This document shows positions 1 to 62,184 of a stretch of 62,184 bases of DNA, piece after piece (position 1 is the first letter of the stretch; each line of letters begins with the position of its first letter). Under the pieces are notes generated by a model, which worked only from the letters and a program-made list of their open reading frames with translations, had not been told where the DNA came from and searched no databases. This stretch comes from Rickettsiales bacterium (lineage in GTDB: Bacteria; Pseudomonadota; Alphaproteobacteria; Rickettsiales; UBA1997). The stretch covers positions 1 through 62,184 of the forward strand of contig SYAR01000041.1 in the NCBI GenBank assembly GCA_005787525.1. The letters run 5' to 3'. The position numbers were made by a program, and so were the translations under genes.

Positions 1-23
1 CCTTACCACTTGGCTACGCCCCA
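1..23 (-). tRNA. tRNA-Gln, 5' part only (truncated by window edge)
   Basis: Reverse complement reads TGGGGCGTAGCCAAGTGGTAAGG, a typical 5' acceptor and D-arm of bacterial tRNA-Gln; the anticodon lies outside the window. Confidence 0.75.
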
Positions 24-258
24 AAATGCATATTTTTTCTATAAAACTTGAAAAAATGAGTTGCTATTTATAAAATTTTTTAAATTTCATGTCAAGTGAG
101 AATGTAATTTAATAAGCCAAAGGATCTCTATCAAAAACACAATTTAACTTTAAAGGTAAAATAATTTGATTTATTTTGAGTTATATCATTTCCAACAAAA
201 AATGTTAAATTAAGCAAAATATTTTTATTTCAAAAAGATGAAGATTAATTTACAGTCC

Positions 259-1035
259 TTAAGCGATACTTTTTTTATTGGAAATGTTATTACATATCGA
301 GCAATGTGGATTTTTATTAAGAACCGTTTTGCGAAAATCGTTTTTTAGAAAATCAAAAAATAAAATTTTGCCACAAATATTTTCGCCAATTTGTAAAATT
401 TCTTTAATCGCATAAGTCGCTTGCATAGCTCCCAAAGTCCCAGCTACCGCGCCTAAAATGCCTTTTTCACTCAAAGGCAATTCGAATTTTTCATCAACAA
501 TATTTGGATTAAAACATACATAGCAAGGTTGATTATTTTCGTAAGCTTTAAAAATACTCAATTGTCCGCTAAAGCCTTTTACGGCGCCGAAAATCAAAGG
601 TTTTTTTTGTTCAAAACACACTTGATTGATAATGAAGCGAGTTGGAAAATTATCGGTGGCATCAACTATAATTTCATAATCTTTAACGACTTCAGATAGA
701 TTATGGTGATTAGCACGAATCGGATAAATTTTTAAATTTAAATCAGGATTTAATTTGCGCAATCTTTCTTCAGCACTATGAACTTTGTGAATATTTAATT
801 TACTAAAATCGTGAATTATTTGGCGTTGTAAATTTGATAATTCAACTTTGTCATTATCGATAATTCCGAGATTGCCAACGCCAGCGCAAGCAAGATATTG
901 TAGGAGAGATGAGCCAAGTCCGCCGGCGCCAATCACTAGAATTTTGCTTTGCAATAATTTTTGCTGACCAATTTCGCCGATCTCGTTAAGTAAAATATTT
1001 CGTGAATAAAGTTCGAGCTGTTGTTGATTAAGCAT
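259..1035 (-). CDS. MoeB/ThiF/HesA family adenylyltransferase
   Basis: YSRNILL, GAGGLG nucleotide-binding loop, SNLQRQ, DATDN and two CxxC Zn motifs. Confidence 0.9.
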   Translation of the reverse strand: MLNQQQLELYSRNILLNEIGEIGQQKLLQSKILVIGAGGLGSSLLQYLACAGVGNLGIIDNDKVELSNLQRQIIHDFSKLNIHKVHSAEERLRKLNPDLNLKIYPIRANHHNLSEVVKDYEIIVDATDNFPTRFIINQVCFEQKKPLIFGAVKGFSGQLSIFKAYENNQPCYVCFNPNIVDEKFELPLSEKGILGAVAGTLGAMQATYAIKEILQIGENICGKILFFDFLKNDFRKTVLNKNPHCSICNNISNKKSIA

Positions 1036-1036
1036 A

Positions 1037-2623
1037 TTAAATTTTTATGTCGTTAAAAAATTCTTGCGCGGATTTTTTTATGGCTGAAATTTCTTGTTCG
1101 GTTTTGCGTTTCAAATTGCCGTAAGGATAAAAAAGTCGTCCATTATTTTTAAGTAATTTTTCATTTTTAATTAAAAAATTCCAATATAAATAATTAAACG
1201 GACAAGCATTTTTAACAAGTGAATTTTCATTGGTAGTTTTTTTAACATCATAATAACAATTTTTACAAAAATTTGACATTTTGTTAATGTAATTTCCGCT
1301 AGAGCAGTAAGGTTTTGAGGCGACAATTCCGCCATCGGCATAAATCGCCATCCCGCGCGTATTTGGCATTTCAACCCACTCAAAAGCATCGGCGTAAACT
1401 CCCAAATACCACGCATCAATTTCATCGGGATTGATTTCGGCAAGCAAAGCAAAATTGCCAGTGATCATTAGTCTTTGAATATGATGGCTGTAAGCGTTTT
1501 CACGAGTTTGTTTAACGGCAATTTTTAAACAATTCATCTTGGTTTTATTTTCGTCCCAATAAAAATCGGGCAATTTTCTTTGATGATTAAAATAATTTAA
1601 CTCGCGATATTTCGGCATAAAATACCAATAAATTCCGCGGATATATTCACGCCAGCCAATGATTTGGCGAATAAATCCTTCGGCACTTGCAAGATCGCAA
1701 TCGCCTTTAAAATATTCTTCTTCGACTTTTTTGGCGCAAGTCAAAGCGTCGAGCAAGCCAATATTGATATACATCGAGACGATACTGTGAAAACCAAAAT
1801 CAACATCTTGACGCATCGCATCTTGATAATTTCCAAAATTTTTTAAGCGATTTTTGATAAAATCTTCAAAATGCAAATTGGCTTCGAAAGCAGTCGTGGC
1901 AAAGTTAAAATTGTTGGTGTCGCCAAAATTTTTTGGAAAATTTTTTTTCACCATTTCAATAACTTCCAAAGTAATTGGTGAAATTTTTAATTGTAAAATT
2001 TTTGGCGGATGAATATCGGCGGGCATGGTTTGGCGATTTTCTTTGTCATAATTCCACTTGCCTCCGACAGGCTTTAATTCTGGCGTGGAGGATGATTTTG
2101 CTTTTGGTTTCTTCGGCAATTCTTCCATCAAAATTTTAGTTTTTTTGCGAATTTGGTGATAAAAATTTTCGAGTAATAAAGTTTTTTTGCCCTTGGCGAA
2201 CTCAGCAAATTCGTGATGAGAGCAAATAAAACGATCGTCATTGCGAATCTCAACGGCACAATTATTTTTTTGTTGAAAATCGTTGAAAAGCTTGAGAACT
2301 CTGTATTCCGAGGGCTCGGTTAAAATTATTTTTTGTGGTTTTAATTTCTGATAAAATTTTAAAAGTTCGGCGTCAAAACTGCCAAGATTATCTTTGTCAT
2401 CGAGCTTGGTATAAAAAATTTTATAACCATTTTCATGCAAATAATTTTTAAATTGACGCATCGCCGAAAAAATTAAAACCAGTTTTTTTTGATGATGCGG
2501 AGCGTATTTGGCTTCATCCCAAACCTCTGCCATCAATATTGCATCAAGGTTTTTGTCAAAATCTTGAAGCGAAGAAATATTCAAAGAAAGTTGATCGCCT
2601 AAAATAAAAATTAAATTGCGCAT
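1037..2623 (-). CDS. Fe-S bacterial cryptochrome/(6-4) photolyase (PhrB/CryB-type)
   Basis: ILGDQL, HHQKKL, GGKWNYDKENR, EGFIRQIIGWREY, HHIQRLM, and Fe-S cysteines in MNCL, MSNFCKNC and ACPFN. Confidence 0.9.
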   Translation of the reverse strand: MRNLIFILGDQLSLNISSLQDFDKNLDAILMAEVWDEAKYAPHHQKKLVLIFSAMRQFKNYLHENGYKIFYTKLDDKDNLGSFDAELLKFYQKLKPQKIILTEPSEYRVLKLFNDFQQKNNCAVEIRNDDRFICSHHEFAEFAKGKKTLLLENFYHQIRKKTKILMEELPKKPKAKSSSTPELKPVGGKWNYDKENRQTMPADIHPPKILQLKISPITLEVIEMVKKNFPKNFGDTNNFNFATTAFEANLHFEDFIKNRLKNFGNYQDAMRQDVDFGFHSIVSMYINIGLLDALTCAKKVEEEYFKGDCDLASAEGFIRQIIGWREYIRGIYWYFMPKYRELNYFNHQRKLPDFYWDENKTKMNCLKIAVKQTRENAYSHHIQRLMITGNFALLAEINPDEIDAWYLGVYADAFEWVEMPNTRGMAIYADGGIVASKPYCSSGNYINKMSNFCKNCYYDVKKTTNENSLVKNACPFNYLYWNFLIKNEKLLKNNGRLFYPYGNLKRKTEQEISAIKKSAQEFFNDIKI

Positions 2624-2665
2624 ATTTTTTAGAAAGTTAAAAATGGATTAAAAACTCTTCAAATT

Positions 2666-3580
2666 ATGATTAAACTTTTACAAAAAAATTGCAAATTCTT
2701 AATCACGGGGGCAACCGGATTTATTGGCTCAAAATTATGCCAAGAACTTTTGTCTGACGGACATCAAATCATAGCGCTTACGCGTCAAAAAAATAAAATT
2801 TCGATGCATGAAAATTTAAAATATATTAATGATTTAGATGAAGTAAATTTTAATTTTGATGTAGTGATTAACCTAGCGGGAGCACCGATTTCGTCTTATT
2901 GGACGCAAAAAAATCAACAAGAAATTCGCGACAGTCGTCTTAAAATTACGCAAGAAATTGCCGAAAAAATTATCAACAGCGAAAACCCGCCAAAGCTTTT
3001 TATTAGCGGTTCGGCGATTGGATTTTACGGCACTTCAAATTCAATAATTTTTAGTGAAAATTCTCATCCAACTAAGCAAAATTTATTTTCACAAAAATTA
3101 TGTAAAGATTGGGAAGAAATTGCGTTAAAAGCGCAAATTAAAACGCGAGTGGTTTTGCTTCGAACTGGCGTCGTTGTAGGCGAGTTCGGTGGCATCATTA
3201 AAAAACTTTCAGTGCCTTTTAAATTGGGGCTCGGAGGCAATATTGGCGATGGAAAACAAATCATGAGTTGGATTCATTTGGAAGATGTGATGGGAATTTT
3301 AAGTTTAATTATGAATAATTTTTCAATCGCTGGCGCCATCAATTTAGTGGCTCCGAACGCTTGTTCGAATGCGGAATTTTCACAAAAATTAGCTAAAAAA
3401 TTTTCGCGTCCGTGTTTTTTTCATATGCCAAAAATAATTGCTCAAACTTTATTTGGAAAAATGGGCGAGGAACTTTTGCTTTCTTCGCAAAAAATCGCAC
3501 CGCATAAAGCGATTGAAAATGGTTACGATTTTAAATTTTCACAGATTGGAGAGGCGATCGAAGCTCTTAAAAATATCTAA
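2666..3580 (+). CDS. TIGR01777 family NAD-dependent epimerase/oxidoreductase (YfcH-like)
   Basis: ITGATGFIG, VINLAGAPI, SGSAIGFYG, GDGKQIMSWIH. Confidence 0.88.
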   Translation: MIKLLQKNCKFLITGATGFIGSKLCQELLSDGHQIIALTRQKNKISMHENLKYINDLDEVNFNFDVVINLAGAPISSYWTQKNQQEIRDSRLKITQEIAEKIINSENPPKLFISGSAIGFYGTSNSIIFSENSHPTKQNLFSQKLCKDWEEIALKAQIKTRVVLLRTGVVVGEFGGIIKKLSVPFKLGLGGNIGDGKQIMSWIHLEDVMGILSLIMNNFSIAGAINLVAPNACSNAEFSQKLAKKFSRPCFFHMPKIIAQTLFGKMGEELLLSSQKIAPHKAIENGYDFKFSQIGEAIEALKNI

Positions 3581-3649
3581 AATTTTCTTGAATTTATGAT
3601 GAATTTTGTTTATTTTTAATCAATATTATTTAATTTTCTTAAAAATATT

Positions 3650-3983
3650 TATAAAATAATTATTTTTTTAGTATTTTTTTTATTCAATAAAAATGCCTTT
3701 GCCGATTTTGTTCATCCGCTAAATTTCGTTGAAAAAACTCAAAAATATTTTGCTTAATTATTAAATTTTCAAGTTAATTTGGTATAATCACTCAACTTTA
3801 AGAATGATGGAGCAACAAAATCTCGATTCTTTTAAAAAACTTACGCAAGCTCAAGATAAAAAAATTATGGATAAGGTGATTGAAGGTTATTGCTCGGGAA
3901 CGGTTGATATGTGTAGCTATTCAACTATTTTGATGATGTATGAACATAATTTCAAGGCTAGCAAAAAAGAATTAGAATGGTAA
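3650..3983 (+). pseudogene. Broken gene for a small secreted Cys-containing protein
   Basis: Fragment A (stop at 3755-3757) encodes a signal-peptide-like KIIIFLVFFLFNKNAFA followed by DFVHPLNF, with no ATG. Fragment B, in another frame, encodes STLRMMEQQN...YCSGTVDMCSYSTILMMYEHNFKASKKELEW* (stop at 3981-3983). Confidence 0.6.
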
Positions 3984-3988
3984 AAATT

Positions 3989-4900
3989 TTATATTTTCTT
4001 GTCGTCTTTTTTGCGCGGATCGAAATAAAGTAAAATTGGTGCTGAAATATAAATTGAAGAGTAGGTTCCAAGAGCGATGCCAAAGAAGGTGGCGACGCTA
4101 AAACTAAATAAAGCCTCACCGCCAAAGAAAATCAAAGCTAGAAGCGAGATAAGAGTTGTGCTTGCGGTTAAAATAGTGCGACTCAGGGTTGAGTTGGTGC
4201 TGGAATTTATGAGGAGTTGCAGATCCATTTTTTTATAATTGCGTAAATTTTCACGAATGCGATCATAAATTACCACCGAATCATTGATGGAATAGCCAAT
4301 GATGGTAAGAATTGAGGCGATTGAAGTTAAATTAAATTCTAAACCCGTGATTGAAAAAAATCCGAGAGTGACGATGGCGTCGTGAAGCAAAGCAAAAATG
4401 CCACCAAGTCCGAATTGCCAATCAAAGCGAATCCAAATATAAATCATAATAAATATGAACGACAAAAACAAGGCGAGGAAACCTTTTAGAATCAACTCGG
4501 AACCGACTTGCGGACCAACGAAATCAATTTTGCGATATTCAACTTTGGTGAAATTTTCTTCTAAAATATTTTGAATTTTTTTGATTAATTTATCTTGATC
4601 TTGAGATGCTTTAGAAACGCGAATCTGAACATCATTTTCTCCGGATTCTTGAATGTGAATGTCGTTAATTTTACTCGATAAAACTTCACGAATTTTAGAA
4701 ATATCTGGATTTTCATCGATGCGAGCTTCAATTAAAATGCCACCAGCAAAGTCGATTCCATAATTGAGCCCCTTGGTAAAAACCAATATCAAGGAGCCAA
4801 TCATAAATATAATTGAAAGCATTAAAGCGATTTTATGAATTGACATAAAATCGACTTTGCAATTATTAAGAGAGACTCTGATTTTGCTAATTATTGACAT
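3989..4900 (-). CDS. secF: Protein translocase subunit SecF
   Basis: GLNYGIDFAGG, VGPQVGSEL, GYSINDSVVIYDRIRE, TLSRT, GTYSSIYI. Confidence 0.95.
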   Translation of the reverse strand: MSIISKIRVSLNNCKVDFMSIHKIALMLSIIFMIGSLILVFTKGLNYGIDFAGGILIEARIDENPDISKIREVLSSKINDIHIQESGENDVQIRVSKASQDQDKLIKKIQNILEENFTKVEYRKIDFVGPQVGSELILKGFLALFLSFIFIMIYIWIRFDWQFGLGGIFALLHDAIVTLGFFSITGLEFNLTSIASILTIIGYSINDSVVIYDRIRENLRNYKKMDLQLLINSSTNSTLSRTILTASTTLISLLALIFFGGEALFSFSVATFFGIALGTYSSIYISAPILLYFDPRKKDDKKI

Positions 4901-4941
4901 GATTTTGTAGTGATTAATTTGATAAAATTAATTTATCAAAA

Positions 4942-5208
4942 CTATTTTTTAATTTTACGAATCGCGGTTGAAAGTCGAGAAAGCTTGCGTGAAGCGGTGT
5001 TGAGTTTTATAACTTTTTTAGTAACGCCACGCATAATTTCGGGTTCAAGATTTTTGAAGGCTTCACGAGCTTTTGTTTCATCACCAACTTTAATTGCACC
5101 ATCAACTTTCTTGATGAAAGACCTGATACGATTGACGCGAGCAGTGTTAACAATATTTTTTTTCTCACTAGAACGAAATGCTTTTTTAGCAGATTTTGTA
5201 TTTGCCAT
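4942..5208 (-). CDS. rpsT: 30S ribosomal protein S20
   Basis: MANTKSAKKA...NTASRKLSRL. Confidence 0.95.
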   Translation of the reverse strand: MANTKSAKKAFRSSEKKNIVNTARVNRIRSFIKKVDGAIKVGDETKAREAFKNLEPEIMRGVTKKVIKLNTASRKLSRLSTAIRKIKK

Positions 5209-5339
5209 ATGTAATTTTTTTCAAAATAAATTGTTGTTTTCAATAAAGAATTATTTTAGGCGGGTAATTTTAATAGTTTTAAATTAGTTTAGCAAGAATT
5301 TTTGTTGGCGAGGGTAAAATTCTAGTTTTGTAATAAAAA

Positions 5340-6605
5340 CTATTTAGAAAGATTAATAATTTTTTTACCCATTTTATCTTGCAAAATTTGTGGAATTTCA
5401 ATTGATCCATCTGCGTTTTGATAATTTTCTAAAAGAGCGATGAGGGTGCGTCCAACCGCAAGCGAGGAGCCATTTAAAGTGTGAACAAAATGGTTTTTTC
5501 CTTCTTTGTCTTTATATTTTATATTGGCTCGGCGTGCTTGAAAATCACCGCAATTTGAGCAACTTGAAATTTCGCGATATTTATTTTGCGATGGAAACCA
5601 AACTTCCAAATCATAAGTTTTTTGCGAGCAAAAACCAATATCGCCCGAGCATAATAAAATCTTGCGATAAGGCAAACCAAGCTTTTGCAAAACTTCGCAA
5701 GCGATATTGGTCATTCTTTCATGTTCTTGATTGGAATTTTCTGGCGAGGTGATCGAAACTAATTCAACTTTTTTGAATTGATGTTGGCGAATCATGCCTC
5801 TTGTATCTTTGCCCGCAGAGCCCGCTTCTCTTCTAAAACAAGGAGTGAAGGCGGTGAAGCGAATCGGCAAATCATTTTCGCTAAAAGTTTTTTTTGCGAC
5901 CAAATTTACCAGAGATACTTCGGAGGTTGGAATGAGCCAATAGCCGTCGGTTGTAACAAAAGCTTCCTCAGAAAATTTTGGTAATTGTCCCGAAAATTTC
6001 ATGGCCTCGGATTTGACTAAATTTGGCGGTGAAATTTCGATGTAATTATGTGCAGAAGCAATGTCGAGCATAAAATTGGAAAGAGCCCTTTCAAGCCTTG
6101 CTAAATCTCCACTCAAAGTTGAAAATCGTGCTCCCGACATTTGGGCTGATTGTTCGAAATCGAGCATTTTCAAGGCTTCGCCGAGATCTTCGTGAGATTT
6201 TGGAGTAAAATCGAATTTTCTCGGCTCGCCGAATTTTTCAATTTCAATATTATCATTTTCATCAACACCAACGGGCACTTCATCATGTGGAATATTGGGA
6301 ATATTTAAAAGTTTTTCATTCAATAATTCTTCGCTTTCTAAATTTTTTTCAGCTTCGTTTAAAAGAGTGTTAATATTTTTTGATTCCTGCAAAAATGGCG
6401 TTGCATCGCCATTATTTTTTTTAATAATTGCGATATCTTGCGCCAGCTTGTTGCGTTTGGCTTGAAGCTCTTGAATTAAAAAAATTTTTTTACGTTTTTG
6501 TTCGTCGAGAATAAGAAGTTCGGAAGCTCGAATGGTTAATTTGCGTGCCTCCATGGCGTTATCAAATTTTTGTGGATTTTCACGAATCCATTTTATATCA
6601 ATCAT
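5340..6605 (-). CDS. serS: Serine--tRNA ligase
   Basis: LIPTSEV, CFRREAGSAGKDTRGMIRQHQF, EISSCSNC, HTLNGS. Confidence 0.97.
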   Translation of the reverse strand: MIDIKWIRENPQKFDNAMEARKLTIRASELLILDEQKRKKIFLIQELQAKRNKLAQDIAIIKKNNGDATPFLQESKNINTLLNEAEKNLESEELLNEKLLNIPNIPHDEVPVGVDENDNIEIEKFGEPRKFDFTPKSHEDLGEALKMLDFEQSAQMSGARFSTLSGDLARLERALSNFMLDIASAHNYIEISPPNLVKSEAMKFSGQLPKFSEEAFVTTDGYWLIPTSEVSLVNLVAKKTFSENDLPIRFTAFTPCFRREAGSAGKDTRGMIRQHQFKKVELVSITSPENSNQEHERMTNIACEVLQKLGLPYRKILLCSGDIGFCSQKTYDLEVWFPSQNKYREISSCSNCGDFQARRANIKYKDKEGKNHFVHTLNGSSLAVGRTLIALLENYQNADGSIEIPQILQDKMGKKIINLSK

Positions 6606-6617
6606 AATTTTAATATT

Positions 6618-7130
6618 TTAAATTTGGTCGAGACGTTTTTTGCCTTTAAAACCGCCGGCAATTCCCGTGCGAGAAACCGTTGCCAAGCCATAATTCTCAA
6701 GGATTTTTAAGGCTTCGTCAATTTCTTTTGAAGAACCAATAATTTCAAAAACCGTTGAATTTTCTTCGGTATCAATAATTTGAAAACGAAAATTTTTTAA
6801 AGATTTTTGTGCGTCTTCAAGTTGTTTTTGCGTCGAAATTATTTGTGCCAAACATAATTCTCTTTCAATGTAATCATCATTTTTGCTAAGTTCTGCCGCA
6901 TTATGAACGGGAACGATTCGGCACAATAATTTACAAATTAAATCAACGGTTTTATCGGTGCCAAAAGTAGTGATAGTGATGCGTGATAATTTTTTATCTT
7001 GAGAAACTGGGGCCACCGATAAAGTTTCAATATTATAACCGCGAGCGGAAAATAATTCGACGACTCGAGCTAACGCTCCGAACTCATTATCGATTAAAAT
7101 TGCAATTACATGTCTTCGAATTTCTGTCAT
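6618..7130 (-). CDS. ilvN: Acetolactate synthase small (regulatory) subunit
   Basis: ACT domain NEFGALARVVELFSARGYNIETL, ERELCL and SRTG; adjacent to the large subunit. Confidence 0.92.
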   Translation of the reverse strand: MTEIRRHVIAILIDNEFGALARVVELFSARGYNIETLSVAPVSQDKKLSRITITTFGTDKTVDLICKLLCRIVPVHNAAELSKNDDYIERELCLAQIISTQKQLEDAQKSLKNFRFQIIDTEENSTVFEIIGSSKEIDEALKILENYGLATVSRTGIAGGFKGKKRLDQI

Positions 7131-7140
7131 AAAAATTAAA

Positions 7141-8913
7141 TTAAACCGCGTTAATATCTTTGGTTACATATTGTTTTGCTTGGTTTCCGAGCAATATTTC
7201 ATTGTGCGATGAGCCAGCGGGAATCATCGGAAATACATTTTCTGATTTATCAACAAGGCAATTAAACAAGACGGGACCTTGATGATTAATCATTTCGAGG
7301 ATTTTTTCATCAAGATGATCGGGCTTGTCGCATTCAATCCCTAGGATGCCAAAGCTTTCCGCCAATTTCATAAAATTCGGCAAAGATTCCATGTAAGATT
7401 GGCTTTCACGTTTCTCGTAAATCAGCTCTTGCCATTGACGCACCATGCCCATATAGCGATTATTTAAAATGAAAATTTTCACCGGCAAATTATATTGTTT
7501 GATGGTCGAGAGCTCTTGCATATTCATCATAAAACTCGCATCACCACTAACACAAATTACTAAATCTTGTGGATTAGCGATTTGAGCACCAATTGCTGAT
7601 GGAACGCCATATCCCATGGTTCCAAGCCCACCAGAAGTAAGCCATTTTTTTGGTTTATCAAATTGAATATATTGTGCCGTCCACATTTGATGTTGTCCGA
7701 CATCGGTTGAAAAAAAAGGTTGCGCGTCTTTGGTTAAAGCATTCAATCTTTCAATCGCATATTCAGGTTTGATGGTTTTTTTTGAGGCTTCGTAAGACAG
7801 AGATTTTATCGATTGCCATTTTTCAATTTGTTGCCACCAATCATTGATTTCTCTGCGTCGATTGCCAATTTTACGACGTTCAATTTCTTCAAGCAAAGCT
7901 TTAATTGCATGATTTGCATCGGCATTTATGGCGACATCGACTTTAATTATTTTGTCGATCGAACATTCATCAATATCAATGTGAATTTTTTTAGAGTCGG
8001 GAGAAAAGCCAGAAACTTTACCAGTTACGCGATCGTCAAAACGAGCGCCAATGTTAATCATAACATCGCATCCATACATAGCCATGTTGGCTTCGTAAGT
8101 TCCGTGCATTCCAAGCATGCCAATAAAATGTTGATCAGTTGCCGGAAAAGCACCGAGCCCCATCAAGGTGTTGGTGATTGGAAAACCTAAATGACGAACT
8201 AGCTTTGTAAGAGCTTCGCAAGCTTCATCGCCAGAATTTATAACGCCACCGCCGACATAAAAAATCGGACGCTTCGCCGAAGCAATTAAATCAACGGCTT
8301 GGGAAATATTATCGTGATTTAACGAAAATTTTCTTTGTTTAATTTGGTAAGATTGACGATTGATTTCAACCTTGCCGTGATAAATTCCGAAGCTATTTTG
8401 AACATCTTTTGGCACATCAATTAAAACTGGACCGGGACGATTGGTTCTTGCAATATGAAAGGCTTCGTGAATTATATATCCTAAATCATTAACATTTTTT
8501 ACCAAATAATTATGCTTGGTACAAGAGCGTGTCAAGCCAGTAATGTCAGCCTCTTGGAAGCCATCGGTGCCAATAACGGTGGTGGCAACTTGACCCGAAA
8601 AACATACTAATGGAACGGAATCCATATAAGCGTCGGTAAGTCCCGTAATAGCATTGGTGGCTCCGGGGCCAGAAGTGACGGTGATTACTCCGACCTTGCC
8701 AGTTGAACGCGCATAACCTTCGGCGGAATGAGTGGCAGCCTGTTCATGGCGCGCAAGAATATGGGTTATGCGATTTTGTTGAAAAAGTGCATCATAAAAT
8801 GGCAAAATTGCGCCACCGGGATAACCGAAAATCGTTTCAACGCCTTCGTTAATCAAGGCTTTAACTATAATTTCGGCGCCACTAAATTGATTTGTTTCTT
8901 TGAGTTTAGTCAT
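7141..8913 (-). CDS. ilvB: Acetolactate synthase large subunit (biosynthetic)
   Basis: FGYPGGAILP, RHEQAA, TSGPGATN, MLGMHG, DVGQHQMW, TPP motif GDAS...NNRYMGMVRQWQ. Confidence 0.95.
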   Translation of the reverse strand: MTKLKETNQFSGAEIIVKALINEGVETIFGYPGGAILPFYDALFQQNRITHILARHEQAATHSAEGYARSTGKVGVITVTSGPGATNAITGLTDAYMDSVPLVCFSGQVATTVIGTDGFQEADITGLTRSCTKHNYLVKNVNDLGYIIHEAFHIARTNRPGPVLIDVPKDVQNSFGIYHGKVEINRQSYQIKQRKFSLNHDNISQAVDLIASAKRPIFYVGGGVINSGDEACEALTKLVRHLGFPITNTLMGLGAFPATDQHFIGMLGMHGTYEANMAMYGCDVMINIGARFDDRVTGKVSGFSPDSKKIHIDIDECSIDKIIKVDVAINADANHAIKALLEEIERRKIGNRRREINDWWQQIEKWQSIKSLSYEASKKTIKPEYAIERLNALTKDAQPFFSTDVGQHQMWTAQYIQFDKPKKWLTSGGLGTMGYGVPSAIGAQIANPQDLVICVSGDASFMMNMQELSTIKQYNLPVKIFILNNRYMGMVRQWQELIYEKRESQSYMESLPNFMKLAESFGILGIECDKPDHLDEKILEMINHQGPVLFNCLVDKSENVFPMIPAGSSHNEILLGNQAKQYVTKDINAV

Positions 8914-9055
8914 TGATAAAAAATTTACAAATTCCTGATAAATTTAATTTAATCATTTAAAACTTTTGTGTTCAAGTAAAAAAATGAATTTGATTTTATT
9001 GAATTTTATAATTAAATTATTTTTTTGGTTTGTTTTAAATAAAAATTAAAAAATC

Positions 9056-9514
9056 ATGACTGCAAAAATAAATATCGAAAAGATTCTTAAATCATTGCCC
9101 CATCGTTATCCATTATTGTTGGTTGATAAGGTTATAAGTCTTGAACCGGGTAAAAATATTGTCGCGATTAAAAATGTTACTTTTAATGAGCCACATTTTT
9201 TAGGACATTTTCCTGATCATCCAATCATGCCAGGTGTTCTTATTATTGAAGCTATGGCACAAGCGGGAGCTCTGATGGTTACTTGTAATGATGAGTTTAA
9301 AGCTGACGAAAAATTAGTTTATTTTATGTCGATCGACGGTGCAAAATTTAGAAAACCAGTAATTCCAGGTGATGTTTTAGAGCTTAGAATAGAAGCTTTA
9401 CAAAATCGTGGCGCGGTTTGGAAGCTTGGCGCAACTGCTTTTGTCGAGGGTCAAAAAGTTTCTGAGGCACAACTTTCTGCCATGATTGTTAATAAAGATA
9501 AAAAAATTATTTAG
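9056..9514 (+). CDS. fabZ: 3-hydroxyacyl-ACP dehydratase
   Basis: LPHRYPLLLVD, GHFP, PGVLIIEAMAQ. Confidence 0.96.
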   Translation: MTAKINIEKILKSLPHRYPLLLVDKVISLEPGKNIVAIKNVTFNEPHFLGHFPDHPIMPGVLIIEAMAQAGALMVTCNDEFKADEKLVYFMSIDGAKFRKPVIPGDVLELRIEALQNRGAVWKLGATAFVEGQKVSEAQLSAMIVNKDKKII

Positions 9515-9517
9515 AAA

Positions 9518-10327
9518 ATGATTCACAAAACCGTGATTATAAATGACGGAGTACAAATTGCCAAAAATGTTGAAATCGGTGCTTTTTGCGTCATCGGAAG
9601 TAATGTTAAAATCGGCGAGGGAACCGTTATAAAAAGCCATGTTGTGATCGATGGCGACACTTCGATCGGTAAAAATAATACGATTTTTCCCTTTGCCACA
9701 ATTGGCTTAATTCCACAAGATTTAAAATTTTCTGGCGAAAAATCGCAATTAATTATTGGCGATAATAACATGATTCGCGAACATGTGACGATTCATCTCG
9801 GAACCAAGGATGGAGGCATGATTACTAAAATTGGCAATAATTGTTTATTGATGGTTGGCGTTCATATCGCTCATGATTGCTTAATCGGTAACCATGTTAT
9901 TTTAGCAAATAATGCAACGCTCGCGGGTCATGTTCAGGTTGGCGATAATGTTGTAATTGGCGGCTTGTCGGCGGTTCATCAATTTGTGAGAATCGGCAAT
10001 GGAGCCATGATTGGCGGTATGTCGGGCGTTGAAAGCGATGTTATTCCTTTTGGTTTAGTGATGGGCGAAAGGGCTCATTTAGCGGGTTTAAACTTGGTCG
10101 GCATGAAGCGTCAAAATATTTCACGCGATGAAATCCACGCTTTACGAAATTTTTATAAACTTGTTTTTGAAAATGACGGAGACGCTAATTTCCTGAATCG
10201 CGCAACTAAAATTGCTCAAGATTTTTCGCAAAATTCGACGATAAAAATGGTGATGAATTTTGTAAATTCCGAAACTTCGCGATCATTTTGCCAACCCAAA
10301 AATTTAAATCCAAATCAAAATGCGTGA
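9518..10327 (+). CDS. lpxA: UDP-N-acetylglucosamine O-acyltransferase
   Basis: Hexapeptide repeats, [25 protein letters not shown]. Confidence 0.95.
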
Positions 10328-11027
10328 AATTTGTCTTGATACCGAAACCACAGGCTTAGACCCCAAAGACGGACATAAAATTATTGAAATCGCATGCTTC
10401 GAATTAATCAATAAAGTTAAAACTGGCAAAGTTTTTCATAGTTTTGTCAATCCGCTTCGCGACGTTCCACTCGAAGCCTTCCGCATCCATGGTATTTCCA
10501 CCGAATTTTTAAAAGATAAACCAACTTTCGATTTAATCGCCGATAAATTTTTAGATTTTATTGGTGATGATATTTTGGTAATTCACAATGCTTCATTTGA
10601 TATAAAATTTTTGAATTTTGAGTTAAATATTTTAAGAAAAAAAACCTTGGAAATGTCTCGCGTTGTTGACAGTTTAATGTTGGCTCGTAAAAAATTTCCC
10701 GGTGGACAAAATTCTCTCGACGCTCTTTGTAAAAGATTTAATCTCGATTTATCGAAACGTGAAAAACACGGCGCGATGATTGATACTGAATTATTATGCG
10801 ATGTTTATATCGAGTTGATGGGCGGGGCTCAAGAGGGTTTTGGTTTTGATAATTTAAAGAAAAATGATTCGATAAAAAATAATCAAATAATTGATTTGGC
10901 GGTGTTGAAAAATAATAAAAAAATTATTCCGGCGCGCAATTTTGTTGTGTCGGATGCGGAATTAAAAGAGCACCAAGAGTTTATCGAAAAGAATTTTAAA
11001 ACCACCTTCTGGAATAACGCAAATTAA
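10320..11027 (+). CDS. dnaQ: DNA polymerase III epsilon subunit
   Basis: DEDDh motifs [29 protein letters not shown]. Confidence 0.95.
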
Positions 11028-11082
11028 CCTATATTAATAACAAAAAAACTAACAAACCCTTTTAATCAGCTTCACCGCAATT

Positions 11083-13485
11083 ATGAAACCCACATCAATC
11101 ATCAAAAACATTTTCACATCCGAACGTTTAAATTTTATTTTTTATGCAGTTTTATTGTTCATTTTAGGTTGTGCCTTTGGTATTTATTATGAAAAAAATT
11201 GTGAATATTTTTTGCAATTTTTTGTAATAATATTTGGTTTTTTAATTATGGTTTTAAGCCTTGATTATAAATCATCAAGAGCAGTTTTTTATTTAGCATT
11301 AATCATATTTATTTTAGGAATTTTTTATAGTAATTTTTATGTAAAACATTTTGCCAAAAACGAAGTTTTTGCACAAAAATTATATATAAAAGGTGAGGGT
11401 AAAATTATCGATTTAAAGGAATTTTATAATCCGGTAAATCGTAATTTTGGCGTTAATATTTCGCTCGATAATTTAACCATTTCAAAATTAAATTTTCAAA
11501 ATAATAAAATCAATAAAGCCAGTGATAAGAAGGTTAAAAAAGTTAAGAAAAAAAAGAAAAAAATCAAAAAAAAATCAAAAAAATCGGCGGAAAAAAGAGT
11601 AAAAAAAACGGCGAAAAAAATTTCTAAAACCCAAATTAAAAAACAACAAGCTTTTGCGAAAAAAATTTATAAAAATTATATCAATCTTAGCAATTATCAA
11701 GAGGTCGATCGGCGTTTTTTAGATTTCAAAAAAAATAATTATAGTCAAAATTGGATTGCCAAAAATAATGAATTTATTCTCGAAAATTCTCCGCAAAAAA
11801 TCTCGTTAAATTTAGCCAAACAATCAACAAAATTCAATATTAATGATATTATTAAATTTAATGCAGTCATAGAGCCACTTGATTTTCCAGATTTTAAAGA
11901 AAGTTTCGATTTAAAATCAAATGCTCGAGTTAAAAATATTCAAGCCTTTGGATTTTTTATTGGAAAGCCACAAATTATTTTGCAAAATCAAATCAATTCG
12001 ATTGATTCATGGTTTTTAAATTTACGCGAAATTATTCGAAAAAAAATTTTAAATAATTTAAGCGGAGATGGTGCTCATGTTGCTTTGGCGTTGTTAATTG
12101 GCGAACAAAAGCATATTTCTAAAAATTTACTCTGGGCAATTCGTAATTCGGGTTTGTCGCATTTATTGTCGATTTCGGGCTTTCATTTGTCGTTGGCGAG
12201 TGCGATTTTTTTTGTGAGTATTCGTTGGCTTTTGGTGCGAATTGAATTTATCGCTTTGCGTTTTGATATTAAAAAAATTTCGGCGATTTTTGCCATTTTT
12301 GCCAGCTATTTTTATTTAAAAATTGCCGATGCACCTTTGCCGGCTCAACGTGCTTTAATCATGGTGTGGATGGTGATGTTGAGTTTGTTAATTAATCGCA
12401 AATTTGATGGTAAAAGAGCGTTATTTTTGGCGTTGCTTTTGTTGGTTTTATTTAACCCGCATAATTTATTTCAAATCAGTTTTTTATTATCTTTTTTGGC
12501 AATTTTGACCATGGTTTGTTATGTCGAAACTTTTCGTGAAAAAATTTTCCCCGATTATAATTTAAAACTTGAAGATAAATTTATCACCGGAATTTTGAGT
12601 AAAATAAAATTATATTTTTGTGAAATTTTTATAATCACCGCACTTATTCAAATCATTACTTTGCCAATTTTAATGAACAGCTTTCAAACCTTCAGTTTTG
12701 TAGGCTTCTTCGCTAATTTGGTGGCGATTCCTTTGGTCGGTTTTTTGATTATGCCTTTGGGTTTTTTAGCATTATTTTTGATGCCAATTTCTGTGGAAAT
12801 TTTGCCTTTATTTTTGATGAAATATTCGCTAGATTTTTTTATTAAATCCGTTGAATTTTTTGCCGATTTTAAATTTGCAATCGTCGCCACCCCTCATTTA
12901 CCAAGCCTTGGATTGATTTTATGTTTAATTACTTCGGTAATATTTTTTATCGCCAATAATAAATTTTTAAAAATTATTATTTTGTTATTTTTTATTTTAA
13001 GTTTTGGCACAATTTTTTTGCATAAAAAAAATCAAATTATTTTTGAAAAATCACAAAAATTTTATGGCGTTTTTTATGAAAAAAATTTATATTTTTCTAA
13101 AAAACTAAAACCTACTAAGCAAGTAAAATCATGGCTTAAACATTTCGAAGTCCAAAATTTTGAAGTGATAAAAAAATGTACAAAAAATAAAAATTTAAAT
13201 CAAAAAATTTGCCAAAAATGTTATAAAAATTATTGTGAATTGCATGTTGAAAATCAACAAATTTTGGTGTTAAATGGGCGTAATAAATTATCAAAAATTT
13301 GTCGAAAATTTAAAGCCAAAAAATTTGATGCGATAGTTAATATGACCAAGAAATACCAGATTCCACCATGTTTTGCAAAATATAATAATCCTAAAATTAT
13401 TATTGATAATTCGGATTTTTTGTTAAAAGGCACTAATTTTTTAGAAATAAAAAATAATAAACTAATTTATTTTTATAATAACTAA
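11083..13485 (+). CDS. comEC: ComEC/Rec2 DNA-uptake channel protein with a Lys-rich insertion
   Basis: ALLIGE, GLSHLLSISGFHL, RALIM, FQISFLLSF, ANLVAIPL and many TM segments; no recognisable C-terminal metallo-beta-lactamase motif. Confidence 0.88.
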   Translation: MKPTSIIKNIFTSERLNFIFYAVLLFILGCAFGIYYEKNCEYFLQFFVIIFGFLIMVLSLDYKSSRAVFYLALIIFILGIFYSNFYVKHFAKNEVFAQKLYIKGEGKIIDLKEFYNPVNRNFGVNISLDNLTISKLNFQNNKINKASDKKVKKVKKKKKKIKKKSKKSAEKRVKKTAKKISKTQIKKQQAFAKKIYKNYINLSNYQEVDRRFLDFKKNNYSQNWIAKNNEFILENSPQKISLNLAKQSTKFNINDIIKFNAVIEPLDFPDFKESFDLKSNARVKNIQAFGFFIGKPQIILQNQINSIDSWFLNLREIIRKKILNNLSGDGAHVALALLIGEQKHISKNLLWAIRNSGLSHLLSISGFHLSLASAIFFVSIRWLLVRIEFIALRFDIKKISAIFAIFASYFYLKIADAPLPAQRALIMVWMVMLSLLINRKFDGKRALFLALLLLVLFNPHNLFQISFLLSFLAILTMVCYVETFREKIFPDYNLKLEDKFITGILSKIKLYFCEIFIITALIQIITLPILMNSFQTFSFVGFFANLVAIPLVGFLIMPLGFLALFLMPISVEILPLFLMKYSLDFFIKSVEFFADFKFAIVATPHLPSLGLILCLITSVIFFIANNKFLKIIILLFFILSFGTIFLHKKNQIIFEKSQKFYGVFYEKNLYFSKKLKPTKQVKSWLKHFEVQNFEVIKKCTKNKNLNQKICQKCYKNYCELHVENQQILVLNGRNKLSKICRKFKAKKFDAIVNMTKKYQIPPCFAKYNNPKIIIDNSDFLLKGTNFLEIKNNKLIYFYNN

Positions 13486-13647
13486 ATTTATTGATAATTT
13501 TGAGTTTCTATTTTTTGAGTCGATTTGAAATCTATTGCTATAATTTTTTAAAAACAAACTAAAACCATGAATTAGTTAAAATATACTTGCATTAAAAGCA
13601 TAATATAAGTTAAATTTGCTAATTATTTATTAATTTTATGAAAATTT

Positions 13648-15087
13648 ATGAAAATTGAAAAAGCGGAATTAATTGCAATTTTAGCAAAATTTAATCCTTG
13701 GTGGAGAGAAGATAAAATCTCTGATTTGCCAATTTGGAAAAGAGCTTCTTTTGGAGAGCTTTATAATTGGGTAAGAAATCCCCCAGTTCATCGTGCTATA
13801 TTTCTATCGGGTGCAAGGCAAATTGGAAAAACAACTTTAATCATGCAAGCGATTGAAAATCTTATCAATGATGGGGTTCCGCCGAGTAATATATTTTATG
13901 CAACATTCGATCATCCCCTTTTGAAGCTTGTTGGAATTGATGCCGTAATTAAAGCTTGGCGTCAACACGAGATTGAGCAAGAAGGATTTCAATATATTTT
14001 TTTAGATGAGGTTCAATTTATTCGCGATTGGGGAACTTGGGTAAAACATCAGGTTGATTTTAATAAACAGCGTAAAATTATTTTTACTGGATCGGCAACT
14101 CCTGTATTGCAAGAGGATCAAGAATCGGGAGTTGGTCGGTGGCATACTATTCGTTTAACCACATTATCTTTTTATGAATATATTAAATTGAAAAAAATAA
14201 ACTTACCAGAATTGCCAAAAATCAAATCTTTAAAAGAAATTTTTGAATGGAATCAAAATGAAATTTCTAGAGTGGGCGAAATTGCAACGCATTATATAGC
14301 TCAATTTCATGAATATTTAGTTCGCGGTGGATTTCCTCAAACTGCATTAGTTAACAATGTGAATCAAGCACAAAAACTTTTACGCGAAGATATAGTTGAT
14401 AAGGTTTTAAAGCGAGACATGACGGCAATGTTTGGAGTAAGACTTGTTTTAGAATTAGAGCAAACTTTTCTTTATTTATGTTTGCATGATGGTGCAATAT
14501 TAGACATGACCAACTTAGGAAAAAATCTTGGCATTAAGCGCCCTACGGCACAAAATTTTATTGAATTGTTGGAGACTACGCATCTTATTTATAAACTACA
14601 ACCATTTGGTTACGGAAAGGAAATTTTAAGAGGCAAGCATAAAATTTATTTGTCAGATCCAGCTATTGCGCCAGCTGTTATGTTGAAAGGACGCGGAATT
14701 ATTGATAACCCAGAAGCGTTGGGGGTTTGCGCCGAATCAGCAGTATTAAAGCATTTATATGCGCGTTATTATGCACAAAATGTTAGATTTAGTTATTGGC
14801 AAGGGAAAAAAAATTTGGAAGTTGATTTGGTTGCGGAAATTGCCACGGAAATTATTCCATTTGAAGTGAAATATAGATCTCAACATACAGCTCTTTCTGA
14901 TTGCAAGGGATTGTTAGAATTTTGCTCTAAGCGTGATATAAAAAGAGGTTATGTAATCACTAAATCCACCGATGATTTTGGCGTAATTGATCAAAATAAT
15001 TCCAACATTCCTGCGATTTTAAAAATCCCAGCAACCCTGTTGTGTTATTTCATGGGAGAAATGGAGATTAATCAAAAATATATTTAA
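13648..15087 (+). CDS. AAA+ ATPase (AAA_14) with DUF4143/PD-(D/E)XK-like C-terminus
   Basis: NPWW start, Walker A GARQIGKT, Walker B FLDEVQ, TGS, GGFP, KIYLSD, EVDLV...PFEVK. Confidence 0.85.
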   Translation: MKIEKAELIAILAKFNPWWREDKISDLPIWKRASFGELYNWVRNPPVHRAIFLSGARQIGKTTLIMQAIENLINDGVPPSNIFYATFDHPLLKLVGIDAVIKAWRQHEIEQEGFQYIFLDEVQFIRDWGTWVKHQVDFNKQRKIIFTGSATPVLQEDQESGVGRWHTIRLTTLSFYEYIKLKKINLPELPKIKSLKEIFEWNQNEISRVGEIATHYIAQFHEYLVRGGFPQTALVNNVNQAQKLLREDIVDKVLKRDMTAMFGVRLVLELEQTFLYLCLHDGAILDMTNLGKNLGIKRPTAQNFIELLETTHLIYKLQPFGYGKEILRGKHKIYLSDPAIAPAVMLKGRGIIDNPEALGVCAESAVLKHLYARYYAQNVRFSYWQGKKNLEVDLVAEIATEIIPFEVKYRSQHTALSDCKGLLEFCSKRDIKRGYVITKSTDDFGVIDQNNSNIPAILKIPATLLCYFMGEMEINQKYI

Positions 15088-15092
15088 AGTAA

Positions 15093-15932
15093 TTAAAAAA
15101 ATTCTTTTTCAAATTTTTCGAAATTAATCGCCTCGAGATTTTCTTTAACATCATGAACGCGTAAATAATCGACTTTTTTTTGTGCCAAATATTGCGAAAG
15201 AATCAATGTTTTAGAGGTGCGGTCAAGGTTAGTTTGTGAAGGAATATTTAACGCATCTAAAAAACTTTTTTTCGAATGTCCGACGTAAATTGGTAAATTT
15301 AAAACTCGAAAAGCATTAATATTTTTCAAAATGCGAATTGATTGCATTGAGTTTTTGGCGAAGCCGATTCCGGGGTCAAAAATCAATTGCGATTTTTGAA
15401 TTTTTCGACTCGTTAAAAAATCAATTTTTTGTTGTGCCCAATTAATTATTTCTTCAACAACATTTAAATCACGATTGACGATGAGATCAGGATTGGAGTG
15501 GATCGCGAGATTATGCATCAAAATCGCCGTTAAATTATTTTGTGCAATATAATCGATAATTTTTTCATCAATTAAACCACTTACATCATTAATAATTTCA
15601 ACACCAATTTTGTGGGCAAAAATAATGGTTTCGAAATGATAAGAATCGATACTTGCTTGAATATTTTTATGATGAATTTTATTAAAATTTTTAATCGCCA
15701 AAATTAATTTTGGCAAAATATTTTCAAGCCTTTTGATTTCTTCTTGAGCACTAAGAATTTGAGCATTTGGTCGTGTCGATTCGGCTCCAATATCAACAAT
15801 ATCAACGCCTGAAGCCAACATTTTATCGAGATGAAAAAGAGCTTTTTCTTCATCAAAATATTTTCCGCCATCAGAAAATGAATCGGGGGTAAGATTTAAA
15901 ATACCAACGATTTTTGGTTTAAATTTTACCAT
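15093..15932 (-). CDS. folP: Dihydropteroate synthase
   Basis: GILNLTPDSFSDGG, DIGAESTRP, DPGIGFAK, GHSKKSF, RVHDV. Confidence 0.95.
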   Translation of the reverse strand: MVKFKPKIVGILNLTPDSFSDGGKYFDEEKALFHLDKMLASGVDIVDIGAESTRPNAQILSAQEEIKRLENILPKLILAIKNFNKIHHKNIQASIDSYHFETIIFAHKIGVEIINDVSGLIDEKIIDYIAQNNLTAILMHNLAIHSNPDLIVNRDLNVVEEIINWAQQKIDFLTSRKIQKSQLIFDPGIGFAKNSMQSIRILKNINAFRVLNLPIYVGHSKKSFLDALNIPSQTNLDRTSKTLILSQYLAQKKVDYLRVHDVKENLEAINFEKFEKEFF

Positions 15933-17140
15933 TTTCTTTCAAATTTTTTGCGTAAAATTATGGCGCCGAGATTTAATAAAATTAAGAATGTTAATAATAC
16001 TAAAATTGCGCCCGAAGTTTTTTCGACAAAGCCTGCTTCGGGTAAATCAGACCATAAATAAATTTGCACCGCCAACGCCGAAGAAGGATCCAAGAAGCTT
16101 TGCGGAGTGTCGGCGATAAAGGCGACCATGCCAATCATCAAGAGCGGAGCGGTTTCGCCAAGTGCGCGCGACATTGCTAAAATCGTTCCCGTCATAATTC
16201 CAGGGATCGAAAGTGGCAATAAATGATGCCAAATTACTTGCATTTTTGAGGCGCCGATGGCAAGGGCGCCGTCGCGAATTTGGCTCGGAATCGAGCGAAT
16301 TGTGTTGCGCGTGGCGATAATAATTACCGGCAAAACCAACATGAATAAAGTCATGCCACCAACCAAACTTGATGAGCGCGGAAAATGCATGAATTGAAGA
16401 TAAAGCGTTAAGCCGAGCAAGCCGTAAATGATTGAGGGAATTGCGGCGAGATTGTTAATGCTGATCTCGAGAATGTCGGTGAGGCGATTTTTTGGCGCAA
16501 ATTCTTCGAGGTAAAAAGCGCACATTATGGCGATTGGAAAAGCGAAAATTAAGAAAATAATCATGATCATCAAAGAGCCGACGAAGCTAGATAAAACGCC
16601 GGCGATTTCAGGTTCACGCGAATCGCCAAATTGAAAAAATTCCCAATTGAAAAATGTTTTTATTTTATTTTGTTCTTGCAGTTTTTTAATCCACAAAATC
16701 TGTTTTTCTTTTAAACCTGAAGCGTCATTATGCTTAATAAACATATCAACTTTAGAGCTAGCTTTAACCCAATAAATATGCGGTTTCTCAAGATTTTTAT
16801 TTTTTTCAATCGATTTTTTTAAATCAATATTACTGGCTTTGCTTACAAGTTGATAAAGTAAATTTAAATCGACAATTGAATTAATTTTTGGATCAATTTT
16901 GTGAAGATTTTGTTTGATAATTTGACGATGATCGAGAGTTGAAATATCGGTTTCTTTATTTAAATCAAATTCAATGCCAATCTTAGTGCTAGTAAAGACG
17001 CCGTTGCTTTTATAAATTATCATCGTAAAAAGAGCCGCTAAAAAAAATAACGAAAATCCGATCGAAATTCTTCCAAGTAAAATAAATCTTTTTTCGCTTT
17101 TTTTGCGTTTATTAATGTTGTTAATTTTTGATTCAATCAT
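15926..17140 (-). CDS. pstA: Phosphate ABC transporter permease PstA
   Basis: DSREPEIAG, YLEEFAPKN, NLAAIPSIIYGLLGL, RALGETAPL. Confidence 0.93.
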   Translation of the reverse strand: MIESKINNINKRKKSEKRFILLGRISIGFSLFFLAALFTMIIYKSNGVFTSTKIGIEFDLNKETDISTLDHRQIIKQNLHKIDPKINSIVDLNLLYQLVSKASNIDLKKSIEKNKNLEKPHIYWVKASSKVDMFIKHNDASGLKEKQILWIKKLQEQNKIKTFFNWEFFQFGDSREPEIAGVLSSFVGSLMIMIIFLIFAFPIAIMCAFYLEEFAPKNRLTDILEISINNLAAIPSIIYGLLGLTLYLQFMHFPRSSSLVGGMTLFMLVLPVIIIATRNTIRSIPSQIRDGALAIGASKMQVIWHHLLPLSIPGIMTGTILAMSRALGETAPLLMIGMVAFIADTPQSFLDPSSALAVQIYLWSDLPEAGFVEKTSGAILVLLTFLILLNLGAIILRKKFERKW

Positions 17141-17201
17141 TGCTAAATTTTTTTATCGAATTTAAAATTTTTTTTAAATTGAATATTATTTATTTATAAA
17201 A

Positions 17202-18300
17202 TTATTGCAAATTTTTAGTGAGCATTGCCTTAATAAATCCTTCGATTTCGCCGTCTAAAACCGCTTGAATATTGCCGGTTTCGAAATCGGTGCGCAAATC
17301 TTTAACCAATTGATATGGATGCAAAACATAAGAACGAATTTGATGCCCAAAACTATTGTCGCTTTTGGAATTTTCTTTAACATCCAAAGCTTCTTTTTTC
17401 TTATTTAATTCAAGTTCATAAAGCCTTGACTTAAGCATTTTCAAGGCTTCGGCTCGATTTCGAATTTGCGAACGATCGCTTTGACATTGCACCGCAATGC
17501 TAGTCGGCAAGTGAGTAATACGCACGGCGGAATCAGTTTTGTTGACATGTTGTCCGCCGGCGCCCGAAGCGCGAAAAGTATCAACGCGCAAATCTTTTTC
17601 TTGAATTTCGATATTAATTTCATCGTCAATTTCGGGATAAGCCCAAATCGAAGCGAAACTCGTTTGCCTTTTGCCGTTGGAATTAAAGGGCGAAATACGA
17701 ACTAAGCGATGAATGCCAATTTCATTTTTAAGCCAACCGAAAGCATAACGACCTGAAATTTTCAAAATTGCCGAACGCAAACCGGCTTCTTCGCCGTCTA
17801 AAATATCAATTATTTCACATTTAAAACCGCGAATATTGGCGAATCTTTCATACATTCTTAAAAGCATTAAAGCAAAATCACAAGAATCGGTTCCACCCGC
17901 TCCAGCATTGATGTCAACAAAGCAATTATTAATATCATTTTCGGCGCTAAAAAGACATTCAATTTCAAAATTATCGCTAAGTTTTTTGAGGGAATTTAAA
18001 TTATTTTCAACATCATTTAATAATTGTGAATCATTCTCAATTTCGGCTAATTCCAAATAACTTAAATTATCATTTAATAAATTTTTTAGATTATTAAATT
18101 TGTTAAGTTTTTCTTCGATTAATGATTTTTCTTTAAGAATTTTTTGGGCTTTTTCTTTATTGTCCCACAAGGTTGGATCTTCAGCGATTTTATTTAATTC
18201 ATCAAGTTGCGACTGCAATTTTCTAGGGTCAAAGGCACCTCTCAACGAGGTTTAATGATTCGCTAATTTGCTTGATTAAGTCGTTAATTTCGATTTTCAT
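17202..18300 (-). CDS. prfB: Peptide chain release factor 2 (programmed +1 frameshift)
   Basis: SPF and GGQ motifs. The true start is ATG at 18300 (MKIEINDLIKQISESLNLVERCL), followed by CTT-TGA-C; the +1 frame continues DPRKLQ. Confidence 0.95.
18228..18243 (-). promoter_or_regulatory. prfB +1 frameshift site (internal SD plus CTT TGA C)
   Basis: Minus strand reads GAG AGG TGC CTT TGA C, the canonical RF2 autoregulatory arrangement. Confidence 0.93.
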
Positions 18301-18309
18301 TTTGAATTT

Positions 18310-19254
18310 TTATAAATAAATTTCAGAAATTGTTTGCGTTACTTTTTTGGCGGCGGAATCGAGCAATAAGGAATTTACGTAAATTTTATTAGTGTCCTTG
18401 CATTTATTAACACCTTTTAACATATAGCCGTCAGTAACTCCGGCACAAGCGAATATAACTTCGCCGCACGCCATTTCTTCGGCAATATATTTTTTATTTA
18501 AATCTTTGATGCCCATTTTTTTGGCACGTTCAATTTGTTTTTTATTATCGTGAAAAACTAAGCGTCCCATCATCTGACCGCCGATAACTCTAAGAGCCGC
18601 CGCCGCCAAAACGCCTTCGGGAGCGCCACCTGTTCCCATATAAGCATCGATTTTAGTATGCCCCGAAGTGCAAGCGATAACGCCCGCAACATCGCCATCG
18701 CCGATTAAACGTACTTTAGCTCCGGCTTCACGAACTTTGGCGATAAGTTCTTTGTGACGTGGACGCTCGAGAATCATCACCGTTAATTCATCAATTGCCA
18801 CTTTTTTGGCTTTGGCGATATTTTGTAAATTTTTCTTGGCACTATTATCGAGATCGATTATGCCTTGCGGTAAGCCCGCACCGACCGCAATTTTTTCCAT
18901 GTAAACATCTGGCGCGTGTAAAAATCCGCCTTCATTGGCAAAGGCAATCACCGCCAGCGAAGACTCGCCAGCATTGGCACAAATTGTAGTGCCTTCGAGC
19001 GGATCTAAGGCGATATCAACCTTATCTCCGCCTTTGCCAACTTTTTCGCCGATATAAAGCATCGGAGCTTCGTCTCTCTCGCCTTCACCGATAACGATTT
19101 TACCAGAAATATTCATTTGGTTTAAGGTGTGACGCATTGAAACTACCGCAGCTTGATCGGCGGAAATATTGTCGCCCTTGCCAATCCAGTCATAGCAAGC
19201 GATAGCAGCTTTTTCAACAACATTAATTATTTGCGAAGATAGTGAGGTAAGCAT
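18310..19254 (-). CDS. glpX: Class II fructose-1,6-bisphosphatase
   Basis: VIGEGERDEAPMLYIGE, DPLEGTT, APDVYMEK, GDGDV, GGAPEGV. Confidence 0.95.
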   Translation of the reverse strand: MLTSLSSQIINVVEKAAIACYDWIGKGDNISADQAAVVSMRHTLNQMNISGKIVIGEGERDEAPMLYIGEKVGKGGDKVDIALDPLEGTTICANAGESSLAVIAFANEGGFLHAPDVYMEKIAVGAGLPQGIIDLDNSAKKNLQNIAKAKKVAIDELTVMILERPRHKELIAKVREAGAKVRLIGDGDVAGVIACTSGHTKIDAYMGTGGAPEGVLAAAALRVIGGQMMGRLVFHDNKKQIERAKKMGIKDLNKKYIAEEMACGEVIFACAGVTDGYMLKGVNKCKDTNKIYVNSLLLDSAAKKVTQTISEIYL

Positions 19255-19287
19255 TTTTTAAAATTTAATTTGGAGAAATTGGTGGAT

Positions 19288-19314
19288 AAAAAAAAGGTGG
19301 ACATTTGTCCACCT
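19288..19314 (-). terminator. Intrinsic terminator downstream of rpmG
   Basis: Inverted repeat aggtggaca/tgtccacct, followed on the minus strand by a T8 tract. Confidence 0.75.
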
Positions 19315-19319
19315 AAAAT

Positions 19320-19514
19320 TTAACTAGAGAGCTTTTGCTCTTTGAATTCAACATGTTTACGAACCACAGGATCGTATTTGCTAAAAATCATTTTTTCGGT
19401 TTTTTGCTTAGGATTTCTTCTGGCTAAATAATAGAAACCAGTCCCAGCAGAACTTACCATTTTAAACAAAATCGAATTTCTTTTTGATTTTGAAGCTTTA
19501 GGTTTGCCAGCCAT
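19320..19514 (-). CDS. rpmG: 50S ribosomal protein L33 (Zn-free type)
   Basis: KMVSSAGTGFYY...KYDPVVRKHVEFKE. Confidence 0.95.
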   Translation of the reverse strand: MAGKPKASKSKRNSILFKMVSSAGTGFYYLARRNPKQKTEKMIFSKYDPVVRKHVEFKEQKLSS

Positions 19515-19780
19515 ATTTGACCTCGATAATTATAATTTATTTGATGTTTTGGATTATCATTTTTTAGTTTGATAATTAGCAAAACTATAATCTTAAAAAT
19601 TCATTGTGATTTAAATAAAGTCTCAAGTCAAGGCGTTTTTTAAAATCCAAATTTTGTTTGTTAAAAAAAGTGTTTCAAAAAAATTTTAAGAATTGAATTT
19701 TAATTAAATTGATTGTTTTTTATAAATTTTAGAATTGAATAATTTTCATAAAAATTTAGCAAATACAAAAAAATTCAAAA

Positions 19781-20731
19781 ATGACAAACAAAAATTCTAA
19801 AAAAGCCTTTTCCTTGGTTGAAATTTCAATCGTAATTTTGATTATCGGCTTGTTAATAGCTGGAATTTCAAAGGCCGGCGATATGATATTTGATGTAAGT
19901 TTAAAATCCGCAAGCTCATTAACAAAAGGAGCAAAAGTTGGTCGTATGCCAGGTTTGGCTTTGTGGTTAGAAACTACTAGCAACGAATCAATTCTTGAGA
20001 AAGAAAGATATGATAATACAGATATTTCAATTTGGCGCGATATTAATCCGCAATCATCTTCGAAATTTATTTTTAAAAAAGTTGGAGCGCCAAAATATGT
20101 GGAAAAAGGGCAAAATAATTTACCTGCGGTTGGATCTTTAAGTGGTGATAATTATTTCATACCTTATACTTCAGAAACCAGTACAACTGTTGCCGCTTAT
20201 CAAGCAAATCAAATTTTTTCTTCCGGCACTTTGTTAACAATTTTTATGGTTTTGAAACCTAAGGCAATTGCAGCAGATTTACTTTCTTTTTGCCCATACT
20301 CTACTGGATCAAATTTAGATGCGTGCACTACTTCCGCTAAGTATATTGGTCTGGGTTTAACTGCTAGTGGTAATGTAGTATTTAATACTGTGGGTGGGAC
20401 GGCCGCTGCTGCAGCTACAAGTACAATAACATCCACTAATTCTTATACTCTTAAAAATTTAATTGTAGTTTCTGCCATAAAAGATGCAACGGATAATCTA
20501 AAATTAGCTGTAAATGGAGCAAGTGCGGCTACAGCAGTTGCTAGCACTAATAAATTAATGACTTCTTCTTTTAATGGAACCTTTAGAGTTGGTGGTGTTC
20601 TCGCTACTGACGTTGAGATTTATGAAATTATTGTATTTGCTTCAGCGTTGAGTGATACTGATAGATTAGTTGTTGAGACTTATCTTGGAAAAAAATATAA
20701 TGTTGCAATGACCAAGACTACGACTTTATAA
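19781..20731 (+). CDS. Prepilin-leader protein with LamG/ConA-like domain (paralog 1)
   Basis: KKA|FSLVEISIVILIIGLLIAG class III signal; family motifs LALWLETT, WRDINP and YEIIVF...VETYLGKKY. Confidence 0.8.
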   Translation: MTNKNSKKAFSLVEISIVILIIGLLIAGISKAGDMIFDVSLKSASSLTKGAKVGRMPGLALWLETTSNESILEKERYDNTDISIWRDINPQSSSKFIFKKVGAPKYVEKGQNNLPAVGSLSGDNYFIPYTSETSTTVAAYQANQIFSSGTLLTIFMVLKPKAIAADLLSFCPYSTGSNLDACTTSAKYIGLGLTASGNVVFNTVGGTAAAAATSTITSTNSYTLKNLIVVSAIKDATDNLKLAVNGASAATAVASTNKLMTSSFNGTFRVGGVLATDVEIYEIIVFASALSDTDRLVVETYLGKKYNVAMTKTTTL

Positions 20732-20790
20732 ATTATTAAATTTATTAATTAAATTTGACTAAAAAATAAAAATCACTTTCAATTAAATAT

Positions 20791-22506
20791 TTATTTTTCT
20801 TCGAGTAATTTTCTGGAGGCGGACATCGCCTCGGGGCTTATTTCCTCGCCCGAAAGCATGCGAGCGATTTCGTTAATTTTTGAATCCTTATCCAAAATTT
20901 CAATTTTAGTTTTTACTTTTCCGCCAATTTCACTTTTACTAATCTTTAAATGCGAATCGGCTTTGGAAGCGATTTGCGGTTGATGAGTGACGACCAAAAT
21001 TTGCGAAGCTTTGGCGAGAGTTCGTAATCTTTTGCCGATAGCGTCTGACGTGCTTCCACTAACTCCCGTGTCAATTTCATCGAAAATTATTGTTGGCACC
21101 GATTTGACATCGATTAGAGCCACTTTTAACGCCAGCATGAATCGCGATAATTCTCCGCCCGAAGCGATTTTGGTAATTTCGTCAAAATTATTTTTATTAA
21201 GCGAAGCCTTGAAAATCGCCTTCTCAAAGCCATTTGGAAAATAATTTTTAGATTGAGAAGAATTTTTCTCATCAGAATTTGATATTTGATTCTCGATAAT
21301 TTCCACCAAGAATTTAGTGCCCGCCATTTTTAAAAATTCAAGCTCATCTTCAACTTTTTTCGCCAATTCGATGGCGGATTTTTTGCGTTTTTTACTTAAA
21401 TCTTGAGCGATTTTTTGATATTTTTCAAAATAGTCTTGACGCTTGATAATTAAGTCTTGCGACAATTTTTCTTCATGATTTAAACTACTAAGTTTTGTTT
21501 GAGAATCTTGAGCTAATTTTTGCAATTCATTGGCGTTGCAATTAAATTTGCGACTCAAATTGCGAATGATAAATAAACGTTCTTCAATTTCATCTTTGGA
21601 ATCTTGCGATGAATTTAATTCTTTGCAAATTTGTTCAAGATTTTTTATCGAATCTTCGATTTCATTAATTTGAATATCGGTTTTTTCGCTTAAAGAGAAA
21701 AAATTTTCGGCTTCACTTTTCAAAAAATTTTCGATCAAATTATGATTTCGTGATAAAACTTTTTGCGATTGAAACAAGCTTGAGCTTGCTTCCGTCAAAG
21801 AATTTTTAATATCGGCAATAAAATTCAAAATTTTTTCTTTGGCAATTAAATGATCTTTTTTTTGCACTAAAATTTGCTCTTCATTTTCAAAAATTTTAGC
21901 GTCGTTAATTTCATTTATCACATGTTCGAGATAATCTTTTTCACGTTCAATCGCCGATTTTTTTTCTTCAAAATCCGCAATTTGATTATCAATTTTTGAG
22001 AGCTCATCATAAATTTTTTTCAAATCTTTATTAAGATTTTGATTGGAAGCGAATTCGTCGAGAATTATCAAGTGATTAGCGGAATTGAGCAGTCCTCGCT
22101 GTTCATGTTGACCATGAATTTCCACCAAACTTTCGCCAATTTTAGCGAGTAAATTTACGCTAATCGGCACGTCATTTACAAAAACTTTACTCGAAATATT
22201 TTCGGAAAGTGTGCGTCGGATAATGAGTTGATGCGGATTTTGAGAATTACTAATTTCATTTGAGACTAAAATTTCTTGGCATTGCGGATTTGAAGAAATA
22301 TCAAATTCGGCGATAACGTTCGATTTATTATCATGGCTTCCAATTAGGCGACTGTTGGATCGAAAGCCGATCGCCAAACCAAGAGCATCGAGTAAAATTG
22401 ATTTGCCCGAGCCCGTTTCGCCCGACAAAATGCACAAGCCTTTTTCGAATTCAATTTCCGCTTTGTCAATCAAAACAATGTTGTTGATAATTAGTGATTT
22501 TAGCAC
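20791..22506 (-). CDS. recN: DNA repair protein RecN
   Basis: GETGSGKS, EIHGQH, ASGGELSR, FDEIDTG, VTHQPQ. Confidence 0.96.
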   Translation of the reverse strand: MLKSLIINNIVLIDKAEIEFEKGLCILSGETGSGKSILLDALGLAIGFRSNSRLIGSHDNKSNVIAEFDISSNPQCQEILVSNEISNSQNPHQLIIRRTLSENISSKVFVNDVPISVNLLAKIGESLVEIHGQHEQRGLLNSANHLIILDEFASNQNLNKDLKKIYDELSKIDNQIADFEEKKSAIEREKDYLEHVINEINDAKIFENEEQILVQKKDHLIAKEKILNFIADIKNSLTEASSSLFQSQKVLSRNHNLIENFLKSEAENFFSLSEKTDIQINEIEDSIKNLEQICKELNSSQDSKDEIEERLFIIRNLSRKFNCNANELQKLAQDSQTKLSSLNHEEKLSQDLIIKRQDYFEKYQKIAQDLSKKRKKSAIELAKKVEDELEFLKMAGTKFLVEIIENQISNSDEKNSSQSKNYFPNGFEKAIFKASLNKNNFDEITKIASGGELSRFMLALKVALIDVKSVPTIIFDEIDTGVSGSTSDAIGKRLRTLAKASQILVVTHQPQIASKADSHLKISKSEIGGKVKTKIEILDKDSKINEIARMLSGEEISPEAMSASRKLLEEK

Positions 22507-22572
22507 TTCAAAAAAAATATAATTGATATAAAGTGTGATTCTATTTATAAAATTAAATTCTCAAACAAATTT

Positions 22573-22995
22573 ATGTTTATTTTGGATAAAAAATTACAAC
22601 AAGATAGTTTTTTTATTGGCGATCTTGAATTATGTAAAGTTCTTTTAATGAATGATGCCAATTACCCTTGGCTAATTTTGGTTCCGAGGCAAAATAATTT
22701 AAAAGATATTGTTGATCTTAGTTTTGACGATCAAATTATTTTGTTAAAAGAAATTAATTTTGTGGCGGAAATTTTAAAAAAAGAATTTGAATGCGATAAA
22801 TTAAATATCGCTAATTTGGGCAATGTCGTTTCGCAACTTCATATTCATGTAATCGCTCGAAAAAAAAATGACGCAACATTCCCAAAACCTGTGTGGGGCA
22901 ATGCTCCCGCCGTTGAATATTGTGGCAATAATTTAACTAAAACTTTAGAAAAAATTCAAAAATATTTTAACAATGTCGACAGAAAATCAACTTAA
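22573..22995 (+). CDS. HIT family protein
   Basis: YPWLILVPR, LGNVVSQLHIHVIAR, PKPVWG. Confidence 0.9.
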   Translation: MFILDKKLQQDSFFIGDLELCKVLLMNDANYPWLILVPRQNNLKDIVDLSFDDQIILLKEINFVAEILKKEFECDKLNIANLGNVVSQLHIHVIARKKNDATFPKPVWGNAPAVEYCGNNLTKTLEKIQKYFNNVDRKST

Positions 22996-23227
22996 AAAAA
23001 TTATTTATCGGGCAGTCCATCGCGGTTGCAAAGAAACCGATTTTTTACTTGGCGATTTTTTTGTCGCCAATAAAGAAAGCCTCTCCGAGCTTGGATTAGA
23101 GCTGTGCGAGAAATTTTTAGATGAAGATGATATGTTGATTTATGATTGGATTTTAGAAAAAATTCCTCACGATGAAATCTATAAAAATTTAATTGAAAAA
23201 ATTCGCAAATTTCACGGATTAAGTTGA
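22973..23227 (+). CDS. sdhE: Succinate dehydrogenase assembly factor 2 (SdhE/Sdh5)
   Basis: YRAVHRGCKETD (RGxxE motif), D...YDW. Confidence 0.88.
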   Translation: MSTENQLKKIIYRAVHRGCKETDFLLGDFFVANKESLSELGLELCEKFLDEDDMLIYDWILEKIPHDEIYKNLIEKIRKFHGLS

Positions 23228-23240
23228 GATTTTTATGGCT

Positions 23241-23316
23241 TTATAAAATGTAGGTTTGTAAGGGGCGGAGTTAGGGCCCTTAGGCTTACCGTTTCTTATA
23301 ATTTGAAGCGACGAAA
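23241..23316. repeat. Intergenic repeat family B, single copy
   Basis: ttataaaatgtaggtttgtaag matches 28373-28394 at 21/22, and weaker similarity continues to ttataa..tgaag.g.cg. Confidence 0.7.
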
Positions 23317-23320
23317 GTGC

Positions 23321-24457
23321 TTAACCTTCCATCAATTTAACAATTTTACCATAATTAACCGCAACTTTATTATCGATTTCAAGTTCCATAACAGCAGTGT
23401 TAAAGAGGTTTATTGGAATTTGTAATTCTGAAATTAATGAATCAATATTAGTTGGTTCCGAATTAAGATTTTGTAAAATTTCTTCTTGAGCTCCAAAAAC
23501 TTGATCATTGGAAAAATTATACTCTTTTTTTATTTGAGAAATTTGAGCAGTTTTTTTAACATAATAGTTTTTTTTAGTCGTAGCATTTAAAACATCTTCG
23601 ACTTCGGTGATAATATTGGCGCCATCTTTAATGAGGCGATTGGTGCCCTGACATCTAGGGTCGAAAGGCGATCCGGGAACGGCAAAAACTTCGCGATTTT
23701 GCTCTAAAGCAAATCTTGCGGTTGCCAAGCTTCCAGATTTAAGACCAGCTTCAATCACAACTGTTGCCACCGCCAAGCCTGAAATTAAACGATTGCGTTG
23801 AATGAAGCTCGAGCTTTTTGGAGTAAAGCCAAAAGGCATTTCGCTTAAAATTACGCCACATTCAGAAATTTGTTGATAAAGTTTATTATTTTCTTGCGGA
23901 TAAATATTAATAATTCCTCCCGCCAAAACTGCAATGGTGCCACTTAAAATTGAAGCTTCATGAACGGCGGTATCAACTCCACGAGCCATTCCAGAAACGC
24001 TTACCACTGAACTTTGTCCGAGCAAAAGAGTAAATTTTTTGGCATAAAGAAGAGCGTTAAAGGAGGCATTTCTTGGTCCGACCACGGCAATTTTTTCTTG
24101 AGATAATAATTCGAGATCGCCTTTAACCGTGATTAAAGGTGGGGCATCGGGAATTTCACGAAGTAATTGTGGATATTGAGGATCGCTAAAAGTTAAAATT
24201 TTGGCACCAAAATTTTCATTTTTTTCAAACTCTTCTTCCGCCACTGAACGATCACATAATTTTATTTTATTTGGATTTGGTGATAATTTTAAAAATTCAT
24301 CGAAATTTAACAAGGCAGTTTCAACCGATCCAAAATGTTCGAGAATTTTGAAAAAAGTAATTGGGCCAACATTGTCGCTTCGACAGAGCTGGAGCCAGTC
24401 GATGACATCTTTTTTTGAAGTTGGTTGATTTTGAAGGATTTTAGATTTTATACTCAT
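23321..24457 (-). CDS. dprA: DNA-processing protein DprA
   Basis: YPQLLREIPDAPP, AVVGPR, VSGMARGVD, RNRLISG, SGSLATA, FAVPGSP, GTNRLIKDGA. Confidence 0.95.
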   Translation of the reverse strand: MSIKSKILQNQPTSKKDVIDWLQLCRSDNVGPITFFKILEHFGSVETALLNFDEFLKLSPNPNKIKLCDRSVAEEEFEKNENFGAKILTFSDPQYPQLLREIPDAPPLITVKGDLELLSQEKIAVVGPRNASFNALLYAKKFTLLLGQSSVVSVSGMARGVDTAVHEASILSGTIAVLAGGIINIYPQENNKLYQQISECGVILSEMPFGFTPKSSSFIQRNRLISGLAVATVVIEAGLKSGSLATARFALEQNREVFAVPGSPFDPRCQGTNRLIKDGANIITEVEDVLNATTKKNYYVKKTAQISQIKKEYNFSNDQVFGAQEEILQNLNSEPTNIDSLISELQIPINLFNTAVMELEIDNKVAVNYGKIVKLMEG

Positions 24458-24594
24458 GGTGCTTAGGTTTTATTTATTGATGAAAATTAATTTATTAAAA
24501 ATTAAGAAAAATATCTAGCAACAATTATTTTATTAAAAAATTATTTTACAAGATTTTTTTTAAAAATTAAAAAAAATAATTTTATTATAAGCGT

Positions 24595-25362
24595 TTAATG
24601 TTTAATGCGATAGCCAATTTTAAGCATGCGGTAAATAATGATTCCGAGAATTAAATTGATGATTAAAATATAAATTGTGCCAATCATTAAATTGCCGTCA
24701 TTATGTCCCGTGATGCCATATCTAAAGCCATCAATCATATAAAAAAACGGATTAAAATGCGAAACGGTTTTCCAAAATTCAGGCAAAGCATTGGTCGAAT
24801 AAAAAGTGCCCGAAAGAAAGGTGAGGGGAGTGATAACATAACTTGTCATCGCCGACATTTGATCAAAAGTATCGGAAAGAACACCGCATAAGACGCCTAG
24901 AAGCCCTAGCAACATACAGCCCAGAAATAAATAGAAAAAAGCGATAAAAAAATTATAAAAACCAAGTGGAACAAAAATTAAAATCGTTAAATAAGCCACA
25001 ATTCCAACGCAAATTCCGCGAATAATGGCGCCCAATGTGAAGGCGAAAAGTAGTTCAAAAGCGCCGAGTGGAGGGATTAAATAATCAACAATGTGTCCCA
25101 TCACTTTACCCATTACGAAAGATGAGGATGAATTGGCGAAAGAGTTTTGAATTGACGCCATCATGATTAAACCAGCTGACATAAAAATGGCAAAGTCAAC
25201 GCCCTCAATGGTTTGAATGTGAGATCCCACCGACAAATTAAAAACCGCCAAAAATAAAATAATATTGACGACGGGAGAAAATAAAGTTTGGTGATAAACT
25301 TTTAGAAAACGATAAACTTCTTTTTTGAGCAAAGTAAAAGCTCCAAACCAATTTGTTGACAT
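24595..25362 (-). CDS. ABC-2 transporter permease (YadH-like)
   Basis: KEVYRF, FANSSSS, PLTFLSGTFYS, NPFFYMIDGFRYG. Confidence 0.88.
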   Translation of the reverse strand: MSTNWFGAFTLLKKEVYRFLKVYHQTLFSPVVNIILFLAVFNLSVGSHIQTIEGVDFAIFMSAGLIMMASIQNSFANSSSSFVMGKVMGHIVDYLIPPLGAFELLFAFTLGAIIRGICVGIVAYLTILIFVPLGFYNFFIAFFYLFLGCMLLGLLGVLCGVLSDTFDQMSAMTSYVITPLTFLSGTFYSTNALPEFWKTVSHFNPFFYMIDGFRYGITGHNDGNLMIGTIYILIINLILGIIIYRMLKIGYRIKH

Positions 25363-25413
25363 AAAAATAATTTTAGTGTTTGATTTACGAAAATAAAAAA
25401 TAATCCCTTACAT

Positions 25414-26448
25414 ATGAGTTTAGAAAATATTTTATCTGATTTCAATTCGCAATTTGAAAATGTTGAAAATAAATCGCAAATCGATGATTTGCGCGTTAAT
25501 TTTCTTGGCAAGAAATCGGCATTGAATGATTTATTTGGTCAATTAAAAAATTTAACGGCGGAGGAAAAAAAAGCTTTCGGCGCTAAAATTAATGACATTC
25601 GCAATTTTATTTCGCAAAAAATTGACGACAAAAAAAATTATTTTGAAATTTTAGAATTAAATCAAAAATTAAGTGGTGAAAAAATTGATATTTCGGCACC
25701 GGTGCGTCAAGAAAATCAAGGCTCTATTCATCCAATAAATAAAGTAATGTTTGAGATTGAGCAAATTTTTTCACGTCTCGGATTTGAGTTTGCCAGCGGT
25801 CCTGAAATCGAAGATGATTTTCATAATTTCACGGCGTTGAATATGCCAAAAGACCATCCAGCACGCCAAATGCAAGATACTTTTTATCTACAAAATTCTG
25901 AATTATTATTGCGAACGCACACTTCCAACACGCAAATACGTAAGATGCTAAACACCAAGCCTCCGTTAAAAGTTTGTGCTTTGGGACGAGTTTTTCGTCG
26001 CGATTCTGATCAAACGCATACGCCGATGTTCCATCAATTTGAAGGCTTTGTCGTTGATAAAAATGTTAATATGGGGCATCTAAAAGCAACGTTGGAAAAT
26101 TTTTTAGAAGAATTTTTTGAAGTAAAAAATTTAGAATTACGTTTGCGTCCAAGTTTCTTTCCCTTTACAGAGCCTTCAGCAGAAGTCGATATCAATTATT
26201 CGATTGAAAATGGCAAAATCAAAATTGGCAAGGGCGATAAATTTATGGAAATTTTGGGTTGTGGCATGATTAATCGCAAGGTTTTACAAAATTGTCAAAT
26301 CAATCCCGATGAGTTTCAAGGCTTTGCTTTTGGCATTGGCATTGAACGCCTCGCCATGCTTAAATACGGTATCACCGACCTTAGAATGTTTTTTGAAAAT
26401 GATGTAAGATTTTTACAACATTTTAATTTTAAAACCAAAGAATTTTAA
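25414..26448 (+). CDS. pheS: Phenylalanine--tRNA ligase alpha subunit
   Basis: [42 protein letters not shown]. Confidence 0.97.
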
Positions 26449-26453
26449 TTAAT

Positions 26454-28202
26454 ATGACCAAAAAATTTGATAAATCAAAATTGCCTTCACGCTACGTAAC
26501 CAGCTCTCACGGCTGTGAAGGACGCAAAACTATGCTTTACAATATTAAAACCGATTTATATCCCGATGGTTTAAGCGAAGAAGATATTCAAAAGCCTTTC
26601 GTTGGCGTTGTAAGTGCGTGGAACGAAGCGGCGCCTTGCAATATTGCGCTTTCGCGTCAAGCCCAACCCGCCAAAAAAGGCGTAAAAGATTTTGGTGGCA
26701 CGCCTCGTGAATTTACAACCATAACGGTTACCGATGGCATTGCCAATGGACATCAAGGCATGAAATCATCTTTAGTTTCGCGTGAAGTTATTGCCGATTC
26801 AATCGAATTAACGGTGCGTGGTCATTGCTACGACGCCTTGGTGGGCTTGGCTGGATGCGATAAATCTTTACCGGGAATGATGATGGCGATGTGTCGTCTC
26901 AATATCCCTTCGGTCTTTATGTATGGCGGTTCGATCTTACCAGGGAAATTTAAAGGCAAAGATGTCACAATCGTCGATGTCTTTGAGGCTGTAGGTCAAA
27001 GAGATGCTGGCAAAATGTCGGAAGAAGATTTAGCTCAATTAACCAAAGTCGCTTGTCCTTCGGCTGGAGCATGCGGAGGGCAGTTTACCGCCAACACTAT
27101 GGCGTGCGTTTCCGAGGCAATCGGTTTGGCTTTACCTGGGTCATCAGGTGCTCCCGCGCCTTATGAATCAAGGGACGAATATTCTTATCACTCGGGCAGG
27201 GCGGTGATGAATTTAATTGAACTTGGCATTAAATCACGTGATATTGTTACGCGCAAAGCTTTAGAAAATGCCGCGACAATTGTGGCGGCAACAGGTGGTT
27301 CGACCAACGCAGTGTTGCATTTGCCGGCGATCGCCAATGAATGCGGAATCGATTTTGATATTTTTGAAATTGCTAAAATTTTTAAAAAAACTCCTTACAT
27401 CGCCGATATGAAACCGGGTGGAAAATATGTCGCCAAAGATTTACATGAAGCGGGCGGGGTGCAAATGATTTTGAAAATTTTGCTCGATGCCGGCTTTATC
27501 CACGGCGATTGCTTGACCGTCACCGGCAAAACTATGGCGGAAAATTTACGCGACATAAAATTTAACACCGAGCAAGATGTGGTTTATTTGCCAAGTAAAC
27601 CACTATCACCGACCGGCGGAGTTGTTGTGCTTAAAGGCAATTTAGCCAGCGATGGCGCCGTCGTCAAAGTGGCGGGAATGCAAGATGATGATTTAGTTTT
27701 TATCGGCAATGCCCGTTGTTTTGATTCGGAAGAAGAGTGCTTCAAAGCAGTTGAGCGTAAGGATTATCACGAAGGCGATGTTTTAGTAATTCGCTATGAA
27801 GGTCCAAAAGGTGGCCCGGGAATGCGTGAAATGTTGGCGACAACGGCGGCGATTTACGGGCAGGGCATGGGGAGCAAAGTTGCCTTGATTACCGATGGTA
27901 GATTTTCAGGCGGAACAAGAGGATTTTGTGTTGGGCATGTTAGCCCCGAAGCATCGGTTGGAGGCGTTATCGCACTCTTAAAAGATGGTGATAAAATTAA
28001 AATCGACGCCCAAAATGGCTCGATCGATGTTTTAATTTCCGATGAAGAAATTGCCAATCGTCGCAAATTATGGCAACCGAGAATTAATGATTACACTGCG
28101 GGAGCATTGTGGAAATACAGTCAAACTGTAGGCTCCCCGCGCTATGGTGCCGTTACTCATGGCGGTGCTAAAGTCGAAAAAATTTCGTATGATAAGATAT
28201 GA
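26454..28202 (+). CDS. ilvD: Dihydroxy-acid dehydratase
   Basis: [52 protein letters not shown]. Confidence 0.96.
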
Positions 28203-28325
28203 TTTTTGACATTTTAAATTAATTAAAAATGAGCGAGAAAAAAAATCGGAATATAGACACAATCTATCATCAACTCTCTCACAAGTTCGAAGCCTTTTAA
28301 GAGTTTGTAGAAATTTGTGGTGGTA

Positions 28326-28459
28326 TAAGCCCTCAAGGGGGGAGCTACAGCCCGTTGATGTTGCGAGTGTTATTATAAAGTGTAGGTTTGTAAGCCCTCA
28401 AGGGGGGGAGCTAGATCCTGTTGGCTTTGCGAGTGTTTTTATAAAATGAAGTGGCGTAA
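28326..28459. repeat. Intergenic repeat family B, two tandem ~65-bp units
   Basis: Units start at 28326 and 28391 with taagccctcaagggggg(g)agcta...ttgcgagtgtt.ttataaa.tg. Confidence 0.85.
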
Positions 28460-28501
28460 TTCATCAAGAAGGAAAATTTAGAGTTCGCTGAAATGGCGAA
28501 T

Positions 28502-29716
28502 TTATTGTCTTGTTAAATAACCAGAATATACTTGTTTTGCTACCAATGTTGCACTGGGTCTTGCACTCGGAGTGTTTTTTAATTTTAGTAATTCACTTCT
28601 TTTTGTAGCATGTACTTTTTTAAATTCATCATTAGTATATAATTCTAATAAACTTTTATTCAAAGTATTGATGTCATTTTGTATATTTGAACCTGCATTT
28701 CTATATTCTTCCGTCCTATGTGGATTATGAGATCCATACTGAGGACGATCTCTTACCATATTTAGATGGTCTTTTCTTATTTTAATTTGAGATAATGCAA
28801 ATTCTAATCTAGCTAATTTTTTTCCAATATTTTCCAAATCCCGTTCTTTTGCTTTTGCTGCATCGCCAGATTTAAAATCGGTGGGTCTCATACCATTTCT
28901 AAGAACTTGATTTCTAGCGTCCCGACCGGTGAGACGTGTTTGCGATTGAACAGAATGATTTATAGGTAAATTAGTTATGGGTTTTAAGCTAGCGGGATGA
29001 TTTGTTGCAACTTCCTGTGTATGTAAAATATGCACAACCATTCTACTATGCATTGCTGTATTTTGCCCTTGAGCATGAGTGCGATTTTTGCTCCTTCGCG
29101 AATGCGGAAAAAGCGGAGGGGGAGGAGCAGGAGTGCTTTTCGAACGACGACCTGTTGTATCTCCTCCAGCGCGCCCATTTTTCGGATCGTCACCTCTTCG
29201 GCATTGAAAATTCGAAGGTTGTTTTGTTTCTAGAGGAATTTGCTTTTCTGTAGCTTGATGTAAGTCAACATAATAATTTGAAATCACAATAGCTTCGTTT
29301 TTATCAATAAAGCTATTATTTCCCGCATTTGATATTCTATCTATAATTGAATTTATTGGGTCTTTATTTTTATTGGTTTGATCAGGTTTTTGCAATCTGA
29401 TTAAATCTTCAATTACAGCTTGCGTGAAAAGTATTTTATTACCTTCTGAAAGTTCGGGATAATCATAGGGGTTAGCGATTAAATTACTAAATAATTCCAT
29501 TTTATCTCTTTCCGCATTATTAATAGCTTGAGCTATTTCTAGATCGACAGCTTTTGGTATTCTTGCTAGCGCATTTGCAACCAATTCTTGGTTTTGTGAA
29601 GTTTCCACTTGAGGAGGTGGCGGGGCAGGTGGAGGGGAAGTGGTTAAAGTGGCAATTGCTCCACTAAGCCCCGTATTAATATTTTTAAAAATACTATCAA
29701 AAAAACCATCCCACAT
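28502..29716 (-). CDS. Hypothetical proline-rich protein
   Basis: 404-aa ORF with SPPPAPPPPQ and PAPPPPLFP tracts, a basic disordered middle and a coiled-coil-like C-terminal region; no family recognised. Confidence 0.7.
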   Translation of the reverse strand: MWDGFFDSIFKNINTGLSGAIATLTTSPPPAPPPPQVETSQNQELVANALARIPKAVDLEIAQAINNAERDKMELFSNLIANPYDYPELSEGNKILFTQAVIEDLIRLQKPDQTNKNKDPINSIIDRISNAGNNSFIDKNEAIVISNYYVDLHQATEKQIPLETKQPSNFQCRRGDDPKNGRAGGDTTGRRSKSTPAPPPPLFPHSRRSKNRTHAQGQNTAMHSRMVVHILHTQEVATNHPASLKPITNLPINHSVQSQTRLTGRDARNQVLRNGMRPTDFKSGDAAKAKERDLENIGKKLARLEFALSQIKIRKDHLNMVRDRPQYGSHNPHRTEEYRNAGSNIQNDINTLNKSLLELYTNDEFKKVHATKRSELLKLKNTPSARPSATLVAKQVYSGYLTRQ

Positions 29717-29806
29717 AATTAATTTATGAATAAATATTAGAAATAATTAGAAAATAATTATCTTTTTTATGTGTTAAACATTTAAATGTAAAGCTGTAAT
29801 TTAAAA

Positions 29807-30244
29807 TTAATTACTAGAAACCAACATCCAAATGGTTTTTTCGTGAGATTTAGCGCGTTGGATAAAAATATCGGCACTTGATTCATCGCCTTCAGCCTGT
29901 GCGGTTTTGATGGCTTTGTGTAAATTTTTAACCAAAGTTTCATTGTCAGCAATTAAATCTTTGACCATTTCTTTGGCAGAAAAATCTTTATTAGCATTTT
30001 TTAATTCGCTATGTTTTTTGAAATTTTCAAAAGAACCATCAACTTTAGATCCCAAAGCGCGAATACGTTCGGCAATTTCATCAATTGCGGTAAATAATTC
30101 TTCATATTGAATTTGAAATAATTCGTGAAGTGGTTTGAAATTTTCGCCGACCACATTCCAATGATAATTTTGCGTTTTGAGCATGAGCAAGTAAGATCCA
30201 GCTAAAATATTTTCCAAAGCTTCTAAGGTTTGATGATTTTTCAT
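29807..30244 (-). CDS. dps: Dps ferritin-like DNA protection protein
   Basis: KTQNYHWNVVG, LHELF, DEIAERIRALG, HEKTIWM. Confidence 0.95.
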   Translation of the reverse strand: MKNHQTLEALENILAGSYLLMLKTQNYHWNVVGENFKPLHELFQIQYEELFTAIDEIAERIRALGSKVDGSFENFKKHSELKNANKDFSAKEMVKDLIADNETLVKNLHKAIKTAQAEGDESSADIFIQRAKSHEKTIWMLVSSN

Positions 30245-30416
30245 ATTTTTGTAATTTGAAATTATTATTTTGTTAATTTAATAAAAAATATTTCATTATT
30301 TCCTTTATTTGCAAGCCTTTTGTTGATTAAAAAATTTTCATATTTTTTATTGTAAAAAAAAGACTTGATTTAAAAAATTAATTTGCAAAATTATTAATTT
30401 ATTTCTAATAAGTTTA

Positions 30417-30453
30417 ATATATTGTTTTAATCATTTTAATAAGTTTTTCTTAT
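30417..30453. promoter_or_regulatory. Possible OxyR operator in the dps/oxyR divergent region
   Basis: ATAT-N7-TAAT-N7-ATAA-N7-TTAT has the spacing of the OxyR ATAG-N7-CTAT-N7-ATAG-N7-CTAT box and overlaps the oxyR start; the AT-rich background weakens the call. Confidence 0.35.
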
Positions 30454-31312
30454 GAACCTTAGAGACTTAAAATATATCGTTGAAGTGGCACGCGAAAAGA
30501 ATTTTGCGAGGGCTTCCGAGAAGGTTTTTGTAAGTCAGCCAGCACTTAGTATGCAAATTAAGAAGCTCGAAGAAACACTCGGCGTTGAAATTTTTGAACG
30601 CGATAAACAAAATTTTTTAATCACTCCTGTCGGTGCCGAAATTATTAAAAAAGCCGAAATTATTTTGCAAGAAAGCGAAGAAATTAAAATGATTGCCAAA
30701 AATTCTAAAGATCCTCACAAGGGCGAAATCAGAATTGGAGCCTTCCCAACCGTGGCTTCATATTTTTTACCAAATTTTGTTAAAAATATTCACAAAAAAT
30801 TTCCGCATTTAAAAATTTTTTTAATCGAAGCTAAAAGTGACGAATTAATTGCTAAATTAAAAAGTGGAGAACTTGATTTCTGCTTGCTCGCCATGCCGAT
30901 TGCCGACGATAATTTAATCGGCGAAAAAATTTTTAGTGAGAAATTTTTATTGGCAACGCCGAAGGGTCATCCATTTTCTAAAAAATCAAAAATACAAATT
31001 AAAGAATTAAAAAATCAGGAATTAATGTTGCTCGAAGATGGTCATTGCTTGCGCGACCAAGCTTTGGAAATTTGTTCGATTGTAAGAGCTTATGAAAATC
31101 AAGATTTCAGAGCGACAAGTCTTGAAACCTTACGGCAGATGGTCGCAAACGGCACTGGAATAACGCTTATTCCCGAAATTGCGGTGCGTAGCGACGACAA
31201 AATTTCTTATGTAAAAATTTTTAATGCACCGTTTCGCACCATTGGAATTCACTATCGCAAATCATCGGTGCAAAAAAATTTAATCAAGGAAATTATTAGA
31301 TTGGCGAAGTAA
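30452..31312 (+). CDS. oxyR: H2O2-sensing LysR regulator OxyR
   Basis: LysR HTH (VSQPALSMQIKKLE), redox pair GHCLRDQALEIC, ATSLETLRQMV; divergent from dps. Confidence 0.93.
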   Translation: MNLRDLKYIVEVAREKNFARASEKVFVSQPALSMQIKKLEETLGVEIFERDKQNFLITPVGAEIIKKAEIILQESEEIKMIAKNSKDPHKGEIRIGAFPTVASYFLPNFVKNIHKKFPHLKIFLIEAKSDELIAKLKSGELDFCLLAMPIADDNLIGEKIFSEKFLLATPKGHPFSKKSKIQIKELKNQELMLLEDGHCLRDQALEICSIVRAYENQDFRATSLETLRQMVANGTGITLIPEIAVRSDDKISYVKIFNAPFRTIGIHYRKSSVQKNLIKEIIRLAK

Positions 31313-31320
31313 TTTTAAAT

Positions 31321-32205
31321 TTATGACAAAGAAATATTAAATTTTTTCGATAAATATTTTTCAACATCGATTCTTTCTTTGTCTATTAATTCTCGTGAAA
31401 AAATTATAATTTCGCCAATGTCGCCTTTGAAGTAATGTGGGGTTGCGGTGCCATATTCAGTGACGCCAATATATCCCGAAAAATTACTTAAAGTTGTTAA
31501 ATTATTTGACGATTTATCGGGAGTGCTTCCGCCATTAAGCCAATATTTTTTGCCATTAGAAGAGCTTAGAATAAAAGTGTGAATTCGTGGAATTATTTCT
31601 GTAGCTTTGAAGCTATTTATGGTGTAATCAAAAAAATCACTATCGCTGACTCCATATTTACCAACTCTTATCAGAGAAGAGTTGGAATAGCCCAAGTGAA
31701 AAACACCACTTCCGCCACCTATAAAATAAATGTGAGTGTCTGCAGATCTTCTTTGTTCAACGGCGAATATTGTGAAATTTCTGCCATTCATAAAAGTTGA
31801 GTTAAAAGGGAAATTATCGGTAGAGCCATCAAACTGAATGGCTGGAATCGAATTGTCGAAAGCTCGCGAAACATATTTAGGTTTTTGAGCGTCGGTTGTT
31901 TGCAAAACCGATTTTTTAATACCGCTTTGAATATTTATATCAAGCCAAGTTGAAATTTTCAAATTGTGAATTTTTTCCGAGGAAATAAAGCTTTCATCGA
32001 GAGTGGTTTCAAGCCATAATTCTAAATCAGGAATGCGATTGACTCGAGAGTTTTTGGTGAGGGTTCGAGCGGTTGATAATCTAGCATCTTGATATAAATC
32101 GATTCCATTGGAAATCCCTGCAATTAGGATGCCAATGATTAAAATAACCATGGAAATTTCGACTAAAGAAAAAGCAAATTTTTTATGTTTGAAATTTTTC
32201 TTCAT
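31321..32205 (-). CDS. Prepilin-leader protein with LamG/ConA-like domain (paralog 2)
   Basis: KKFA|FSLVEISMVILIIGILIAG, LELWLETT, WLDIN, GDIGEIIIF...VEKYLSKKF. Confidence 0.8.
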   Translation of the reverse strand: MKKNFKHKKFAFSLVEISMVILIIGILIAGISNGIDLYQDARLSTARTLTKNSRVNRIPDLELWLETTLDESFISSEKIHNLKISTWLDINIQSGIKKSVLQTTDAQKPKYVSRAFDNSIPAIQFDGSTDNFPFNSTFMNGRNFTIFAVEQRRSADTHIYFIGGGSGVFHLGYSNSSLIRVGKYGVSDSDFFDYTINSFKATEIIPRIHTFILSSSNGKKYWLNGGSTPDKSSNNLTTLSNFSGYIGVTEYGTATPHYFKGDIGEIIIFSRELIDKERIDVEKYLSKKFNISLS

Positions 32206-32213
32206 GAATTTTA

Positions 32214-32657
32214 TTAAACTCCGGTAGAGCCGAATCCGCTGGATCCGCGAACGGTTTCATCGAGATTTTCGACTTCGATAATTTCGGCTTGTTGATATTT
32301 AGCGATAATCATTTGAGCAATTCGCATGCCTCGCGACACAACAAAATCAAGCTTTGAATGATTAATTAATATTACACAAATTTCGCCACGGTAATCTGAA
32401 TCGATTGTTCCTGGTGTATTTAAAACGGTGATACCATTTTTTAAAGCTAAGCCTGAACGGGGACGAATTTGTGCTTCAAAACCTTTTTCCAAAGCGATGG
32501 CAATTCCAGTTTTGATTAATTTAATTTCACCGGATTTTATAATAATATCTTCATCAATCGAAGCGGTTAGATCCATGCCAGCACTGCCTGCAGTCTCATA
32601 TTTTGGTAAAGATAATTCACGAAAATTTTCAAGTTTTTTTATTTTTAAAATGGTCAT
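32214..32657 (-). CDS. dut: dUTP diphosphatase
   Basis: [36 protein letters not shown]. Start moved to ATG 32657 because the longer ORF overlaps petA. Confidence 0.95.
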
Positions 32658-32754
32658 TTGGAGATTTTTAAAATTAATAAATTTCAAGTTGATAAATTTA
32701 CAAACCTTAAGTAAAATTAACAGAAATATTTCAAAATTTATTATATAAACAAAA

Positions 32755-33291
32755 ATGTCTGAAATAAAAAATAACGATAATCCAAAAGATGAATCAAGAC
32801 GCAATTTAATTAAAAATGCGGCTTACGCCACCGCCGGAGTTGGTGCGGTGTGTGCAATTTTGCCTTTCGTCGATAGCATGAATCCGTCGAAAGACGTGCA
32901 AGCATTGGCTTCGGTTGAAGTCGATATTTCCAATATCAAAGTTGGTGAAGAAAAAAAGGTAATGTGGCGAGGCAAGCCAGTCTTCATTAAAAGACGTACT
33001 TCGCAAGAAATTGAAGAAGCTAAAAAAGTTGAACTTGCTGAATTAAAAGATCCGCAACTTGATTCCGATCGAGTCAAAGCGGGCAAAGAAGAATGGCTTA
33101 TAACCATTGGTATTTGTACGCATTTGGGTTGTGTTCCAATTGGCGGGCAGGGTGAATATAAGGGTTGGTTTTGCCCTTGTCACGGCTCGCAATATGACAC
33201 GTCAGGACGCATTCGCAAAGGTCCGGCGCCAAAAAATCTCGAGATTCCGCCTTACGAATTTATCAATGAAAAAATAATTAAAATTGGATAA
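32755..33291 (+). CDS. petA: Ubiquinol-cytochrome c reductase Rieske Fe-S subunit
   Basis: Tat-like SRRNL, CTHLGC, CPCHGS, GPAP. Confidence 0.96.
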
Positions 33292-33293
33292 AA

Positions 33294-34604
33294 ATGTCTT
33301 CACACGAAAATAATCAAAACATCAAGAATCCTTCAACCCCTAAGGAAGAACTCGAAGTTTTTCATAATATTCATAATGATTTAGATCAATCAATTACTGA
33401 AAAATCTAAGGTGGCTGGCTGGATTAATGATCGCTTGCCCATCGTCGCGACCCTTGAAAATACTCTTAAGAAACATCCTTATCCAAAAAATTTAAGCTAT
33501 TGGTGGAATTTTGGATCAATCGCCGGAATTTGTTTGGTGATACAAATTTTGAGCGGTTTATTTTTGGCGATGCATTACGTGCCTAACACCAAACTGGCTT
33601 TTGATTCGGTCGAGCACATTATGCGTGATGTTAATTATGGTTGGTTAATTCGCTACATTCACGCCGTTGGCGCTTCGATGTTCTTCGTGGCACTTTACGC
33701 ACACATGATTCGTAGTCTTTATTATGGCTCTTACAAGGCACCACGAGAAGTTTTGTGGTGGGCGGGTATAATCATTTTCCTGCTTACAATGGCAACAGCT
33801 TTCATGGGTTATGTTTTGCCGTGGGGACAAATGAGTTTTTGGGGCGCGACGGTAATTACTAATTTATTTTCGGCAATTCCAATTGTTGGCGAGTCAATCG
33901 TGCAATGGCTGTGGGGCGGTTTCTCGGTCGACAATCCAACTCTAAATCGCTTTTTTGTTTTACATTTTTTGATGCCATTTTTAATCGTTGGAATTGTGCT
34001 TCTTCATCTACTCGCTCTTCATACAACTGGCTCAAATAATCCAGCGGGAGTGCCGATGAAATCGAAAAAAGATGCAATACCTTTTCATCCATATTTCACC
34101 ATCAAAGATATGGTTGGATTTGTGTTGTTTTTCATAATTTTTGGCTATTTTTTATTCTTTTATCCTAACGCTTTGGGTCATCCTGACAATTACATTCCAG
34201 CCAATCCACTCGTGACTCCAGCTCACATTGTGCCTGAATGGTATTTCTTGCCATTTTATGCAATTTTGCGCGCCGTTCCCGATAAACTTGGTGGAGTTTT
34301 AATGATGTTTGGAGCGATTATTTTATTGTTCTTTTTGCCATATCTTGATAAAAGCAAGGTGCGTTCGGGAGCTTATCGCCCAGCCTTCCAAAAGTTTTTT
34401 TACGTTTTCGTAATTAATTTTGTATTTTTGGGCTGGCTCGGAAAATCGCCGGCGGATGGCTGGTATGTATGGGCTTCACGTTTATCGACCATGTATTATT
34501 ACGCTTATTTCTTATTAGTTTTGCCGATATTGCCAAAGTTTGAAAAAACCTTGCCATTGCCTGAATCAATTGACGAGCACTATAAAAGCAAACATAAACA
34601 TTAA
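33294..34604 (+). CDS. petB: Cytochrome b
   Basis: [26 protein letters not shown]. Confidence 0.97.
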
Positions 34605-34622
34605 GAATTTAATATTATAAAA

Positions 34623-35408
34623 ATGAAGAAATATTTTTTAGTTTTATTATTGTTGCCGAGTTTAGCCTTCGCAAACAACGATGTCGACCCATCAATTGAC
34701 GAATCGAAAATCACAACAGCTCTTCATCCTAAAAAAATGAAATGGGAATTTGATGGTTTTTTCGGACGATTTGATCGGGCTTCAATTCAACGTGGTTATC
34801 AAGTATACAAAGAAGTGTGTTCAGCCTGTCACGGCATGAAATTAATGTCTTACCGCAATCTTCAAGATATTGGTTTTTCGGAAGCCGAAGTTAAAAATAT
34901 CGCCTCCGAATATTTAGTCACCGACGGCCCGAATGATGATGGCGAAATGTTTGAGCGATCAGGTTTGCCTTCCGACAAATTCGTTGGACCTTACGCTAAT
35001 GAGCAAGCGGCGCGATCAGCCAATGGTGGTGCTTATCCACCGGATTTATCCTTGATTATCAAGGCTCGCCACGATGGCCCGAACTATGTTTATTCATTGT
35101 TAAACGGCTATAAAGATGCCCCAGAAGGCTTTGAATTGGCGGTTGGTAAAAATTATAATCCATATTTTGAAGGTAGACAAATCGCTATGCCTTCTCCGAT
35201 CAATGATGATGGGCAAGTTGAATATAAGGACGGCACGATTGCCACCAAGGAACAAATGACAATCGATGTCGTTAATTTCTTGCAATATGCCTCCGAACCA
35301 GAATTAGAGCATCGCAAAAAAATGGGCGTTCGCACCATGATTTTCCTCGGTATTCTCTTTGGTTTATTACTTTCCGCCAAAAGAGCGATTTGGAAAAATG
35401 TTAAATAA
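34623..35408 (+). CDS. petC: Cytochrome c1
   Basis: QRGYQVYKEVCSACH, PPDLSL, C-terminal TM anchor. Confidence 0.96.
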   Translation: MKKYFLVLLLLPSLAFANNDVDPSIDESKITTALHPKKMKWEFDGFFGRFDRASIQRGYQVYKEVCSACHGMKLMSYRNLQDIGFSEAEVKNIASEYLVTDGPNDDGEMFERSGLPSDKFVGPYANEQAARSANGGAYPPDLSLIIKARHDGPNYVYSLLNGYKDAPEGFELAVGKNYNPYFEGRQIAMPSPINDDGQVEYKDGTIATKEQMTIDVVNFLQYASEPELEHRKKMGVRTMIFLGILFGLLLSAKRAIWKNVK

Positions 35409-35420
35409 TTTTAAATATTT

Positions 35421-35969
35421 ATGACTTTTATTTTTAACCAAGAAAATCAAGAAAAAATTCAAAAAATTTTGGCAAAATATCCGCCTGAACGCAAGAAATC
35501 AGCGGTTATGCCCTTGCTTGATTTAGCGCAAAGACAAAATGATAATTGGATTTCCAAAGACGTAATTGCTAAAATTGCCGAAATTTTAGAAATGCCTGAA
35601 ATTAAAGTTTATGAAGTCGCCAGCTTTTACACGATGTATAATTTAAAACCCGTCGGCAAATATCTTTTACAATTCTGCAAAACTACACCCTGTATGCTTC
35701 GAGGCATTGATAAAATTATCAAAACTTGTGAAGAAAAATTTGGAATTTCAATGGATCAAACTACCGTCGACGGACTCTTTACTTTCAAAGAAGTTGAGTG
35801 TTTAGGGGCTTGCGTCAATGCGCCCATAGTGCAAATCAATGATGATTTTGCCGAAGATTTAACCTCCGAAAATTTTTTACAAATTTTAGAAGATTTAAAA
35901 AACGGTAAAAGTTTTCAAGTCGGATCACAAGTTGGACGCAAATGTTCCGCACCCGCAACTAATCAATAA
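35421..35969 (+). CDS. nuoE: NADH-quinone oxidoreductase subunit E
   Basis: SAVMPLLDLAQRQ, EVASFYTMY, CKTTPC, ECLGACVNAP. Confidence 0.95.
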   Translation: MTFIFNQENQEKIQKILAKYPPERKKSAVMPLLDLAQRQNDNWISKDVIAKIAEILEMPEIKVYEVASFYTMYNLKPVGKYLLQFCKTTPCMLRGIDKIIKTCEEKFGISMDQTTVDGLFTFKEVECLGACVNAPIVQINDDFAEDLTSENFLQILEDLKNGKSFQVGSQVGRKCSAPATNQ

Positions 35970-36060
35970 AATTTTAAATATTTATTGATTTTAAAAGTAA
36001 TTTAATTTTAAAAATACTAAATTTTATAATTAAATCACTTAATATTTTTAATCCAAATAA

Positions 36061-36209
36061 ATGAAAAATTTTCATAAAAAAGCCTTTAGTTTAGTTGAGC
36101 TTTCGATGGTTATTTTAATTATCGGCATCTTGATAGCAGGCGTTTCACAGGGGATAGATTTATATCAAGATATGAGATTGGCAACGGCGAGAGCTCTTAC
36201 GCAAAATTC
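36061..36209 (+). repeat. Direct repeat copy 1 (constant 5' block of paralogs 3 and 4)
   Basis: 147/149 nt identical to 37006-37154. Confidence 0.95.
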
Positions 36210-36945
36210 GCGAGTTAATCGCATTGAAGATTTAACCATGTGGTTCGAAAGCACTTCCGAACAAAGTTTCGAAAAGCCCAATCCAAATGATGGCGACAGA
36301 ATCGCTTTATGGAAAAATATTAATTTTAAATTATCTAATCGAATCGATGTAGCTCAATCAACTCAAGCTTCCAAGCCATTTTATGTGAGAAATGGAATAA
36401 ACAATATTCCGGCACTACGTTTTGATAATGGTCAACTTCTAATCGCCAGTAATGTTAAAATTTCAGAAATTGTAAGCTCAGATCAAGCCACAGTTTTTGT
36501 AGTTCAAAATAATTTTAGTGGCGATACCACAACGACAACTTTTGGATGGTATAGTGGTGGATATAGATTCCAATCTCACGCACAAGAATCAAATAAAGTT
36601 TTAATAGATTATGGGTCGGAAAGCGCTTCTGGGACAATGAGAACTTCAACCCAAACATTAACAAATTTTTTAAATCAAAATAAAATTATAAATTTTGTAA
36701 AAAATGGTTCAAATGTTATAATCAAAATAAATGCTCAAAAATCAGCAGAATCTTCGGGTTCAAGTGGAGTGATTGATATGTCTCTTTCGGCAAATTTTTC
36801 AATCGGTAAATATCTTCCATCAATTAACGATTATTTTTTTAACGGCTATATTGGCGAATTAATAATTTTTAAAAGAGCCTTAAACGATGCGGAAATAAAT
36901 GACGTCGAAAAATATTTATCCAAAAAATGGTCGATTAAAATTTGA
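36061..36945 (+). CDS. Prepilin-leader protein with LamG/ConA-like domain (paralog 3)
   Basis: KKA|FSLVELSMVILIIGILIAG, LTMWFEST, GYIGELIIF...VEKYLSKKW. Confidence 0.8.
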   Translation: MKNFHKKAFSLVELSMVILIIGILIAGVSQGIDLYQDMRLATARALTQNSRVNRIEDLTMWFESTSEQSFEKPNPNDGDRIALWKNINFKLSNRIDVAQSTQASKPFYVRNGINNIPALRFDNGQLLIASNVKISEIVSSDQATVFVVQNNFSGDTTTTTFGWYSGGYRFQSHAQESNKVLIDYGSESASGTMRTSTQTLTNFLNQNKIINFVKNGSNVIIKINAQKSAESSGSSGVIDMSLSANFSIGKYLPSINDYFFNGYIGELIIFKRALNDAEINDVEKYLSKKWSIKI

Positions 36946-37005
36946 TTTTTAAGATAATTTTAAACATAATTTAAAAAAATTTATCAAATTTACTAATAAA
37001 AATAA

Positions 37006-37154
37006 ATGAAAAATTTCCACAAAAAAGCCTTTAGTTTAGTTGAGCTTTCGATGGTTATTTTAATTATCGGCATCTTGATAGCAGGCGTTTCACAGGGGAT
37101 AGATTTATATCAAGATATGAGATTGGCAACGGCGAGAGCTCTTACGCAAAATTC
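37006..37154 (+). repeat. Direct repeat copy 2 (constant 5' block of paralogs 3 and 4)
   Basis: 147/149 nt identical to 36061-36209. Confidence 0.95.
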
Positions 37155-37878
37155 AAGAGTTGGTCGTATTGATAATTTGGAATTGTGGTTGGAAACAACT
37201 ACTGAAAAAAGTTTTGATAATAATGAGGAGTTTGATGGCTCTTCAATAACAAAATGGTATGATATTAATCCAAAAAATACCCAAAATAATTATGTATTTT
37301 CAAATGGCGATAATCGTCCAAAATTTTTAAAATCTTGCGTAGATAATAATTTACCATGTATAGAATTTAGCTCGGCAAACAATCAATATCTTGAAAATTT
37401 AAATCCAATTCCTGAAACCACTGAATTATCAATTTTTTTTGTGGTTAACTTTAAGACGATAAATACTTCATGTTGCACGGCAATTTTTACATCTGTGGGC
37501 ACTTGGCAACCAAAAGAACTTCATATAAATATAACTAATAGTAAATTTCAATATGGCATTCGAAATTCCTTATCAACCGATCTTACTTTGTTATCCACAA
37601 CAACGCCTATAGCTAAGAAACCTTATATAATTGAAATGATTGATGGTGACGTTTTTAATCTTTATTTTAATGGTTCATCAGAGGGTTCGATGGTAACAAA
37701 TTATATAAAAAAAATCAGTAATTTCAATATTGGAAGATGGTTAAATGGTTCCACGGTATCGCGATATCTTGATGCTTATTTTTATGAAATTATTATTTTT
37801 AGAAAAAAACTCACTGATAATGAAAGAAAAGATATCGAAAAATATTTATCCAAAAAATGGGCGATTAAAATTAATTAA
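37006..37878 (+). CDS. Prepilin-leader protein with LamG/ConA-like domain (paralog 4)
   Basis: First 52 aa identical to paralog 3; LELWLETT, WYDINP, YEIIIF...IEKYLSKKW. Confidence 0.8.
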   Translation: MKNFHKKAFSLVELSMVILIIGILIAGVSQGIDLYQDMRLATARALTQNSRVGRIDNLELWLETTTEKSFDNNEEFDGSSITKWYDINPKNTQNNYVFSNGDNRPKFLKSCVDNNLPCIEFSSANNQYLENLNPIPETTELSIFFVVNFKTINTSCCTAIFTSVGTWQPKELHINITNSKFQYGIRNSLSTDLTLLSTTTPIAKKPYIIEMIDGDVFNLYFNGSSEGSMVTNYIKKISNFNIGRWLNGSTVSRYLDAYFYEIIIFRKKLTDNERKDIEKYLSKKWAIKIN

Positions 37879-38377
37879 TTTTAGCGATAATTTCCTCAAT
37901 CTCATCTTCATCAAGCTCACCCTGAATTACTTTAAAAATTTGTTGATTTTTGTCTAGAAAATAGGTCGTCGGGATTGATTTAGGAATTTCAAAACTAATT
38001 TTTTTTGCATCATCATAAAAAGCGTTGCCAAAAGATAATTTATCGGCGATTATTTTGACATCATTAAAATATTTTTTATCATCAATTGAAATGCCTACAA
38101 CCTCAAGTCCTTGCGACTTTTTTTCTTGATAAATTTGGTCTAAAATTTTTAATTCTTGTTTGCAAATTCCGCACCATTTTGCCCAAAAAACAATTATGGT
38201 TTTCTGATTTTTTTGCGAAGATAAATTAAATTTTTTTCCGTTAAGAAAAGTGATTTCGAGTTTTGGTTGAAGGGTCTTCGAGACCTTAATTTCCTCGGTT
38301 TTCTTGGCATGATTTACAGCGAAACAATCGACATTTAATAATAAAAAAATTGTTAAAATTTTGAATAAATTTTTCAT
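37871..38377 (-). CDS. TlpA/ResA-like thiol-disulfide oxidoreductase
   Basis: Signal peptide, FWAKWCGIC, VVGISID, cis-Pro motif IPTTYF. Confidence 0.88.
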   Translation of the reverse strand: MKNLFKILTIFLLLNVDCFAVNHAKKTEEIKVSKTLQPKLEITFLNGKKFNLSSQKNQKTIIVFWAKWCGICKQELKILDQIYQEKKSQGLEVVGISIDDKKYFNDVKIIADKLSFGNAFYDDAKKISFEIPKSIPTTYFLDKNQQIFKVIQGELDEDEIEEIIAKIN

Positions 38378-39168
38378 GAAAAATTTGCTTTTAAATTAAA
38401 ATCGCCGAGAAATTCTTGAACTAGAGTAAGGGCGGAAATCATGGCGGTGTCGGCGCATAAAATTCTTGGCCCCAAATTTAGGGCAAAACAATTTTTTAAC
38501 GAATGTAATTTTGCGAGCTCTTCTTTAGAAAAACCACCTTCGGGACCAATAAAAATTATAATTTCTTGATCAATTTTTGGTGAAATATTGGCAAGAACTT
38601 CGCTGGCTTTTTTGCCATTTCCTGACTCATCGCATAAAATTAAAATTTTATTTTCCAAATTTTCTTTGAGTAAATTATCAAGTTTTTTTATCGAAAAAAT
38701 TTGCGGAAAATCATTGCGTCCACATTGCTCGCAAGCCTCTTTAATATTGGCTTTGAAGCGTTCTTCATTAATTTTATCAACAATAGTTCGGTGAGTAATT
38801 ATTGGTTGGAAATTTCTGATGCCGAGTTCGCACGCCTTGCTCGCCACGAAATCAATTCGTACATTTTTAACGGGCGCAAAGGCTAAAGTTATGTTTGGAG
38901 ATTTTCTTAAATCATTGATTTTTTCGGTGAGTTGTAAAGTTAAAGATTTTTTTTGTATATCAATTATTTTGCCGATGAAATCACCGTCAAAACCGTTGAA
39001 AATCATGATTTTATCGCCAATTTTTTGTCGCATCACTTTGATTAAATAATCAAAATCATTGTTGTTAATTTGAAGTTTTTGATTTAAAATATCGCTAGAT
39101 AAATCGAGTTTTATATCGAGAAAGAGTCGAATTTTTGGTAATATTTTTTTGTTAGAAAACTCAAACAT
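38374..39168 (-). CDS. rsmE: 16S rRNA m3U1498 methyltransferase
   Basis: KACELG, EACEQCGR, IGPEGGFS, LGPRILCADTA. Confidence 0.92.
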   Translation of the reverse strand: MFEFSNKKILPKIRLFLDIKLDLSSDILNQKLQINNNDFDYLIKVMRQKIGDKIMIFNGFDGDFIGKIIDIQKKSLTLQLTEKINDLRKSPNITLAFAPVKNVRIDFVASKACELGIRNFQPIITHRTIVDKINEERFKANIKEACEQCGRNDFPQIFSIKKLDNLLKENLENKILILCDESGNGKKASEVLANISPKIDQEIIIFIGPEGGFSKEELAKLHSLKNCFALNLGPRILCADTAMISALTLVQEFLGDFNLKANFS

Positions 39169-39176
39169 TTTTTAAA

Positions 39177-40355
39177 ATGACATTATTTTTTATATTTTTT
39201 TTGGCAATCGTAATTTCGGCGATTGTAATTAACAATAATTTAAAAAAACAGCGAATTAATTTTTTTGGTAAACAAAGATTTAGCTCGCTTACAAGCCATT
39301 ACTCTTACTGTTTCATATTGTGGTCGGTGGTTTTATTTTTAATTTTACTCGTTACAAATTTAGTTTTTTTTACAAAAATTTTATTAATTTTTGCCATAAT
39401 TTTCGCCAATTTTTTCATAATAAAATTTTTATTTAAGAAAAATTTCAACGCCAAAAAACATTTTGAAAAATTTCAAATCGGCACTTTGTCAATCACTGCG
39501 GGCATCGGAATTTTAATTACCCTCATCATTAGCGTTTCAATTTTATTTGAAGCTTTACGTTTTTTTGAAATTATAAAATTTACCGATTTCTTTTTTGGCT
39601 TGACTTGGAATCCGCAAATGGCAATTACCGCCGAGCAAGAAGTTGGCGCCAGCTCGTTTGGTATCGTCCCAGTTTTTCTTGGAACATTATTGATAACTTT
39701 GGTGGCGATGGCGGTGGCGGTGCCGATTGGTATTATGTCGGCGATATATTTGGGAATGTATGCTAATCCTAAAACTCGCGATATTTTGAAACCGATTTTG
39801 GAAATTTTGGCGGGCGTGCCGACAGTGGTTTATGGCTATTTCGCCGTCACCACCGTGGCCCCTTTTTTCAAAAATTTTTTCAATAGTTTTGGCGTTGAAA
39901 TGTCGGCGGAAAGTGGTCTCTCGGCTGGCTTCGTCATGGGCGTGATGATTATTCCTTTTGTGCTTTCTTTGACCGACGACGCCATCGCTTCAGTTCCGCA
40001 AAGCTTGAAAGACGGGGCTTTGGCGCTTGGAAGCACTAAATCGGAAATGATTAAAAAAGTCGTTTTAATTACGGCGATGCCGACCATTATTGGTGCCATA
40101 ATTTTAGCGGTTTCACGCGCAATCGGCGAAACCATGATCGTGGTTATGTCCGCGGGATTGGTCGCCAAATTGAGCTTCAATCCTCTTGATTCCGTAACGA
40201 CGGCGACGGCGCAAATCGTTACGCTTTTAGTTGGTGATCAAGAATTTAACAGCCCAAAAACCTTGTCAGCCTTCGCTTTGGCGTTAACACTTTTTGTTTT
40301 CACTTTTGCTTTTAATGTTGTGGCATTGATGGTGATGAAAAAATATAAACGCTAA
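39177..40355 (+). CDS. pstC: Phosphate ABC transporter permease PstC
   Basis: KPILEILAGVPTVVYGYFA, SRAIGETMIV, GDQEFNSPKTL. Confidence 0.93.
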   Translation: MTLFFIFFLAIVISAIVINNNLKKQRINFFGKQRFSSLTSHYSYCFILWSVVLFLILLVTNLVFFTKILLIFAIIFANFFIIKFLFKKNFNAKKHFEKFQIGTLSITAGIGILITLIISVSILFEALRFFEIIKFTDFFFGLTWNPQMAITAEQEVGASSFGIVPVFLGTLLITLVAMAVAVPIGIMSAIYLGMYANPKTRDILKPILEILAGVPTVVYGYFAVTTVAPFFKNFFNSFGVEMSAESGLSAGFVMGVMIIPFVLSLTDDAIASVPQSLKDGALALGSTKSEMIKKVVLITAMPTIIGAIILAVSRAIGETMIVVMSAGLVAKLSFNPLDSVTTATAQIVTLLVGDQEFNSPKTLSAFALALTLFVFTFAFNVVALMVMKKYKR

Positions 40356-40366
40356 AATACCGCATC

Positions 40367-40525
40367 CACTCTTAAATGGTGCGACCGAATTTATTAGGTT
40401 TCGTCATTAAATTTGCATGCGCAAATTTAGCTTTCTTTTGAATCGCTTCACGGCGAGTAAATCGCTTTATTCGCGATGAGTTTTTAAGTTTTTTTATAAT
40501 TTTGTTTGTGGATAAATGCATCATT
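40367..40525 (+). repeat. Modular palindromic intergenic element family A, copy 1
   Basis: Shares blocks with 46347-46374 (27/28), 41542-41564 (21/23), 41661-41699 and 46551-46570 (17/20). Confidence 0.85.
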
Positions 40526-40563
40526 CCTTTTTTGCTAATATATTATGAATAAATATTAAAAAT

Positions 40564-41541
40564 ATGATAAGTAATTTATTTAGAAGTAATATCGATAATA
40601 TTAATACCGCTTTAGTCCTTGTGTCTTTTGGTTTCGCGATAATAATTCCGTTTGAATTATTTTTATTTGCTTATGCAATTTTGGGGCCAATTCATTATCT
40701 AAGTGAAATTGCATGGCTTGATAAAAAAAATTTTTTCTTAAATAGTTCGCATCGACGAAATTTTTTTGTGACAATCGCAACCTTTGTGGCGATTTTATTT
40801 TTTATAAAATTCTATTCGGATAATTTCAATAAGATTGAATTTAGTGAAAAATATATTAATAATTTTATCTCATTATTAGTTTTTGTAACCTTTTGCGGAG
40901 CTGGAATATTGTGCTTTCAGCGCTCTTTTATAAAATTATTTTTATTATTTATTGCGATATTTTTTGTTGCCTCAATCTTGAAAAATATATTTTTTTATGA
41001 AGTTTTTTGTAATGTTTTGCTTATAACCGTTATTCATGTTTGGCTATTCACCGGGATATTCATGCTCAATGGTGCAATCGCCTCTAAATCAAAATCCGGC
41101 TTTATTACTTTTATAATTTTTTTAGTTTGTAGTTTTGCACTTTTTTTTATTGAGAATGCTCATTACGAAATCTCTAATTTTGCGCATAATATTTTGAGTC
41201 TAAAGAATTTTACTTCGATGAATAATACGATTAGCAATATATTTTCTTTGGAATTGCGCAACGAATTAGGGGGAAATAATAGCGTTCAAAGTTTTATCGG
41301 TTTCGCCTACACCTATCATTATTTAAATTGGTTTTCGAAAGTAGAAATTATTAAATGGCATAAACTTCCAAAGCAAAAAATGTTGGTAATTTTGGGATTA
41401 TATTTGGCTATTTTAATTTTTTATGTAATCGATTATCGGTTGGGTTTTTTTGTAACAATTTTTTTAAGTGTCGCTCATGTTTTTCTAGAATTTCCTCTAA
41501 ATTTTTTGTCATTTCGCGACTTAAAAAAACATTTATTTTAA
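40564..41541 (+). CDS. Multi-pass membrane protein with His-containing motifs
   Basis: Many hydrophobic helices; LGPIHYLSE, IHVW, YTYHYLNWFSK, AHVFLEFPLN. Confidence 0.8.
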   Translation: MISNLFRSNIDNINTALVLVSFGFAIIIPFELFLFAYAILGPIHYLSEIAWLDKKNFFLNSSHRRNFFVTIATFVAILFFIKFYSDNFNKIEFSEKYINNFISLLVFVTFCGAGILCFQRSFIKLFLLFIAIFFVASILKNIFFYEVFCNVLLITVIHVWLFTGIFMLNGAIASKSKSGFITFIIFLVCSFALFFIENAHYEISNFAHNILSLKNFTSMNNTISNIFSLELRNELGGNNSVQSFIGFAYTYHYLNWFSKVEIIKWHKLPKQKMLVILGLYLAILIFYVIDYRLGFFVTIFLSVAHVFLEFPLNFLSFRDLKKHLF

Positions 41542-41699
41542 ATTAAATTTGCTTACGCAAATTTTGGGAAAAAGATTCGCGACTGGGATTGTGTCTCTTC
41601 GCTTCTGATCTCGTTCCTCGCTAAAAATAGCCGGTTAGGCTATTTCTTTAACGCAAAGAACTTCCGCGGTGATTAAACCGCCGTATTCGCAATAATTTT
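41542..41699 (+). repeat. Modular palindromic intergenic element family A, copy 2 (contains a terminator-like hairpin)
   Basis: Hairpin aaatttgc-N4-gcaaattt; block cgcgactggga...cgctaaaaatagccg.ttaggctattt...aacgc shared with 46433-46522. Confidence 0.85.
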
Positions 41700-41711
41700 T
41701 TATTTTGTGAA

Positions 41712-43250
41712 TTATGCAATCTCTAACCTTGGAAACACAGCCTTCGGCTCGTTAATCGAATGTCCAACTTTTAAAAAATCGGTAAGACTAGCAAAATCAC
41801 GTTTATTATTTTCGACATTGAGTAAATCTAAAATTTTGTTGGCACTTACGGGAACAAAGGGTGTAAGCAAAATGGCGATGAGGCGAAGTGCTTCGGCGGT
41901 TTCGTGAAGCGAGGCGTTCATCTCGTCAATTTTTCCTAATTTTTTCAAATTCCACGGCGCGGTGTCGTTGAATTTTTTGTTGACCAAATTAGCAAAATCA
42001 ACCACGGCTTGAATGGATTTATCAAAGGCTAAATCGTCGAAAGCTTGAAAATAATTTTCGATGAAAGGCTCGATGTGAGTATGCGAATGCTCTACTCCCG
42101 CAGGGATTTTACCTTCACAATTTTTGTAAATCATCGCCAAACTGCGCTGAACAAGATTGCCGATATTATTGACAAGCTCAGCGTTGACGCGAGTAATTAA
42201 ATGCGTGCGAGAATAGTCGCCATCATTGCCAAATGGGACTTCGCGCAATAAAAAAAAACGAAAATAATCGACGGCGGTGGCATTTTCGCAACCAAAAGAT
42301 TGAATCCACTCAATTTCGGTGAGTGGGTCGATAACATTGCCGACGGATTTAGAAATTTTTTGTCCTTCATTGGTCCACCAGCCGTGGGCGTAGACGCCAT
42401 AAGGCACATTAATTTCGGCGGCCATTAAAAAAGCCGGCCAATAAATGGCGTGAAACCTTGCAATATCTTTGCCGACGATGTGAAGTGGCGAATTAAAACC
42501 ATCATTCCAAAATTTTTTATAATTCATGTTTTCTTCAGCAAAACCAAGGGCGGAGAGGTAGTTGGTGAGGGCATCAAGCCATACATAAACCACATGTTTT
42601 TCGTCATTTGGAACTTTAATTCCCCATGAAAAAGAAGTACGAGAAATTGATAAATCTTTCAAGCCGGATTTAACAAAATTAACGATTTCATTATGGCGAG
42701 AAATAGGGCGAATGAAGTCGGGAACGGCGTCGTAAAGTGCCAATAATTTATCTTGAAAAGCCGAAAGACGGAAAAAATAACTTTCTTCGCGATGCCAAGT
42801 AACCTCGGCGCCCGTAGGTGCCTTGCCATCGACAATTTCATCAGCGCCGTAAAAAGCTTCGTCGCGAACGGCGTACCAACCTTCATAAATATCTTTGTAA
42901 ATGAAGCCATTTTTTTCTAAAATATTCCAAAATTTTTCGACGGTTTTTTTGTGACGCTCTTCGGTGGTGCGAATAAAATCATCATTCGAGAGATTTAATG
43001 TTTTGGTTAAATCACGAAATTTTTGCGAAACTTCATCGCAAAATTGTTGCGGATTTTTTGCTTTATTTAACGCAGATTTTTCAACTTTTTGCCCATGCTC
43101 ATCAGTGCCCGTCAAGAAAAAAACTTGATGCGATTTTAAGCGGTGAAATCGTGCCATGGCGTCGCACGCAATCGAGGTGTAAGCATGTCCGATATGAGGC
43201 GAATCATTTACATAATAAATCGGCGAAGTGATATAAAAATTTGCGGTCAT
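41712..43250 (-). CDS. metG: Methionine--tRNA ligase
   Basis: PHIGHAY, GTDEHG, YVWLDAL, GKDIARFH, KISKS. Confidence 0.96.
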   Translation of the reverse strand: MTANFYITSPIYYVNDSPHIGHAYTSIACDAMARFHRLKSHQVFFLTGTDEHGQKVEKSALNKAKNPQQFCDEVSQKFRDLTKTLNLSNDDFIRTTEERHKKTVEKFWNILEKNGFIYKDIYEGWYAVRDEAFYGADEIVDGKAPTGAEVTWHREESYFFRLSAFQDKLLALYDAVPDFIRPISRHNEIVNFVKSGLKDLSISRTSFSWGIKVPNDEKHVVYVWLDALTNYLSALGFAEENMNYKKFWNDGFNSPLHIVGKDIARFHAIYWPAFLMAAEINVPYGVYAHGWWTNEGQKISKSVGNVIDPLTEIEWIQSFGCENATAVDYFRFFLLREVPFGNDGDYSRTHLITRVNAELVNNIGNLVQRSLAMIYKNCEGKIPAGVEHSHTHIEPFIENYFQAFDDLAFDKSIQAVVDFANLVNKKFNDTAPWNLKKLGKIDEMNASLHETAEALRLIAILLTPFVPVSANKILDLLNVENNKRDFASLTDFLKVGHSINEPKAVFPRLEIA

Positions 43251-43381
43251 GATTAAAAAATTGAATTAATTTTGCCAAATAAAATATTGCTATTTATGCT
43301 AAAATGGCTTTTAATAAAGCACCATTTAATCATTTTGGCAAGAAAAATTATGTCAAAATAATTCTTTAATTTTTATAAATT

Positions 43382-44551
43382 ATGGCAAAAAAAACCAGCA
43401 AAAAAAACATCTTGAAAAATTTAACGATTAAAAATTTCCGTTGTTTCGAAAATTTTCACCTTAAAGATTTGAAAAGAGTGAATATTTTCGTCGGCGATAA
43501 TAATTCGGGCAAGAGTAGCGTGCTAGAGGCTGTAGGGTTTTTGTCGCCGAGTTTGAGGGATCATTTTAAGATTATGGAAAGTAGAAAATGCTTAGTGGGG
43601 GATTTTAATATTTTAAAAAATTATGACACTATAGCTAATTTTTTTATTTCAATGTTGCAATTTCTTTCATTATTTTTTAAAAAAATTTCTTCAAATATTA
43701 TTGAAATTAATGCTGAATTTGAAGGCGATAAAACCCAATCAGATTTAAAAAAATTAGAATTAAAAATTTTTAAATCGAATAAAATTGAAAAATTTATTGA
43801 ACATGATGAGAAATTGAAACCCATTTCTGAAGATGAAAAATTAATTGAAGCGCATAGTTTGTTGTGGGAATATAAATTTAATAATCAAAAAAATGCTCAA
43901 AAAATTGGCTTCTCATCCCTTGGTACATATGATTCAGAAATTAAAGATTTTCAAGAATATCAAGTTATTTTTTTATGCGATGAGACTCCAAGTAATCGTG
44001 AAATAATTAACAAATGGTCAAAGCTAAAAGAATTGGCAAATCTTAAAGAATCCAACGAGATTGATGAAAAATACCTAAAAATTGTGCAAAATTTTGAAAA
44101 AGATTTAAAAAAAATAGAATTAATTTCTGCTTCATTTTTAGTTTTTCGTAAAAATGATTTCACCGTTTATTTAGAAGATTTGGGCAATGGTTTTAAAAAG
44201 TTTTTTGATATACTTTTAACCATAGATTTGGCAAGTAAGAAAAATCTGCCAACTCTTCTTTGCATCGATGAAATCGATAATGGTTTATATTACGATAAAC
44301 AAGATATTTTTTGGGAGCAATTGCTAAAATTATGCGAAGAAAAAAACATTCAACTTTTTGCCACGACGCATTCTTATGAAGCCTTGCAATCAATCCTCGA
44401 ATGTGGAACAAAGTTATATCCAAAAAAAGGAGAATTTGATGATGTTTTTAATATCTCTAAACTAATTAAATTCGAAAATGAAATTAAGTGTTTCAGATAT
44501 AATCAAGCTTTGCTAAATGCAAGAATTGAAAATCAAATGGAAACCAGATAA
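43382..44551 (+). CDS. ABC-type ATPase (AAA_15/AAA_21-like)
   Basis: IKNFRCF, Walker A GDNNSGKS, signature-like LGNGFKK, Walker B LCIDEIDNGL, H-loop ATTHS; no TM segments. Confidence 0.85.
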   Translation: MAKKTSKKNILKNLTIKNFRCFENFHLKDLKRVNIFVGDNNSGKSSVLEAVGFLSPSLRDHFKIMESRKCLVGDFNILKNYDTIANFFISMLQFLSLFFKKISSNIIEINAEFEGDKTQSDLKKLELKIFKSNKIEKFIEHDEKLKPISEDEKLIEAHSLLWEYKFNNQKNAQKIGFSSLGTYDSEIKDFQEYQVIFLCDETPSNREIINKWSKLKELANLKESNEIDEKYLKIVQNFEKDLKKIELISASFLVFRKNDFTVYLEDLGNGFKKFFDILLTIDLASKKNLPTLLCIDEIDNGLYYDKQDIFWEQLLKLCEEKNIQLFATTHSYEALQSILECGTKLYPKKGEFDDVFNISKLIKFENEIKCFRYNQALLNARIENQMETR

Positions 44552-44563
44552 TCACCAAATTAT

Positions 44564-45265
44564 ATGACAAATAAAAACCCTGAAAATAAATCATTCATAA
44601 CAGATTATGGTTTTTTGGTTGAAGGATCAACCGATAAAAAATTTATTAAAGATTTTTTAAAACAATTTATAGAAAATGAAAAAATTAATTATAAAAATTA
44701 CGAAGTTAAGCAAATAAATAATGTTAATGGAGGAAAGGCAAGTTTTTTTAAGGTCAATAATATTGAGGCCTTTCTTAACGAAAATAATCAAAACAAATTT
44801 ACTTTGGTATTGATTATTGATGCCGATTCTGAGCTTGAAAATCAGAGAGGTCAGCCTGCGGGTTTTATATATGTTGATGAAAAAATAAAAGAAATTATCA
44901 AAGAAATTCAATCAAATGATTTTTATAAAAATGTAGAAATTTTACATTACATTATGCCTTTTCACGATAAACAGGATTTTGGTCAATTGGAAGATTTATT
45001 TATTAAATCGCTTAATGAAGATTACAAAGACAAGCTTGATAAATGTTTAAAACCATTTCAAAATTGTTTACAAAAACAATATCCAAAACCTGAAATTGCT
45101 GAAAATAAAATGCCTAAAGTTCAAATGGAAATTTTATTAAAATCTTTTAATAAAGATTTGTCAAAACATAATCTTACGGAATGGATTGACTACAATCATG
45201 AATCGTTAAATAATTTTAAAAAATTTCTAATTGATGAAGTTTTTAAAATAAAATCTTCTAAATAA
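44564..45265 (+). CDS. DUF3226-like TOPRIM-fold protein
   Basis: FLVEGSTD, NGG, LIIDAD and GQLEDL motifs; starts 12 nt downstream of the ATPase. Confidence 0.7.
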   Translation: MTNKNPENKSFITDYGFLVEGSTDKKFIKDFLKQFIENEKINYKNYEVKQINNVNGGKASFFKVNNIEAFLNENNQNKFTLVLIIDADSELENQRGQPAGFIYVDEKIKEIIKEIQSNDFYKNVEILHYIMPFHDKQDFGQLEDLFIKSLNEDYKDKLDKCLKPFQNCLQKQYPKPEIAENKMPKVQMEILLKSFNKDLSKHNLTEWIDYNHESLNNFKKFLIDEVFKIKSSK

Positions 45266-45268
45266 ACT

Positions 45269-46336
45269 ATGTCCCTAAATCAAAAACTTGATAGCATTGT
45301 TGCTAAATTTAATGAGCTTGAAAAAAAGCTTCAAGACCCTAATAATCTAGGGCAGAACTTCGCTAAAATTTCTAAAGAGCATTCCGATATGCAAGAAGTT
45401 GTGGCGTCGATTCACGAATATAAAATTGCTCAACAAGAAGCTAAAGATGTTGAGGCGATGCTCGCCGATAGCAGTCTCGACAAGGAAATGCGCGACATGC
45501 TTGAGGAGGAAAAATTTACGCTTTCGAAAAAAGTTCCCGAGCTTGAACATCAAATTAAAGTCACACTTTTACCCAAAGATTCCGCCGATGAAAAAAACGC
45601 GATTATTGAGGTGAGAGCAGGCACAGGAGGCGAGGAGGCGGCACTTTTTGCTTATAAACTTTTTCACATGTATCAACGTTATGCCGAAAAGAAAAAATGG
45701 AAATTTGAGATTCTGGCGATCGCCGACACGGGGCTTGGAGGCTACAAAGAAGCCTCGGCAATCATTGCCGGTCGCGGAGTTTTCGCTCGTTTAAAATTTG
45801 AATCGGGTGGACATCGCGTCCAACGCGTCCCTGAAACTGAAAGCGCGGGACGAGTTCACACTTCGGCGGCAACCGTCGCCGTTTTGCCTGAAGCCGAGGA
45901 AGTTGATATTAAAATCGAAGAAAAAGATTTGAGAATCGACGTTTTTCGTTCGTCGGGTCCTGGAGGGCAATCAGTCAACACAACAGATTCGGCGGTTAGA
46001 ATTACGCATATTCCGACAGGAGTTGTGGTTTCGATGCAAGATGAAAAATCGCAAATTAAAAATCGCGAAAAAGCTATGAAAGTTTTGCGTTCGAGAATTT
46101 ACGAAGCCGAAAGGTCACGACTAGAAAAAGAGCGAGCGCTTGAGCGTAAAGAGCAAGTCGGCAGTGGTGATCGTAGCGAAAGAATTCGCACTTATAATTT
46201 TCCACAAAGTCGCATTACCGATCATCGTATTAACCTCACGAGTTATAGGATTGACGAGGTGATGATGGGCGAACTTGATGAGTTTGTAAATGCATTAATT
46301 GCCGATGATCAGGTTCGCAAACTCTCCCAAGAGTAA
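45269..46336 (+). CDS. prfA: Peptide chain release factor 1
   Basis: [10 protein letters not shown] (PxT), [20 protein letters not shown]. Confidence 0.97.
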
Positions 46337-46346
46337 TACCATCTTT

Positions 46347-46570
46347 CACTCTTAAATGATGCGACCGAATTTATCGCAAGGCTTCGTCGCTTTTCTCAAT
46401 CAAAATTTCATTTTGATTTTCGAAGACGACTCCGCGACTGGGACCGCGTCGCATTCGCTCCTTGTCCCGTTATTCGCTAAAAATAGCCGTTTAGGCTATT
46501 TTTTTAACGCGAGAAACCCGCGATAAGGTTTGGGTTTTTTTGGAATTTTTTTGTTGATAAACGCTTCATT
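46347..46570 (+). repeat. Modular palindromic intergenic element family A, copy 3
   Basis: Left block as in copy 1, hairpin aatcaaaat-ttc-attttgatt, right block as in copy 2, end block as in copy 1. Confidence 0.85.
46479..46505. terminator. Terminator-like hairpin within element A copy 3 (downstream of prfA)
   Basis: aaaaatagcc-gttta-ggctattttttt. Confidence 0.6.
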
Positions 46571-46717
46571 TTTTTCTTCGAATTTTGATCAAGTTAAAAT
46601 ACCAAAACAAGTCAATTAAAATATATTACTTTATAACTAAAACATTAATTTCAAATTTAAATAAATTTTAATAGTTTTTTATAGTTATTTACACTATAAA
46701 ACAACTAGAATTAATTT

Positions 46718-48724
46718 ATGAGAGATGTCCCCAAATTTCAATTTTTTTCTTCGATATCTAATCTCGAAGATTTAATTCCAAAGATTGATTCCAGGGTTGA
46801 TAAATCTTTTTCAAACTCAGATTCAGAAAAGCCTTATTTAAATTTTGATAGCGACGATGATATGCAAGAGCTTTTAAGTCTTACAGAATCAAAAGGTAAA
46901 GAACCTAATATTTATCAATTAATTGATGAAAATAAATTAGAAGAAATAAAATCATTAATCGCAAAAAATGGCGATGTTTTAAATGTAAAAGATCAATCTA
47001 AGAGTTTTCCAATATTTTACGCCATAAAAAATAAAAAATATGACATTGCTTTAGAATTTATTAAGTCCGATGAAGGAATTCTTAAGCAAAAAGATGATGC
47101 GGGTTTTAATCCATTTTTTTATGCAATTTTTTATAATAATTTGGATTTAATTGATTATATTATTGAAAAAAAACCAGAAATTGTTGATGAAAAATGCAAA
47201 GAAGAGTATCTCCCGATTTTTTATGCAATAAAAAAAGAAAAAAATGCTTTTGCGATTCGCATTATTAATCGAAATCCACAAATTTTAAAACAAAAAGATA
47301 GTGATGGCTCTGGTCTTCTCGAATATGCAATAAAATGTGAAAATCTTGAAATGATTAAATTTTTTATCGAACATGATAAAAAATCTTTGAAAGATACAGA
47401 AAATCATCCGATTTTTTATGCAATTGCCAATAATAAAATAAAAGCTTTGGAAGAAATATTAAAATTATGTCCCGAATCTTTAGAATATGAAAACGATTTG
47501 CATCTAAATCCTTTGCTATTTTTAATTCAAAAATATCTTGAAAATGAGCTTCGAGGCGAAGATTTGAAAGATATAAAATCCTTAATAAATGTGATTTATA
47601 AAAATCAATTTAACTCGCCAAGCGACATTTCCGAAGAAGAGTTTAAAAGTCTTACAGATTATTATAAAGATTTTATGCCAGTAATGTTTGGATATACTAA
47701 ATTTGATTTTGGATCCCTGCCTCAAACTCGATCAGAAACCTATAAAAATTTGCTTTCCGAGCTTAGTAAAGAAGTGACGGAAGAAATGGATCAAAATAAA
47801 AAATTATTATTGGATTTGATTAAAAAAACCGAAGATCAAATTAACATTTTTGAGCCGATTATAACTGATAAAGAAAATATTTTTATATATGACTCGAAAA
47901 TGCTAAGACATCTCTCATATTTCGTTTTTCATGTTGATAAATTAACTAACAAACTTACTCATATAAGCTATTGTGACGGCAACTCTTTAAAAAATGATTT
48001 CCTTGATAAAGAAAGCGATTATATTTGGGGCGTAAAAAAATACCCGGTTTGCATAGATATAGAATTTACTAAGGAATTTGTTCAAGATTTTTTATCAAAT
48101 AACACAAGAAATAAAACAATAAATGCACTTATTAAGCAATTTAATCTAAAAATAATGATAGATGAAAATAAAAATTCTATTGTGAATAATTGTGAGGAAA
48201 GATTGATCCCAACTAAAATTCAAAATAGAAGAAATTGTGCGTATAAATCTACTAAAATTCTGTGGCGATATATAGCAAGTTTACAAAATCCAGAATTGAA
48301 TTTTTATTTAAAAGAAGAGCGAAATTTATTTTTAGGAGGCGATGGGGATAAAAATCCAGAACAACTAGATTCTGTAGTCGACGAAAGAATTCTTTTTAAA
48401 GAGATAAAAGTTGGATTAGCGGGTAAGGCAATTCAAAATTTATATGATTTGTGCGATAATTTTGATGTTGACAGTGATAAAATTAACCCCGATTTAAAAA
48501 TATATTTACAAAATCAAGTTCAGAAATTATTTGATAATGTTGAAGCACAATCAGAAAATAAAATTGCTAAAATTCTTGATGATCCATTTTCCGATCAAAA
48601 GGAAATCGAAATCCATCAAAGAATACAAAGTTTGGTCTCGCCAAAACGTCATATGATGCCCATCCAAGATGATGTCTCTAGAGTTGTTAAAAAAGCAAAA
48701 TTGACAGAAATTGTTTTGACTTAA
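46718..48724 (+). CDS. Ankyrin-repeat protein with putative C-terminal cysteine-protease-like domain
   Basis: About 5-6 repeats with ~33-aa period (PIFYAI, NPFFYAI, LLEYAI, HPIFYAI); C-terminal H398/D420/Q502/C507 arrangement. Confidence 0.8.
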   Translation: MRDVPKFQFFSSISNLEDLIPKIDSRVDKSFSNSDSEKPYLNFDSDDDMQELLSLTESKGKEPNIYQLIDENKLEEIKSLIAKNGDVLNVKDQSKSFPIFYAIKNKKYDIALEFIKSDEGILKQKDDAGFNPFFYAIFYNNLDLIDYIIEKKPEIVDEKCKEEYLPIFYAIKKEKNAFAIRIINRNPQILKQKDSDGSGLLEYAIKCENLEMIKFFIEHDKKSLKDTENHPIFYAIANNKIKALEEILKLCPESLEYENDLHLNPLLFLIQKYLENELRGEDLKDIKSLINVIYKNQFNSPSDISEEEFKSLTDYYKDFMPVMFGYTKFDFGSLPQTRSETYKNLLSELSKEVTEEMDQNKKLLLDLIKKTEDQINIFEPIITDKENIFIYDSKMLRHLSYFVFHVDKLTNKLTHISYCDGNSLKNDFLDKESDYIWGVKKYPVCIDIEFTKEFVQDFLSNNTRNKTINALIKQFNLKIMIDENKNSIVNNCEERLIPTKIQNRRNCAYKSTKILWRYIASLQNPELNFYLKEERNLFLGGDGDKNPEQLDSVVDERILFKEIKVGLAGKAIQNLYDLCDNFDVDSDKINPDLKIYLQNQVQKLFDNVEAQSENKIAKILDDPFSDQKEIEIHQRIQSLVSPKRHMMPIQDDVSRVVKKAKLTEIVLT

Positions 48725-48833
48725 ATCAATTAGCATTCTGGGTAATTTTGCGATTGAATATTTAAAAAGATTTAATAAATTTAGATAATTATTAAAATAA
48801 TTTTTAAAATCACCAAAATAAATAGATTAACCC

Positions 48834-49478
48834 ATGAACAACATTTCATTTGAAGCTCTCCGAGGTGCTTTAATATTGTTACCAGGATTTACTTGGTCGC
48901 TAATTTGGATGAAATATTCCAAAAACAAACCTCAAACCGATAAATTCTATTTTGCGGTTTACGCAATTGTTGCTTCGGCTTTTAATTATTTACTTTATTA
49001 TCTTTTTATTGAAGATTTTGACGGAAATAATTTTATTAAAATACTAGATAACGGTATTAATAAAAATGATCTATATATGATTATTTTTACTACTCTTATT
49101 TCATTTTTTGTAGCATCATTATCAGTTTATTTTTCTCATAAAACTCCCATATGGCGATTAATGACATATTTAAAAATTGCACCAAAGAGAGAGAGCGAGA
49201 AGGATGTTTTGGTTTCAAGGGTTCACGATCATATGAAGCTTAAGGAATATGCACTTATAAGATTATATGATTTTAATAACAACAGAATTTATCAAGGAAA
49301 AATTACGATGATTTCGGAGCCTAAAAAGCAAATGGAATTTATTATATGCAATTGTGATATTTATGATAATAATACTGGAAAATTTCTTTTAACAATGAAA
49401 GAATTATATCTAAATCTCAATATTGATAATTTATTAATTGAATTTATAAAATATGAAAAAAGACGAGAATCATATTGA
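48834..49478 (+). CDS. Membrane protein, DUF6338-like
   Basis: ILLPGF followed by three TM helices, then a soluble beta-rich part (IYQGKI...IEFI); family recalled, not searched. Confidence 0.6.
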   Translation: MNNISFEALRGALILLPGFTWSLIWMKYSKNKPQTDKFYFAVYAIVASAFNYLLYYLFIEDFDGNNFIKILDNGINKNDLYMIIFTTLISFFVASLSVYFSHKTPIWRLMTYLKIAPKRESEKDVLVSRVHDHMKLKEYALIRLYDFNNNRIYQGKITMISEPKKQMEFIICNCDIYDNNTGKFLLTMKELYLNLNIDNLLIEFIKYEKRRESY

Positions 49479-49647
49479 TTTGAATTTTAGAGGATATATT
49501 AATTTGTCTCAAACTATAGATTCAAATATCAAATTAACGCCACCTACGCCATTACCTAAAGATTTTTCGGAGTCACAAAAAAATATAGTTAATGAAACCG
49601 CTAAATCAAAAACATCAACGAATTCAAATTCAAAATCTGAAAATTAA
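49453..49647 (+). CDS. Small hypothetical protein
   Basis: 64-aa ATG ORF overlapping the upstream gene and filling the gap to lpdA; Pro/Ser/Asn-rich. Confidence 0.5.
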   Translation: MKKDENHIDLNFRGYINLSQTIDSNIKLTPPTPLPKDFSESQKNIVNETAKSKTSTNSNSKSEN

Positions 49648-49667
49648 TAACAAAATAACTAAAAATT

Positions 49668-51083
49668 ATGACCAAAAAATTTGATTTATGTATTATCGGT
49701 GCGGGTCCGGGCGGATATGTTGCGGCGATTCGCGCTTCACAATTAGGGCTAAAAGTTGCTATCGTTGAAGCCAATCATTTAGGCGGAATTTGTTTAAATT
49801 GGGGATGTATTCCAACTAAGGCGTTGTTGCGTTCGTCCGAGATTAATCATCTTTTGCATAATCTTGATCAATTTGGATTTTCGGCACAAAATATTCAGCA
49901 TGATTTTGCTAAAATTATCGAAAGATCGCGTGCGGTTTCTAAGCGTTTAAGTTCAGGCGTTGCCGGCTTGATGAAGAAAAATAAAATTGAAGTTTTTGAT
50001 GGTTATGGCAAATTTTTAGATGCCAAAAAAATTTCTGTAACTAAAGATTCTAAGGAGATTGAGCAAATTGAAGCCTCTTATTTTATCGTGGCGACGGGAG
50101 CTAGAGCGCGAGTTATCGCCGGCATGGAGACCGATGGCGAAAATATTTGGACTTATCGTGAAGCGATGACTGCCAAAGCTTTGCCTAAATCGTTAATTGT
50201 GATTGGTTCGGGGGCGATTGGTTCGGAATTTGCGTCTTTTTATCGCAATATGGGAGCCGAGGTTACTCTAGTCGAAATGGCAGAAAATATTTTGCCGGTT
50301 GAAGATGAAGAAATTTCTAAATTAGCGCGTAAATCTTTTGAAAAACAAGGTATTAAAATTTTAACTTCGGCGTCGTTGAAGGCTTTGAAAGTAGGTAAGG
50401 GCGAAGTTGTCGCTAGCATTGAAATCGCTGGAAAAGTTGAAGAAATTAAGGCCGAAAAAGTAATTATGGCGGTCGGAATCGTTGCCAATGTTGAAAATTT
50501 AGGTTTAGAAAAAACTAAAATTAAAACCGATAAAGGTCGCATCGAAACTAATGGTTATATGGAAACCGTTGAAGCGAATATTTTTGCAATTGGCGATGTG
50601 GCGGGAGCGCCTTGGTTAGCTCATAAAGCTTCGCATGAAGGAATTATTTCTGCGGAGAAAATTGCTAGTAAAATGGGCAAATATGATGCTAAAAAAGTTC
50701 ATCCGATTAAAAAGGAAAATATTCCGGGATGCACTTACTCAATGCCTCAAATCGCCTCTTTAGGTTTAACTGAAAAGAAAGCCAAAGAGCTCGGTAAAAA
50801 AGTAAAAATCGGACGCTTCCCTTATTTAGCTAATGGCAAAGCCATTGCAATGGGCGAAACCGAAGGATTAATCAAAGTTCTTTTTGATGAAAAGACGGGA
50901 GAGCTTTTGGGGGCACATTTAATCGGCGCCGAAGTAACCGAAATGATTCAAGGTTTTGTAATTGCCAAACAAGCCGAATTAACCGAAGAAGATTTAATGC
51001 ACACAATTTTTGCGCATCCAACCATGTCGGAAATGATGCATGAAGCCGTGCTTGACGCTTATGGCAAAGTTATTCATTTTTAG
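49668..51083 (+). CDS. lpdA: Dihydrolipoyl dehydrogenase
   Basis: GAGPGGY, GGICLNWGCIPTK, LAHKA, HPTMSE. Confidence 0.97.
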   Translation: MTKKFDLCIIGAGPGGYVAAIRASQLGLKVAIVEANHLGGICLNWGCIPTKALLRSSEINHLLHNLDQFGFSAQNIQHDFAKIIERSRAVSKRLSSGVAGLMKKNKIEVFDGYGKFLDAKKISVTKDSKEIEQIEASYFIVATGARARVIAGMETDGENIWTYREAMTAKALPKSLIVIGSGAIGSEFASFYRNMGAEVTLVEMAENILPVEDEEISKLARKSFEKQGIKILTSASLKALKVGKGEVVASIEIAGKVEEIKAEKVIMAVGIVANVENLGLEKTKIKTDKGRIETNGYMETVEANIFAIGDVAGAPWLAHKASHEGIISAEKIASKMGKYDAKKVHPIKKENIPGCTYSMPQIASLGLTEKKAKELGKKVKIGRFPYLANGKAIAMGETEGLIKVLFDEKTGELLGAHLIGAEVTEMIQGFVIAKQAELTEEDLMHTIFAHPTMSEMMHEAVLDAYGKVIHF

Positions 51084-51192
51084 AATTAATTTTCTTTATA
51101 AATTAAAAATTCTTCTTTATTGTAGATAAATATTGTTAAAAATGCGTTAAGTATTTATGATTTTTATTTTAAATAATTTATTTATGTATTAA

Positions 51193-62184: not shown

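Follow-up and report, generated by a model that had tools for sequence, protein, structure and literature searches.

Probable gene conversion of the 5' ends of tandem LamG-headed type IV pilin-like genes in a freshwater bacterium filed under Rickettsiales

In Anaplasma, msp2/p44 is expressed from one expression site, for which many truncated pseudogenes serve as donors. In Neisseria, variable segments from many silent pilS copies are transferred to the one expressed gene, pilE, at high frequency and in a G-quadruplex (G4)-dependent manner, as described in PMC3547852, PMC13017665 and PMC13463697. The babA, babB and babC genes of Helicobacter pylori are full-length adhesin-type paralogues with near-identical ends and a divergent middle that is conserved within each type of paralogue (PMC4552749). 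Chimeras arise by gene conversion within the first ~60-240 bp, and a given locus can hold one paralogue or another, or none. The Bab proteins are outer-membrane proteins encoded at dispersed loci, with a long C-terminal homology (>90% identical) and phase variation through CT repeats. PilC of Streptococcus sanguinis (PDB 7OA7/7OA8) is a minor pilin of modular build that bears a ConA-like lectin module (PMC9934059); its one gene lies in a single pil locus, and the protein has a mass of about 53 kDa and carries an extra Ig-like module.

Here we analysed two tandem genes, g1 and g2, of a Rickettsiales bacterium (assembly GCA_005787525.1, contig SYAR01000041.1). The window, by which we mean the whole stretch of DNA analysed, comprises 62,184 nt, and its relevant features are collected in Table 1. 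An initial annotation, made from the sequence alone, had proposed that the constant ends of the two genes act as homology arms for swapping a hypervariable middle. The NuoE-type gene is the syntenic upstream border of the locus in genomes G008, G011, G013, G018, G032 and G002, and the redoxin gene, which is convergent with g2 and overlaps its end by 8 nt, is the syntenic downstream border in G011, G013, G018 and G032. A promoter/terminator scan of this AT-rich DNA returned 18 promoter-like sites against 12.1 ± 3.6 expected.

Table 1 Features of the g1/g2 locus and related genes in the window.
Feature	Position	Strand	Description
g1	36061..36945	+	294 aa ORF; modular type IV pilin-like gene
g2	37006..37878	+	290 aa ORF; paralogue of g1 with the same architecture, body 27-32% identical to g1
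Putatively converted 5' segment, copy 1 (g1)	36061..36216	+	Codons 1-52: leader peptide and alpha-1 helix; 97% identical to copy 2
Putatively converted 5' segment, copy 2 (g2)	37006..37161	+	Codons 1-52 of g2; 97% identical to copy 1
Conserved 3' end of g1	36901..36942	+	Last helix of the LamG module, ...EKYLSKKWSIKI; 39/42 to g2
Conserved 3' end of g2	37831..37872	+	39/42 to g1
NuoE-type 2Fe-2S thioredoxin-like ferredoxin gene (upstream border)	35421..35969	+	Pfam PF01257, 194 bits
Thioredoxin-fold redoxin gene (downstream border)	37871..38377	-	Pfam AhpC-TSA/Redoxin
Further family member	19781..20731	+	
Further family member	31321..32205	-	74% identity to both g1 and g2 in the 5' segment
Further family member	57022..57930	+	
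Prepilin peptidase gene	53941..54711	+	Pfam A24_N_bact 90.4 bits, Peptidase_A24 39.3 bits; predicted processor of the family proteins

Both products join a LamG/ConA-like jelly roll to the signal and alpha-1 helix of a type IV pilin. The N-terminal methylation domain PF07963 (N_methyl) was matched by g1 and g2 at 21.7 and 21.8 bits (cut-off 21.2), respectively, and TIGR02532 at 22 and 22.2 bits (cut-off 16.3). Laminin_G_3 (PF13385) was matched by g1 at 31.1 bits, above the cut-off of 27.6, and by g2 at 16.4 bits only, below it; g2 is nevertheless homologous to g1 across residues 1-294 (E 7.9e-55) and has the invariant columns of the family alignment (A1). The signal peptide consists of a short basic leader, MKNFHKKA, followed by FSLVELSMVILIIGILIAGV, with Phe at +1, Glu at +5 and ~20 hydrophobic residues; positions such as F9 and E13 do not vary across 41 aligned family sequences. 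Gly is usual at position -1 of the pilin cleavage site and small residues can replace it; here Gly is absent and Ala (A8) is invariant at -1 in the 41 sequences. An AF2 model of the g1 product (pLDDT 91.1) shows a helix at residues 11-48 followed by a beta sandwich. Foldseek searches with this model retrieved ConA-like carbohydrate-binding modules, with S. sanguinis PilC (7oa8) at ranks 5-6 (E 3.1e-8, TM 0.52 normalised to the query, sequence identity 11-12%). From this predicted fold, the heads may bind carbohydrates. The two products may be incorporated into a filament.

The likeness of the two 5' ends was as the initial annotation had described it. Positions 36061-36209 and 37006-37154 agree at 147/149 nt, the two mismatches (36072 and 36075) are both T/C and both synonymous, and identity is unbroken over at most 134 nt (36076-36209). 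A 131-nt part of this stretch occurs exactly twice in the window and in 0 of 100 shuffles. The 60 nt before the two start codons agree at only 32/60. As a background we compared all 171 pairs of 19 family ORFs from the same genome over 129 nt from the mature N-terminus, and found a median 5' identity of 60% (95th percentile 73%). Exact runs in these pairs were at most 21 nt long (median of the longest run, 9 nt) except in two: g1/g2, which reach 125 nt inside the compared region, and a second pair, with 68 nt. The 5' identity of g1 and g2 thus lies far above the family background; since it was read from a contig of a metagenome-derived genome and assemblers can make similar repeats identical, the value of 97-100% may be an overstatement. 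The middles are as diverged in protein sequence as had been noted, with 16-40% identity per 20-codon window.

Comparison with orthologues separates the history of the 5' segment from that of the body. The orthologue base comprised few lineages: one sister genome with a full array (G032, genes A to D), two with a partial one, two metagenome contigs and four protein-only pairs. Over the first 156 nt, g1 and g2 are 97% identical (dS 0.13, dN 0), whereas g1 is 79% identical to its orthologue G032_A (dS 1.52) and g2 is 83% identical to G032_D (dS 0.84). In the body the relation is reversed: dS is 1.30 and dN 0.87 between g1 and g2, and dS to the orthologues is 0.62 (g1 to G032_A) and 0.94 (g2 to G032_D). 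The trees of the two parts conflict. In the 5' tree g1 and g2 are joined with support of 96/93, while in the body tree g1 groups with G032_A, G008_x and mgL047 and g2 with G032_D (support 100/99). AU tests rejected the orthologue groupings in the 5' segment (p 4.9e-5 and 4.2e-5) and the g1+g2 grouping in the body (p 1.1e-7), although these p values are optimistic because the groups were named after the identity tables had been seen. In all four 13-codon windows as far as codon 52 the paralogues are more alike than the orthologues, and past that point this holds for no window, so that the switch from paralogue- to orthologue-likeness falls at codon 52/53. At 14 sites of the 5' segment g1 equals g2, the four G032 genes equal one another and the two genomes differ; no site backs orthology. 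The orthologue comparison, the conflicting trees and the AU tests rule out that the 5' identity is a leftover of an old duplication and call for recombination. On these sequence comparisons, the identity is best understood as concerted evolution by gene conversion.

We consider the following account as a whole to be probable. The two genes would be old and complete, and would belong to a large family of modular type IV pilins that is specific to the lineage, with bodies of different subfamilies that were in existence before the split from the sister species. Their first ~156 nt would have been homogenised by repeated, short-tract, non-reciprocal homologous recombination between the adjacent copies, the conversion tract stopping where sequence homology stops, at the boundary of alpha-1 and head. 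One consequence would be a single stem per array for all heads, the stem being the part on which peptidase, assembly platform and filament core make their demands, and a selective benefit might arise from this; another would be an array liable to duplication and deletion through its repeated stems. The short 3' identity would come from a C-terminal helix that is conserved and encoded by AT-rich codons.

The 3' end behaves differently from the 5' end. The near-identity of the two 3' ends noted initially (Table 1) is real, and in the aligned register g1 and g2 agree at 37/42 nt, compared with 37-38/42 for orthologues. An extra codon in g2 shifts the register, and an unaligned figure of 38% is an artefact of this shift; the aligned values are valid. 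All ten locus genes compared are similar in these 42 nt (35-41/42), and a weak hint of excess paralogue identity was seen in G032 only. Because paralogue identity is the same as orthologue identity here, protein constraint and AT-rich codons explain the 3' end and conversion does not; in the source genome it is therefore no converted homology arm. Nor are the middles hypervariable, as each has orthologues with 72-77% protein identity in the sister species and 66-81% on other contigs. Of the reading given in the initial annotation, recombination at the 5' end is supported, and the 3' arm and the swapping of the variable domain are not.

The same pattern recurs in other lineages. On four further contigs there are gene pairs in which 39-43 of the 44 N-terminal residues agree; the substitutions are lineage-specific, and in three of these pairs the bodies are only 38-41% identical. 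Among pairs with bodies ≤50% identical, a 5' identity of ≥85% was found in 7/21 adjacent same-strand pairs, in loci picked from hit lists and not as a random sample, compared with 0/173 same-genome pairs outside arrays and 3/2219 between-genome pairs. In the survey of neighbouring genes, three opposite-strand pairs lay outside the comparison, and loci L063, L066, L067, L068 and L024 yielded no pair, having fewer than two motif-bearing genes. As 14/21 adjacent pairs fall below 85%, conversion would be episodic and not constant.

The locus also gains and loses genes. Between the nuoE and redoxin borders there are no genes in G018 and G011, one in G013, two in G000 and four in G032, and the empty G018 site retains only a 39-nt deletion remnant of a g2-kind 3' end (38/39 identical). 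The single gene of G013 has a different body with a similar 5' end. On another contig a g1-type gene (body 81% identical to g1) stands beside a gene whose body is 38% identical to g1 and g2. A dispersed mosaic pair, C40_24544/C79_1999, is 87% identical over 542 nt including ~110 nt upstream and 85% identical over the last 112 nt, with an unalignable middle and unrelated flanks. Shared ends may thus aid the gain, loss and reshuffling of whole genes.

These cases could also be read as cassette swapping, in which the 5' and 3' ends serve as arms for exchanging whole heads within the genome or by uptake of DNA from other cells; on this view the 5' identity would be the trace of a recent swap and the 5' end itself would not have been converted. 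The mosaic pair, the third kind of body next to a g1-type gene, the different body in G013, the array size of 0 to 4 and the presence of ComEC and pilus machinery all favour this explanation. However, g1-type and g2-type genes are also paired in G032 and on two other contigs, and the 5' sequence of every such pair is peculiar to its lineage; swapping would need independent identical exchanges to produce it, which makes 5' conversion the simpler explanation. Moreover, the bodies follow orthology (dS 0.6-0.9), the 3' 'arm' is just 42 nt long and lacks excess paralogue identity in the source genome, and the same body was not found at two different positions. We therefore regard cassette swapping as improbable at g1 and g2.

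An assembly artefact, whether from collapsed or consensus-merged repeats or from a chimera of strains, is less probable still and in our view very unlikely. The source genome was binned from a metagenome (92 contigs, 85% complete), and an exact repeat of 134 nt is close to short-read length. Yet the copies differ at the two mismatched sites and in their flanks, the lineage-specific common residues appear on other contigs, and merging itself requires copies far closer to each other than orthologues are. Independent assemblies also repeat the pattern with imperfect identity: 5' identity is 86-97% in the sister G032 array, and runs of 56-87 nt occur.

A recent tandem duplication with fast head divergence under diversifying selection, or a strong nucleotide constraint on the 5' segment, might be suggested by the high body dN and by alpha-1 being the most conserved part of all pilins, but the orthologue comparison contradicts both, as the saturated body dS together with an own orthologue for each body in the sister species places the duplication before the species split, and synonymous sites of the 5' segment change freely (79-83% identity to orthologues, median 60% among paralogues), which speaks against any general nucleotide constraint.

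The family to which g1 and g2 belong is large and lineage-specific. We found 25 matches in the source genome (1.46 Mb) and 11-46 per genome in the genus (18/18 genomes searched), whereas 12 other families within the order had 0-1. Like g1 and g2, 17 further motif-bearing ORFs of the source genome begin with ATG and encode the complete signal peptide. The family C-terminal tail closes most of these genes, and one further, broken copy lies on contig C14. The genome encodes a prepilin peptidase, PilB-like and PilT-like ATPases, a platform protein and a secretin (T2SSE x3, T2SSF and Secretin above cut-off), as well as ComEC, and transfer of family genes by transformation is possible. No short conventional major pilin was detected by a motif scan of this 85%-complete genome. 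A search for the TLC (ATP/ADP translocase) family gave no match; its control also matched no genome. Literature searches turned up no account of a LamG-pilin family having expanded in Rickettsiales-like bacteria, and the text of PMC10847448 treats the distribution of the type IV pilus/T2SS in general terms only; this expansion of lectin-headed pilins in uncultured freshwater bacteria filed under Rickettsiales is apparently undescribed.

Among the described systems, the Helicobacter bab paralogues are the closest analogue of g1 and g2. Unlike bab, the genes are pilin-like and arranged in tandem, and only the 5' ~156 nt are homogenised; bab-like homogenisation of both ends was not found, since constraint accounts for the 3' 42 nt, and g1/g2 showed no phase switch based on repeats. 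With pilE/pilS they have in common that pilin genes undergo gene conversion between copies with a common constant N-terminal coding region. In contrast to pilE/pilS they are complete genes, the constant segment is the one converted, and the bodies are stable between species; no G4 motif (G3+N1-7 x4) occurs on either strand of 35400-38400. With msp2/p44 they have in common conserved ends and a variable centre within a family, in a bacterium filed under Rickettsiales, but fold and family are unrelated, the genes are complete and the centres are constant between close lineages. The analogy with pilE/pilS or msp2/p44 drawn in the initial annotation thus fails, since silent truncated cassettes and the G4 motif are absent and the apparently converted segment is the constant codons 1-52, the opposite of what moves in those systems; with all copies full-length, this is not a cassette system of either type. 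In architecture they resemble PilC, with a class III signal peptide, a pilin stem and a grafted ConA-like/LamG module, yet the family differs from PilC in having at least 20 paralogues per genome, products of ~290 aa and a Gram-negative-type system with a secretin.

Gene conversion of paralogue ends is a well-known process, met here in an unusually large pilin family, and the locus offers no new mechanism for programmed variation. Its value lies in being a clean, well-controlled natural case of segmental concerted evolution, with a sharp switch at a domain boundary and examples in several lineages. Should the heads prove to bind glycans, the obvious candidate for the means by which these small-genome cells attach to hosts, prey or particles would be this family. 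Speculatively, and with limited credence on our part, the type IV pilus might display a large, evolving lectin repertoire (up to at least 46 heads per ~1.5-Mb genome) on interchangeable stems, one kept per array by conversion, which would let any head work with the same machinery, with stems and tails as handles for the gain, loss and exchange of heads between cells, possibly via pilus/ComEC uptake. If true, this would be a population-level, full-length-gene counterpart of cassette-based surface variation.

The combination of N_methyl and Laminin_G_3 was also found in ESM Atlas clusters labelled Minisyncoccota and Bacillota, and a cluster labelled Methanobacteriota joins Laminin_G_3 to an archaeal pilin domain. 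Contig scans returned related loci on metagenome contigs (4, all short) and on genome contigs (3). The stretch itself was recovered in 23 sequencing runs from 12 studies, all of them water metagenomes kept as contigs; 20 of the 23 runs carry part of it and 3 carry at least half of its words.

The paralogues g1 and g2, tandem pilin-like genes with a LamG/ConA-like jelly roll head, lie 60 nt apart on the same strand. In this assembled metagenome-derived contig, 147 of their first 149 nt are the same, 134 of them in one unbroken run, and the two mismatches are synonymous T/C differences; the 3' ends match at 39 of 42 nt. These figures, reported in the initial annotation, were all reproduced, and the end identity is real as an observation. 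A 131-nt piece of the identical block occurs in two exact copies in the window and in none of 100 shuffles. Just 32 of the 60 nt upstream of the two start codons match, and between the ends protein identity is 16-40% per 20-codon window.

Positions of the genes and features discussed (window coordinates unless a genome and contig are named)
Feature	Position	Strand	Remark
g1 ORF	36061-36945	+	294 aa
g2 ORF	37006-37878	+	290 aa
5' mismatches in g1	36072, 36075		
Longest exact run, in g1	36076-36209		
3' ends compared	36901-36942, 37831-37872		
Signal peptide residue -1, codon in g1	36082-36084		Ala
ComEC-type competence protein gene	11083-13485		PF03772, 190 bits
Prepilin peptidase gene	53941-54711		
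Dispersed short repeat	40405-40516		between ABC permease gene and next ORF
Dispersed short repeat, further copy	G000:C79:6644-6780		
Dispersed paralogue C40_24544	G000:C40:24544-25521		
Dispersed paralogue C79_1999	G000:C79:1999-2895		
Probable broken family member	G000:C14:3001-3880		split
Probable broken family member	G002:C23:12711-13073		beside nuoE
Empty site	G018:C58 (L073 about 3425-3541)		between redoxin and nuoE

To place this identity we used the four-gene array (A, B, C, D) at the same locus in a sister lineage, in which g1 has its orthologue in A (72% amino acid identity in the body) and g2 in D (77%); the bodies of g1 and g2, from codon 53 on, are 32% identical. The array was read from one fetched locus (L016), whose C and D are identical to genes on G032:C167 and were counted with them as one lineage, and the orthologue comparison draws on few close lineages. 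Over the 5' segment (156 nt, leader peptide and alpha-1 helix), g1 and g2 are 97% identical (dS 0.13, dN 0) versus 79% for g1-A (dS 1.52) and 83% for g2-D (dS 0.84). Body dS is 1.30 for g1-g2 (dN 0.87), 0.62 for g1-A and 0.94 for g2-D. Counted in 13-codon windows, g1 and g2 are closer to each other than either is to its orthologue in 4/4 up to codon 52 and in 0/20 thereafter. At 14 sites of the 156 nt, g1 equals g2 and A to D agree but the genomes differ; at none does g1 equal A and g2 equal D with g1 unlike g2.

The trees gave the same picture. Maximum likelihood on the 5' segment groups g1 with g2 (96/93); placing g1 with its orthologues is rejected by the AU test (p 4.9e-5), and so is placing g2 with D (p 4.2e-5). 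On the body, g1 groups with A and two further g1-type relatives (G008_x, mgL047) and g2 with D (100/99), and g1+g2 is rejected (p 1.1e-7); the AU groups were named after the identity tables had been seen, so these p values are optimistic, and the effect is large all the same. The 5' identity of g1 and g2 is gene conversion, because the orthologue comparison, which is decisive, reverses between the 5' segment and the body. The bodies are old and inherited separately; the leader and alpha-1 segment has passed from neighbour to neighbour by recent and repeated copying, in a tract that ends at the stem/head boundary, where homology ends.

Such identity is exceptional in G000, the window's own genome. 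When 19 of its family ORFs are compared in all 171 pairs, the 129 nt from the mature N-terminus have a median identity of 60% (95th percentile 73%); the only outliers are g1/g2 (98%, run 125) and the dispersed pair C40/C79 (96%, run 68), the next pair reaching 77%. The pattern recurs in other arrays. Genes of the sister array show 86-97% identity in the 5' segment, exact runs extending over 56-87 nt, against 24-33% in the body. Protein pairs on four other contigs have 39-43 of 44 N-terminal residues in common, including lineage-specific changes carried by both members (such as Q replaced by R in one lineage and M by S in another), and in three of the four the bodies are 38-41% identical. We then surveyed 71 family genes at 46 loci in 17 genomes, a non-random set picked from hit lists. 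Among pairs whose bodies are at most 50% identical, 5' identity of at least 85% was found in 7/21 adjacent same-strand pairs, in four more, non-adjacent pairs inside the sister array, in 0/173 same-genome pairs outside arrays and in 3/2219 between-genome pairs. Of two orthologous four-gene arrays, that of G017 has one neighbour pair at 88% (run 76) and that of G006 has neighbour pairs at 68-73%; conversion events are therefore lineage-specific and episodic. The copying would proceed by RecA-type short-tract conversion from one tandem repeat to another. Selection may favour uniform stems, since each of them has to suit a single peptidase, a single platform and a single filament core; alternatively, uniformity may be a neutral by-product.

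At the 3' end, protein constraint and codon bias are enough as an explanation, because g1-g2 (37/42 in the register used) is no higher than g1-A (37/42), g1-G008_x (38/42) or g2-D (38/42). The C-terminal peptide ...EKYLSKKW(S/A)IKI(N) is specified by AT-rich codons in the last 42 nt, of which 35-41 are identical among all ten locus genes compared. Gene A ends in ...WAIKIN as its array neighbours do, and its orthologues end in ...WSIKI, a weak hint in the sequence that 3' ends may have been homogenised in the sister array.

Gene number at the locus changes by gain and loss. Between its borders, a NuoE-type gene and a convergent redoxin gene, there are no family genes in G018 and G011, one with a different body in G013, two in G000, four in G032 and at least one each in G008 and G002, where the contigs end. 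The empty G018 site retains a 39-nt remnant matching the last 39 nt of g2 at 38 positions, and the array was therefore deleted there; no remnant of a family gene was found at the G011 site. In eleven more distant genomes of the genus, the stretch fetched beside nuoE (only about 1 kb in two) held no family gene. The probable broken member in G002 has three in-frame TAG codons and reaches the contig end.

A minority reading is cassette exchange of heads between conserved ends. It can draw on this copy-number change, on a different partner gene on one contig and on the C40/C79 pair, whose flanks are unrelated. In these two paralogues 542 nt align at 87% and the final 112 nt at 85%, with a middle that cannot be aligned; counted in codons, the shared parts are the first ~140 (80-100% amino acid identity in windows of 20 codons) and the last ~35. 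The pair is a true recombinant mosaic within the LamG head. DNA uptake is conceivable given ComEC and pilus genes. The initial annotation had taken the variable middle as the mobile segment; the opposite is seen, as the constant 5' part moves. Its likening of the pair to pilE/pilS or msp2 fails on every defining feature testable: there are no silent truncated donors among the 19 motif-bearing ORFs of G000, and the g1/g2 locus has no G4 motif of the pilE/pilS type.

The system has its best analogue in the H. pylori bab family. For that family PMC4552749 describes near-identical N- and C-terminal regions, a divergent middle conserved per paralogue, gene conversion within ~60-240 bp of the start with formation of chimeras, and loci variably occupied by paralogues. 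The case of g1 and g2 is ordinary in kind: gene conversion drives concerted evolution, here unusually clean, in a family of tandem adhesin-like genes.

Both proteins score above the curated cut-offs of PF07963 and TIGR02532 for the prepilin N-terminal motif. For Laminin_G_3 (cut-off 27.6 bits) g1 scores above (31.1) and g2 below (16.4), and g2 is homologous to g1 over its entire length (E 7.9e-55). In the AlphaFold2 prediction for g1, made from an alignment of 41 sequences (mean pLDDT 91.1), a helix at 11-48 leads into a beta sandwich, and residues 276-290 form a C-terminal helix. Its Foldseek matches in the PDB include ConA-like carbohydrate-binding modules, with the Streptococcus sanguinis modular minor pilin PilC at ranks 5-6 (7oa8, E 3.1e-8; 7oa7, E 1.2e-7), described in PMC9934059 as a pilin carrying a grafted ConA-like lectin module. 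The heads of the family are probably lectins. The many toxin-binding-domain matches in the list have just the generic jelly roll in common with it. Residue -1 of the signal peptide is Ala, not the usual Gly, in 41/41 aligned family proteins. G000 also encodes a PilB-like ATPase, two more T2SSE-family ATPases, a platform protein and a secretin; the ComEC gene, the prepilin peptidase gene and five LamG-pilin family members all lie in the window.

The pair belongs to a strongly expanded, apparently undescribed family of lectin-headed pilins. With g1 as query, G000 (1.46 Mb, 92 contigs, 84.78% complete, GC 32.5%) yields 25 matches at E <= 0.01. Motif scanning recovers 19 ORFs under a strict definition and 23 under a looser one, two of the latter, on C66, being apparently spurious. 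The expansion is lineage-specific, with 11-46 matches per genome in 18/18 other genomes of the genus searched, and in other families of the order one match in 3/12 genomes and none in 9/12. Many copies sit in tandem arrays of 2-4. By motif scan, no short conventional major pilin (130-170 aa) was found in G000, which at 85% completeness is no proof of absence, and the only non-LamG class III proteins are on C26 (about 255 aa) and C53 (about 396 aa). Related records are MAGs titled 'Rickettsiales bacterium', 'uncultured Alphaproteobacteria bacterium' or 'uncultured Rickettsia sp.', and the stretch occurs in sequencing runs of metagenomes from freshwater, lakes, groundwater and the like. The probable broken member on C14 consists of a 145-aa ORF followed by a match with one internal TGA. 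The dispersed short repeat, a candidate MITE- or REP-like element (about 80-130 nt, 78-94% matching by blastn), is present on dozens of G000 contigs.
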